Positions 1 to 45,814 of a DNA stretch of 45,814 bases are shown here, piece after piece. Location: the IMG/VR virus record IMGVR_UViG_3300022562_000301, positions 1 to 45,814 of that record; one strand, written 5' to 3'. Under the pieces are notes generated by a model. The model did not search any database, was not told the origin of the DNA, and saw only the letters and a list, made by a program, of their open reading frames with translations. The position numbers and the translations under genes were made by a program. Source of the DNA: a virus. Numbering within the stretch: the first letter of the stretch is position 1; every line of letters starts with the position of its first letter.

Positions 1-144
1 GTTCGTGGTTTGTTCCTTTAGTATCATTTAACACTCCTTTCTACTAGTACACATTCATCGTCGGTTTCTTTGATTTCCCAGCGACCTACTACCCTTCCCC
101 ACTGTTTACTAAATAAACCGGGTACAAGGATATAGGTGTGTGCT
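1..144. repeat. Terminal direct repeat: 1-144 is identical to 45671-45814, so the contig closes on itself (unique length 45,670 bp)
   Basis: Read directly: both copies run gttcgtggtttgttcc...ggtgtgtgct. The repeat cuts through coding sequence. The stop of 24..287 overlaps the ATG of the ORF 45458..45697 as ATGA at 24-27. Confidence 0.95.
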
Positions 145-287
145 ACTAGTTCTCCTCTCCAACCGAGATTGAAGTAGTCACTACACTTAGTAAATGACTT
201 CTTCATTGCAGGAATATCGTGAAATATTCCTAGGGGAATTGATACACGGTCCAGGTCCAGGTTTCCTACATACCTTACAATGATCAT
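24..287 (-). CDS. hypothetical early protein (87 aa)
   Basis: ORF in a co-oriented, tightly packed leftward array. ATGA start/stop coupling to the next gene across the circular junction. Confidence 0.65.
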   Translation of the reverse strand: MIIVRYVGNLDLDRVSIPLGIFHDIPAMKKSFTKCSDYFNLGWRGELVAHTYILVPGLFSKQWGRVVGRWEIKETDDECVLVERSVK

Positions 288-288
288 T

Positions 289-474
289 TCATTTCACCTT
301 AATAGGAGCTATGCTTTCGGTGGCATCCCAATAGCCACGCTCTTCTTTGGTTAAGTATAGCTCATAAAGAACACTAGTGTTAGTGAAATTTATGGCTATT
401 GGTGGATTGTCCGGTGCAGAGTTGATTGTACGGATTGTACCATTGGCGTACACAATTCCAACAATGTTCTTCAC
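289..474 (-). CDS. hypothetical early protein (61 aa)
   Basis: GTG start preceded by AAGGAG (minus strand ...TTTTAAGGAGTAACCACTGTG). Its stop abuts the start of 24..287. Confidence 0.6.
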   Translation of the reverse strand: MKNIVGIVYANGTIRTINSAPDNPPIAINFTNTSVLYELYLTKEERGYWDATESIAPIKVK

Positions 475-497
475 AGTGGTTACTCCTTAAAAGTACC

Positions 498-529
498 AGT
501 AGAAAAAAGCCCGCCTTAACAGAGGTTAC
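498..529. repeat. Intergenic repeat, copy A (AGTAGAAAAAAGCCCGCCTTAACAGAGGTTAC)
   Basis: Near-identical to 779-809 (AGTAGAAAAAGCCCGCCTTAATACAGGTTAC). Both lie immediately downstream of a leftward gene's stop. Confidence 0.8.
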
Positions 530-738
530 GAATCGAATTCGGGGTCGATGTAGCAAAAGCCGCGACAGTTGTCCATGGCCTGCACATACTTTCCAAAAGA
601 CTTGGGCCTTGTGTTGGCAAAGTATGCAATGTAGTCGTGAAACACTAGATAGCATAGGTCTGCTAAATCAAGTGTACCTTCTTCAAAGTATGGTCCCCAT
701 ACTCGAAAAGATTTGTCAATCACACCTTCCATAAACAT
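526..738 (-). CDS. hypothetical early protein (70 aa)
   Basis: ORF co-oriented with its neighbours. Competing ORFs 380..655(-) and 426..734(+) overlap it and look spurious. Confidence 0.55.
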   Translation of the reverse strand: MFMEGVIDKSFRVWGPYFEEGTLDLADLCYLVFHDYIAYFANTRPKSFGKYVQAMDNCRGFCYIDPEFDS

Positions 739-754
739 AGTGTTCTCGCTTTCT

Positions 755-795
755 GGCGGGCCTTTTTCTACTAGTACTAGTAGAAAAAGCCCGCC
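755..795. terminator. 41-nt near-perfect palindrome/hairpin (GGCGGGCCTTTTTCTACTAGTACTAGTAGAAAAAGCCCGCC); its right arm starts intergenic repeat copy B (779-809)
   Basis: Arms are complementary apart from one extra C. Centre is CTACTAGTACTAGTAG. Lies between genes 891..1298 and 526..738. No clean U-tract follows it on the minus strand. Confidence 0.55.
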
Positions 796-853
796 TTAAT
801 ACAGGTTACTTCTCGACAAAGGCCAAACGATAGCCCATAGTTTTCTCTTTAAA

Positions 854-880
854 TTAACTCAATAGAAAAGGGTAGGGCAG
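854..880. repeat. Degenerate copy of the GGGTAGG-hairpin repeat family (TTAACTCAATAGAAAAGGGTAGGGCAG)
   Basis: Aligns with 1337-1363 (TTAACTCAATAAAGATAGGGTAGGCAG). Lies just downstream of the stop of 891..1298. Confidence 0.55.
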
Positions 881-890
881 GGTAAGAGGT

Positions 891-1298
891 TTATTCAGTG
901 GCCATTAAGGCGAGATTCCACAACCACTTTTGAAGCATTTTGCAGAAGTGTGTACTTCCACTCACCTGTGTTAGGTGTCCCCAATTATACAGAAGTTTCT
1001 GAGCTTTTTCCTTGTGGGAAGCGTCTCGAACTATCTGTACATGGGCATAAGTACCAGTTCTCTTTTCATAAACAGCAGATGTAATGCTGTCCATGTATGA
1101 GATTTCAGATTTTACTAGGCGAAAATCCAAAGCCTCAAGAAAACTGGTAAGGCCAGGACTATCTTCAACAAAGAAATCCCAATCGTTGCACAGTTTGGGA
1201 CGATTTCTGAATAACATGCTCCCTGTAAGATAGAAGCAGAATTCAGAATTCCTGAGAGTTTCTAGCAAGTTAAACTGGACACCGTGTCCCCTTAACAT
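891..1298 (-). CDS. minimal nucleotidyltransferase-fold protein (Pol-beta superfamily-like), 135 aa
   Basis: LTGS-MLFRNRPKLCN-DWDFFV fits the hG[GS]-x9-13-DhDh signature of Pol-beta-type NTases. Strong RBS: AAGGAGATAGCC then ATG. Confidence 0.45.
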   Translation of the reverse strand: MLRGHGVQFNLLETLRNSEFCFYLTGSMLFRNRPKLCNDWDFFVEDSPGLTSFLEALDFRLVKSEISYMDSITSAVYEKRTGTYAHVQIVRDASHKEKAQKLLYNWGHLTQVSGSTHFCKMLQKWLWNLALMATE

Positions 1299-1316
1299 GG
1301 CTATCTCCTTCTTAGC

Positions 1317-1359
1317 CCTACCCCTCTTTATTGAGTTAACTCAATAAAGATAGGGTAGG
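1317..1359. promoter_or_regulatory. Long hairpin: CCTACCC-ct-[24-nt perfect palindrome CTTTATTGAGTTAACTCAATAAAG]-ata-GGGTAGG
   Basis: Read directly. Sits between the stop of 1403..1864 and the RBS of 891..1298. Confidence 0.7.
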
Positions 1360-1380
1360 CAGAACGGGTGGCTTGCGGGC
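1350..1380 (+). repeat. 31-nt repeat, left copy (ATAGGGTAGGCAGAACGGGTGGCTTGCGGGC)
   Basis: 28/31 identical to the reverse complement of 1890-1920. The two copies form an inverted pair flanking CDS 1403..1864. Confidence 0.85.
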
Positions 1381-1383
1381 GGA

Positions 1384-1408
1384 AACTAGTCACACGTTGT
1401 GACTAGTT
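1384..1408. terminator. 11-bp stem hairpin overlapping the stop codon of 1403..1864 (AACTAGTCACA-cgt-TGTGACTAGTT)
   Basis: Perfect 11-bp arms read directly. No U-tract follows, so terminator function is uncertain. Confidence 0.4.
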
Positions 1409-1864
1409 AAGAAACTGCTTGGCGACACTTGACGGGTCTCGGTCTTTGACGATCGGAGCAAACGTCTTGAGCATCTTTCCAGTGCTTGTGGTCTTGCCAG
1501 CGATAGCATTCCACAAATCCCAAGCATTTGCTGTCGTGAATGCACCAAACAAGGCTTCTACCTTAGTCTTGGGGAAATTGACCCCCTTGTCGATGGTAGC
1601 CTTGCCGGTCTCGAACTGATTTTGCCAGTCGACTGCCAGTTTGGCAGCATAGCTGGCGAAAGTCAAGTTCGGCTCGGACTTGAGCTTTTTCTCAAATTCC
1701 GCATGAAGCGTACGCATGATGCGTCCGTGAGGCGTCAAGTTTTCCTTGGCCCAACGAAGCACCATGATGAGCACAGTGAGAACGTCGGTTTGACGTTCCA
1801 TTTGCTCAAGGGGGACTTGCGTATCTTCGGTGGTAGCTTCAACAACTGTAGTGTCTGTGGACAT
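1403..1864 (-). CDS. hypothetical protein (153 aa) in a GC-richer island, flanked by 31-nt inverted repeats
   Basis: I place the start at ATG 1864, preceded by GGGAGAAAG. The ORF-track GTG at 1945 would translate through the repeat and hairpin. By hand count, 1441-1500 is 31/60 G+C. Confidence 0.6.
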   Translation of the reverse strand: MSTDTTVVEATTEDTQVPLEQMERQTDVLTVLIMVLRWAKENLTPHGRIMRTLHAEFEKKLKSEPNLTFASYAAKLAVDWQNQFETGKATIDKGVNFPKTKVEALFGAFTTANAWDLWNAIAGKTTSTGKMLKTFAPIVKDRDPSSVAKQFLN

Positions 1865-1889
1865 TACTTTCTCCCGTAAAAGAGAACAT

Positions 1890-1920
1890 GCCCACAAGCC
1901 ACTTGTTCTGCCTACCCTAT
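1890..1920 (-). repeat. 31-nt repeat, right (inverted) copy; its end forms the hairpin CCTACCC-TATCC-GGGTAGG (1911-1929)
   Basis: The reverse complement reads ATAGGGTAGGCAGAACAAGTGGCTTGTGGGC. Confidence 0.85.
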
Positions 1921-1945
1921 CCGGGTAGGCAACACGGCGACCCAC

Positions 1946-2575
1946 GAAGGTATCCCACCATCATAATTCAGTTAAACCCACAATGGATCGTGCTCGAATC
2001 AACGTCACACTAGCACCATGCACCTATTAGATTACACCATGCTACGTTGAGCCGTACCCATTAGGAATTTAACCAAACTAGGTGTTAAATCCCTACACCG
2101 ATAGGATCGGCGTGTTGCCCGTGACTCGTTCCTAGGGGGTCCGCGATTCACCCTACGGGCTGTGCCCGCGGAATCCTTGCGGACCATGTGTCCCACCGAA
2201 TATACTAGCTACAGTATACCCGTACGGACGGCACAGTCAGCGATACTCCCGTTTCTATTCAGTTTTCGGAGCCGTCAATTCCAGACGGCTCGTAATTCCC
2301 AACAATTCGCGTTCCTTCCGCGATGGTTGAAACCAGTCTTTACCCGTAAGACGTTTTCGCTTTGCTGCACGCCTACAGGGTCGCACGGGTCGCTCCGTCG
2401 GGATGTCACAATCCTGGCGTAGAGTTCGCCAGTATCGGGCACCCCGTCGATGCCGCCCTTGCGGCATCCGCATTGTTGCCATAATGCGATAAACTCCAGC
2501 CTCGCCCCGCCGCGAGGAAGCGTCCTGCCGCGAGTCGCGGCGGACAGGGAACATATAGCAGTTAGCGTACCAAAC
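1946..2575. ncRNA. GC-rich, hairpin-dense non-coding block: candidate large structured RNA, or an origin/terminus element; family and strand unknown
   Basis: The only ORFs are Arg-rich and mutually overlapping on both strands. Perfect stems seen: 2138-2144/2179-2185 enclosing 2156-2168, 2269-2276/2284-2291, 2449-2456/2461-2468, and 2507-2515/2535-2543. By hand count, 2401-2520 is 74/120 G+C. Confidence 0.35.
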
Positions 2576-2632
2576 ATAGTCCGATAATATCGCCATTTAT
2601 CGGTTGATAATCGACGATATTATCGGACTATG
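2575..2632. promoter_or_regulatory. Perfect 18-bp inverted repeat (CATAGTCCGATAATATCG ... CGATATTATCGGACTATG) with a 22-nt spacer
   Basis: Read directly. The spacer holds a smaller TTATC/GATAA inverted repeat. Lies at the boundary between the GC-rich block and the AT-rich control region. Confidence 0.75.
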
Positions 2633-2643
2633 CCACAATGACA
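2631..2643. promoter_or_regulatory. Operator-like palindromic site 1 (TGCCA-CAA-TGACA)
   Basis: One of three copies of GA(C)TATGyCAnnATGrCAG. Shares flanks with site 3 (GACTATGCCA...). Confidence 0.5.
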
Positions 2644-2663
2644 GTACCCCCAAAAATGAGATA

Positions 2664-2676
2664 TGTCAATATGGCA
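2664..2676. promoter_or_regulatory. Operator-like palindromic site 2 (TGTCA-ATA-TGGCA)
   Basis: Same motif and same orientation, 33 nt after site 1. Confidence 0.5.
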
Positions 2677-2756
2677 GTTACAATTATCTATTCCCTATAA
2701 ATCCCCCCACTTAACATACCTATTATCTCTATCTTACCTATTTTAACATCAGACTA

Positions 2757-2769
2757 TGCCAAAATGGCA
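2757..2769. promoter_or_regulatory. Operator-like palindromic site 3 (TGCCA-AAA-TGGCA; perfect 5-bp half-sites)
   Basis: Perfect inverted half-sites. The flanking GACTATG...CAG matches site 1. Confidence 0.55.
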
Positions 2770-2814
2770 GATTTTCAGGATTTTGAAGTATAAATGTAAT
2801 AATATCGGTGTTAC

Positions 2815-2830
2815 ACGAATTGTTACGGTG
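2815..2830 (-). promoter_or_regulatory. Conserved 16-nt motif, copy 1 (plus strand ACGAATTGTTACGGTG; minus strand CACCGTAACAATTCGT)
   Basis: Same orientation and near-identical sequence at 43586-43601 and 44247-44262. Each copy lies upstream of a block of leftward genes. Confidence 0.5.
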
Positions 2831-3180
2831 AGACTTTAATTCATTGAATTAGTAATTGAAAACTAGAAAAAATGGGCAAGATTGCATATAATACCCTAGA
2901 ATACCCATATCCATGCTATCTTACCATATTTTCTGGTAGGTCTGTAAATTTATAAGCTAAATTGTAATACGCAACGGGGTCGCAGTTAAAGTTTTAATTT
3001 AAATTTGCGCACTTTGGGTAGTATGGACGGGTTTAACCAATTTAACATTCTCCGAGGCCGCCAGACGAGCACGTTAATATGGATAAATTAAAATATCTTG
3101 CCTATTTTATCGCCGAGACCGCCCACCAATTTTCAGTTATTTCTGAAATGAAAATATAAAGTTTGACTTGACCCGGCCTA

Positions 3181-3256
3181 TGGGACTCCTGAAATGGCGG
3201 CGGGTAGATATACCCGCGTAAAGGCAAATTGTAATAATTATATTGTAGGAGTCCCA
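3181..3256 (+). promoter_or_regulatory. Leader stem-loop: TGGGACTCCT (3181-3190) pairs with AGGAGTCCCA (3247-3256), enclosing hairpin GCGGGTA-GATA-TACCCGC (3200-3217)
   Basis: 10-bp perfect complementarity that covers the AGGAG and the first base of ATG 3256. A possible TTGACC(3168-3173)-16 nt-TGAAAT(3190-3195) promoter lies just upstream. Confidence 0.45.
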
Positions 3257-3552
3257 TGATGTGGACCTTTTTAACATTTAAAATCTGTATGATGCCCTTT
3301 GCTATGGGCTGGACAAAAGTATATCCAGCAGGTACAGATTATACTAATTATTGCAAAACCCAGTGTATTTATGAATTCCGGGAAATTGCAATATTAACAG
3401 ATAAACACGGCAACGTAGGTGGTAGTTTAACTAATTTTCAGATAGTACAAAATAGTGCGAGGAGATGTATAGATGCCACTGAAACCCAAGGGAAAGGGGA
3501 AATCCAAGAAAGTTATTTCGGAGAATATAAAGACCGAAATGCGACACGGTAA
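3256..3552 (+). CDS. doubtful ORF (98 aa)
   Basis: Has AGGAG 4 nt upstream. However, it overlaps the better-supported small gene 3473..3613 by 80 nt in another frame, and it has no recognisable features. Confidence 0.25.
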   Translation: MMWTFLTFKICMMPFAMGWTKVYPAGTDYTNYCKTQCIYEFREIAILTDKHGNVGGSLTNFQIVQNSARRCIDATETQGKGEIQESYFGEYKDRNATR

Positions 3553-3613
3553 AAGTAAAAAGCAAGCAGTAGCCATAGCATTGAACTCCGCGAAGCGGAA
3601 AAAAGGTAAATAG
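3473..3613 (+). CDS. small, highly basic protein (46 aa: MPLKPKGKGKSKKVISENIKTEMRHGKSKKQAVAIALNSAKRKKGK); not in the ORF track
   Basis: GAGGAG lies 8 nt upstream of the ATG. The 'GKSKKQAVAIAL' core resembles, from memory, a small protein family common in phages. Ends 6 nt before the next gene. Confidence 0.6.
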   Translation: MPLKPKGKGKSKKVISENIKTEMRHGKSKKQAVAIALNSAKRKKGK

Positions 3614-3619
3614 ACTCCT

Positions 3620-4174
3620 GTGATAGTTACAGGTTGCCAGCGATCAGGCACTAAATCAATGGCAATACTCTTAGGTATTAGCCATGAAGAACAATTCAAT
3701 ACTTTTACCGACTTTCATAATTTACCACGACTACCCCGTAGTGAATCCTCTTGGTTGTTTGCTCCCTTTATTAAACGATACCCCAACCTTCAGATTTTAC
3801 ACATTACCAGAAATCCTATAGATGTTATAAGTTCCCTAATAGGGACTGGATTTTGGCATAATGAAGATACTGTTCTAGATAGCCAACACAAACCCTATAG
3901 AGACTATATCAATAAATTTATAGAATTAAAAGGTAGGAATCCTATTGAATTATCAGTAGAATACTATATAAAATGGAATAAATTAATAGAAAATTCCCGT
4001 AGGAATCCTATACCTAGAGTACGGATAGAGGATATTAAATTTATGCAACGATACAATAGTAGAAAAAGGGAAGATGTAAGTATAAGTATATTAAGAAAAA
4101 ACACTAGTGATAACTTATATGGAACATTATTAACTATGGGTCATGGATATGGGTACAATACCTCTGGACTGTGA
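3620..4174 (+). CDS. sulfotransferase-family protein (184 aa)
   Basis: N-terminal GCQRSGTKS resembles the PAPS 5'-phosphosulfate-binding loop. ITRNPIDVISS resembles the 3'-phosphate-binding RxPxDxxxS motif. GTG start. Confidence 0.6.
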   Translation: MIVTGCQRSGTKSMAILLGISHEEQFNTFTDFHNLPRLPRSESSWLFAPFIKRYPNLQILHITRNPIDVISSLIGTGFWHNEDTVLDSQHKPYRDYINKFIELKGRNPIELSVEYYIKWNKLIENSRRNPIPRVRIEDIKFMQRYNSRKREDVSISILRKNTSDNLYGTLLTMGHGYGYNTSGL

Positions 4175-4183
4175 GTTTGTCTT

Positions 4184-4585
4184 ATGCCCAGTCTTCCACA
4201 GTTAGCACATAGTCAATATCCTAACCCAGAGCAGAGTGATTATCATTCTGTTAATGATATGACTATGGTGCATGGATTAATGAAAAATCCTCGCTACAAT
4301 ATCCCCGATAATTTAAGAGATAAAATAATTAAAACTGCTGGGCAACTATTAGATAGTGATATTGAAGACCCTGTGAAAAAAGCTAGTACTCAATTAGCAG
4401 CAGCTAAAGTATTACTAGAAGCCGATAAACGTAATATAGACATAGTTCGTCTATCTATGCCACAGAAACATATGCACATTAATGTGCAGCAAGCAAGTAC
4501 TGAACAACTTCAAGCACAACTAAAAGAACTATTATTAAATAACCCATCACTTATACCAGTGGAGATAGTAAAAAATGGACAGTAA
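4184..4585 (+). CDS. hypothetical protein (133 aa); small-terminase candidate by position only
   Basis: Lies upstream of the large terminase. No motif recognised. Confidence 0.6.
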   Translation: MPSLPQLAHSQYPNPEQSDYHSVNDMTMVHGLMKNPRYNIPDNLRDKIIKTAGQLLDSDIEDPVKKASTQLAAAKVLLEADKRNIDIVRLSMPQKHMHINVQQASTEQLQAQLKELLLNNPSLIPVEIVKNGQ

Positions 4586-4835
4586 TAATAATACTAAATT
4601 AGCAACCGATTATCTTCCATATATCCCTACTGAAGATATATTCAGAGAACTAGAAAAACGTTATGATAATTATGTATTTGTATTTAATAGGCCAGGACGA
4701 ACTTCGTCCTTTAAAGAAGTAGATGTTCATCTCTATGGCTATACCATTGAACTATTAGGTCTTGCTGACTATGCAAGATTATTCATTGGACGTATTGCAA
4801 AAGGTATAGTCAATGAGCAATTTAGAGATGAATAA
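4575..4835 (+). CDS. hypothetical protein (86 aa)
   Basis: Short overlaps with both neighbours, typical of a packed operon. Confidence 0.6.
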   Translation: MDSNNNTKLATDYLPYIPTEDIFRELEKRYDNYVFVFNRPGRTSSFKEVDVHLYGYTIELLGLADYARLFIGRIAKGIVNEQFRDE

Positions 4836-6381
4836 TCTAGATAATGCCGTTATAAACGGCAATTTTGCTGAAATAATTAGTGAATTAAAACGACGACAAG
4901 AACATGAAATAAATAAATATACACCTGGAGATACACCTGAGTGGAATCAAAAAAGTTTTCACGAATCGACGGCAAGGTATAGGTTAGTATTTGGAGGTAA
5001 TCAGAGTGGGAAATCTTATAGTAATGCTTATGAAGTGGCTTGCTGGCTTACAGGGAATCACCCTTATCGAATGGTTCCTAAACCTCCTGTCACAGTCTGG
5101 GTAATTTCAGCAGAATATTCTACCATCCACCAAGGAGTATATCGTCACCTAGTAAATTTAATTCCTTACTGGGAAATAGAAAAGTTCGGACCAACTGTAC
5201 CGCAGCAGCCAATTAGTTCCTATATCCGATTAAAAAACGGATCAGAAGTATATTTTAAAACCGCTCTCGGCGACAGCCGAAAGAAGTTTCAGGCTGCTGC
5301 GGTACACTTAACTAGTATCGACGAAGAAGTAGACTATAGTATTTGGGAAGAACTAGAAGTTCGATCCTTAGCCACTGGTGGTGAATATATTATCAGTGCA
5401 ACTCTAGTCGAATCCTATGAGTGGATAGTTAAGCTAGAAGAACTAGCTGATAAAAAGAAAGAGGGTTACTTCATAGTAAGACTTAATACTGAAGATAACC
5501 CTCACTTGGATAAGAAACGAGTAGCAGAGTTAAAAGAAAAATTTGACGAAGAAACATTAGAAGTACGATTTAAGGGTAAAAGTCGCCGTAGTCGTGGACT
5601 GATATACAATACCTGGGACAAGAATATTCATGAAATAGATCCTTTTCCTATACCTTATAAGTGGCCTAAATGGTGTGCAATAGATCCTGGTATTCAGACT
5701 TTTGCGGCACTATGGGTAACAGTAGACCCTGATGATTTTATATATGCCTATCGTGAATTATATTATCATAATGTACCATTATGGGAAGTTGCAGCAGCCC
5801 TTAGAACAAGTGAAGGATTTAAATTAAATAAACAATTAACTGAAAAATTTGGACATTACGTATGGGAAAATCCTGATAGTAATGTAGTAGAACATATGGT
5901 ATTAAGAATAATTGACGATAAACGGGGAGCAAGACTTATTACAGGGGACGAGGGAGTACTTGACCAACTGTATTCTCTTTATGGTATTTCTTGTGTGCCT
6001 GCTGAAAAAGCTGTCAGACCAGGAATAGAACTCTGTAGAAAATGGCTAGAACAAATACCCCATCCTAGAACAGGAATATTAACTCCTAAATTTAGGGTAT
6101 TTAAAAGTTGTGAAAACTTCATAGATGAAAGGGCAAAATACAGAATAAGGACTAAAGCTACTAAAAAGGAATCCAATGATCCTATAGATCAACCAATTAA
6201 AAAGAAAGATCACTTGATGGACTGTTGGCGATATATCGCCATGACTAACCCCAGGTATGAGGATAGGAAACTTATTACGGCATTTGCCAAAGATTACGTG
6301 AGTTTCTATGACAGGAACAGGCGACGTAGAAGGAAAGATACCGAAGAATTCATTGATGAATACCTCGGTACAGAAATATAA
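4813..6381 (+). CDS. terL: terminase large subunit
   Basis: Walker A GGNQSGKS and Walker B-like LTSIDEE. C-terminal nuclease-type acidic motifs (AIDPG, DHLMDCWRY). Size 522 aa. Confidence 0.9.
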   Translation: MSNLEMNNLDNAVINGNFAEIISELKRRQEHEINKYTPGDTPEWNQKSFHESTARYRLVFGGNQSGKSYSNAYEVACWLTGNHPYRMVPKPPVTVWVISAEYSTIHQGVYRHLVNLIPYWEIEKFGPTVPQQPISSYIRLKNGSEVYFKTALGDSRKKFQAAAVHLTSIDEEVDYSIWEELEVRSLATGGEYIISATLVESYEWIVKLEELADKKKEGYFIVRLNTEDNPHLDKKRVAELKEKFDEETLEVRFKGKSRRSRGLIYNTWDKNIHEIDPFPIPYKWPKWCAIDPGIQTFAALWVTVDPDDFIYAYRELYYHNVPLWEVAAALRTSEGFKLNKQLTEKFGHYVWENPDSNVVEHMVLRIIDDKRGARLITGDEGVLDQLYSLYGISCVPAEKAVRPGIELCRKWLEQIPHPRTGILTPKFRVFKSCENFIDERAKYRIRTKATKKESNDPIDQPIKKKDHLMDCWRYIAMTNPRYEDRKLITAFAKDYVSFYDRNRRRRRKDTEEFIDEYLGTEI

Positions 6382-6661
6382 AAAAGATAGAATAAATGAT
6401 AAACCTCTTGAAATTAGTACACCTGCATGTATATCACATATTTTAGTAAATATAATGAATAAAATGGTTTTAATTGATAATAATACTCTTGATAAATTTG
6501 TTGATTATTGTATTACTTATCCTGGATGTAATATAGGGGATGCCTATAAAACAGCAACAGGTAAAACCTATTACAATTTATCTGCTTCTGAGCAGTTACC
6601 TTGGCAGATAGTGTTTGATTTGGCTACCAGGATTGGGACATGGACAAAAAAGTTAAATTAA
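6308..6661 (+). CDS. hypothetical protein; start uncertain (ATG at 6308, 6356, 6455 or 6464)
   Basis: The ORF overlaps the terL 3' end by 74 nt if the longest form is used. No clear RBS at any candidate start. Confidence 0.45.
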   Translation: MTGTGDVEGKIPKNSLMNTSVQKYKKDRINDKPLEISTPACISHILVNIMNKMVLIDNNTLDKFVDYCITYPGCNIGDAYKTATGKTYYNLSASEQLPWQIVFDLATRIGTWTKKLN

Positions 6662-7479
6662 TTCTAGGTGTTACTACCCTAGGATATAGTAAAAATACAG
6701 TAGACTGCCTGTTAGAATTAGCTAACGGTCATTTTCTAACAGGTTGGGCAATACCAGATGCCTGTCTAATACCACATTGTAGAAATAAAGTAGTAGAATT
6801 AGCTAGACAAAACTGCCCTGACTACACCCATTTAATATTTATTGATGATGACATGGCAGGATTTAGCAAAGAACACGTAGTAAAATTAGTTAATAATACT
6901 ATACTAATAGAAAATTGTGATATTTGCTCAGCATTAGTAACAATGAGAAAGCCACCCTACAAATTAGTAGCACAATTTTCTGATTGTAGTGACAAAGACG
7001 TATATGATTTCATTTGTGAACGAAAAGTAGTAGAATCAACTCATGTAGGTATGGCATTTACTGTTATTAAACGAGAGGTATTAGATGCAGTAGAAGAACA
7101 AACTGAAGATGGATCAGTATGGTTTACTTTAGATAGACCTCCTAGAGCTACTTATGAACTAGAACTAGCAGATTACACTAGTGAATTAGTTAAACAAGTA
7201 AATTCTAATAATATTGATACTAAAGGTGCATTATTAAAGGCAGCTGCCTTTGGAGAAAATGCTCATAGAGGGTCAAGATTATTAGGAGAGGACATAGAAT
7301 TTTGTGTTAAAGCACGCCGAATGGGATATAAAATGTGGGTCGACTGCGGCGTGTCAGTCGGACACTTGGGCTTAGTAGGATTTGATTTTCGTCATGCATT
7401 TGCTGAAGCTGACCGTCTCAGGGCTATGGCTGCTGCTAGTGATGCAGGGGTGCCTAACGATGGGGTGCTCGCAGAATGA
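6640..7479 (+). CDS. glycosyltransferase, GT-A fold (family 2-like)
   Basis: The HLIFIDDDM DxD motif follows an N-terminal Rossmann-like strand (KLILGVTT). GEDIEFCVKARRMGY is typical of GT2 enzymes. Confidence 0.7.
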   Translation: MDKKVKLILGVTTLGYSKNTVDCLLELANGHFLTGWAIPDACLIPHCRNKVVELARQNCPDYTHLIFIDDDMAGFSKEHVVKLVNNTILIENCDICSALVTMRKPPYKLVAQFSDCSDKDVYDFICERKVVESTHVGMAFTVIKREVLDAVEEQTEDGSVWFTLDRPPRATYELELADYTSELVKQVNSNNIDTKGALLKAAAFGENAHRGSRLLGEDIEFCVKARRMGYKMWVDCGVSVGHLGLVGFDFRHAFAEADRLRAMAAASDAGVPNDGVLAE

Positions 7480-7759
7480 GAGGAATAAATGGTTTCCTGC
7501 GAGCGTTTACCATGTAACTCAATTACAGGATGCTTTAACTGCTCAACATCAATTAATGGAACCTGCACAAGCTGAAATGATTGCTAAAAATAAGGCTGAT
7601 TTTGTAAATGTATTTGATGCTGAAATTTTACCTGCGGTGACTACCTTTCTTGGAGACTCTTGGCAGACTATTCTTGGAGCCTTGGGTATCGGTGGTATTG
7701 GTGCTCTTGGCCTCGGTACTCTTACTAAGACTAAGAGGAAAGGTCCCACCAATGTTTAA
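7460..7759 (+). CDS. small protein with a C-terminal Gly-rich transmembrane segment (ILGALGIGGIGALGLGTL); start uncertain (7460 or 7556)
   Basis: The frame stays open and helix-like through 7480-7555. The ATGTTTAA junction couples it to the next gene. Confidence 0.55.
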   Translation: MGCSQNERNKWFPASVYHVTQLQDALTAQHQLMEPAQAEMIAKNKADFVNVFDAEILPAVTTFLGDSWQTILGALGIGGIGALGLGTLTKTKRKGPTNV

Positions 7760-7907
7760 GAGTAAAACTTTCTGGACATCTATCGCAGCTATTGCTACTA
7801 CTGCTGGGTTATACATGAGTCATGAAATCTCTTTAGTAGAGGCACTAACTGCTGTATTTGCAGCAGTTCAAGTAATTAATGTGCGACATACTATAGTGAA
7901 TAAGTAA
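7752..7907 (+). CDS. small two-TM membrane protein (51 aa); holin-like by size and topology only
   Basis: ATG 7752 is preceded by GAGGAAAGG. Hydrophobic stretches TFWTSIAAIATTAGLYM and LVEALTAVFAAVQVI. Confidence 0.55.
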   Translation: MFKSKTFWTSIAAIATTAGLYMSHEISLVEALTAVFAAVQVINVRHTIVNK

Positions 7908-8191
7908 TGGAAATTCCTGAGAGTATTAGAGAAAAATTACAAGGGAGACAGAGTACTGAACATAGCTCCCTTAGTAAGGAAGATTTATTAATTCAATTTA
8001 TTAATATGCAACAGCAATACTATGCTGATATGAGAGACATGGCACACCAACATGCTAAACTTGCAACAGACCTAATAAATATATTCCATGGAACAGTACC
8101 CACTAATAACACTGGTCCAGTTAGTGAGGAAGTTCCTATAGATTTCGATATAGGTGAAGATTTAAGAGGTGGAGAATTAGGTGCCGACTAA
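7907..8191 (+). CDS. hypothetical protein (94 aa)
   Basis: TAATG start/stop coupling to the previous gene. Confidence 0.6.
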   Translation: MEIPESIREKLQGRQSTEHSSLSKEDLLIQFINMQQQYYADMRDMAHQHAKLATDLINIFHGTVPTNNTGPVSEEVPIDFDIGEDLRGGELGAD

Positions 8192-10262
8192 TCTGTATGA
8201 AGTGCGGAAAGGTAAAAAAGGCTCTGTTGAAGACTTCATTAAAAGTAAATATGAAGATCACAAACAGAGAATGACAGACCTCTACCGCGAGTGGGCACTG
8301 ACCCTCGCGTGGACGAGGGGTCATCAGAACGTAAACTTTAACCCAACTACCAAACAATGGACTAAAGTAAAACGTAATCCTTGGCAAACACGACTTATTA
8401 GCAATTTACTATTACCGTTAGTTCGTAGTAAAGTTGCTAGACTATATCTTCCTAGGCCCGTATGGGACGTTATTCCAGCTACACCTGACCAGGAAGATAT
8501 TGATATATCCCATACTGCTAGAAAAATTCTAGAAGATGTGTGGGTACGACATAATTTAACAACTAAACTTATTAGAAAATCATTCTGGCAAGCAATAACT
8601 GGCAATGCTTTTATGAAGGTTGGGTGGGATTCGAAAGCCGGAAAGGAGGTCCAGATTGATCCTCGGTCGGTGGAAGATCAGGCTCTTGACCAATTCATGG
8701 CTATCAATGGCCTAGAAGTCCCACCCAACCTAATCACTGTAAATGAAGGTGATTTATTTATTGAACCAGTATCACCTTTTAATATGGTCTTTGATCATAT
8801 GTCTAATGTGTTCGAAGATAGTGATTGGTGTTTTGAATTAAACCTTAGATCAAAAGACTGGATTATTGATGAATTTGGAACTAAGTGGAAGGATAAAATT
8901 TCTGAGACAAATGAAGCGGAAGCATTAATCCATCCTTATATACATTTAGATGATGATGTTAAACAAGTAAATCGTAGAGGCGTATTAACTTTTGAAATGT
9001 ACATTAAAAAGTGCAGACAGTTTAAGAAGGGTTTATATGTTTTTATGGCTGACGATCAGTTATTAGTTACACCTAAAGATTTGCCATTTGAACATGGAAA
9101 GAAACCCTATGTCCATCATATAGAAATATATGACCCTGTAACCCCTTGGGGTACTAGTTGTGCTATTCAAGTAAGACCTAATCAGGCACGTTACAATAGG
9201 GTACAATCAGTAATTACTGACCATATTAATTTAACTAGTAAAGTTCAATGGCTTATTCCTAGAAGTGCTCATATAACACAAATTACTAATCGACCGGGTG
9301 AGAATATTTTCTTTAGTGGTGCTATACCTCCAACACAGACTCAACCTAGAAATATACCTATGTATGTTGAACAAACATTAGAACGAACTCGTAGAGACAT
9401 GCAAGATACTTCTAGTTTTCATAATGTATCACAAGGTCAAGGAGATACTGGAGTACGATCAGGTCGTGCAGTATTAGCCTTACAGGATGCTGACGATTCT
9501 GTAGACTCGCCAATTTTTGGTTGGGAAGATAAATGTCTCCGTGACCTTGGAGTACTTGTTCTTGAAACTTTAAATCAATATGTAACAGAAGAAAAAGTTA
9601 TTAGAGTTAGAGGAGAATTTAATGAGTTACAAACATTAAAATACACTGGAGCAATGCTTAAAGGAAATAGTCCAGGCGATTATTTTGATGTACGTATTAA
9701 GACTTATGGTCGTCATATACTTTCAAGAGCAGGACGTGAGGCACAAGTAATTAACTTTGTGCAACTCGGTCTCCTTAATCCGCAAGATCCTAACGATAGA
9801 GATATTATTCTTGAAATGTTAGGATCAGGAGATGTTGAGCGTATATTTGACCAGGAAGAAGCTGATCGTACAAGACAGTGGGACGAAATTCAGGCGATGG
9901 AGCAGGGTCAACCTGTAGAAGTCTTGGCTGGAGAAAACCATAAAGAACATCTTAAGATGATTAAGAGATGGTTAGCTTCAAGTAGACGAGACAAGGCATC
10001 GCCAGAAGCTATTAAATTAATTCAGTTGCACTACATTATGCATATGCAAATGCAGGCAGCTGAATTAGTTCAACAGCAAGCAATAGCTCAAGGAGCCGTA
10101 CAAGGAGATTATGACACTACTACGATTAACCAAAGTATTACTGGACCCTCAGGAAACCGGAACGGGCAGCGTCCCGCCGGCCCCGCCGGTGGCCCCAGTA
10201 GATTCCAAGGACTCGCCGGAGAGCAAGCCGGAAGTCTCACCGGAGTCAACAGAACCCAGTAA
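8181..10262 (+). CDS. portal protein
   Basis: 693 aa, between terminase and scaffold/capsid. Size and position are typical of podovirus head-tail connectors. GTG start. Confidence 0.75.
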   Translation: MPTNLYEVRKGKKGSVEDFIKSKYEDHKQRMTDLYREWALTLAWTRGHQNVNFNPTTKQWTKVKRNPWQTRLISNLLLPLVRSKVARLYLPRPVWDVIPATPDQEDIDISHTARKILEDVWVRHNLTTKLIRKSFWQAITGNAFMKVGWDSKAGKEVQIDPRSVEDQALDQFMAINGLEVPPNLITVNEGDLFIEPVSPFNMVFDHMSNVFEDSDWCFELNLRSKDWIIDEFGTKWKDKISETNEAEALIHPYIHLDDDVKQVNRRGVLTFEMYIKKCRQFKKGLYVFMADDQLLVTPKDLPFEHGKKPYVHHIEIYDPVTPWGTSCAIQVRPNQARYNRVQSVITDHINLTSKVQWLIPRSAHITQITNRPGENIFFSGAIPPTQTQPRNIPMYVEQTLERTRRDMQDTSSFHNVSQGQGDTGVRSGRAVLALQDADDSVDSPIFGWEDKCLRDLGVLVLETLNQYVTEEKVIRVRGEFNELQTLKYTGAMLKGNSPGDYFDVRIKTYGRHILSRAGREAQVINFVQLGLLNPQDPNDRDIILEMLGSGDVERIFDQEEADRTRQWDEIQAMEQGQPVEVLAGENHKEHLKMIKRWLASSRRDKASPEAIKLIQLHYIMHMQMQAAELVQQQAIAQGAVQGDYDTTTINQSITGPSGNRNGQRPAGPAGGPSRFQGLAGEQAGSLTGVNRTQ

Positions 10263-10851
10263 AAAGGAATATTTTACTTTATCTGATATTGATGGAAAAG
10301 AATATGATCTTACTGGGCAAGAGATTTACCAGTTAGCTCAGATAGGATTAAATTCTTTGAAAGATCCTAAGAAGGAAGAAAAGAAACCTGATCCTAAAGA
10401 AATGACTTATGAGGAAAGGTTTAATCAATTAAACCAGGAATTTCATGAGTATAAGAGTAAACAGGAACAGGAAGCCACTAATAATAGAATTCAACGAGAC
10501 CTGAATGATGCTATTAATTCTTTTGATTTATTTAAAAATACTGAATATGCTGCATTAATTCCTGGAGCTAAGGCAGAAGCATTAGCTCGACAATCACTGA
10601 ATCCTAGAATGTCATTAAAAGATGCTGTTGCTGCTGTAGTAGAAGATCGTATGAAATTAATTAAGGCTGTTGAAACTAATTCAGAAGCTAAATATAAAAA
10701 TGGACGATTATTAGAAAATAGTACTAAAGGAATTGTTAGAGGTCCAAGTGGAATACCTCAGATAGATTCTGAGAAAAAGTTTACGCCAGAAGATGTTGTT
10801 AAGGGAGAGTCCCTTAAAGCACTTCAAGCACTTTTGAATCGAGGAGAATAG
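10111..10851 (+). CDS. scaffolding protein candidate (K/E-rich, helical); start uncertain
   Basis: Lies between portal and capsid. The frame is open and coding-like from 10111, and the first ATG after the portal stop is only at about 10404. AAGGAG sits just before ATG 10111. Confidence 0.55.
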   Translation: MTLLRLTKVLLDPQETGTGSVPPAPPVAPVDSKDSPESKPEVSPESTEPSKKEYFTLSDIDGKEYDLTGQEIYQLAQIGLNSLKDPKKEEKKPDPKEMTYEERFNQLNQEFHEYKSKQEQEATNNRIQRDLNDAINSFDLFKNTEYAALIPGAKAEALARQSLNPRMSLKDAVAAVVEDRMKLIKAVETNSEAKYKNGRLLENSTKGIVRGPSGIPQIDSEKKFTPEDVVKGESLKALQALLNRGE

Positions 10852-10854
10852 TAA

Positions 10855-12252
10855 GTGGCTGGATTAGAGAGCGAAAGTTTTTCATCTGCAATGAAGACCC
10901 TGTATATGGGTCCATTGAACGATCAAGTTTTTAGGGCACACGTCTTACTAAATAGATTGGAGAAGAATAGTAAAGACGTATCTGGTAACTTTGCTTATGT
11001 TCCATTAATTACTGCTCGTAACCCTGCTGTCGGTTCTCGTAAAGACCCGGCTACTACGGCAGCTGTTGCTGGTCCTAAGTTTCCGGCTCATGGATCTCAG
11101 ACTTATAGTAGTTTAACTTTTACTATGGGTCAGCACTATGGTCGTGGGTCTATCGCTGGAACTACTAAGCGTAAGTCTCGTAATGATTCCGGTGCATTTG
11201 CTCGTGCATTAGATGAGGAAATGCAGGGATTAATGAAGTCATTACCTGATGATCTTAACCGTCAGGTATGTGGTGATGGTTCTGGCCGTGCTGCTAGCTT
11301 AGCCAGCACTCAGACTACTTCTACTGTTATCGAAGTTTATTCTACACAACCTATGTCTGCTCGAGTAGGTGATAGGGTTCACTTTGATGATATTACTGCT
11401 AGTGGTGGTATTACCCCTGCTAATGGTACTACTATTTCTGCCATTGCATTTAATCAGGACAAGACTGGTGCTGCCTCTACTACTAAACATAAGATTACTT
11501 TAGCTGCTGCTTCTGGTGCTACTTTAACAACTACTGATGATGCTATGTATTTTGGTGCTGCAACTTCAATGACTGCTGAAGATTCTAGCCGTGGTCAGGA
11601 AATTTATGGTATTCTTGCATTAATTGACGATGGAAATATTGGGGCAGATTATACTATTCCTATTGAATCCGGTGAATTATTAATTGGACCTGGGCAGTCT
11701 GCCTCTAGTGAACATACTAAGATTGGTGGTTTAACTCGTAGTTCTACTGCTATTATTCAGTCTACTGTTAAGCAGAATCCTGACAGTGCTGGTACTAAGC
11801 GACCCATTACTGAGACTATTGTTCAGGAAGCGTGGCTTTGTGCAGTAGCCCAGAATGGTGCAGTTCCTAATGAAGTTGAAGGTTATTGTGGCCCGGCAAC
11901 TTGGGGTACTTTAGGTATGACCCAGGTTGGTAGCCGTATCTATAATGATTATAAGGATACGGTTGAAATGGGTTTTGCCTACATTAGTGTCAACGGTTCT
12001 AAGGTTTTCTACGACCGTGATATTATGGAAGGCCATATTTTCTTCTTAATGATGCCTCACATTTTCTTACTTACTCAAGGCGACTATGAATTTATTGATG
12101 ACGACGGCAATGTTTTACGGAATATTGCTGATCGTGATGCTTGGGAATTTGCTGTAGGTCGTGACGTTCAGTTAGGTTATCGTAATGGTCGTAGCCATGT
12201 TAAGCTGACAGACCTTAAGACGATCATGGACGTTAATGGTCAACTTCACTAA
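10855..12252 (+). CDS. major capsid protein
   Basis: 465 aa directly after the scaffold. GAGGAG RBS and GTG start. The N-terminal region (KTLYMGPLNDQVF...LNRLEK...) looks like HK97-fold capsid proteins. Confidence 0.75.
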   Translation: MAGLESESFSSAMKTLYMGPLNDQVFRAHVLLNRLEKNSKDVSGNFAYVPLITARNPAVGSRKDPATTAAVAGPKFPAHGSQTYSSLTFTMGQHYGRGSIAGTTKRKSRNDSGAFARALDEEMQGLMKSLPDDLNRQVCGDGSGRAASLASTQTTSTVIEVYSTQPMSARVGDRVHFDDITASGGITPANGTTISAIAFNQDKTGAASTTKHKITLAAASGATLTTTDDAMYFGAATSMTAEDSSRGQEIYGILALIDDGNIGADYTIPIESGELLIGPGQSASSEHTKIGGLTRSSTAIIQSTVKQNPDSAGTKRPITETIVQEAWLCAVAQNGAVPNEVEGYCGPATWGTLGMTQVGSRIYNDYKDTVEMGFAYISVNGSKVFYDRDIMEGHIFFLMMPHIFLLTQGDYEFIDDDGNVLRNIADRDAWEFAVGRDVQLGYRNGRSHVKLTDLKTIMDVNGQLH

Positions 12253-12268
12253 GTGAAAGGGGGCCACA

Positions 12269-12901
12269 ATGATTACTGACAAACAAATTGCATGGTTAAG
12301 AAAGCGTGTTTGGCTTAATCCTTATCAATTTGGTTTAACTGAATCTTCTAATGTTTTAATGTCTGCATCTGTGGCTACAACTACTGTGATTCCTACGGAA
12401 GTTGGATCTACAGGAATTGTTGGCATTAATATGTCAGCAGATAATGATGCTTTAAGAGCTTTATGGCCTATTCCTTATGACCTTGATCCTAAGTTTGAAT
12501 TAGGCTTTAAAGTTTGGTGGACTGCTGCTACTATTTCTTCTGGTGGCGATTGTCTTTGGACTATCGAAGCAGACGTTAAGAAAGAAGGAATAGCTATTGC
12601 AGCTGCATCTACTGCATTAGATACTGCTATTGCATCTGATGAATATGTAACTAGTGCAGGTGCTGCTACTACTACTGATTCATTATTACAAGTAACTTCT
12701 CGGGGTATTAAAAATACTTTAGCCATTACTAGAGATGACATTGAACAAGGTTGTACTTTATCTATTGATTTAATTAAGACTAGTGATACTGATATTACGA
12801 CTGTTTTATTCTTAGGGTTAATGATTGACTATGCTCCTATGAGATGTTGGGGTGTAGGAAATGAATTAATTCCTTCTTTAAATGCTGATCGCAGCCCATA
12901 A
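12269..12901 (+). CDS. capsid-associated protein, paralogue 1 (210 aa)
   Basis: Clear similarity to 12913..13551 (IAWLRKRV/FAWMRKRI, GSTGIVGINMSADND/GTTGIAGLDMTSAND, IDYAPMRC/IDYVPQRC). Confidence 0.7.
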   Translation: MITDKQIAWLRKRVWLNPYQFGLTESSNVLMSASVATTTVIPTEVGSTGIVGINMSADNDALRALWPIPYDLDPKFELGFKVWWTAATISSGGDCLWTIEADVKKEGIAIAAASTALDTAIASDEYVTSAGAATTTDSLLQVTSRGIKNTLAITRDDIEQGCTLSIDLIKTSDTDITTVLFLGLMIDYAPMRCWGVGNELIPSLNADRSP

Positions 12902-12912
12902 GGAGATTATTA

Positions 12913-13551
12913 ATGCAAGATAATCACTTTGCGTGGATGCGAAAACGCATTGTATTAGAACATTTTGATTTTGGGTTAAAGGAATTTTCTGCTGCTATAG
13001 GATCAGCAGCAGAAAATACCGCAGCTGTGCCATTAATTGAAGTTGGTACTACTGGTATTGCTGGTCTTGATATGACATCTGCTAACGATAGTATATCTAC
13101 TATGATTCCTGTTCCTTATGATCTTAATCCATACCATGATATTGGATTTAGAATTAGATATACTGGTAATCCTGCTAGTGCTGCCGGTGCTGCTCTGTTT
13201 ACAATATGGGCCCAGATTATTCTGGAAGGTGCAGCACTTGTAGGTACTACTCAAACATTAAAAACTATAGTTGGAAACGATACTTATGGGGATAATGTAG
13301 GAACTGGAACAGCTACAGCTTGGTGCTCTCAGTTTACTAAACGTGGTATTATGACGTCTACTGAAAAATTTACAGTTACTAGGGATCAAATTGAAAAGGG
13401 TGCTGCAATGTGTATTTGGATTGATACTACAGTACTTACTAATATGACAACTACTGTATTTCAGAGTTTAATTATTGATTATGTTCCGCAACGATGTGTT
13501 GGGGATCATCAAGGAATAGACCGACCTTTAAGGGCGGATGCTAGGGCATGA
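12913..13551 (+). CDS. capsid-associated protein, paralogue 2 (212 aa)
   Basis: Tandem paralogue of 12269..12901. Confidence 0.7.
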   Translation: MQDNHFAWMRKRIVLEHFDFGLKEFSAAIGSAAENTAAVPLIEVGTTGIAGLDMTSANDSISTMIPVPYDLNPYHDIGFRIRYTGNPASAAGAALFTIWAQIILEGAALVGTTQTLKTIVGNDTYGDNVGTGTATAWCSQFTKRGIMTSTEKFTVTRDQIEKGAAMCIWIDTTVLTNMTTTVFQSLIIDYVPQRCVGDHQGIDRPLRADARA

Positions 13552-14078
13552 TAGCTACTGTATGCAAAAGGGGGGAGTTAGCCAACTATAACTTAGGTGG
13601 ACTAACTCCCCCCTTGGTGGAGTTACCCCGCAAGAATCTAGAACTTGTGTGGGATAGAGATGATGATAGATGGCAAATATATATGGTTACACCTGGAACT
13701 ACTCCCTCTATGGATACAATGACTTGGCAAATTTCAGTACCTTATAAAGGTTCTCTTGTCAGTAAGAATATACAATTCTGGTTACAAAAATATGATACAA
13801 CTGAAGGTGGAAAAAAGGATGATGATCAAAGAAAACAAGATTGGCTTGATACTTTTAAATGGGTAAGAGAACGAGAGCATATTAAACGAGAAAAAGCATT
13901 TGACGATGTGTGTTATGAATCTGGACATAGAGCTAAATTTTTAGAACGTTTAGCCTTCGGTGCTCCACAATGTGTTGTACCTGCTGGTCCAGTTGTCGGT
14001 ATAAATAAAAAGACAGGCAAACCAGTTAGGGCTTATGAAAAACCAAAAATAAGTAAGGAGATAATCGTTGGCGGATAG
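13548..14078 (+). CDS. hypothetical structural-module protein (176 aa)
   Basis: ATGA overlap with the previous gene. Confidence 0.65.
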   Translation: MIATVCKRGELANYNLGGLTPPLVELPRKNLELVWDRDDDRWQIYMVTPGTTPSMDTMTWQISVPYKGSLVSKNIQFWLQKYDTTEGGKKDDDQRKQDWLDTFKWVREREHIKREKAFDDVCYESGHRAKFLERLAFGAPQCVVPAGPVVGINKKTGKPVRAYEKPKISKEIIVGG

Positions 14079-14538
14079 AGAAATTGTTTCACGGGTTCCT
14101 AGAGGTATACCATCAGGACCACTTGAGGTACCTGCTGGAGACGATACTTTTATTAGTTTAAGAACTGCTACTACTGATGTTAGTACTACTATTACTAAAC
14201 AAGGAAATGATATTGATATTTCTACCTGTGCTAGTGTATTGATTGGTTGGACTGGTACTACTAGAGAAGCTGATATTACTATTACTCCTAAGTATACTGA
14301 TGGGAAAACAGGTGTTTATTTTCCCTATAAAATTTATGATGAATCAGATAATGACTTTGCTGATGATTTTACTATTGTAGTAGCTAAAACTAATTTAGTC
14401 GGCTGTGTGAATATTCCTAACCCTGGTGCAAAATTTTTAGCCCTTTATCTTACTGCTACAACTACTACACAAACTAGTGATTTTTATCTGTATATGTGCC
14501 GTAGTTTCAGAGATAGTCCTTTTATTCAGAAGGCATAA
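14068..14538 (+). CDS. hypothetical structural-module protein (156 aa)
   Basis: Packed operon context. Confidence 0.65.
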   Translation: MADREIVSRVPRGIPSGPLEVPAGDDTFISLRTATTDVSTTITKQGNDIDISTCASVLIGWTGTTREADITITPKYTDGKTGVYFPYKIYDESDNDFADDFTIVVAKTNLVGCVNIPNPGAKFLALYLTATTTTQTSDFYLYMCRSFRDSPFIQKA

Positions 14539-14539
14539 T

Positions 14540-14995
14540 ATGGGACAAAGAAATTATTCAGTAGACGGCACCCACAGTACAGTTGGGGATACTATCCTTA
14601 CTGTTATTGGTAGTGCTAGTGTACAACCAGGAGTATTTTATTTATCATTAAGTAGTCCTGATGCTGCTGCTGATAATAATGCTGACTGTGTTGTATTAGC
14701 TAATGATGGTACTGGTGCAGGTACAGGTACTGGTGTAACTCCTGCTCCATTTACTGGTGCTGGAACAGCAGCTGTGGCTACGGCTGCACAAACCTATTCT
14801 GCGGAACCTACTACTTATGGTAGTGTTCCTTTACTGCACCCTTCATTTAATCAAAGAAGTTCTTATCAATGGTATGCTAATCCAGGCAAAGAATTCTATC
14901 CTAAACTTGCTGCTAACAGTTTACTTGGTGTACGTATTGATGCTGCACCAACAGCTACGTTTAATATTGATGCTACTTTCCACTTTACGGAATAA
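14540..14995 (+). CDS. hypothetical structural-module protein (151 aa)
   Basis: Start trimmed to ATG 14540, one base after the previous stop. The ORF-track start at 14477 would overlap by 62 nt. Confidence 0.65.
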   Translation: MGQRNYSVDGTHSTVGDTILTVIGSASVQPGVFYLSLSSPDAAADNNADCVVLANDGTGAGTGTGVTPAPFTGAGTAAVATAAQTYSAEPTTYGSVPLLHPSFNQRSSYQWYANPGKEFYPKLAANSLLGVRIDAAPTATFNIDATFHFTE

Positions 14996-14999
14996 ATAA

Positions 15000-15248
15000 A
15001 TGTTTACTAAGTTTGGTATAAAAGACCATTCTACTTTAAAACCTCATGGATATGTTATTAGTAAGCGTAGAGATATTGATGAGGTTGATTTTGAAGGTGA
15101 TACTATTCAATGTTGTCACTGTGGCATGCATTGGATATTTAAACCAGGATCAGGTAGAGTGAGAGGATATTGTTTATTGTGTAATGCAATAACTTGTGGC
15201 CATCCAAGGTGTGATAGCCATGACGATTCGAAGCATCTTTTACGGTGA
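15000..15248 (+). CDS. small Cys-rich (zinc-binding-like) protein (82 aa)
   Basis: CCHCG ... CLLCNAITCGHPRC cysteine clusters. Confidence 0.6.
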   Translation: MFTKFGIKDHSTLKPHGYVISKRRDIDEVDFEGDTIQCCHCGMHWIFKPGSGRVRGYCLLCNAITCGHPRCDSHDDSKHLLR

Positions 15249-15543
15249 ATATATATCTACTACTACTTATAGTGCTGGTGCTTATTTACAATTAGCTACA
15301 GCATCTAATACAGATACTGATATAAATAAACAATATTTTAATTTTATATCGGGTTTAGTTTATGCTATTTCGGGTAATGAGTCTTATGTATTAATGAGTG
15401 ATCAAGCAGCTAGTACTCTTGCTTTCCCTAAACAAGAACCATTAAGTAAATCTGGTGGAGAAAGTTTTGTAGGTGTTCTTTGTGGTAATTATTTAGCTTT
15501 AACCTATAATCCTGATACTATATTCTACTTAGCTGGAGTATAA
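15220..15543 (+). CDS. hypothetical protein (107 aa; alternative GTG start at 15196)
   Basis: Packed operon context. Confidence 0.6.
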   Translation: MTIRSIFYGEYISTTTYSAGAYLQLATASNTDTDINKQYFNFISGLVYAISGNESYVLMSDQAASTLAFPKQEPLSKSGGESFVGVLCGNYLALTYNPDTIFYLAGV

Positions 15544-15544
15544 T

Positions 15545-17068
15545 ATGGCTGTAACAGTAAAAGCTAAAGATACAAGAGCATTAGTTTTACAGAAATCCTT
15601 AAGTGATTTTAGTGCTGTTACTTTTGGTGATACTTCTACTAGTACCTCTACTACTTTTTCATCAGCCTTAAATTTAGCTTTTACTCCTGCTAGTTCTAGA
15701 GAGTATTTAATTATAGCTTCTTGTGAGGTTAATTATACTAGTACTGCTAGCACAGCAGAGGTTAGGTTAAATGATGGAACTACTCAATATAATACTGCAC
15801 TAATTCAACCACAAAATACTGCTGACTATAGACCTTGGCAATGTATATTAAAAGTAACTTTATCTGGATCACAATCTTGGGATATAGAATATAGAGTAAC
15901 TTCTTCTGGTACTGTTAAATTAGGATTTCCTAGTATTATTGCTATTGATCTTTCTACGTTTCCTAATAACTATTATAATAGAAATGCTACTTTTGGCACA
16001 CCTAGTCCACCTGGAACTTGGACTGATGTGGGTGCTAGTTTAACACAAACTACTAGGGCTGGCGATCATTTATTAATAGCTGGAAGTCATTGTAGAAATG
16101 CTTCTGGAAACGTTAATGCTGAGGGTGAAGTTCAGTTATTATACAATGCTGCTAGTCTTGGAAATATGACATATAGAAGTGCATCTTCTGCTTCTGACTA
16201 TTGGGTATATGGCTGTATTTATAAAGTAACATTAACTGCTGCTAGCCATACTTTTAAATTTCAAACTAGAAAAGTAGGTTCCGGTCCAGGTGGTATTCCT
16301 GCTGTTGGTGATAGTACAATAGCTCTTATTGAACTTGATCCTACAGTCATTGCCACCATACCTAAACCACAACTAATAATTCCTAAGAGACCGTTACCTT
16401 TTATTAATAAATCTATAACTATTATTCCACCATATCAAGAACCAGCTGTAGTATCTGTTCCATTAATTAAATATCCCAAAGCTATTATTCCTAAACAATT
16501 ATTACCTTTCTTGAATAAAACAATTACTGTTATCCCGCCATATCAGGAGTCTGTGACTGTGCCATTCACACCTGGAAGTATGACTTTTTATCCTAGTGTT
16601 GGACGACCACCGTTCGCTCCTGATCCTATAGTTCCTGTAAATGTAGTAGTACCTTTAGATCAATTATGGGCTACTGCTTCACCATTTAATCCTTATGGAA
16701 TAGTAGAACACCATACTAAGTTTAGACCTCCAGTAGGTAATAAATTTGGTGTGGCTGGTCAATATATAGGTACGAGCGAACCAGTAAGTCCTATTCTAGA
16801 TGATTGTGTGGTAAAAACTACTAATGTCAATTATACTTTAACAGAAAAAGATGAACTTGTTTTGGCTACTGCTGCAATAACTTTAACACTTCCTACAGCA
16901 GCAGGTATTAAAGGTAAAGTTTATATCATAAAGAATCTTATTAGTGGTACTATTACTATTGATACAGATGGTAGTGAAACTATTGATGGTAGTAATGGAA
17001 CCTATTTAACAGTTCAATATCAAACTATTACTATAATTAGCGATGGAACAAATTGGAATATAATATAG
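15545..17068 (+). CDS. tail fibre / receptor-binding protein
   Basis: 507 aa with a duplicated N-terminal domain and two 36-aa Pro-rich repeats. The C-terminal motif (ITLTLPTAAGIKGKVYIIKNL..GTITID...ETIDG...ITIISDGTNWNI) is common at fibre tips. Confidence 0.65.
   Translation: MAVTVKAKDTRALVLQKSLSDFSAVTFGDTSTSTSTTFSSALNLAFTPASSREYLIIASCEVNYTSTASTAEVRLNDGTTQYNTALIQPQNTADYRPWQCILKVTLSGSQSWDIEYRVTSSGTVKLGFPSIIAIDLSTFPNNYYNRNATFGTPSPPGTWTDVGASLTQTTRAGDHLLIAGSHCRNASGNVNAEGEVQLLYNAASLGNMTYRSASSASDYWVYGCIYKVTLTAASHTFKFQTRKVGSGPGGIPAVGDSTIALIELDPTVIATIPKPQLIIPKRPLPFINKSITIIPPYQEPAVVSVPLIKYPKAIIPKQLLPFLNKTITVIPPYQESVTVPFTPGSMTFYPSVGRPPFAPDPIVPVNVVVPLDQLWATASPFNPYGIVEHHTKFRPPVGNKFGVAGQYIGTSEPVSPILDDCVVKTTNVNYTLTEKDELVLATAAITLTLPTAAGIKGKVYIIKNLISGTITIDTDGSETIDGSNGTYLTVQYQTITIISDGTNWNII
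16376..16549 (+). repeat. In-frame tandem repeat with 108-nt period inside the fibre gene (IIPKRPLPFINKSITIIPPYQE / IIPKQLLPFLNKTITVIPPYQE)
   Basis: Copies at 16376-16441 and 16484-16549, read directly. Confidence 0.85.
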
Positions 17069-17126
17069 GAGAATTGCTATTACTGCTGATACTATATATT
17101 ATATCCCAATAGTTATTCCTTACCCT

Positions 17127-17519
17127 ATGTATATTATACAGTTAGGTATATACATAGAGGTACTTGATGCGTCGAGTAGGGCAGAAATAGGAATATATTC
17201 TGCTGAACAAGGAGTGGTAAAAGATTTAATTTATAGCAATCTTTTATCGCTTAATACTAGAGGCTATAGATTTACTCCTGCTGCTGTTGCATTGGCACCA
17301 GGATTATATTTCTTTGCATATAATAGTGAGAGTTCAACAGCTGAATTAAGAATGTCAAGGCCATCTATTATGTTGCTAGGCCATTCTAACCCTGATCACT
17401 ATACTCCTAATACCTGTTATATTGAAAGTAATACTTTCAGCAATGGTATGCCGAGTAGTGCTGGAGATATTAGTTTATCTTCTGCTAGGGTACCACGTAT
17501 TTTAGCGAGGATAAAATGA
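17127..17519 (+). CDS. hypothetical structural protein (130 aa)
   Basis: The frame is open upstream to 17064, but the only alternative there is an ATT codon, so the start is somewhat uncertain. Confidence 0.55.
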   Translation: MYIIQLGIYIEVLDASSRAEIGIYSAEQGVVKDLIYSNLLSLNTRGYRFTPAAVALAPGLYFFAYNSESSTAELRMSRPSIMLLGHSNPDHYTPNTCYIESNTFSNGMPSSAGDISLSSARVPRILARIK

Positions 17520-18187
17520 ACATAGGTGAGTTGCGAGAGAGCATCAGATTAAATATAGATGATACGGCAGGTGATTTATTTACTGATGCACAATTAAATA
17601 ATATACTTAAAAGAGCGTATAATCACTTGTATCGAAAAATGATTAATGCAGGTGTTAATATAAATGTAGCTAGTATTAGTTTATCTTTTTCTTCTGGTTC
17701 ACAAGAAGTAATAATTGCTAGTTCTTCTGGTGTTCCAGTAGCTAATAGTTTAGTACAGAAACCTTTGTACTGTAGAGATGTTGATAATTTAAAAGTTGAA
17801 ATTTTAGATATGACTGCTTGTCTAGATTCTGGTAAACGTTCAGTGTATCTTAGACGAGTATTCAGTGATAAACAAGAAACGCATTACTTGGGATATTATC
17901 TTACTCCTACTACTGCATTTACAGTAACCTTTGATTATATTCCTAAGATTACTTATGAGTTTGATACAATGAATGATACTACTAGTATTGAATTTATTCC
18001 GTCTGAACACCATGATGTTTTAATTAATTATGCTACTGTATTAGCACTAGGTAAAGATGAAATCAATGCTAAGTTTTGGTATGAGATGTATAATGAAACT
18101 TGGCGTGATATGGTTCACAATGCTAGTAATGTTCCTGAAAAATATTCTGGTGTTGTAGACGTATATGAAGATGAGGATTGGGAGTAA
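17516..18187 (+). CDS. adaptor / tail tubular protein A-like (by position)
   Basis: 223 aa immediately before a 734-aa protein. Matches the T7-like gp11/gp12 order and sizes. No motif evidence. Confidence 0.4.
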   Translation: MNIGELRESIRLNIDDTAGDLFTDAQLNNILKRAYNHLYRKMINAGVNINVASISLSFSSGSQEVIIASSSGVPVANSLVQKPLYCRDVDNLKVEILDMTACLDSGKRSVYLRRVFSDKQETHYLGYYLTPTTAFTVTFDYIPKITYEFDTMNDTTSIEFIPSEHHDVLINYATVLALGKDEINAKFWYEMYNETWRDMVHNASNVPEKYSGVVDVYEDEDWE

Positions 18188-20382
18188 TGCCTAAGCAAAA
18201 GATTAATCAATTCTTAGGCTATACCACCAAACCTGATGAGATTGTGGGTCAGCCAGGAATTGCCACTGAAGCTATTAATTGCTTTATTCATCAGGGAGAT
18301 ATAGTTAACTTTCCTACATTTGCAGAATTAATTTCTGGTGGTAGTTACGGACGTGCTCAATATATTCCTACTGGTTTATATAGAATAGAAACTGTATTAG
18401 GTTTACGCGAGTTCGTAATTCGTAGATACTGGTCTACACTGAGTCCTACTGGATTTTCAGGATTTGTATTGCATCCTTTACTACTACAATTAGTAGCTAA
18501 TTTTATACCAGTTCCTGAATCAGACTTAGTAGTTAATGACGTTAATAAATATTTTAGACAACAGGTTTTAGTTGCTAATAAAGTAGGTTATTTTCTTGGA
18601 AAGTTTGGCGGGGATGAATTAAGATATGACGCATACACAGCACATGGATTACCTTATGGTGTAATCCCCTCACAGATGGTTAAGTTTTGGTGGGATCAAA
18701 AATACGGTCAATTTAGATCTGATGTTGTAGGAGTCTATGCTCCATATTATGTTAAACATATAAATATTGGTGCTAATAATTCTGCTGGTTCTGGACAAAG
18801 TTCTACACCATTACCTACTGCCAGCTATCAATTCGCTTTATCTTTTGTCCATCATTGGGAAGATTTACCTAGAGATAAAGTTGATGGTAATATTTATGGT
18901 ACTAGTTCTTATATGTCTCCATTGAATAGTGAATCAAATATTACAGCCGATGCTTTAGGAACAGTAGCAGTCTCAACTACTACTGGTAGATACTTTAAAT
19001 TTAGTGCTTATCTTCATCCTTTAGTACGACTTAAAGTTAATAAAAATGGTGGTATTATAGTAGGAGTTTATGTAAGAAAATCTACAGAATCGCATTATGA
19101 TTTTCTTGGCTATTGTGAAACTACTGATGTAAATATTGCTGGTCCTAATGGTATTACTACTACTTATGGTGCAGAAGGAACTGGTACTGCTTTTACTTCC
19201 TATTATAATTTACCAGCTAATACCCAAAACTTAAATGTATGGACTTTCGGAATTGATCTTAATGGATTAACACCTAATGTTACTAAAGATGTACCATTAA
19301 CAGGATCTACTGGTCCTATTGCTGGCTCTAATAATGTACCTAAACCATCGTTCCATGCTACTACATTTAAGGGTAGAACTTACTACGGAAATATTGGTAG
19401 TAATATATTAGAGTATAGCAAACGTACACCTTTAGGCGTTGAAGATACCGGAATATATAATCAGTATATTGAAGGCTATGAGCCTATTGGTGACCAGGGA
19501 AATATTACAGGTATTGTAGAATTTCTTGGTCAATTAATTATATTTAAGGATAGTAAGACTTATGTATTAACTGGTGATATTGCTGATAAAGATACTAGAT
19601 TAAGGGTTTTATTTGATGATATAGGTTGCCAAAATGACGGAGAAAGTAAGTCTTATTTAGTATTCAGAGATGTATTATATTGGGTTTATAGGCACGCATA
19701 TTATAAGTATTCTGGTGATGCACGGCCGGTACCCATAACTGATATTATAGAAAAAGAAGTAGATGTATATGATAATAAAATTATGATGTTATCTGTTAAT
19801 GAAAGATATGGTTTGATTTATTTTAATGAAACTCCCCACGATACTTTTATTACTACTAAACATGCTTTAGTATATAATCATAATAATGGTACTTGGACTA
19901 AATCTAGTGTACCTGTATATACATTTGTTAGATTACAAAATAAATTTTTAATGGCACAAACTAATTATAGTATACATTATGTTGTAGACATTGATGCTAT
20001 TCAGATACAAGGTATATTATCTGGTGCAGAATTTGTATTTCCACTAGATTCTGTATGGAGAAGTAGTGAGTATGACTTTACTGAATTAGGTAGATTAAAA
20101 TGGTGGAAGCATGTAAGATTTATTTATGAAATAGTTAATAAACCACCAGACTATCAAAATCTTCCTGAGACTGCACAAAAATTTATTAATATATACGATG
20201 AAGGAAAAGAATTATTAGTTACTAAGAATTTATCCGAAGTAGGAAATTTAGTTAAAGTTGGTAGGCATACTGATAAAATAACTGTAGAGTTTAAAATTAC
20301 TTATCCTGAAAGTGTCTGGACTTTATATCCATTTAGGGTTAGAGAATTTCAGTTAGAAGCTACTGTTAGAGGGAGACGTTAA
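18178..20382 (+). CDS. nozzle / tail tubular protein B-like (by position)
   Basis: 734 aa. Synteny argument only. Confidence 0.4.
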   Translation: MGVMPKQKINQFLGYTTKPDEIVGQPGIATEAINCFIHQGDIVNFPTFAELISGGSYGRAQYIPTGLYRIETVLGLREFVIRRYWSTLSPTGFSGFVLHPLLLQLVANFIPVPESDLVVNDVNKYFRQQVLVANKVGYFLGKFGGDELRYDAYTAHGLPYGVIPSQMVKFWWDQKYGQFRSDVVGVYAPYYVKHINIGANNSAGSGQSSTPLPTASYQFALSFVHHWEDLPRDKVDGNIYGTSSYMSPLNSESNITADALGTVAVSTTTGRYFKFSAYLHPLVRLKVNKNGGIIVGVYVRKSTESHYDFLGYCETTDVNIAGPNGITTTYGAEGTGTAFTSYYNLPANTQNLNVWTFGIDLNGLTPNVTKDVPLTGSTGPIAGSNNVPKPSFHATTFKGRTYYGNIGSNILEYSKRTPLGVEDTGIYNQYIEGYEPIGDQGNITGIVEFLGQLIIFKDSKTYVLTGDIADKDTRLRVLFDDIGCQNDGESKSYLVFRDVLYWVYRHAYYKYSGDARPVPITDIIEKEVDVYDNKIMMLSVNERYGLIYFNETPHDTFITTKHALVYNHNNGTWTKSSVPVYTFVRLQNKFLMAQTNYSIHYVVDIDAIQIQGILSGAEFVFPLDSVWRSSEYDFTELGRLKWWKHVRFIYEIVNKPPDYQNLPETAQKFINIYDEGKELLVTKNLSEVGNLVKVGRHTDKITVEFKITYPESVWTLYPFRVREFQLEATVRGRR

Positions 20383-20816
20383 TGGCAGCAAATGATAAGA
20401 CTGCTAGAGTTTCAGGTTTTCTACGGATTTCCCCTAGCAGCGTAGCTAGTCCGTTAGAAAACATAGCTATTGATTTATATACTAACACTTTTCAAATAGT
20501 ACAAAAATTAACCTTTACATTAGCTGCTGGTGCTACAAAAACTATTACTTTTTCAGTATTAGGTATTGCTAACAATGCTCATTTAATTTATGTAAAAGCT
20601 AGAGATATTACTACTGGATTACCACGATGTGTGGAATTAACGTTTACTGCCGCAGTTAGTGGTGAGGGTGGTATTTCTGCCGTTAGTCCATCGGCATTAG
20701 TTGTATCTGATTTAGTATCTGTAGCCTATGATATACAAGATAATACTGCACTAGCTATTCAAGCTCAAAGTTCAGGTAATGATACACAAGTTACTGTACT
20801 AGTGGCAGGAGATTAA
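20382..20816 (+). CDS. structural protein, paralogue 1 (144 aa, MAANDKT...)
   Basis: Similar to 20818..21249 (MAANDKT, ITFSVLGIANNAHLIYVKARDITTGL / IDFSVYGITNASFFYLKARDVSTGL). Confidence 0.7.
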   Translation: MAANDKTARVSGFLRISPSSVASPLENIAIDLYTNTFQIVQKLTFTLAAGATKTITFSVLGIANNAHLIYVKARDITTGLPRCVELTFTAAVSGEGGISAVSPSALVVSDLVSVAYDIQDNTALAIQAQSSGNDTQVTVLVAGD

Positions 20817-20817
20817 T

Positions 20818-21249
20818 ATGGCAGCCAATGATAAAACTACTACATTACAAGGGTCTTTAAAGACAGTACCATCAGGTGGTATTAGTCCTACTGAATTGAT
20901 AGAATTAGCAGCTACTACACCTACCTATCAAACTTACGCTACTGGTTCATTAACTAGGGCTGCTGGTGGTTCTGCTGTTACTATTGATTTCTCAGTTTAT
21001 GGTATTACTAATGCATCATTCTTTTATTTAAAGGCTAGAGATGTAAGTACTGGTCTTGGTAAATCTGTACTATTAACTTGTACTCAATTAACTACTACTG
21101 TTGCAGGATTAGTACCTACTGCTACATTTGCACATCTTTGTACTGACTTCTTTCATTGCTCCTATGAGAATCCTAGCTTACAACAGGTAGTAGTTACCTT
21201 TCAAAGTTCAGGAAATAGTACAGAAATTAATTGGGCTGTAGGCGGATGA
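20818..21249 (+). CDS. structural protein, paralogue 2 (143 aa)
   Basis: Tandem paralogue of 20382..20816. Confidence 0.7.
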   Translation: MAANDKTTTLQGSLKTVPSGGISPTELIELAATTPTYQTYATGSLTRAAGGSAVTIDFSVYGITNASFFYLKARDVSTGLGKSVLLTCTQLTTTVAGLVPTATFAHLCTDFFHCSYENPSLQQVVVTFQSSGNSTEINWAVGG

Positions 21250-21701
21250 CACAATTACCTTATAAGTATAATACACTACAGGATCAACAGACTGTAGAAG
21301 TACTTACCTCTACTGATGAACTTAAACGACTATACTTTAAATTTTCACATCTCGATCCTACTTTAGTAGTTGGTATTATTCCTAAATATCATATGATTAC
21401 TAAAGTTATTATTGCAGTTCAAGAAGCATTTTTACCTGGAACTACAGATTTCTCATTACACTTTCGTGGTTCTGAAAATGGGTCGATAGCTAGTGGTAGT
21501 TTGTCAACAAGTAGAACATTTATCCCATTTACAGGGGATAATACTTCTAATCAAGATATGCTTAGCATTGTTAATACTGATAAGTTTCTTGTGTTTTCGG
21601 CGGCAAATGATGTGCAAAATTTAACTTTTACTAGGGGGTCGGGATGGGGTCTTATTGAGTACTTAAATATGAATAGTGTCCCTGGTTACAGGAGACTATA
21701 A
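21246..21701 (+). CDS. hypothetical structural protein (151 aa)
   Basis: ATGA overlap with the previous stop. Confidence 0.6.
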   Translation: MTQLPYKYNTLQDQQTVEVLTSTDELKRLYFKFSHLDPTLVVGIIPKYHMITKVIIAVQEAFLPGTTDFSLHFRGSENGSIASGSLSTSRTFIPFTGDNTSNQDMLSIVNTDKFLVFSAANDVQNLTFTRGSGWGLIEYLNMNSVPGYRRL

Positions 21702-22535
21702 ATGTCTTTAGCACCTTCTGGTATTAATAATTATTTTAACGATGCTGGTGAAATTATTCGTAGAACTTATGGCGGTGGACAAAAAACTGACGAGGATTTA
21801 TTAAATGAAGGGTTTGATAGGTCTCAAAGAGAATATGACTTAGGTGTAGCTCGGCAACAAAGAGTAGCTACTGGTGCACGTAGAGAATTAGGGAATTCAA
21901 TTAGAGATATTCAAAACTTATTTCACACTAGACTTAATGATATTCTTAGTAGTGTTAATCCTGAACCCTTTAGTAATGAATTGCGACAATCTCTAGAAGG
22001 GCAAGCATTTAGTAATATTAACAATGAAGTCGGCAATCTTACTAATCAAGTTAGGGCTGGGCTTGGTCAGCGTGGGCTTAGTTCTGGTGGTTCTCAAGCT
22101 ACTTCTGCGGCTACTGATATTGGATTAGGGGAAATTTCTGCTCGTAATCAGGCCCGTACTGATTTACTTGGCCAGCAGATGGATATTAATACTGCTCAGC
22201 AAAGATTCCTAGCTAACCTTAAAGCAGGAATGACAGCACAAGAAGCAGCATCAGTATCAGGATTATCTGCTGTAAATGCTCAGTTAGGACTAGGACAAGC
22301 TAGTTTATTAGACCCGACTTATATTCCTAATTTAATTGGCGATGTTACTAGTGCTCAAATTGGTATTAGACAATCTGAAGAATTATTAAGACGAATGGAT
22401 GAGTTAATTGAAGCTGGAACTCCAGATGAAATTTCTAGATTCTTAACTGATTTCCTTGGACCTTTAGCTTCTGTTTCTGGATTTAGTAGAATTGGGGTAG
22501 GACTTTCAGGACTTGGTAGTATATGGAATAAATAG
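21702..22535 (+). CDS. internal virion / ejection protein candidate (277 aa)
   Basis: Its position before the giant protein matches the T7-like internal core gene order. No motif evidence. Confidence 0.45.
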   Translation: MSLAPSGINNYFNDAGEIIRRTYGGGQKTDEDLLNEGFDRSQREYDLGVARQQRVATGARRELGNSIRDIQNLFHTRLNDILSSVNPEPFSNELRQSLEGQAFSNINNEVGNLTNQVRAGLGQRGLSSGGSQATSAATDIGLGEISARNQARTDLLGQQMDINTAQQRFLANLKAGMTAQEAASVSGLSAVNAQLGLGQASLLDPTYIPNLIGDVTSAQIGIRQSEELLRRMDELIEAGTPDEISRFLTDFLGPLASVSGFSRIGVGLSGLGSIWNK

Positions 22536-22543
22536 GAGCTATT

Positions 22544-23338
22544 ATGGCATTTAGAGATATAGGGCCATTAGCTCTCCAAGCTGCCCAGCAGAGAGCTGCC
22601 CTTGAACTTGATATGTATAGATTTCGTGAAGGTCTTAGACAAGCTAATGCACAACGAACTTGGGCTATGGCTGAACAATTAAGACAAGAACACGAAGCAA
22701 AGAAAGCTGAAAGAAAAGCTCGTAAAAGAAAAAATGCAGTAATTGCTGGTAGTGTTGTTGGTGGTTTAGCTACTGCTGGATTGGGTGCTGCATTAGCACC
22801 AGCAGCAGCCGGAGCAGCAGAAGGTGGTATTATTGCTGGTGGTCTAGGACCAGGAGGTATGACTGCTACCGAGTTAGCTTTCGGTGCTGGAGCAGGTGCT
22901 GATACATTAGCTTTAGGCGGTGGTCTTAGTACTGGATTAACTGGTGCAGGATTAACAGCAGCAGGTACTGGTGCAGGTGCTGGACTTAGTAATACTCTTA
23001 CTGGTTTAGGTACTACAGCTGCTACGCAAGGATTAAGTTCATTAGTTAGTGGATCACCTGCTGCTGCCATAGGCACTGTCGGAGCAGCTAATGCTCCTAC
23101 TATTGGTAAGTCTATTGGCAATGCACTTATGCAATTAATGCAGAAACATTTACAGGGTAGTATTAATACTAGTGATAGTGCTAAAGAATCTAGTGAAAAG
23201 AAAAAGGAAGAAAATAGAAAATTATTAGAACAGATACTTGGTAATTCATTAATGCAAGAAACATTTGGACCTCCTGCACCAGTTAATAATTATTTAGAAC
23301 CATTACGAAGACCTACTAATTTACCATATGGAGGTTAA
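22544..23338 (+). CDS. Gly/Ala-rich membrane-interacting internal protein candidate (264 aa)
   Basis: Long G/A/T-rich hydrophobic low-complexity core (AVIAGSVVGGLATAGLGAALAPAAAGAAEGG...). Confidence 0.55.
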   Translation: MAFRDIGPLALQAAQQRAALELDMYRFREGLRQANAQRTWAMAEQLRQEHEAKKAERKARKRKNAVIAGSVVGGLATAGLGAALAPAAAGAAEGGIIAGGLGPGGMTATELAFGAGAGADTLALGGGLSTGLTGAGLTAAGTGAGAGLSNTLTGLGTTAATQGLSSLVSGSPAAAIGTVGAANAPTIGKSIGNALMQLMQKHLQGSINTSDSAKESSEKKKEENRKLLEQILGNSLMQETFGPPAPVNNYLEPLRRPTNLPYGG

Positions 23339-23340
23339 TT

Positions 23341-24321
23341 ATGGCAAAGGTACAGACTGAACTGTCGGATTTACAGTTAACTCCCAGGGAAGCTGCTCCA
23401 CAAAATGTTGAAGTACTAAGGAATATGATTCAAGCTATTATTGATCCTATTGCCTTAGGTTATTTAGGCCAACCAACTATTGGTCCATTAAATCAACAGA
23501 TTCGTCAACGAGAAGATATGCGTCGTGCTATACCTATAGAAACTCAAGATAGAATGTTAAACTTACGAAAAGAACAAATGGGTGCTAGACTTACTCAAGA
23601 AAAATCTGCTCTAGAACAAATGTTATTAAAACAAAGAGCACAGTCAGGTCAATATAGTTTAATGCAACAACAGGATGCTTTAGATCAATTACAAAATAAT
23701 CCTAATTTAACTGATGCTGAGAGAACACAATACCAACAGATTCTTGCTGGAGGTATTCCACAATTAGAAAGAGTAGTTAGAACTGAAGAAAATTCTAGAC
23801 AAAAAACCGTAGAATGGGTTATGGATAATGTAGCAAATGTAAATGATATTGCAGACAAAGACGAACGTAGAGCAGCTGCTATAGATTGGATGAATGTATA
23901 TGATCCAAATTCTAGAGCACAAAGAGGTTTACCAGAAGAAAGTAAAATTAAAATGGATATTGATTATGATACACTAAATTTAATAAAAGGGTTTATGGCC
24001 AGAGAATCATCCGAAAAATTAGAACCTGGTGATATAGTAGGTAGAGATTATAACGATAAACCAGTAATTCAAAGTGGACATCAAAAAGATTTTCTTAAAA
24101 CTTTAGTAGAAAAAATAGGACTACCTAGATATAAGCAACTTAGATTAAATAACAGAGAGGAGTATGAAAGATTGTTGGATGAGTTATCTATACTTCTACC
24201 AGATATAGATAGAAAAAGTATTAATATAGCTTTAAATGAAGATGCCCAGAGATTAAAAAAAGAATTAGATATAAAAGCTAAGGAAGAATTTACTGATAGA
24301 CTTTTGCGAGGTAAAGAATAA
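23341..24321 (+). CDS. internal virion protein candidate (326 aa)
   Basis: Position only. Confidence 0.5.
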   Translation: MAKVQTELSDLQLTPREAAPQNVEVLRNMIQAIIDPIALGYLGQPTIGPLNQQIRQREDMRRAIPIETQDRMLNLRKEQMGARLTQEKSALEQMLLKQRAQSGQYSLMQQQDALDQLQNNPNLTDAERTQYQQILAGGIPQLERVVRTEENSRQKTVEWVMDNVANVNDIADKDERRAAAIDWMNVYDPNSRAQRGLPEESKIKMDIDYDTLNLIKGFMARESSEKLEPGDIVGRDYNDKPVIQSGHQKDFLKTLVEKIGLPRYKQLRLNNREEYERLLDELSILLPDIDRKSINIALNEDAQRLKKELDIKAKEEFTDRLLRGKE

Positions 24322-27300
24322 ATGAGCATATTTCCACAATCAGTAACTAAAGATAGTGGATATGCTTTGCCTCCAGTTAAACCTTCTTTGCTTTCTCAAG
24401 CTGGAACTGCAATATTTGATGTCTTAGATGCACCTGGAAATTTTACACGTTCACTATTAGCTGGTGATCCAGCTAATGCGGCAGCAGTATTGCTACCATT
24501 TTGGGAAGCTAGACGTGTCCCTGGAAGTGAAGTAACAGGACTATCAGATGATACTACAGCTGGGTTTTTTACAAATCTAGGTGTAGAATTTTTAGCCGAC
24601 CCTTTATTATTCGTTAATAGTATAGCTAAAACTCCTAAACTATTAAAAGAACTTAAGGCTATTGAAGAAATGTCTCAGAAGATACGTTCAGTTAGAGGCG
24701 TACTTTCAAAGACTGAAGCTGGTCGTAAAGGTTTACAGGAATTGGAAGAGGCTTTTGCTGCACGTAAAGCTGCCTTTAAAGCATTAAAGAATACTGGAAG
24801 AAAAGAATATGCCGCTGCTGAAAGAGCATTTGATGCAAAACGTAAAGTAATAGAAGGTAAAACTTTCTTAGAATCTCCTGCTGTAGTTTTAAAAAGTAAG
24901 AAAGTTTCTACACTAGGTGCTGATGAAACTTTACTGGAAGTTGTGCAACAAGGTACTTATAAACCTCTAGAAATAACTGGTATTACACAAGGTGATACTT
25001 TTGTTATACATACTATTTCTGGAGATAATTTAGCTATACGTGCTAGTGATGCGGCAGCACTAGAAAAAGATATTTTACAAAAGACTGGTACTACTAAACT
25101 AAAAAGAATTACCACTTTTAATGATCCTCATACTATAGAAGAAAAATTATTAATGAATACTGATGAATTTTTAGCTACTCCAATACCTATAGATGTAGCC
25201 AAAGATTTTAGTATAAAAAATTATGAAGGATTAAAAATAGTTTCTGATAATGTTCCATCAGCTTTAGAATTAGCTAAATTAAGGGATAGTTTAAATATAT
25301 ATAGAACTAGTCGTGATAAAACTCTTGTTACATTAGGTGTACCTTTTGGTCGCCGCTTTGGTATTGGTGAATTAGATATAGGTAAACTTCCTAATATACC
25401 ATTCTTAACTCCGGTGAGTACATTAAAGCATGAGCGATATATTGCTAATAAATTAAGGAAAGTAGAAAAGTTAGAGAAAGAATTAAAAGCAGGGCAAGGT
25501 TTAGATATAGTAGAAAGAACTAAAATTTCTGATGAAGCTAGGGTAAGAACTAGTATAATTAAAGAAGATACTTTAGAAGAAAGATTATCAGGACATGGAG
25601 ATACTTGGTATGAAGGATTAATATTTAATGAACATGGTTTACCACAAGGAAGATTTTCTAGAATTAGAGTATCTACTGAGATTAAAAATGGTAAAGAAAT
25701 AAAAGTTGGTACATTTAGCGATAAAAATACAGCTATTGTTATGCAAGGAGATGATAAGTATACTCAAAAATTCTTAGATGAAATTATACCTAAGATTAAG
25801 AAAGATTTAAATTTAGATGAATTACGTTGGGAACTAGATACTAATCTAAAACCTATAGGATTTAATGGAATTACTGGTGAACCAGAAGCTTTTTCTGGTT
25901 TACTTATTCCAGATATACCAGTTAGTGAAAGTGGTAAGGAACTTATTAATTTTAAAGCTGGACCTTTACATGGATGGGGACCTGGAACTAAATGGGTTAG
26001 ACCTAATATAGTTGAATTACCCAAACCTACTATGTCTAAAACATTAAGGACTGCTAAAGAAAGAAAACTAGAGGTTGCTAGAGAGAAGTTAAGATTATCA
26101 GAGAAGTATGCTGAGAAGTGGGATAAGGGAGTCTTAGGTCTTGAAGCATCGAGAGCAATTCGTGGTAATTCTTTAGTCCAAGGTGCTGAAAAGTTTTCTC
26201 GGTATTTTAGATTTGAAAGTAAAGATCCATTCATCAATGCTTTAAAAGAGACAACTAAGACTGAAATTAATAAAGCAATAGGTGAAGATATTTATGAAAC
26301 TAAGTTGAGAATGGATCAGTTAATAGATAAAATTAGTGAGTTAAGGAATGAGAGTAGGGTAGAAACTGAACGACGACTAGTAACTATGGGTGAAAATCCA
26401 TTACTACGTGGTGGTGCTACTCTTTCTCCTGATATAAAGTATGCACAAGAAGCTAATAAGATTCGAAAAGAAACTAAAGCAGCTATAGGTAAATTAGAGA
26501 AAGAAGCTAAAGGTATTTCACTAGAAGTAGAGCCTGAAAAATTTGCTGAATACGCTGCTAAGAAACAAGCTCTTATTGATAATGCTGCTGGCAAAATGCA
26601 TAAACTTAAAGAACAAATAGAACGAGCAAGGGTTGATAGAGTTGAATTTATAAAGCAAGTTGGTGGTAAACTTTTACCCGAAGAAGAATTATTCCTCAAT
26701 GACTATATTAAACCATTAGAAGATTGGGTACCTCTTGCTAAGAAACTAGGTGTTAAAGTAGATTTTCTGCAATCTTCTAAAGGTCTTACTAGATTCGTAC
26801 CTCGTCTATTGTCTAAGGAAGCTAAAGCACTAAAGGCTAGTAATGAAAGTAAATATGCTTTAGCTATTAATGAGTTAGGTGCGAGATTCTCTGGTAGTTT
26901 TAGGCGTGATTTATTTCCTGAATTATCTATTAATGCTGTTAATCAAAAATTACGAAAAGACTTAGGTATTGATTTTGATTTCTTCCGTACTGATATTGCT
27001 GATATATTACTTGAGCGTCGTGCAGAAATGCACAAGGTATTGAACAAAGCTGCTGCTATAAATGTTTTTGTCGATACGTATGGCACTACGAAGAAGGCTG
27101 CTGGTAAAGGTGCCTTTACTGCGGAACGATTATTCGGACGTTTTGGTCTCGATGGTTCTGTAGTTAATAAAGAAGCGTTAGGCAAAACAATATATCTTGC
27201 CAGGGATAAAGTAGATGATCTTGATAGAATCAAGACCTTCTTTGGCGAGCACATAGATCAAAAGTTTCTTAAGACTTTTTATAGTTTTACTAACTTAGTA

Positions 27301-28554
27301 AACTCACTATTCCAAGGTACCTTAACAACTTTATTCCCAGCTTACCATACAAGAAACTTTATTAATAATGTGGCTATGAATATGATTGCTGGTGTTAAAA
27401 GTGAATATTATATGGAAGCATTAAGGTTACAAAGACTAGCTGCACGTGGAGAATTAGTAGGTAAAGATTTTGAAATATGGAAGAAGTTAAATGAAGTAGG
27501 TGCTATTAAAGCTGGACAGTACGAAGATTATAAACGATTCTTGGAAAACGTTAGTGAAGGTAAACTCAAAGAGTGGATAACTAAATTTAACCAATCACTA
27601 GAACGACCAGTATCTTCCTGGATAACCCAACCTATTAGAAGATTATCCGGTAGAGCTACTAAAGAGTTTAGACGAGAACAAGTTAATCCTTTAGTTGGTC
27701 GAGCCTTTGGTAGATATGTCGAAGAAAATTCTAGAATAGCTCACTATCTCAGTAAAAGAGCAGAAGGACTAGCTGACTTTGAAGCTATGCGTTCAATGAA
27801 TAAATGGCTCTTTGACTATGATCAATTAACTGACGTTGAGAAACAACTCGTAAGACCACTATTCTTATTCTATACTTGGTCTCGTAAAAATATACCTTTA
27901 ATGATTAGAACTAGTATTACTAATCCAAGATTAGGCTCTATCTATACTAAAATAACAGGTATAGGTGAAGAAGAAGTTCCTCAATATTTGAATAGAGGCT
28001 TCGCATTCAAAGCTCCACCTATTATTGGAAAGAACCAGTATATTGGTTCCCTGGGCTTAGGTATAGAGGATTTAAATATATTCAATGTTAATGCGGCGAA
28101 TCCTTCAGGAAATTATTTCGGATCGGTAGATCAACTACAAAGAGTAGCTTTTAATATTGCACAACGACTATCACCTGTTGTTAAGATTCCGTTAGAACTT
28201 ACTATTGGCCGTGATGTGTTTACTGGTCGGCCATTGGCTGATAGGACTTTCACAGACTGGCTAAATAGGAATGCACCAACTTCTCGTTTCACTAATACTG
28301 CTAGTAAAATGTTTGATCCTAAGAATAGCTGGGCCTCTAGAGCTATTGACTTTACTACTGGTATTAGAACATATAATGTTGATCCGAATTCTCTGAAACG
28401 TGATATCGCACTACGTAGGGCTAGGGGGTCAGGTCTTTTTAGAGAGTATAGAGGTCTTACCTTAACTAATAAGTATAAGGAAGATCCTGAGGCTAGAAGA
28501 CTTCAGAAGGAACTTAATAAGATTTTGAAAGAGGTACGTAGTGGAGAAAAGTAG
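24322..28554 (+). CDS. giant internal virion / DNA-ejection protein (1410 aa; T7 gp16-like by size and position)
   Basis: Uninterrupted 4.2-kb ORF at the end of the structural arm. No catalytic motif recognised. Confidence 0.6.
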   Translation: MSIFPQSVTKDSGYALPPVKPSLLSQAGTAIFDVLDAPGNFTRSLLAGDPANAAAVLLPFWEARRVPGSEVTGLSDDTTAGFFTNLGVEFLADPLLFVNSIAKTPKLLKELKAIEEMSQKIRSVRGVLSKTEAGRKGLQELEEAFAARKAAFKALKNTGRKEYAAAERAFDAKRKVIEGKTFLESPAVVLKSKKVSTLGADETLLEVVQQGTYKPLEITGITQGDTFVIHTISGDNLAIRASDAAALEKDILQKTGTTKLKRITTFNDPHTIEEKLLMNTDEFLATPIPIDVAKDFSIKNYEGLKIVSDNVPSALELAKLRDSLNIYRTSRDKTLVTLGVPFGRRFGIGELDIGKLPNIPFLTPVSTLKHERYIANKLRKVEKLEKELKAGQGLDIVERTKISDEARVRTSIIKEDTLEERLSGHGDTWYEGLIFNEHGLPQGRFSRIRVSTEIKNGKEIKVGTFSDKNTAIVMQGDDKYTQKFLDEIIPKIKKDLNLDELRWELDTNLKPIGFNGITGEPEAFSGLLIPDIPVSESGKELINFKAGPLHGWGPGTKWVRPNIVELPKPTMSKTLRTAKERKLEVAREKLRLSEKYAEKWDKGVLGLEASRAIRGNSLVQGAEKFSRYFRFESKDPFINALKETTKTEINKAIGEDIYETKLRMDQLIDKISELRNESRVETERRLVTMGENPLLRGGATLSPDIKYAQEANKIRKETKAAIGKLEKEAKGISLEVEPEKFAEYAAKKQALIDNAAGKMHKLKEQIERARVDRVEFIKQVGGKLLPEEELFLNDYIKPLEDWVPLAKKLGVKVDFLQSSKGLTRFVPRLLSKEAKALKASNESKYALAINELGARFSGSFRRDLFPELSINAVNQKLRKDLGIDFDFFRTDIADILLERRAEMHKVLNKAAAINVFVDTYGTTKKAAGKGAFTAERLFGRFGLDGSVVNKEALGKTIYLARDKVDDLDRIKTFFGEHIDQKFLKTFYSFTNLVNSLFQGTLTTLFPAYHTRNFINNVAMNMIAGVKSEYYMEALRLQRLAARGELVGKDFEIWKKLNEVGAIKAGQYEDYKRFLENVSEGKLKEWITKFNQSLERPVSSWITQPIRRLSGRATKEFRREQVNPLVGRAFGRYVEENSRIAHYLSKRAEGLADFEAMRSMNKWLFDYDQLTDVEKQLVRPLFLFYTWSRKNIPLMIRTSITNPRLGSIYTKITGIGEEEVPQYLNRGFAFKAPPIIGKNQYIGSLGLGIEDLNIFNVNAANPSGNYFGSVDQLQRVAFNIAQRLSPVVKIPLELTIGRDVFTGRPLADRTFTDWLNRNAPTSRFTNTASKMFDPKNSWASRAIDFTTGIRTYNVDPNSLKRDIALRRARGSGLFREYRGLTLTNKYKEDPEARRLQKELNKILKEVRSGEK

Positions 28555-28801
28555 TAACGGTAAAACTGCATTAAGTGTATTGGTTGCATTAGTAGCCATA
28601 CTTGGTGGTGGAACTATTACTTATTTATTAGGTGTTACTAAATCTAATTCTGATTCAATACATATACATGAAATGAAAGCTAATCATGCTGTAGCTGAAG
28701 AAAAGATTAGAGGAATGGAAAAGGATATAGATCAAATTAAAATAAATACTTATAGAAATACTGAGCTACTTAATAAGATAGATAAGAAATTACCGAACTA
28801 G
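28541..28801 (+). CDS. type-II membrane protein with coiled-coil ectodomain (86 aa); i-spanin-like or holin-like
   Basis: N-terminal TM segment (ALSVLVALVAILGGGTITYLLGV) followed by a charged helical region. It is the last gene of the late arm, where T7-like phages carry lysis genes. Confidence 0.5.
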   Translation: MEKSSNGKTALSVLVALVAILGGGTITYLLGVTKSNSDSIHIHEMKANHAVAEEKIRGMEKDIDQIKINTYRNTELLNKIDKKLPN

Positions 28802-28820
28802 TAGGGCGTCCCTCCCTGGG

Positions 28821-28872
28821 GGCACTCCCTGGAATAGTAGCAGAGTATCGCTACTTCCTTCCAGGGAGTGCC
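28821..28872. terminator. Convergence-point hairpin: GGCACTCCCTGGAA ... TTCCAGGGAGTGCC (14-bp perfect arms) with inner stem AGTAGC/GCTACT, followed by TATTTTTA
   Basis: Read directly. Lies between the ends of the two convergent arms (28801 and 28878). Confidence 0.8.
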
Positions 28873-28877
28873 TATTT

Positions 28878-31418
28878 TTATATTACTTCGATCCCTATAA
28901 TTCTAATGTCACCGCACTTCTTTTCTTTAGTAATACCTGCTGCATCTAATTCTTTAGAGAACTTACGATTTGTCCAATTAACAGAATCACTAGGACCAAT
29001 CCAATTGAGAAAATACTCGTATAGATCACGCAGAAGAATATGTGCTTCGGGATTATATTTCGTCTTTTCTTCCAGAAATACTTCAACATCAGACCTACTC
29101 CGTTGCATCTGAATTTGCTTAGCTTTAGTATCTAATACTGGAATTCTTAGTCTCCCTTGTGCATCTGGTAATTGATAATTAATTAATGTATTTATGAATT
29201 TAGATGCTTCTCTTTCGCAGGACTCAAGAAGAAGCGTTTTAGGGATTTCCTCAGCGAGGGCTTCAACTTCAACAAGTACAATACGGGTATCTCCGGAGAA
29301 CACGGGACAATGTCTGGAGTCATTCGTACACTGTACCCAATGGGTGTGATTAGGTATATCGTATGGTTGTTTATGTTTAGCGTGAATACTGATGGTTCTT
29401 CCTGTGACCCAATCTTTAATTCTATCCGCTGCGAATCCTTTCTTAGAAAGATTAGTCTCCTCAACCACACAAAGAATTGCATTAGCTAATTCTCCATTGA
29501 ATCCCGAAGGACTAGTGAGTGCATTGTCAGCTCTAATATATCCTGATGTAAGTAATAAGGATATTGATTCATGGAAGATAGACTTTCCGCAGTTTTGCGG
29601 CCCAGTAAAAGTTATATATGGTAGTGGTTCTGTAGGGTACTGAATAAAACTTGCTAACCATGCAAGTAAGTAATGATATCCAGAGTAGATATTGAATTCA
29701 TCTGCCCAGTCACTAGCTTCGATTGCATCATTTAATCCTTTACCTAAATGTGTTAAGATTTTATCCCAGTTATCATGACGGCCTTTTTCAGGATTGAATC
29801 GTAGTTGGGGTGCTCCTTTGTTCCACTTTCTGTTACCAGTATATTCCGGTGAAAAGGGATAAGATACAAGTTCCCAGGCGTACAAGATGCACTTACCAAA
29901 AATTTGATCGCACTGTTGCCTTTTATACCCTTGAGATAATAACACACTTGTCGCATTGCTTTTATTCTCTGCTACCCATTGGTTATTATTACCTAAAATA
30001 TACCAACCTACTTCAGCACCACCAGCAGTTACATGTCTAATTAAATTGTCTGGTATTTCTACTTCATCAACTACGTTAGGTTTAAAGAATGCCTTTTGCC
30101 ATTTATTCTTTTTCTTTGCCCAAGTTATTTCTTCATCGTTATCTTCACGATCAAATTCAATAACTATTCTTCCATCTTGAGTTTGTTTAAGGGTACAAGG
30201 TCTATTACCATAACCAGCAGGTTTTTCACAATCAATACCCATTGTCCTTAGAACTTTAATACCTTCTTCTAAAGTTCTAAAAGTATAGTCTTTTTCTCCT
30301 TCAACTCCGCCCATCTGCTTACTAGCTGTTCTAAGAGTTGGTAGTTTATTAAAGTAGCAGGTCGTCCACCCACTAGAGTCGATAAACCAACTTGTATGCT
30401 CTGCGGTCCCTCTTGTATGGCGACGGACAATCCATCCTCCATTTGGTTCAGGAAAACAATAGCAGTTCTGGTCATTACCTTGATCCTTTCCTTCACTTAT
30501 TGTATCAAAGAAACCTTTAAAAGATAATTGTCGATGTGCTTGTTTAAGGTTATAAGTATGACATACAAGCATACTCTTTTCTGGTACCCAATACCATAGA
30601 CTATTACTACTCTCGAACCATCTAAGTAAAGCTAGATGCTCATCATCTAGTTCAATATGAGGATGGGCAGCAGCTATTAAGTCTTGATCGGTAACTTGTT
30701 TAGGAGTTAATTTTCTACGACTAACTACTTCAAGAAAGTCTTTCCAGTTATCAGGAACTTTATCTAATGTATGTCCATACTTTATGAGTTTATAGCTTTG
30801 TCCAGGAATGGCTTTAGTGTGATATATCCATATATTACCCCCAAGAGTATCGACTCTAGCAGATAATTCCAATCCAGATAAGGCTGAGAGTTTGTTAAGT
30901 ATAGCTCTAGCGACTGCTGCATGCTCACTATGGTTCTTAACAGTAGGACTGTTATTGAGAAAAACATAAATATGCAAACCAACTCCACTAGTAGAACTAT
31001 AGATTGAGGTAAAGGGAATAGCAGAGAGTTTATCACGTATCTCATTAAGTTCATCTTGTGTTAATCCTTCCCTATGTCCAATTAAGGAATCAAAGTCAAA
31101 GGCTACCCATCTACTGACTTTGTGTTCCCAATCCCACCCTGTCATACCAATAGCTTCAACATATTTGTCAAGCGGAAAATTCATAGGTCTATCGGTATAA
31201 CGTGGTTCGTCTTTAGCATTCCAAGGTATTCTAAAACTTTTCCATGTTACTATACCATCGGTATAACCCTGCCAGGATTTACCACTGGTAGTTCCTTTAA
31301 CTACTTCACCATCTCCTTTTGCTACATTAACTTGTACTTCCATAGATGGAGTATACAATTTACCTATAGCAAAAGGTTGGTCAAGTAGAAATTTACGAAT
31401 AGCTTCCGTTCTTAACAT
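28878..31418 (-). CDS. bifunctional primase-polymerase (AEP) / SF3 (D5-like) helicase
   Basis: VAFDFDS and SGVGLHIYVF are prim-pol catalytic motifs. Walker A GPQNCGKS and Walker B LCVVEE. 846 aa. Confidence 0.85.
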   Translation of the reverse strand: MLRTEAIRKFLLDQPFAIGKLYTPSMEVQVNVAKGDGEVVKGTTSGKSWQGYTDGIVTWKSFRIPWNAKDEPRYTDRPMNFPLDKYVEAIGMTGWDWEHKVSRWVAFDFDSLIGHREGLTQDELNEIRDKLSAIPFTSIYSSTSGVGLHIYVFLNNSPTVKNHSEHAAVARAILNKLSALSGLELSARVDTLGGNIWIYHTKAIPGQSYKLIKYGHTLDKVPDNWKDFLEVVSRRKLTPKQVTDQDLIAAAHPHIELDDEHLALLRWFESSNSLWYWVPEKSMLVCHTYNLKQAHRQLSFKGFFDTISEGKDQGNDQNCYCFPEPNGGWIVRRHTRGTAEHTSWFIDSSGWTTCYFNKLPTLRTASKQMGGVEGEKDYTFRTLEEGIKVLRTMGIDCEKPAGYGNRPCTLKQTQDGRIVIEFDREDNDEEITWAKKKNKWQKAFFKPNVVDEVEIPDNLIRHVTAGGAEVGWYILGNNNQWVAENKSNATSVLLSQGYKRQQCDQIFGKCILYAWELVSYPFSPEYTGNRKWNKGAPQLRFNPEKGRHDNWDKILTHLGKGLNDAIEASDWADEFNIYSGYHYLLAWLASFIQYPTEPLPYITFTGPQNCGKSIFHESISLLLTSGYIRADNALTSPSGFNGELANAILCVVEETNLSKKGFAADRIKDWVTGRTISIHAKHKQPYDIPNHTHWVQCTNDSRHCPVFSGDTRIVLVEVEALAEEIPKTLLLESCEREASKFINTLINYQLPDAQGRLRIPVLDTKAKQIQMQRSRSDVEVFLEEKTKYNPEAHILLRDLYEYFLNWIGPSDSVNWTNRKFSKELDAAGITKEKKCGDIRIIGIEVI

Positions 31419-31559
31419 ACTTACCTTTACTTATTAGTGCGTAAACAATTCTTACAAGTTACTTTATCCCATTCTTTATGAACTCTAAGTATGTCATAAA
31501 CAGTATCTGCTATAAAACCACACATAGATTCTCTATAAGTTCTTGTATTAACTTTTAAT

Positions 31560-31805
31560 TTATGGATTACTGGTATCTTTAAATATATCTTTCTTTTCAT
31601 TCAGTTCCTCCAGGGCGGCACGGGCCTCGTCGCACCATCGATCAACTGTGCTGAACCACTTGGCTGCCGCACCGACTCCAACCTTAGAATGTAGGGCATT
31701 GATTAGGCCGACTGTTTTCTCCGCCACCTTCCGCAGCCGCTCCAACTCGTCCCACGCCCATTGATTGCATGCCGTACATCTACAATTATTGTGTGGTGGT
31801 TTCAT
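31560..31805 (-). CDS. hypothetical protein (81 aa), GC-richer than its neighbours
   Basis: ORF in the co-oriented array. Confidence 0.55.
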   Translation of the reverse strand: MKPPHNNCRCTACNQWAWDELERLRKVAEKTVGLINALHSKVGVGAAAKWFSTVDRWCDEARAALEELNEKKDIFKDTSNP

Positions 31806-31821
31806 TAGATTTTTTCAACTC

Positions 31822-32001
31822 CTAGTCCGGTGGTCTTGGACAAGGAATCAATGGATCAGGACATGGTGGATCAGGAAGCGGTGCATAATCCATAATACCT
31901 GTCCTATATCCTGCTATTTTACTAGAGATATATTTATCTAGTAAACAACCACTTAATACTGGAACACCTACCAGTACTAGCAATACCAATATTTTTCTCA
32001 T
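31822..32001 (-). CDS. small proline-rich lipoprotein (59 aa), Rz1/o-spanin-like; not in the ORF track
   Basis: The minus strand reads MRKILVLLVLVGVPVLSGCLLDKYISSKIAGYRTGIMDYAPLPDPPCPDPLIPCPRPPD. It has a signal peptide, the lipobox LSG|C and a Pro/Cys-rich tail. Its ATG overlaps the mazG stop as ATGA. Confidence 0.6.
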   Translation of the reverse strand: MRKILVLLVLVGVPVLSGCLLDKYISSKIAGYRTGIMDYAPLPDPPCPDPLIPCPRPPD

Positions 32002-32372
32002 AAGCTGTGCCTATTCCCAAAAATAATACCATTAATATCTGGAGGTTTGTAGCTTCTACCTTTAACTACTTTACCATCCAGACGTTTAGCAGCCACTGGT
32101 TTTGTCATATTACTTTTATGTATCTCCTTAAATACTTCCTCTAAAGGAATACCGTAAACTATAGCTGCTCCAAATATTACATAAAGTAAATCTCCTAATG
32201 CATCAGCAATAGCTATAAGATCATTGTCTCGTTCAGCTATTAAATATTCTCTGTATTCTTCTTCTATTAAAACTTTTCTTAATTCTCTTAACTCCTTAAT
32301 TTGTGGTAGTCCAGGATACTTAGCAATATATTGCTTATGCTTTTCCATAAACTCTTTAACTAATTCTTGCAT
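31998..32372 (-). CDS. mazG: MazG-like nucleoside triphosphate pyrophosphohydrolase
   Basis: The EEEYREYL ... ADALGDLLYV pattern matches the all-alpha NTP-PPase (MazG) metal-binding helices. Confidence 0.8.
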   Translation of the reverse strand: MQELVKEFMEKHKQYIAKYPGLPQIKELRELRKVLIEEEYREYLIAERDNDLIAIADALGDLLYVIFGAAIVYGIPLEEVFKEIHKSNMTKPVAAKRLDGKVVKGRSYKPPDINGIIFGNRHSL

Positions 32373-33169
32373 TACTTTACGTCTCTACCATTATATCCTT
32401 TAGCGAATGCTTCCCAACACTCGTACCAATTAGGAATCTTATCGTAGTGCAAACCTGGATAAAGAATTACTCCATTAACTCTGGACAATGAATGCATAGT
32501 TTGAGCGAGTAAACCACCAGCAGCACCAGCTAATGCAGGGGTAATAGTTTCCCAAGGAGTATCATCTTTGTAGTATTTATTAAACCAACCTACCCAAGCA
32601 TACAAAGGATTATTAACAGGATCACCAGCAGCATGACACATCTCTTGTGTTTTATCTATAACTTGATAGGGGTTATACAGATTATAAAGTTGATAGGTTT
32701 CTCCATCTCTAGGTGCAAGGTATAATCTAAGAGCTGTCCAGTCAAGAGACCTATACCATATGATAGGAATATTGGGGAAATTAACTTTAGTAACATTGTA
32801 GATTAATGAATAAAAGATTCCTAAAGTATAATCGTCAAGGTCACTAGTCCCCATATTTTCACAGTCTAAGATAAAAATATCAATACGTCCCTTAGGAATA
32901 TTATCAGAGATTACTTTCAATCTTTCCATATAGGCAAAGACTTCTGACATATAGTCACCAGTTTTAGTTAAATGAAATGGTGATAAGTTAATACAGAATT
33001 TTCCATGGTAGTCAATCTTAATTCTATCAATATGATCCTTATTAATACGATTACCATCAAGACCTAAAGTGCCACAAAACTTTGCAGCAATATAAATTTG
33101 ATTCATAACTGTAGCATCATCACCTTCGATATGCTTCAGTTGAAAACCCCACTGATAAATAGGCTTCAT
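32372..33169 (-). CDS. hypothetical protein (265 aa)
   Basis: Start moved to ATG 33169, which has GGAG 7 nt upstream. The ORF-track start at 33229 is a TTG with no RBS and overlaps the upstream gene. Confidence 0.6.
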   Translation of the reverse strand: MKPIYQWGFQLKHIEGDDATVMNQIYIAAKFCGTLGLDGNRINKDHIDRIKIDYHGKFCINLSPFHLTKTGDYMSEVFAYMERLKVISDNIPKGRIDIFILDCENMGTSDLDDYTLGIFYSLIYNVTKVNFPNIPIIWYRSLDWTALRLYLAPRDGETYQLYNLYNPYQVIDKTQEMCHAAGDPVNNPLYAWVGWFNKYYKDDTPWETITPALAGAAGGLLAQTMHSLSRVNGVILYPGLHYDKIPNWYECWEAFAKGYNGRDVK

Positions 33170-33191
33170 ACTAGACTCCACACACAGTGTG

Positions 33192-34115
33192 TTATTGTGT
33201 AAATAATACCCTATACTCAGGGTCCCCAAGAGTTCTCATATACTCATTACAATGCTGGCATACTGCACATATACTACCATACTTTTCACAGCGATAGGTA
33301 TTAGGTTGAGGTTCTTCTATTTCACAATCTAGTCTACTGATATTATCCCACATAACATGTAGTTTGTTATAGATAGTTTCTTCAAAGACTTCTGTAATAA
33401 AACCTTTATGTTCTACGAAATGCCAATCATTACCATCCCAAGTAATTTCATGTATAATGTATCTTCTATCTTCATCACTAACTCTTACCTTTCCACTAAG
33501 AAGCCAGTTATACCACAACATTTGTAGTGCCCAGTCATAGTTTGCAGTCTCTAAATTATTAGGAAATATATGATCAGAATGCGGCTTTTTAAAATTACCC
33601 CTTGAATCCATTCGTTTACCATAACCTTTAGTTGGGCTAGCTTTACTATTAAATCCTCTAAGTTTCCAATCAAAGGGAATAAGTGATACAGCAGCATCCA
33701 GTACTCCTAGAATAGGGATATTATGTCTACCAATAATACCATATAATTCTCTATCTAACATTATCTTAGTATGATTGAGAAATTCTCTATACATTTTATG
33801 TTTAATATATCCATAAGATACTTCACCTGCTACTTCGAATACTTCACTAGGATTAACACCCTCTTCCCAGATAATAAATTTAGTTAAGTTTTCTAGGGTT
33901 AATCTATCATCATTAACTCCTAGTTCTTTATTAAGGTGGTCTTTAATAATTGCATCAAAGATAATACCTATACCTGCTGCTCTATTAGTAGCTCTTTGTA
34001 CCATAGTATGACCAGCAAGATAGAAATGGTAAAAGGAATTCTGGCAATTCTCCCATACTTTAAAAGCACTAGGACTAATATAAGTACGAGGCTTAATCAC
34101 TGGAAGTGTTAACAC
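33192..34115 (-). CDS. PD-(D/E)XK exonuclease, Cas4/RecB-like, with Cys cluster
   Basis: N-terminal Cys (WENCQ) plus C-terminal CEKYGSICAVCQHC resemble the Cas4/AddB Fe-S cluster. LDAA...IPFDWK is nuclease-core-like. GGAGG RBS and GTG start. Confidence 0.65.
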   Translation of the reverse strand: MLTLPVIKPRTYISPSAFKVWENCQNSFYHFYLAGHTMVQRATNRAAGIGIIFDAIIKDHLNKELGVNDDRLTLENLTKFIIWEEGVNPSEVFEVAGEVSYGYIKHKMYREFLNHTKIMLDRELYGIIGRHNIPILGVLDAAVSLIPFDWKLRGFNSKASPTKGYGKRMDSRGNFKKPHSDHIFPNNLETANYDWALQMLWYNWLLSGKVRVSDEDRRYIIHEITWDGNDWHFVEHKGFITEVFEETIYNKLHVMWDNISRLDCEIEEPQPNTYRCEKYGSICAVCQHCNEYMRTLGDPEYRVLFTQ

Positions 34116-34413
34116 TAGTAACCTCCACTAGTATTGTTTCATTACATCTATCACAAGCAAAGTAATGTCCATTAATATCTATTGCAGTTATTTCTGTATA
34201 TTTAGCTGGTTTAAGTTTTTCATATTGTCTAACAAATACGTTACGCGGTATTACAGAAGCAGTACCTTTAATATAGGAATCACTGTTAATGTATATACCA
34301 CTTGCAATAAATACTAGTCTATTGTCTATAGATAGTATATAACCCTGATCTATATATTCAGAATCAGCTAACAAGCCTACTGTATTTTTAGTCCACAGTT
34401 CTCCTACTTTCAT
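34093..34413 (-). CDS. hypothetical protein (106 aa)
   Basis: Packed array. Confidence 0.6.
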   Translation of the reverse strand: MKVGELWTKNTVGLLADSEYIDQGYILSIDNRLVFIASGIYINSDSYIKGTASVIPRNVFVRQYEKLKPAKYTEITAIDINGHYFACDRCNETILVEVTSVNTSSD

Positions 34414-34421
34414 AATACTCT

Positions 34422-34775
34422 CTATAATACTCTCTTTGGCATTTTAATGAACATTCCCCAGTTATCCTGCTCTTTAAATATTACAGGATAATCCCGTTCA
34501 TCTCGCAATACGAATACTTTATCCCCTGCTTTATTAAGATCAGTAAATCTTTTTATTTGTGATTGTCTTATTTCTCCACCGGGCTTCTTCATCTCTATCC
34601 AACGGTGGCCATAGGCTTTGTGAAAACAGTAATAGTCTGGCCAACCTACAGTAAATTTACCACCACCTAATTTCATACAAGTCCAACCACGGGCACGCAT
34701 ATAGATCATAAGTCTATTAGCACCACGTTGTTCTGGACCCGTCCTCACTGTTCGTTTAGGTTTTCTATATATCAC
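34422..34775 (-). CDS. VRR-NUC domain nuclease
   Basis: GWPDYYCF...RWIEMKKPGGEIRQSQ matches the VRR-NUC PD...(E/D)xK...Q signature. Confidence 0.75.
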   Translation of the reverse strand: MIYRKPKRTVRTGPEQRGANRLMIYMRARGWTCMKLGGGKFTVGWPDYYCFHKAYGHRWIEMKKPGGEIRQSQIKRFTDLNKAGDKVFVLRDERDYPVIFKEQDNWGMFIKMPKRVL

Positions 34776-35457
34776 CTATGTTTAATTCCTTTCTTAATTT
34801 TCTTAGAGCCTCGTCCTTTATTTGATGAACCCTTTGGTGAGATTTGTTTAACTTCTTGCCTATCTCAGCAAGAGTCATGTTCTCGAAGAAATAACAGAAG
34901 ATGGCGGATTTCTCTAAAGGGTTCAGTATATCAATAGGAATCCTATCTACTTCTGGAAAAGACTCCGTAGGATCAATATCATTAAACGATACATTTTCTT
35001 CTAGCTTACCAATATCTATCTCTGCTAGTGATGTACCTAAGTGTCTATGTCTAGGACTTCTTCTTTTAATAACTGAAATCATACGTCGACGAATAGACGT
35101 AATAGCATACGTATTAAAAGTAAATCCTAATGTGGGGTCGAAACTTTTAGCACATAAATATAGTTGCAGGAATCCATCAGAGATACAATCTTCATACAGG
35201 TCTCCTGGTACTCTTAGTTTACCTATACAAAAGAATACAGCTGGAATGTGATTCTTTATAAGTTCAGTTATTCGGTGCTCTTCCTCGGCGGCTTTGGCCT
35301 GTTCTGCCAATTCTCCTTGAACTCCCTGATCGTCTCCTTTAGGATTGCTACTTGACGGTGTTTCTTCCCTGTCGTCATGAATAGTAGTCTCTCCCATTGT
35401 TCGGGGGTGAAGTGTTTGTACGCCTCTTGACATAACATTAAGTTTCGAAGTAAACAT
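34765..35457 (-). CDS. sigma-70 family RNA polymerase sigma factor (group 4-sized); start uncertain (35457, 35433 or 35397)
   Basis: Region 2-like DCISDGFLQLYLCAKSFDP..GFTFNTYAITSIRRRM. Region 4.2 HTH MTLAEIGKKLNKSHQRVHQIKDEALRKLR. Confidence 0.8.
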   Translation of the reverse strand: MFTSKLNVMSRGVQTLHPRTMGETTIHDDREETPSSSNPKGDDQGVQGELAEQAKAAEEEHRITELIKNHIPAVFFCIGKLRVPGDLYEDCISDGFLQLYLCAKSFDPTLGFTFNTYAITSIRRRMISVIKRRSPRHRHLGTSLAEIDIGKLEENVSFNDIDPTESFPEVDRIPIDILNPLEKSAIFCYFFENMTLAEIGKKLNKSHQRVHQIKDEALRKLRKELNIGDI

Positions 35458-35648
35458 TGTTTAGTAAACCTATGAATTTGTGATCCACCGTGAATGAACG
35501 TATTAGCTTTCCTTAGCCCTTCATAAGTAGTAAATCCATCAAGCCATTTGTATACTGTTTCCTCCTTAATTTTAGCAAAGTCAAATATTAGTTTGTAATC
35601 ATTATATGTCTTAAGAATTTCACTAACTATGTCTTGCTTACTACTCAC
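35268..35648 (-). CDS. hypothetical protein (126 aa); its 3' end overlaps the sigma-factor ORF out of frame
   Basis: GTG start. The overlapped part (…EQWERLLFMTTGKKHRQVAILKETIREF…) still looks protein-like. Confidence 0.5.
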   Translation of the reverse strand: MSSKQDIVSEILKTYNDYKLIFDFAKIKEETVYKWLDGFTTYEGLRKANTFIHGGSQIHRFTKQCLLRNLMLCQEAYKHFTPEQWERLLFMTTGKKHRQVAILKETIREFKENWQNRPKPPRKSTE

Positions 35649-35838
35649 TGTTTGGCAACTCCTTATTTTCGTAGCCCAATCCTATATACTTCTCATAGAT
35701 ATTTATTAATTTACTATGGTCTTGTTCATTCATTTCCTGATGATCTGCCAGTAACCAGAAATTAATAAATTGTTCTTCATCTTCATCTAATTCTACATCT
35801 GTTAGTGATTCTACAATATACCTTTCATTAGTGTTCAC
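35641..35838 (-). CDS. small acidic protein (65 aa)
   Basis: Packed array. Confidence 0.6.
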   Translation of the reverse strand: MNTNERYIVESLTDVELDEDEEQFINFWLLADHQEMNEQDHSKLINIYEKYIGLGYENKELPNSE

Positions 35839-35848
35839 TATTTCTCCC

Positions 35849-38113
35849 TTACTTTTCTGACCAGTTATTTATATTTCTCTTCCACTCCAGTTCTAGAAGT
35901 GGAACTACCTCACGATAAACCTCAACTAATTTTAATGCAATTAATTCTACGGTGTCTGTTAGTTCAGGCAAGTGTACTGTAATAATTTCGTCGTGAATAT
36001 TCATAGGAGCTACGTGAAATTTGTTAACTCCTGGTGGTTGCAAGTCCCATATACTTCTCTGCAATGCTTTACATATTTCTGCACCAGTTGATTGTATAAT
36101 ATGATTAGCTGCTGCTCTCATATTACTTGCTTGTAACTGAAAAGCACAAGAATACAATGCAGTTTGTGTAGCACCTAGTGCAGTTTGTGTTCTATCCTTT
36201 GATCTTTTTACTGTAGTATTACTAGCATTAATGGTACTATTTATGTTTTCTATTCTTCTAATATCCTGTGCTAGTTCGAAAAGGAATCGACATATTTTAT
36301 TTTCCAAATTAAAGTAACGTCTAAAGCCCAAAAGAGATTCGATGTATGGGGCAGGTTCATTCCACTCAATATTTGTTCCAATCCCTCCTGGTTGCTGCAT
36401 AGCACAAAAGGCCCGATTGATAATTCTTCTAGCTTTAGCCCAATCGGGGTACCTCTGAGAAAGCTCCTTAATCGCGTGTTCAGCCTCACTCTCATGTACC
36501 CCAGCAGTTCTTGCAAGTCTTTCTTCTCTTGCTCCATAGAACATTGCGAATACGGATGTCTTAGCTTTAGAATAGAGGTCGTCTGCTTTTCCTTTACTGG
36601 ATAAAATTTGATCGTAGGAAACTTTAAATAATGATGATCCAAAGATCGCATGAAAACTTTTGCCTGATCGCAAATCACGTTCAAGATTTGAGTCTCTGCA
36701 CTGTCCATGTGTAATAGCTACCTCAAAAGATTCGAAGTCACCACCAGAAGTTATATACCCTGGGAATGCGAAAAGAAAAAGTCTACGAAAAGTTTTATCT
36801 CGCTGTATTCCCTGGGGGTTAATTGAACCGGACTTAGAACCCCGTCCTTCGGTAAATCCCCCACCGGACATTCTTCCAGATTTTGCACCAATAACTTTAA
36901 AGTCAGGATTAAACGTTCCGGTATTGTCAAGTCGTTGTAGAATTGTGATTTCTTTATTAGCTGTTCTACCTCGTAGAATCTGTGCTGCCCGTTTTCCAAG
37001 TTCACTATCACCATACATCTCCTTTAATTTAGTTAATACTTCTTCACTAGTATTTACTATACCAATTTTAGCAAGATTCTTTTCCATGTCAGATAAGTTA
37101 GTATCTTTATCTACTCCTTCTTTCAACCATTGTTTAACTCGTAAAGGTGAATCTATATTTACTTCCCTAGATAATTCTTGAGATATTCGTAGATTTTCAA
37201 GAAGTCGCTGTGCGATACCGAGAGCGTCAATGGAATAGCCGAACCATCTAACCGCTCCGACACAACAAGCGAGTTCGCTATCGTTATCTCCCGGAGTCGG
37301 GCATCCAAAGTGATGATACAATCTTTCGAGGAGAATAATGTCGTCAGTTGCGTAGGCGGTTGCATTTTTATTGCGTGCCCAGTAATTGATATTGGCTTCA
37401 ATGACTTCCGGCCAGCCACTGATATAGGGGTTATACTGTTCTTCTTTGGGATAGAGCTCTTTGGGTACAGGGTACTCATAAGTTTTTACCTTAAAGATAG
37501 CCTGCGATAGTGGTTTCAAACCACCACTAGGTTTAAACTTTAATACTAGATTAGGGAAATCTGGATCAGGAGTTTTGTTTTTACCACTATTAATATCTAT
37601 TTCCCAATGGTATCCTTCCTGTGATTTATAAAAGAATATAGGATCGAACGATAGATGTTTAGTTAGGTACTGTTTAAGAGGTTCTATTAATTGTTTAGGA
37701 ACGCGACGTATTACTATATTACGTCTGTCCATTAAGTTTTGCCACTCGGTCTTACGAGAATGTAGAAATAAATCTAATGCTCGCTTTGGTTTGAGGCAGA
37801 TGAAATCTGTTCTTGGTATTTCTCCTTTATAAAATCGTTCTGATATTTGTATAACTTCTTGTATATCTGGAGCTTTCGTTTTATCAGTAATATGGTGGAA
37901 TAGGTTATACAATTTAACAATATGGAACCAATCAAAAGACAAGTTAAAAGCACACACATCATCATTACAGAACTCCTCAAGTAGATTCAGTGTAGTCTTT
38001 ACTGGCTCCTTCCACACATGGTGTAATGTGACCGACGAATCTGTCAAACTCTTGTGCTGAATAAGCACGATGGGCCCCATTAGCCCACAAGTCTCCGAGT
38101 CCAGTAGGTGCAT
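35849..38113 (-). CDS. family A DNA polymerase with 3'-5' exonuclease domain
   Basis: N-terminal MHLLDSETCGL is the Exo I DxE motif, positioned as in T7 gp5. Motif A GGDFESFEV, motif B KAKTSVFAMFYGA and motif C NIHDEI. Confidence 0.9.
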   Translation of the reverse strand: MHLLDSETCGLMGPIVLIQHKSLTDSSVTLHHVWKEPVKTTLNLLEEFCNDDVCAFNLSFDWFHIVKLYNLFHHITDKTKAPDIQEVIQISERFYKGEIPRTDFICLKPKRALDLFLHSRKTEWQNLMDRRNIVIRRVPKQLIEPLKQYLTKHLSFDPIFFYKSQEGYHWEIDINSGKNKTPDPDFPNLVLKFKPSGGLKPLSQAIFKVKTYEYPVPKELYPKEEQYNPYISGWPEVIEANINYWARNKNATAYATDDIILLERLYHHFGCPTPGDNDSELACCVGAVRWFGYSIDALGIAQRLLENLRISQELSREVNIDSPLRVKQWLKEGVDKDTNLSDMEKNLAKIGIVNTSEEVLTKLKEMYGDSELGKRAAQILRGRTANKEITILQRLDNTGTFNPDFKVIGAKSGRMSGGGFTEGRGSKSGSINPQGIQRDKTFRRLFLFAFPGYITSGGDFESFEVAITHGQCRDSNLERDLRSGKSFHAIFGSSLFKVSYDQILSSKGKADDLYSKAKTSVFAMFYGAREERLARTAGVHESEAEHAIKELSQRYPDWAKARRIINRAFCAMQQPGGIGTNIEWNEPAPYIESLLGFRRYFNLENKICRFLFELAQDIRRIENINSTINASNTTVKRSKDRTQTALGATQTALYSCAFQLQASNMRAAANHIIQSTGAEICKALQRSIWDLQPPGVNKFHVAPMNIHDEIITVHLPELTDTVELIALKLVEVYREVVPLLELEWKRNINNWSEK

Positions 38114-38294
38114 GATAATAACCTCTATAAGTTATTTCCTTATAGCAATAGCAACCTTCATTCATTACTTCGAATATATAAAATAATGTTTTAAATCCAT
38201 TATCATATATAAATACTTCTGGTATCTTTATCCACTTAGTTGTAATAATAATATCTTCCCTAATGTTAGGGCCCTTAAGTAGTTTTATTTTCAT
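37977..38294 (-). CDS. hypothetical protein (105 aa); its last 137 nt overlap the DNA polymerase start out of frame
   Basis: The first ~60 codons (38114-38294) fill the only space between helicase and polymerase. Confidence 0.5.
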   Translation of the reverse strand: MKIKLLKGPNIREDIIITTKWIKIPEVFIYDNGFKTLFYIFEVMNEGCYCYKEITYRGYYHAPTGLGDLWANGAHRAYSAQEFDRFVGHITPCVEGASKDYTEST

Positions 38295-39981
38295 AACAAA
38301 CTTTCCTTAGGGTTTTCTTTAACTCGTTAATGGTTAGTTTCTGTAGACCGTCACTAGTCTCTAGTGCTTTCTTTATTGTTATGTCTGTTGGTAAATTAAT
38401 TATATCAACGATCCTTGTTCCTTTTGTTACGTCCATACCTGGTCTATCTCTCCTATCTTCAGATTGCTGACGAGCATCTCTATTAAATGTATTACTATAG
38501 TAGACGAGAGCTTCGGTGCGAGTAAGGGTAAGACCATGAAACTTAGCTGGATTTCCTATGATACACATATTACCGAAGCTCTCGTCTTTATCCTGGAAGT
38601 CACTGATAATATCATTGATTGGCACGATTTTCTTTTCTAATTTACCAGTGACATTATCATGAACAAAGTATTCGTCTTTCATGGTTCGCTCGCGAACCAT
38701 GTCTATGTTAGCTGCTGCCCATCCTGCATGTTTAACTATCTCCTGTAGTTTGTCTACTATAGCACGATAGCCAGCATAGATAATTAAACGTCCTGGCCCA
38801 CCATTCTCATAACTATAGAAGTCTAGTAGCTCCTTAATAATTTCTACCTTAGGTGATCCCATCCAATCATAGCCAGTGATAACTTTCTTTCCATTAATGT
38901 AGTCGTGTTTATATTGGAATCCATCACTTAATTGTCTGCATAGTTCAGCACCGATAAGGGCAGACTCACTATTTTCTAGTAATAGCATTGCAGTTTCTTG
39001 CAGTAGTCTATATTTATCTTTATCAATGTAACTTGAGCAGTCAATCTCGTCATAGATTTTATCAGGAAAGTTAAAGCAATCAGCACGAGATTTAACGAGA
39101 CAAATAGGTGCAAGACGTTTACCTAATGCCTTTACTTCATCTTCTTTCCATGAAATTAATTCTGGATATGTTCCGTATTCTCCTTCAACGTATTCGATAT
39201 TGGCATATCTATTTCTAAATTTATGTACCGATCCTTCCCGAATAAATCCGGGACAACATACTTCAATTTGATGCCACCATTCGGAGGGATCTTTCGGGGC
39301 TGGTGCTCCCGACATACATACGATAAAGCCGTCATGAGTTTCCCGCACAAGTCGTGAGAGTTCAAAGGCAACTTGACTTCTCTGGGCAGCTGGATTTTTA
39401 ATTTTAATAGACTCATCAAATACTACTCCATGAGGTATGGTTTCGTGAGCATCCATTACTTTATGTAGTGACTCATAGGTAGTAAATAATACAGGTCTTA
39501 CCTTTGGTTTCCATCTGTCTATTTGCCTTTGCCACTCCCTTTGGGCACCAGATGGAGCTACTACCCACCAGATGGATGCCATAGCTCTAGCTAATGCTTC
39601 TTCCATTACTGTTAATGCTGCTAGAGTTTTCCCTAACCCCATTTGTGCAGCAACTAATACTCTCTTTCTATTTAATACAAACTGTACAATTTCCTCTTGA
39701 TGAGGGAATAGTGGATGCTCCGTGTAAAGAGGATAAGTATTGAGAGGTTTATAGTAGTGCGATCTTTTACCTGCAAGGAATTCTATCGCATAAACATTAC
39801 GTTCTACTAATGGGCATTGCCATACTCTTTTTTCTTTATTCCATTGTGCTCCCTGTAACTGTCGCAATTCTTCTATTAAGGTAGGGTTATAGGGAGAGGC
39901 AATAGATATTGTACCACCGTCGATAGACACTGATACATTTATTGGTATTAGTAGGTCATCCTTTTTTATCTTAAAGATCAC
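38275..39981 (-). CDS. SNF2-family (DEAD/H-like) helicase
   Basis: Motif I AAQMGLGKT, motif II VVFDESIKIKN, motif VI-like RQQSEDRRDRPG. Confidence 0.85.
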   Translation of the reverse strand: MIFKIKKDDLLIPINVSVSIDGGTISIASPYNPTLIEELRQLQGAQWNKEKRVWQCPLVERNVYAIEFLAGKRSHYYKPLNTYPLYTEHPLFPHQEEIVQFVLNRKRVLVAAQMGLGKTLAALTVMEEALARAMASIWWVVAPSGAQREWQRQIDRWKPKVRPVLFTTYESLHKVMDAHETIPHGVVFDESIKIKNPAAQRSQVAFELSRLVRETHDGFIVCMSGAPAPKDPSEWWHQIEVCCPGFIREGSVHKFRNRYANIEYVEGEYGTYPELISWKEDEVKALGKRLAPICLVKSRADCFNFPDKIYDEIDCSSYIDKDKYRLLQETAMLLLENSESALIGAELCRQLSDGFQYKHDYINGKKVITGYDWMGSPKVEIIKELLDFYSYENGGPGRLIIYAGYRAIVDKLQEIVKHAGWAAANIDMVRERTMKDEYFVHDNVTGKLEKKIVPINDIISDFQDKDESFGNMCIIGNPAKFHGLTLTRTEALVYYSNTFNRDARQQSEDRRDRPGMDVTKGTRIVDIINLPTDITIKKALETSDGLQKLTINELKKTLRKVCYENKTT

Positions 39982-40204
39982 TGGGTCTCTCCCCTAAAGT
40001 TATATAATAACTAAGGGTTTTCTTTAACCTTTCAGCTTTTACGCCATAACGTCTGTCCATTTCATATTTATCTCCACATCCTGTGCATATTTCTACGCTT
40101 GCTATATTTTTATTACCTTGACTATAATGATTTACTTGTAATATAATAGCATCGCCTCTTCTTTCTAGTTCTTTTCCACATAAATCGCAGTAATATTTTA
40201 TCAT
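39971..40204 (-). CDS. zinc-ribbon protein (77 aa)
   Basis: CDLCGK ... CTGCG. Confidence 0.6.
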   Translation of the reverse strand: MIKYYCDLCGKELERRGDAIILQVNHYSQGNKNIASVEICTGCGDKYEMDRRYGVKAERLKKTLSYYITLGERPSDL

Positions 40205-40209
40205 TATTG

Positions 40210-40437
40210 TTATATCTCCACTATGACTGCTTGCTTATAGTGATAAATGAAATTCTTATAGCTGCTGTTTAGTGCAGCTATTTGATTGTACTCTACCTGA
40301 CCTGTTTTAATAAAGTAAGTGTCGTGCTTCTTTATAATGTCAGGTAAGTCTACTGCTGTTATTGTTTTCTCCGTAGGTGCAATGTCTGTATCTATTTTAA
40401 CTCTAAAGGTTCGCACTGATGTCCTCCTGAATTTCAT
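40210..40437 (-). CDS. hypothetical protein (75 aa)
   Basis: Packed array. Confidence 0.55.
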   Translation of the reverse strand: MKFRRTSVRTFRVKIDTDIAPTEKTITAVDLPDIIKKHDTYFIKTGQVEYNQIAALNSSYKNFIYHYKQAVIVEI

Positions 40438-40672
40438 CTTTCATAAGATCATACAATTTATTCATGACTGATTCTTTAGTTTCTGGTGGTGTGTTATATG
40501 TAATGTGGAAATCGTCTTTGCATTGGGGGCATATTGGTAATTCTCTGAAATGATATGGTCCTATATAGGAAGCAGTGCTAGAAAAACTTACGGCTATCCA
40601 ACCTGATGGTAATTCTTTACCGTATTGCCAATCAGATTCTACCTTACATTTACGGCATTGTACTTTATACAT
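40403..40672 (-). CDS. zinc-ribbon protein (89 aa)
   Basis: CRKC ... CPQC. Confidence 0.6.
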   Translation of the reverse strand: MYKVQCRKCKVESDWQYGKELPSGWIAVSFSSTASYIGPYHFRELPICPQCKDDFHITYNTPPETKESVMNKLYDLMKDEIQEDISANL

Positions 40673-40685
40673 ACCTTAATTTTCC

Positions 40686-41450
40686 TTAAAGTTTACCTCT
40701 AATTAGTGTCATCCAACCTTGTTTTTCTACCCTTTGTTTTGCTTGCTTAACGTATTCTTCATGGTTATCTTGGCCATAGAATCTCCTATTATAAGTTCTA
40801 CAAATAACGGCAGTAGTACCACTTCCTAAGAAGGGGTCAAATACTATATCATTAGGATTAGTATAAGCTAGAATGATTCTTTTTGCCAATTCTTCTGGTT
40901 GTTGGCTAACCCTATTAAGTTTTCGTTGAAAGAATCTGGTAAGAGAGTTACCAGGAACTCGCGGTATTGACCAAACTGTACCCGGTGTGCGACCCCTATA
41001 ATCGGCACGACTATCGCCTGAGGTAAGGCGTTGAGATTGGATTGCTACGTCCTGCCAATTAAACGGAGGGATAGAATTAGTTGTTCTGTATACTAGTATA
41101 TTGTCGTGGGATGGTACGAATTTTTTACGAGTATAAAGTCCGAAGTCATAGTGCCATATTATTTCTTGTTCTAATGTTAATTGATGAAAGTTATGGTGTA
41201 TTAGGTGTTCAAATAGGCGACGTATTTTATGATGTAGACAAAGTACTAGGCGAGAGCCGTCGATATAATCTAATAAATCGACGGTCTCGCCTAGCCATGC
41301 AAGGGAGAAAGCCTGATATTCCAAATAAGATAGACGATCACTATTGTCATTGTAACCACGTCCCGATGGCGGGTCACAATAACATAATCTTACTCGTCCA
41401 CGTATCGCGGATCGGTAAGGGGATGGTAAGGTAGAGTCAGCTACTATCAT
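40686..41450 (-). CDS. DNA methyltransferase (N6-A/N4-C, beta class) with atypical DPPS motif IV
   Basis: Motif IV CYCDPPSG precedes motif I VFDPFLGSGTT. Confidence 0.8.
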   Translation of the reverse strand: MIVADSTLPSPYRSAIRGRVRLCYCDPPSGRGYNDNSDRLSYLEYQAFSLAWLGETVDLLDYIDGSRLVLCLHHKIRRLFEHLIHHNFHQLTLEQEIIWHYDFGLYTRKKFVPSHDNILVYRTTNSIPPFNWQDVAIQSQRLTSGDSRADYRGRTPGTVWSIPRVPGNSLTRFFQRKLNRVSQQPEELAKRIILAYTNPNDIVFDPFLGSGTTAVICRTYNRRFYGQDNHEEYVKQAKQRVEKQGWMTLIRGKL

Positions 41451-41462
41451 TACTATTACTAT

Positions 41463-41547
41463 TACCCCTACCTGGACTCGAACCAGGACACCCTTAATGG
41501 GCGAGGGATTTTAAGTCCCTTGCGTCTGCCTATTCCGCCATAGGGGC
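41463..41547 (-). tRNA. tRNA-Leu (anticodon UAA), type II with long variable arm; no encoded CCA
   Basis: The reverse complement folds by hand as GCCCCTA-TG-GCG-(11-nt D loop)-CGC-A-AGGGA-CTTAAAA-TCCCT-(16-nt variable arm)-CCTGG-TTCGAGT-CCAGG-TAGGGGT-A. Confidence 0.85.
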
Positions 41548-41564
41548 AGGCCCGTAGGGAAAAA

Positions 41565-41645
41565 GGGGGTAGTGGTGGGGATTAGGGGAATCGTCATAAG
41601 AAAACCTTTTCCCTAACGGTTAAGGTTACTTACACCACTACCCCC
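41565..41645 (-). terminator. Long hairpin with 13-bp perfect arms (GGGGGTAGTGGTG / CACCACTACCCCC) followed on the minus strand by TTTTT
   Basis: Read directly. Lies between the stop of 41664..42365 and the tRNA. The 55-nt loop has partial internal pairing. Confidence 0.6.
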
Positions 41646-41663
41646 CTATTTCACTGATCGATG

Positions 41664-42365
41664 TTACCGATCGTCGGTACTCTTTGCTTCTTCAACTTTA
41701 CCGCCTGAGCGTTCAGCAAAGACGGGAGAGCTAAAGATTCCTATGGCCTCTTCTGCTTCCTCTTTATTAGGCTGCCAAGACTTATCAGCCTGAACCGGAG
41801 TAACCTTCGGTACATAATGAGGGTTACGCGATTCACGCAAGAAAGAGGAGAGGATAAGGCAGTTAGTGAATGGTAACTGTTTAGCACCTTCGGAAGTACG
41901 CTTGTCAGGCGGCGTCCAGTAATCAATAATATCTTTGGCTACTGGTCGTGCTGATGGTACATTAGGGTGATAAACAGCAAACTTATCAAGCTCAGGAAGA
42001 TAAACCAAGAAACTATAACCATAGCGAGGATCTTCTCCCTCGGAGTATGATCTACGCATGGATACGATTTTCTTAGTAATTGCTGAGCCCGAATCAAACG
42101 ACTCAAGTTCACGCTGTTTATTCTTTAAATAAATTGCGTGAAACCTCTGGGCAACGATGGTAATCTTTACATCTTTACCCAAATTATTGTCATCGAACAG
42201 AAATTCACCGGGCCTACCTTTGCCTTGCTGAACTCCGTCCGATTGTCCGTGTAACAGTTGAATGTTCTGGTGAAAATTAGCTGTTCCCTTAGTGGCTAAT
42301 GCTAGTTCTTGCGATTTAGCTGCATCACTTTGGGTCGTTAAATCCGTGAAACTGGTATCAGTCAT
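41664..42365 (-). CDS. hypothetical protein (233 aa); weak SSB-like hint from an acidic C-terminal tail only
   Basis: Position in the replication module. No motif recognised. Confidence 0.6.
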   Translation of the reverse strand: MTDTSFTDLTTQSDAAKSQELALATKGTANFHQNIQLLHGQSDGVQQGKGRPGEFLFDDNNLGKDVKITIVAQRFHAIYLKNKQRELESFDSGSAITKKIVSMRRSYSEGEDPRYGYSFLVYLPELDKFAVYHPNVPSARPVAKDIIDYWTPPDKRTSEGAKQLPFTNCLILSSFLRESRNPHYVPKVTPVQADKSWQPNKEEAEEAIGIFSSPVFAERSGGKVEEAKSTDDR

Positions 42366-42381
42366 TATGGTTCCTTTAAGT

Positions 42382-42509
42382 AGGTAATAGGTAGCAAATT
42401 GCCTGTATTAGGTATAGGTAATAGGTAGGGATATTACTCCCTACCTATTACCCTTGAGCGGTTACTGCTGCTGCTATTCACCGCCAAATCCATTTTTGTT
42501 ACCTATTAC
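42382..42509. repeat. Cluster of GGTAATAGGTAG-type repeats: direct copies at 42382-42393 and 42416-42430, inverted copies at 42437-42451 and 42499-42509; the middle pair forms a 15-bp perfect palindrome
   Basis: Read directly: GGTAATAGGTAGGGA-tattac-TCCCTACCTATTACC. Lies immediately downstream of the ParB-like gene. Confidence 0.8.
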
Positions 42510-42518
42510 CCTGCTTCG

Positions 42519-43463
42519 TTAATTGAGGCTAATCCCTGCTTCCTGGAGACGGCGTTCCAGCATCTTAATGTGGTCTTGTACCTCTGCTGGAATCTTTTCC
42601 TTCTCTTTCTTTTCCTTCTCTTTCTTCTTCTCTTCTTCCTTAATTCTCAGGGATTCCTCATCAATTTGAAGAGCTAGCTTGCAGAATTCCATTTGACCAG
42701 CAACAAAGAGGTAATCTTCATTGTCGGTATCCATGGATTCCATTTGGTTAGTTAAATGGGCAAGCTGATCTTCGAACCATGCCTTCTTCCTAAGGACAAG
42801 GTTCAATACCTTATCGGGGTTTTCACCTCTCGCTGCGGCACGAATCTTCTTAATTTCCGTCTTTGCGTAATTAATAAATTCGTTGGTTGACTTCTCCTGT
42901 GCTTCCTTAAGATGGTTGTTCTGATGCTCTTGAGGAATGCGTGACAGTGCAATAGCACTAGTAGGAGTAATCTTGCCTTTAGACAGTAATTCTGTAGCTT
43001 CCTTAGTAAGGCGTTCAAGTCCCAAAAGATTAGAGAGCTCAGCTTGCGTCATATTAAACGCAATAGCAACGTCAGCTTGAGTCATGTTAGGATTATGCAT
43101 CATATAAGTCTTAACATGGTCGAGCTCTTGAATCTTTGTTTGCTTAACACGATTCCTATTGAGAATCATTTGCAGACGACGACAGTCATCTTCACTATGA
43201 TCCATAATACGGCAAGGAATAGTGTCTTTGCGTAACTCTTTGGAAATTGACCAGCGTTGACAGCCATCAATTCCAATAAACTTTCCTGGTACTGGCTGAC
43301 CAGTGGCATCCCTCTTAGGCCGGACGAGAATAGGTAACTGTACTCCTTCGAGTTCAATGGAATACTTTAACCTATCATATTCTTGAGTCCCAACCTGTGC
43401 TTCACGAATCTTTACCTCATCAAAATCAATATCTGATAAGGCAATGTCTTGAGCTTCAATCAC
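42519..43463 (-). CDS. parB: ParB-like (ParB/Srx N-terminal domain) DNA-binding or nuclease protein
   Basis: LPILVRP......FIGIDGCQRW matches the ParB N-terminal box. Central HTH-like region (MTQADVAIAFNMTQAELSNLL). K/E-rich coiled-coil tail. GTG start. Confidence 0.7.
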   Translation of the reverse strand: MIEAQDIALSDIDFDEVKIREAQVGTQEYDRLKYSIELEGVQLPILVRPKRDATGQPVPGKFIGIDGCQRWSISKELRKDTIPCRIMDHSEDDCRRLQMILNRNRVKQTKIQELDHVKTYMMHNPNMTQADVAIAFNMTQAELSNLLGLERLTKEATELLSKGKITPTSAIALSRIPQEHQNNHLKEAQEKSTNEFINYAKTEIKKIRAAARGENPDKVLNLVLRKKAWFEDQLAHLTNQMESMDTDNEDYLFVAGQMEFCKLALQIDEESLRIKEEEKKKEKEKKEKEKIPAEVQDHIKMLERRLQEAGISLN

Positions 43464-43585
43464 TTAATAATTCCTAACGAAAAGAGGATAAGTACTGAGA
43501 GGTTTATTATAATAATTTACCTTACGAATGGGTTAGTTACTTCCTTTACTTGCTTTAATTTACGTCATTACATTTACTCCTTCTT

Positions 43586-43607
43586 ACGAATTGTTACGGT
43601 GGTCATA
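43586..43607 (-). promoter_or_regulatory. Conserved motif, copy 2 (plus strand ACGAATTGTTACGGTGGTCATA)
   Basis: 21/22 identical to 44247-44268. Lies in the 224-bp gap upstream of parB. Confidence 0.55.
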
Positions 43608-43687
43608 TACAATAGCAATATCCTATTATAAGGATACTGGATATTGTATTATATACGAAAGTATTCTTATTTTCTAGGAAAAGGGGA

Positions 43688-43939
43688 CTAATTGTTACGG
43701 TAAAGGTAATACCAACGGCGTTTCTTGTATAGGTGAAAGAGACGGCTGGCTGTAGGTTTATCGCCGTCCTCTATTGCTTTCAATAATGGGGTAATGTCTA
43801 TGCCCATAGAATGGAACGAGTGTTCTTGATTCCATTTATATATTTCTACGGCATAGTCTCGCAATCGACGATATTTAGAGAACTTTTGTCTAGCTAAGAA
43901 GAATACTCTCGATATTTCTTCACGATACGGATCTACCAT
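43688..43939 (-). CDS. hypothetical protein (83 aa)
   Basis: Packed array. Confidence 0.6.
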   Translation of the reverse strand: MVDPYREEISRVFFLARQKFSKYRRLRDYAVEIYKWNQEHSFHSMGIDITPLLKAIEDGDKPTASRLFHLYKKRRWYYLYRNN

Positions 43940-43960
43940 AGGGGTTTATCTCCTTACTAT

Positions 43961-44233
43961 TTAAAAGGGAGTTTTGGATATTATTATGTAATCATCGTTA
44001 TTTATTAGTTGCGGTTTGCTTGCATCCCATTCTCCAGGGTTATAACTACAGCAAGGACTATCCCGATTATAGTGACAAATTGGCATATTAGGTCCATATT
44101 TTACTATTAGTTCATGTATTTGTTGGGCAAATTCTCCTAGGGATATGTAAGTTTCCCAGCAAGGGTCACATGCTCCGTATTCATTTACACTAATTTTGTA
44201 ACCTTTACAGATTTTACATTGTGGGTAGTCCAT
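43961..44233 (-). CDS. Cys-rich (zinc-binding-like) protein (90 aa)
   Basis: CKICKG ... CDPC. Confidence 0.6.
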   Translation of the reverse strand: MDYPQCKICKGYKISVNEYGACDPCWETYISLGEFAQQIHELIVKYGPNMPICHYNRDSPCCSYNPGEWDASKPQLINNDDYIIISKTPF

Positions 44234-44246
44234 AATGTTACCTTTT

Positions 44247-44268
44247 CACGAATTGTGACGGTGGTCAT
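44247..44268 (-). promoter_or_regulatory. Conserved motif, copy 3 (plus strand ACGAATTGTGACGGTGGTCATA)
   Basis: Lies 13 nt upstream of the ATG of 43961..44233, in a 183-bp gap. That gap also holds the palindrome ACCCCTATAGGGGT (44317-44330). Confidence 0.55.
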
Positions 44269-44416
44269 AGAACGTGCATTTAGGAAAAAATACCAGTACG
44301 GGACAGTTCCCTATTTACCCCTATAGGGGTATAAAAGAATAGGAAAAAAGACATATACTATTATATATATATCCGCATATCCTATCCTATATCCTACAGT
44401 AGGACTTTATAAAGTG

Positions 44417-44626
44417 TCACTGTAATGGGTATTTCATTCCCGCATGTTCATGTAATAGAGCCCATGCCTTTTTAGGATCTTTGGAAGATTCGCAGGCAAA
44501 GTGAAATAATGATTTATGAAGCAAATAGTTTCTCCTTAATATAAAAAGAAATTCTATGAAGCTGTGTAAATCTTGGTCTGCTAAATCTTCTTCGAGTAAA
44601 CGTATTTGTGGCCAGTTTGTATTCAT
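44417..44626 (-). CDS. hypothetical early protein (69 aa)
   Basis: ATGA coupling with the upstream gene. Confidence 0.6.
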   Translation of the reverse strand: MNTNWPQIRLLEEDLADQDLHSFIEFLFILRRNYLLHKSLFHFACESSKDPKKAWALLHEHAGMKYPLQ

Positions 44627-44847
44627 TTCATAATGTCCCCCAATTTGTAGGTCGTGGGTTCATTACGTAAAGGTCGTCTAGTGACGATCTTGCACAATGG
44701 CCTGACTTTGGGAAAATGTTCCTTGGATACCTTATACCTTGCTATTACCTTTCCTTCTTTGTTTTCTTCGATAAATTCTCCCCATTGACATGGAATCAGT
44801 AGATCACGAATCCATTGTGGAATTGTTTCGGGTAATAGGTAATTCAT
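44623..44847 (-). CDS. hypothetical early protein (74 aa)
   Basis: AAGGAGACAC RBS context. Confidence 0.6.
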   Translation of the reverse strand: MNYLLPETIPQWIRDLLIPCQWGEFIEENKEGKVIARYKVSKEHFPKVRPLCKIVTRRPLRNEPTTYKLGDIMK

Positions 44848-44848
44848 C

Positions 44849-45061
44849 CTAAGTGTCTCCTTTATGTAGTGGCCCTTTTTTGGTAATACCTATTGGTAAG
44901 GATAAGTATTCATTTGGAACGTTACCAAAACGAATACATATGGTACCATAATCACTAATGCTGGACTTGCAGTAATAAACATTACCCAACATGGTCATGG
45001 GTAAGAGCCAACCTACCCATATACATTGTTCGCAGTCATGTTGGTATGGATATATTAGCAT
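44849..45061 (-). CDS. hypothetical early protein with CxxC (70 aa)
   Basis: CEQC motif; packed array. Confidence 0.6.
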   Translation of the reverse strand: MLIYPYQHDCEQCIWVGWLLPMTMLGNVYYCKSSISDYGTICIRFGNVPNEYLSLPIGITKKGPLHKGDT

Positions 45062-45264
45062 AGGTGTTTCCTTAACATTTTGTGGAATTGGTAAATAAAT
45101 ACATAAAGAGCTTCTATTTCTTTTTTATCTAGTTTAATAGTTTCTCCACAATACTCACATGGTCCTTCTAACCATACACTAGTAGGATTGCCCATAAAGG
45201 ATAATGGAACATTTGAACCAGGCATGTGACAGTGTGTACAGTATGCTTCACCTATTATTTTCAC
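45055..45264 (-). CDS. zinc-ribbon early protein (69 aa), paralogue of 45261..45461
   Basis: CTHC ... CEYCG. Shares the C-terminal QFHKMLRKHL / KFHKMIRRHL with its neighbour. Confidence 0.65.
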   Translation of the reverse strand: MKIIGEAYCTHCHMPGSNVPLSFMGNPTSVWLEGPCEYCGETIKLDKKEIEALYVFIYQFHKMLRKHLC

Positions 45265-45461
45265 AGGTGTCTCCTTATCATTTTGTGGAATTTAGAAACT
45301 TCCAGGTCCAGTAACTGTAGGTCATTTTGTGACAGTGGTTGTTCTTGTTTACAATCAAAACAATAGAGAACAGGTATACCATCACTTCTTTTCCATTGTT
45401 GCACATCTTGAGTAGTTACCTTTTTACAATTAAAGCAACTATTCTGTATTACTATTCTCAT
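45261..45461 (-). CDS. zinc-ribbon early protein (66 aa)
   Basis: CFNC ... CFDC. GTGA/ATGA coupling on both sides. Confidence 0.65.
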   Translation of the reverse strand: MRIVIQNSCFNCKKVTTQDVQQWKRSDGIPVLYCFDCKQEQPLSQNDLQLLDLEVSKFHKMIRRHL

Positions 45462-45697
45462 TTAATACCCGCCCTTCTTCTTAGTTCTTTCTTTACTTCC
45501 CTTGCGATAGGTCCCCGCCATGTATTGGCATTGCTAAGGAAATAGAGAATGATGGTCTTTTCGTCGTCCAAGTAATATTTACCATCTACTAGTTCCTTTA
45601 ATGCCTTGATGTAGGGGACTGCACCATAAAAGGGATTTTGCCAGTCCCTACTGATAAGGCGTCCTAGTTCGTTCGTGGTTTGTTCCTTTAGTATCAT
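45458..45697 (-). CDS. hypothetical early protein (79 aa); its start lies inside the terminal repeat
   Basis: Packed array. Its start codon corresponds to positions 25-27 of the window. Confidence 0.6.
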   Translation of the reverse strand: MILKEQTTNELGRLISRDWQNPFYGAVPYIKALKELVDGKYYLDDEKTIILYFLSNANTWRGPIAREVKKELRRRAGIK

Positions 45698-45814
45698 TTA
45701 ACACTCCTTTCTACTAGTACACATTCATCGTCGGTTTCTTTGATTTCCCAGCGACCTACTACCCTTCCCCACTGTTTACTAAATAAACCGGGTACAAGGA
45801 TATAGGTGTGTGCT

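What the first reader, a model, noticed from the sequence alone, without database searches (positions are those of the whole stretch)
1946..2575. About 630-nt GC-rich, hairpin-dense, ORF-free block at the divergence point: candidate large structured RNA (or origin/terminus element)
Genes here normally abut or overlap, yet 1865-3472 has no convincing gene. Inside that desert, about 1946-2575 differs sharply in composition. By hand count, 2401-2520 is 74/120 G+C, against 22/60 for 2701-2760. Its only ORFs (2162..2422+, 2255..2596-, 2275..2577-) overlap each other and are Arg-rich, which is what GC-rich non-coding DNA produces. The block holds many perfect local helices. GGTCCGC/GCGGACC (2138-2144/2179-2185) encloses CGGGC-TGT-GCCCG. 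The others are GAGCCGTC/GACGGCTC (2269-2291), GATGCCGC-CCTT-GCGGCATC (2449-2468) and CCGCCGCGA/TCGCGGCGG (2507-2543). The last helix competes with an alternative pairing, CCTGCCGCG/CGCGG..CAGG (2524-2549), because CCGCGAG occurs twice. That gives a possible switch-like element. I cannot assign the block to any RNA family I know by eye: no tmRNA, RNase P or tRNA-like hallmarks were seen. A large phage-borne structured RNA would be of real interest. Alternatives are a replication origin, the physical genome terminus or pac site, or a decayed acquired gene.
Basis: partly seen in the sequence, partly recalled or inferred. Interest (0 to 1): 0.75.

Follow-up and report, generated by a model that had tools for sequence, protein, structure and literature searches.

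The report
Early-operon leader with hidden small gene
The GC-rich "gene desert" is not one large RNA: it is the first stretch of this phage's early transcript, holding an overlooked gene for a small, very basic protein, RNA hairpins, and one of a set of long stems that enclose each early gene in this phage family.

Summary
The composition and the helices are real. The block is 54.6% G+C against 37.2% for the genome, and every listed helix sits at the stated coordinates. The block is not ORF-free. The gene is most likely 2255-2482(-): 75 aa, pI 11.6, function unknown.

No Rfam family matches. No relative has a similar block at the DNA level, and a covariance model of the best-folding part finds only itself. 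A single 630-nt structured RNA is therefore not supported.

On the minus (early mRNA) strand the layout is:
- a promoter-like site;
- a 58-nt palindromic operator (2575-2632), whose half-site recurs in relatives;
- a 92-nt leader with two GC hairpins;
- the small basic gene;
- a spacer;
- a 198-nt ORF-less domain (1925-2122) that folds far better in mRNA sense.

Directly downstream, 24-32-nt inverted repeats enclose ("bracket") each early gene. Seven related phages carry 12 such pairs. Their sequences differ but stay complementary, and mismatches are 24 G·U against 4 A·C in mRNA sense (p = 9e-5). This points to long-range RNA stems, probably for processing or stability.

The block itself is of modest interest. 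The bracketing stems are the novel part.

The parts
2641..2669 (-). Candidate early-left promoter: TTGACA (2669-2664), 17-nt spacer, TACTGT (2646-2641). The predicted transcript start is near 2634.
   Evidence: Read from the sequence. The -10 hexamer is too weak for the consensus scan. The site overlaps the conserved box TGTCATTGTGGCA. Inferred, not shown.
2575..2632 (.). Palindrome with 27-nt arms that carries two inverted TCCGATAAT half-sites. It is probably an operator at +1 to +58 of the early transcript, and would also form a 5'-terminal RNA hairpin.
   Evidence: I1. TCCGATAA recurs in the same intergenic region of L001, L009, L010 (9 copies), L014, L016, L093, L094 and L095 (blastn hits).
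2483..2574 (-). 5' leader of the small gene. It has GC hairpins at 2522-2545 and 2500-2517 (with the competing 9-bp pairing 2507-2515/2535-2543) and GGAG at 2494-2497, 11 nt before the AUG.
   Evidence: fold of 2483-2640(-), z -6.5, palindrome included; D7; sequence.
2255..2482 (-). Gene for a 75-aa basic protein of unknown function (MATMRMPQGRHRRGARYWRTLRQ...; 16 Arg, pI 11.6). The hairpin 2449-2468 lies within codons 5-11.
   Evidence: phmmer against 1.84 billion representatives: P0106 (71 aa, 57% identity, E 5e-18) and P0107 (85 aa, 58%, E 3e-16). The alignment has 32 invariant columns. tblastn gives 3e-24 and 3e-22. Shorter Arg-rich peptides sit at the same position in L007, L009 and L094, with synonymous codon changes between L007 and L009. 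Profile-profile P = 0.005.
2123..2254 (-). Spacer after the small gene. It holds the hairpin GGTCCGC...GCGGACC (2138-2185) and a promoter-like site, CTGACT-16-TATACT (2240-2213).
   Evidence: The fold z is only -1.65, which is not exceptional.
1925..2122 (-). ORF-less structured domain. A 16-nt closing stem (2104-2119 / 1928-1943) encloses a long imperfect hairpin rich in G·U pairs.
   Evidence: I7.: -81.9 kcal/mol, z -5.4, 0 of 200 shuffles in mRNA sense; -51.7, z -2.9 in antisense. No ORF longer than 15 codons lies wholly inside. No homologue was found.
1890..1921 (-). 5' arm of the long-range stem that brackets the 153-aa gene. It overlaps the 3' half of the local hairpin GCCUACCC-GGAUA-GGGUAGGC (1910-1930).
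   Evidence: 32 nt, 29 Watson-Crick + 1 G·U + 2 A·C. Duplex energy -69.4 against -39.9 ± 4.6 for shuffles.
1403..1864 (-). Bracketed early gene of 153 aa. It has no homologue apart from its own identical copies, is GC3-rich (0.60), and corresponds in position to the ~150-aa bracketed genes of relatives.
   Evidence: Homology to the relatives' proteins is not significant (hhalign P = 0.26).
1349..1380 (-). 3' arm of the stem that brackets the 153-aa gene.
849..1344 (-). Second bracketed cassette: arms 1315-1344 / 849-878 around the 135-aa gene 891-1298.
   Evidence: 30 nt, 25 Watson-Crick + 4 G·U + 1 A·C.
492..778 (-). Third bracketed cassette: arms 755-778 / 492-515 around the 70-aa gene 526-738.
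   Evidence: 24 nt, 22 Watson-Crick + 2 G·U.
2626..2770 (.). Two copies of the conserved box GACTATGCCAnAATGnCAG (2626-2644 and 2752-2770) in the AT-rich divergent control region.
   Evidence: 2 copies against 0.12 expected. TGCCAnAATGnCA also occurs in L009, L094 and L095.

Best explanation
The block is the promoter-proximal part of the phage's leftward early operon, read on the minus strand. It is not a stand-alone large RNA.

Transcription most likely starts near 2634, from a TTGACA-N17-TACTGT site. It runs through a palindromic operator (2632-2575) and then a 92-nt GC-rich leader with two hairpins. Next comes a previously overlooked gene (2482-2255) for a 75-aa, strongly basic protein of unknown function. 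That gene is followed by a 390-nt intercistronic stretch, whose last 198 nt (2122-1925) form an ORF-less stem-closed RNA domain.

From there on, each early gene is enclosed by a 24-32-bp long-range RNA stem between its 5' and 3' untranslated flanks. These stems are proposed to act as double-stranded processing and stability elements. RNase III-type cleavage would release each cistron with paired, protected ends. The 198-nt domain would be an ORF-less member of the same series.

The high G+C comes from three sources: CGN arginine codons, GC-rich stems, and a family-wide rise in G+C (including GC3) at the head of the early operon.

Shown:
- the gene is real;
- the helices exist;
- the bracketing complementarity is conserved while sequences diverge;
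- wobble pairs are in excess in mRNA sense.

Inferred:
- the promoter and transcript start;
- RNase III cleavage;
- the role of the basic protein.
For: The gene:
- The 113-aa ORF has homologues of 71 and 85 aa, with E 5e-18 and 3e-16, over residues 35-109.
- Related Arg-rich peptides occupy the same position in L007, L009 and L094, with synonymous codon differences.

Not a known or conserved RNA:
- There are no Rfam hits.
- There is no DNA similarity to any relative's block.
- The covariance model finds only itself.

Context:
- Relatives found through the large terminase subunit (TerL) share the layout. All have a 1-1.4-kb gap between the divergent operons. The gap consists of an AT-rich part with conserved boxes and a GC-elevated part next to the first leftward genes.

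Structure:
- Domain 1925-2122 has z -5.4 in mRNA sense and -2.9 in antisense.

Bracketing stems:
- There are 12 pairs in 7 phages, each placed 19-39 nt before the start codon and 6-22 nt after the stop codon. Together they have 305 Watson-Crick, 24 G·U, 4 A·C and 5 other pairs in mRNA sense, binomial p = 9e-5.
- No inverted repeat of comparable quality occurs in the other 36.7 kb of the window.

Composition:
- GC3 of the bracketed ~150-aa gene exceeds that of TerL and portal in all 7 phages.
- 15 of the 16 Arg codons in the small gene are CGN, whereas AGA dominates in core genes.
Against: - There are no expression data. The promoter, transcript start and any cleavage are inferred.
- The -10 hexamer is weak.
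- The small gene itself is not bracketed by an inverted repeat.
- The 16-nt closing stem of the 198-nt domain is near the noise level of the repeat finder. About 2% of 200-nt windows genome-wide reach a similar z.
- That domain has no homologue, so it has no covariation of its own.
- The closest relative (TerL 75% identical; L004/L006) shows no bracketing repeats in the part that assembled.
- The link between the 75-aa family and the shorter peptides of L007, L009 and L094 is only suggestive (hhalign P = 0.005; the HMM was not significant).
- Gene conversion between DNA arms could also keep inverted repeats complementary, although it would not explain the G·U bias.
Confidence: 0.6

Rival explanations
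1. One large structured non-coding RNA of about 630-700 nt, in the class of GOLLD or ROOL, is transcribed from the minus strand, and the ORFs inside it are incidental.
For: - Folding exceeds shuffles: z about -5 for 1946-2572 and -9 for 1900-2640(-).
- G exceeds C on the minus strand.
- No long ORF lies in 1865-2254.
Against: - An intact ORF conserved at 57-58% identity occupies 2255-2482.
- No Rfam match exists up to E = 10.
- Relatives have no alignable counterpart.
- The z-score is equal on both strands for the block as a whole, and a coding control window matches it.
- Sub-region 2120-2260 does not fold exceptionally.
Confidence: 0.04
2. The block is a DNA-level element: a replication origin, a pac site or the physical genome terminus.
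For: - The cumulative GC skew has its minimum near 2800.
- The adjacent AT-rich region carries conserved repeated boxes and a large palindrome.
- Contigs of several relatives end inside or next to this intergenic region: L004/L006, L005, L093 and L094.
- Two relatives carry GC-rich tandem repeats at this spot.
Against: - The skew switch coincides with the switch in transcription direction, so it is not specific to an origin.
- The conserved DNA motifs lie in 2575-3250, not in the GC block.
- The block has no tandem repeats or iterons.
- The window assembled as a circle, with its 144-nt overlap elsewhere.
- Contig breaks can equally reflect strain-level hypervariability or unassemblable repeats.
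- The G·U excess argues that the neighbouring repeats act as RNA.
Confidence: 0.1
3. The block is only a horizontally acquired accessory island. It would carry the small basic gene and the 153-aa gene, which has no detectable relatives, plus their own untranslated DNA. The hairpins would be incidental or simple terminators, and the inverted repeats would be scars or recombination sites of cassette insertion into pre-existing hairpins.
For: - G+C and GC3 differ from core genes: GC3 is 0.51 and 0.60 against 0.17-0.30.
- The closest relative lacks everything in window 1-2600.
- The region is hypervariable across the family.
- The 153-aa protein has no homologue among 5.8 billion proteins.
Against: - GC3 elevation of the bracketed gene is seen in all seven phages, which is unlike independent recent imports.
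- The bracketing architecture is kept, with different arm sequences, around homologous ~150-aa genes (L007/L009 blastp 2e-10).
- Mismatches are biased 24:4 towards G·U in mRNA sense. A pure DNA scar would not produce that bias.
Confidence: 0.2

Closest known systems
RNase III processing sites of the phage T7 early polycistronic mRNA (own knowledge)
   Same: Double-stranded RNA elements lie between the cistrons of a phage early operon. They are expected to cut the transcript into single-gene mRNAs with protected ends.
   Different: T7 sites are local hairpins between genes. Here the two arms lie on either side of a whole gene, 240-510 nt apart, so the stem closes a loop that contains the ORF. 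Cleavage has not been shown here.
Processing stems that flank 16S and 23S rRNA in bacterial rRNA operons (own knowledge)
   Same: A long-range duplex forms between sequences upstream and downstream of a functional unit. Its sequence varies but its complementarity is kept, and it is an RNase III substrate.
   Different: Those stems enclose rRNAs. Here they enclose protein-coding ORFs (and one ORF-less 160-nt insert) in a phage early operon.
5'-UTR/3'-UTR pairing of icaR mRNA in Staphylococcus aureus (PMC3868564, found)
   Same: The two untranslated ends of one bacterial mRNA base-pair and create a double-stranded RNase III substrate.
   Different: In icaR the 3' UTR pairs with the Shine-Dalgarno region and represses translation. 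Here the 5' arm ends 19-39 nt upstream of the start codon, and in the window's 153-aa gene (1403-1864), the one checked, it leaves the ribosome-binding site free. The pattern also recurs serially on successive genes.
Lambda pL-nutL-N leader (own knowledge)
   Same: The first gene after the early promoter encodes a small arginine-rich protein. It is preceded by a structured leader.
   Different: There is no sequence or Pfam relation to N. No boxA/boxB site was identified, and antitermination is untested. This is an analogy of position only.
Large phage-associated RNAs GOLLD and ROOL, HEARO, and group I/II introns
   Same: Long, GC-richer, hairpin-dense non-coding stretches in phage genomes.
   Different: No covariance-model match, even at E = 10. 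A third of the block is coding, and no conserved structure was found in relatives.
PeSL (promoter-early stem-loop) cassettes in hyperplastic regions of T4-type phages (own knowledge, not checked in the library)
   Same: Repeated short structured elements flank small, fast-changing early genes in a hypervariable region.
   Different: PeSLs are direct repeats that carry a promoter and a local stem-loop. Here the flanks are inverted repeats that are unique to each gene.

Membership tests
Rfam large structured RNAs (GOLLD, ROOL, HEARO, OLE, raiA, group I/II introns, RNase P, tmRNA) | A match to the family covariance model | tested here: not met
   At gathering thresholds the only hit in the window is tRNA-Leu. 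At E up to 10, 1700-3500 gives only chance miRNA-type hits on palindromes. ARAGORN finds no tmRNA.
Structured non-coding RNA (generic) | The region does not code for protein | tested here: not met
   2255-2482(-) encodes a protein with homologues at E 5e-18 and 3e-16. The remainder (1865-2254 and 2483-2574) has no supported ORF.
Structured non-coding RNA (generic) | Structure conserved in homologues, with compensatory changes | tested here: inconclusive
   No homologue of the block or of domain 1925-2122 could be found. The only other copy, L002, is 100% identical.
Protein-coding gene (small basic protein family; A3 alignment) | An open frame conserved in diverged homologues, with a protein-like substitution pattern | tested here: met
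   Three sequences are open in the same frame. 32 columns are invariant, including W, C, P, G and Y, and there are R/K, I/L/V and D/E exchanges. The homologues' DNA was not retrievable, so dN/dS was not computed.
Protein-coding gene (small basic protein family; A3 alignment) | A known domain or solved structure | tested here: not met
   Pfam and PHROGs give nothing significant. The best PDB hit has E = 0.6. The AlphaFold2 model is helical but low-confidence (pLDDT 68).
RNase III-type long-range processing stems | A duplex of at least about 20 bp between sequences that flank a functional unit, with complementarity kept while the sequence varies | tested here: met
   12 pairs of 24-33 nt occur in 7 phages with different arm sequences, 305 Watson-Crick pairs of 338 positions. 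The rest of the window has none of this quality.
RNase III-type long-range processing stems | The pairing acts at the RNA level, in the sense of the transcript | tested here: met
   24 G·U against 4 A·C mismatches in mRNA sense; one-sided binomial p = 9e-5.
RNase III-type long-range processing stems | Cleavage by RNase III at the stem | not testable with these tools
   This needs end-mapping in wild-type and rnc hosts, or in vitro cleavage.
Lambda N-type antitermination module | A protein related to N, plus a boxA/boxB nut site in the leader | tested here: not met
   There is no Pfam match. Nothing resembling boxA/boxB was noticed while reading the leader 2483-2574, but no dedicated motif search was run. 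Only the position and the arginine richness are shared.
Replication origin | Iterons or initiator boxes next to an AT-rich unwinding region, and a strand-skew switch | tested here: inconclusive
   Conserved boxes and AT-rich DNA lie at 2575-3250, not in the GC block. The skew minimum near 2800 coincides with the switch in transcription direction.
Genome terminus / pac site | Read-start pile-ups or terminal repeats at the site | not testable with these tools
   No reads are available. The window closes as a circle, with a 144-nt overlap at another place. Contigs of relatives often end here, which is ambiguous.
icaR-type 5'/3' UTR pairing | The 3' UTR pairs with the Shine-Dalgarno region | tested here: not met
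   The 5' arms end 19-39 nt before the start codon. In the window the GGGAG ribosome-binding site at about 1875-1879 lies outside the arm 1890-1921.

The most novel reading that the evidence does not exclude
In this uncultured family of ~42-47-kb phages, early genes are expressed as "looped" cistrons. Each is closed by a 24-33-bp RNA stem between its own 5' and 3' flanks. That stem competes with a local 5' hairpin that forms first during transcription.

The 198-nt domain inside the reported block (1925-2122) would be an ORF-less member of the series. It would be excised as a stable non-coding RNA.

The arginine-rich first gene product may bind the GC hairpins of its own leader.

Serial bracketing of protein-coding genes by long-range stems has, to my knowledge, not been described for phage operons.
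Probability: 0.35. Interest if true: 0.65.

Novelty: new variant of a known kind. Interest (0 to 1): 0.4.

Why it matters
For the finding as submitted, the result is corrective. An Arg-rich ORF in GC-rich DNA was written off as noise, yet it is a conserved gene. The "desert" is an ordinary, though structured, early leader.

The by-product may matter more. A whole phage family keeps long-range complementarity around each of its first early genes while letting the sequences drift, and the wobble-pair bias points to RNA. If the stems are RNase III or stability elements, they would be a natural, modular way to insulate and stabilise individual cistrons of a polycistronic transcript. That would interest phage RNA biologists and those designing synthetic operons.

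The small basic protein family is a new candidate early effector with no known relatives.

Tried and rejected
- **Rfam:** gathering thresholds and E up to 10 gave nothing relevant. ARAGORN found no tmRNA or extra tRNA.
- **DNA similarity:** blastn "distant" against the phage and plasmid collections gave no match. An exact 39-mer scan of IMG/VR gave none.
- **The 153-aa neighbour as bait:** no relatives in IMG/VR, the phage collection or the 5.8-billion-protein set. Only identical copies turned up, so there is no covariation data.
- **Stop-codon recoding:** rejected, because all six frames have mixed stop types.
- **Tandem repeats or iterons inside the block:** none.
- **HMM of the three short Arg-rich peptides against the window ORF:** not significant (E 5.7 among 5,557 fragments). 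Profile-profile comparison gave P = 0.005.
- **Scans with the small-protein alignment:** nothing in IMG/VR or in GTDB genomes. The 113-aa product is not on record for a context look-up, so the contigs of P0106 and P0107 could not be read.
- **Homology of the 153-aa protein to the relatives' ~150-aa proteins:** not significant.
- **An inverted repeat bracketing the small gene:** none.
- **Covariance model of domain 1925-2122 over 20 loci:** only self hits.
- **Structure prediction of the small protein:** pLDDT 68, too weak for a fold search.
- **Genome-wide z-score scan:** the first attempt timed out and was rerun with smaller windows.
Full report
**Setting.** The window is a complete, circularly closed phage contig: positions 1-144 equal 45671-45814, giving a 45,670-bp circle. 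The same genome occurs as a 45,690-bp Logan contig from SRR14699976. It encodes:
- a large terminase subunit, TerL (4813-6381, +), and a P22/SU10-type portal (8181-10262, +);
- on the minus strand, a family-A DNA polymerase, an SF3 primase-helicase, an SNF2 helicase, a sigma factor, a methylase and a ParB-like protein.

Genes left of about 2600 run leftward and genes right of about 3250 run rightward. The finding therefore lies at the head of the leftward, early-type operon. No cultured phage is close: TerL is at most 27% identical to any.

**Checking the observation.** All listed helices are at the stated coordinates, and the direct repeat that allows alternative pairing is present.

The block folds better than dinucleotide shuffles, with z between -5.1 and -5.8, equally on both strands. 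Eighteen coding control windows of the same length average about -1.2 and range from +1.7 to -5.4. The excess is real but at the edge of the genome's own distribution. The z of -9 for 1900-2640(-) is inflated by the 27-nt-arm palindrome at 2575-2632.

**The block is not ORF-free.** I searched the dismissed ORF 2255..2596(-) against 1.84 billion representative proteins with phmmer. Apart from itself it found P0106 (71 aa, 57% identity, E 5e-18) and P0107 (85 aa, 58%, E 3e-16). Both align to residues 35-109.
- The three-way alignment has 32 invariant columns: ARYWR, RPCRRA.KR, LTGK.W..PS.
- tblastn of the two homologues onto the window gives 3e-24 and 3e-22.
- The real gene most likely starts at the ATG at 2482 (MATMRMPQG...), with GGAG 11 nt upstream. 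It encodes 75 aa with 16 Arg and pI 11.6.
- Pfam, PHROGs and PDB sequences give no informative match. The AlphaFold2 model is helical but low-confidence.

**Relatives.** TerL homologues define a family of ~42-47-kb phages. I fetched the region from ten of them.
- Every relative with the region intact has a 1-1.4-kb gap between the divergent operons.
- The gap has two parts. One is AT-rich and carries the conserved motifs TCCGATAA(T) and TGCCAnAATGnCA. The other is GC-elevated and lies next to the first leftward genes.
- The GC parts share no detectable DNA similarity with the window's block, and hardly any with each other. The region is hypervariable.
- L007, L009 and L094 encode short Arg-rich peptides at this position (...KAR.W..L.REL...RRR..RRLRRQGK). 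Between L007 and L009 these differ by many synonymous codon changes. They align in register with the 75-aa family, but the statistics are only suggestive (hhalign P = 0.005; HMM not significant).

**No support for one large RNA.**
- Rfam 15 gives no hit in 1700-3500, even at E = 10, beyond chance miRNA-like matches to palindromes.
- The phage and plasmid collections hold nothing similar.
- The only other copy is identical.
- All six frames carry mixed stop codons, so recoding is not hiding a long gene.

**Anatomy on the minus strand.**

| Coordinates | Element | Basis |
|---|---|---|
| 2669-2664 / 2646-2641 | Promoter-like TTGACA-N17-TACTGT; predicted start near 2634 | Inferred from the sequence |
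| 2632-2575 | Palindromic operator | |
| 2574-2483 | Leader with hairpins 2522-2545 and 2500-2517 | |
| 2482-2255 | Small basic gene | |
| 2254-2123 | Spacer that does not fold exceptionally (z -1.65) | |
| 2122-1925 | ORF-less domain | |

The last domain is closed by a 16-nt stem (2104-2119 / 1928-1943). Its interior forms a long hairpin rich in G·U pairs. It folds at -81.9 kcal/mol (z -5.4, 0 of 200 shuffles) in mRNA sense, against -51.7 (z -2.9) in antisense. A covariance model of it finds nothing in 20 related loci. About 2% of 200-nt windows genome-wide reach a similar z. It is therefore a candidate RNA element, not a proven one.

**Gene-bracketing stems.** This came up while reading the flanks. 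The three genes directly downstream of the block are each enclosed by an inverted repeat:
- 1890-1921 / 1349-1380 around the 153-aa gene;
- 1315-1344 / 849-878 around the 135-aa gene;
- 755-778 / 492-515 around the 70-aa gene.

The same architecture appears in L007, L009 (twice), L010 (twice), L095, L016 and L096 (twice).
- The 5' arm lies 19-39 nt before the start codon, and the 3' arm 6-22 nt after the stop codon.
- Arm sequences differ between phages, even where the enclosed ~150-aa proteins are homologous (L007/L009, blastp 2e-10).
- Over 12 pairs there are 305 Watson-Crick pairs, 24 G·U, 4 A·C and 5 other mismatches in mRNA sense. On the opposite strand the 24:4 ratio inverts. The one-sided binomial p is 9e-5.
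- The flanks of the 153-aa gene pair at -69.4 kcal/mol, against -39.9 ± 4.6 for shuffles.
- The other 36.7 kb of the window has no inverted repeat of comparable quality at this spacing.
- The 5' arm overlaps the 3' half of a local hairpin (GCCUACCC-GGAUA-GGGUAGGC in the window), so the local and long-range pairings exclude each other.
- The small basic gene itself is not bracketed.
- The closest relative shows no such repeats in the part of its early region that assembled.

**Composition.** The GC rise is not peculiar to this phage. In all seven phages the bracketed ~150-aa gene has a GC3 that is 0.12-0.33 higher than that of TerL or portal. In the window, the small gene uses CGN for 15 of its 16 Arg codons, whereas core genes prefer AGA. 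The composition reflects arginine codons, GC stems and a family-wide property of the early-operon head. It does not require a foreign RNA gene.

**Origin or terminus.** The cumulative GC-skew minimum lies near 2800, but that coincides with the switch in gene direction. Contigs of several relatives end in or next to this region. Two relatives carry GC-rich tandem repeats there: L001 176-389 and the start of L006. In L006 a tRNA-Met follows directly. These facts fit either assembly breaks at a hypervariable or repetitive spot, or physical ends. Without reads this cannot be decided. The conserved DNA motifs lie outside the GC block.

**Conclusion.** The compositional and helix observations hold. 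The "ORF-free large structured RNA" reading does not.

The best-supported account is a structured early-operon head. It contains an overlooked gene for a small basic protein and an ORF-less stem-closed domain, followed by serial long-range RNA stems around the early genes.

The nearest known analogues are T7 early RNase III sites, rRNA processing stems and the icaR 5'/3' UTR duplex (PMC3868564). None of them shares the serial bracketing of protein-coding cistrons. Cleavage, transcript ends and the protein's role remain to be shown.

Noticed in passing
window 492-1921; L007 4634-5166; L009 4623-5541; L010 4287-5070; L095 1708-2226; L016 283-769; L096 4528-5356: Each of the first early genes is enclosed by a 24-33-nt inverted repeat whose sequence differs between phages. 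Over 12 pairs, mismatches are 24 G·U against 4 A·C in mRNA sense (p = 9e-5). This points to long-range RNA stems that loop out whole cistrons.
   Followed up: yes
window 1910-1930 (also L007 about 5160-5185 and L009 about 5535-5560): The 5' arm of the long-range stem overlaps the 3' half of a short local hairpin, so the two pairings exclude each other. This could be a co-transcriptional switch from the local hairpin to the long-range stem.
   Followed up: partly
window 2575-2632, 2626-2644 and 2752-2770; L010 5857-6400; L093 300-715; L095 2641-3010; L094 599-740; L009 6116-6214: TCCGATAA(T) and TGCCAnAATGnCA boxes recur in the divergent intergenic region across the family, with 9 copies of the first in L010. 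They are probably operator or iteron sites. The binding protein is unknown; the phage ParB-like protein is one candidate.
   Followed up: partly
window 3181-3224; L005 51-92; L001 402-435; L010 about 6449-6479: A conserved motif, GGGACTCC-N(15-20)-GTAGATATACC (variants TATATATACC), lies just upstream of the rightward packaging/structural operon. It looks like a late promoter, possibly for the phage's own sigma factor.
   Followed up: partly
L001 176-389; L006 1-100: Two relatives carry GC-rich tandem repeats at the same intergenic spot: GGCCAGC units (about 30 copies) in L001, and GTCGGG/GTCGAG units in L006. Five relatives' contigs end in or beside this region (L004/L006, L005, L093, L094).
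   Followed up: partly
L006 145-217: In the closest relative (TerL 75% identical) the first element of the early operon is a tRNA-Met(CAT). This is where the window has its GC block and genes with no detectable relatives. That relative has no similarity to window 1-2600.
   Followed up: partly
window 1-144 and 45671-45814: The two ends of the window are identical over 144 nt, so the contig is a closed circle of 45,670 bp.
   Followed up: yes
window 526-2482, and the bracketed genes of L007, L009, L010, L016, L095 and L096: Genes at the head of the early operon have a GC3 that is 0.12-0.33 above that of TerL or portal in all seven phages. The GC rise is a family trait, not a one-off import.
   Followed up: partly
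window 3473-3613 (+): A 46-aa lysine-rich ORF matches phrog_2423 (E 5e-17). It overlaps the end of the 98-aa ORF 3256-3552, which one gene caller preferred. The true first gene of the rightward operon is therefore uncertain.
   Followed up: no
L007 5556-5714; L094 about 365-495: Small Cys/Trp-rich ORFs (52 and 43 aa) lie directly upstream of the Arg-rich peptide gene in two relatives. In L007 the junction is an ATGA overlap, which suggests translational coupling.
   Followed up: no
window 42383-42641: In the coarse scan, the window 42401-42600(-), which spans the ParB-like gene's 3' end and the intergenic DNA downstream of it, has the strongest fold excess in the genome. It also holds an inverted repeat (42383-42398 / 42495-42510), and a pyrimidine-rich tandem repeat (42593-42641) follows just inside the gene.
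   Followed up: no
window 41462-41548 (-): tRNA-Leu(TAA) with a long variable arm is the only Rfam or ARAGORN hit in the genome.
   Followed up: no
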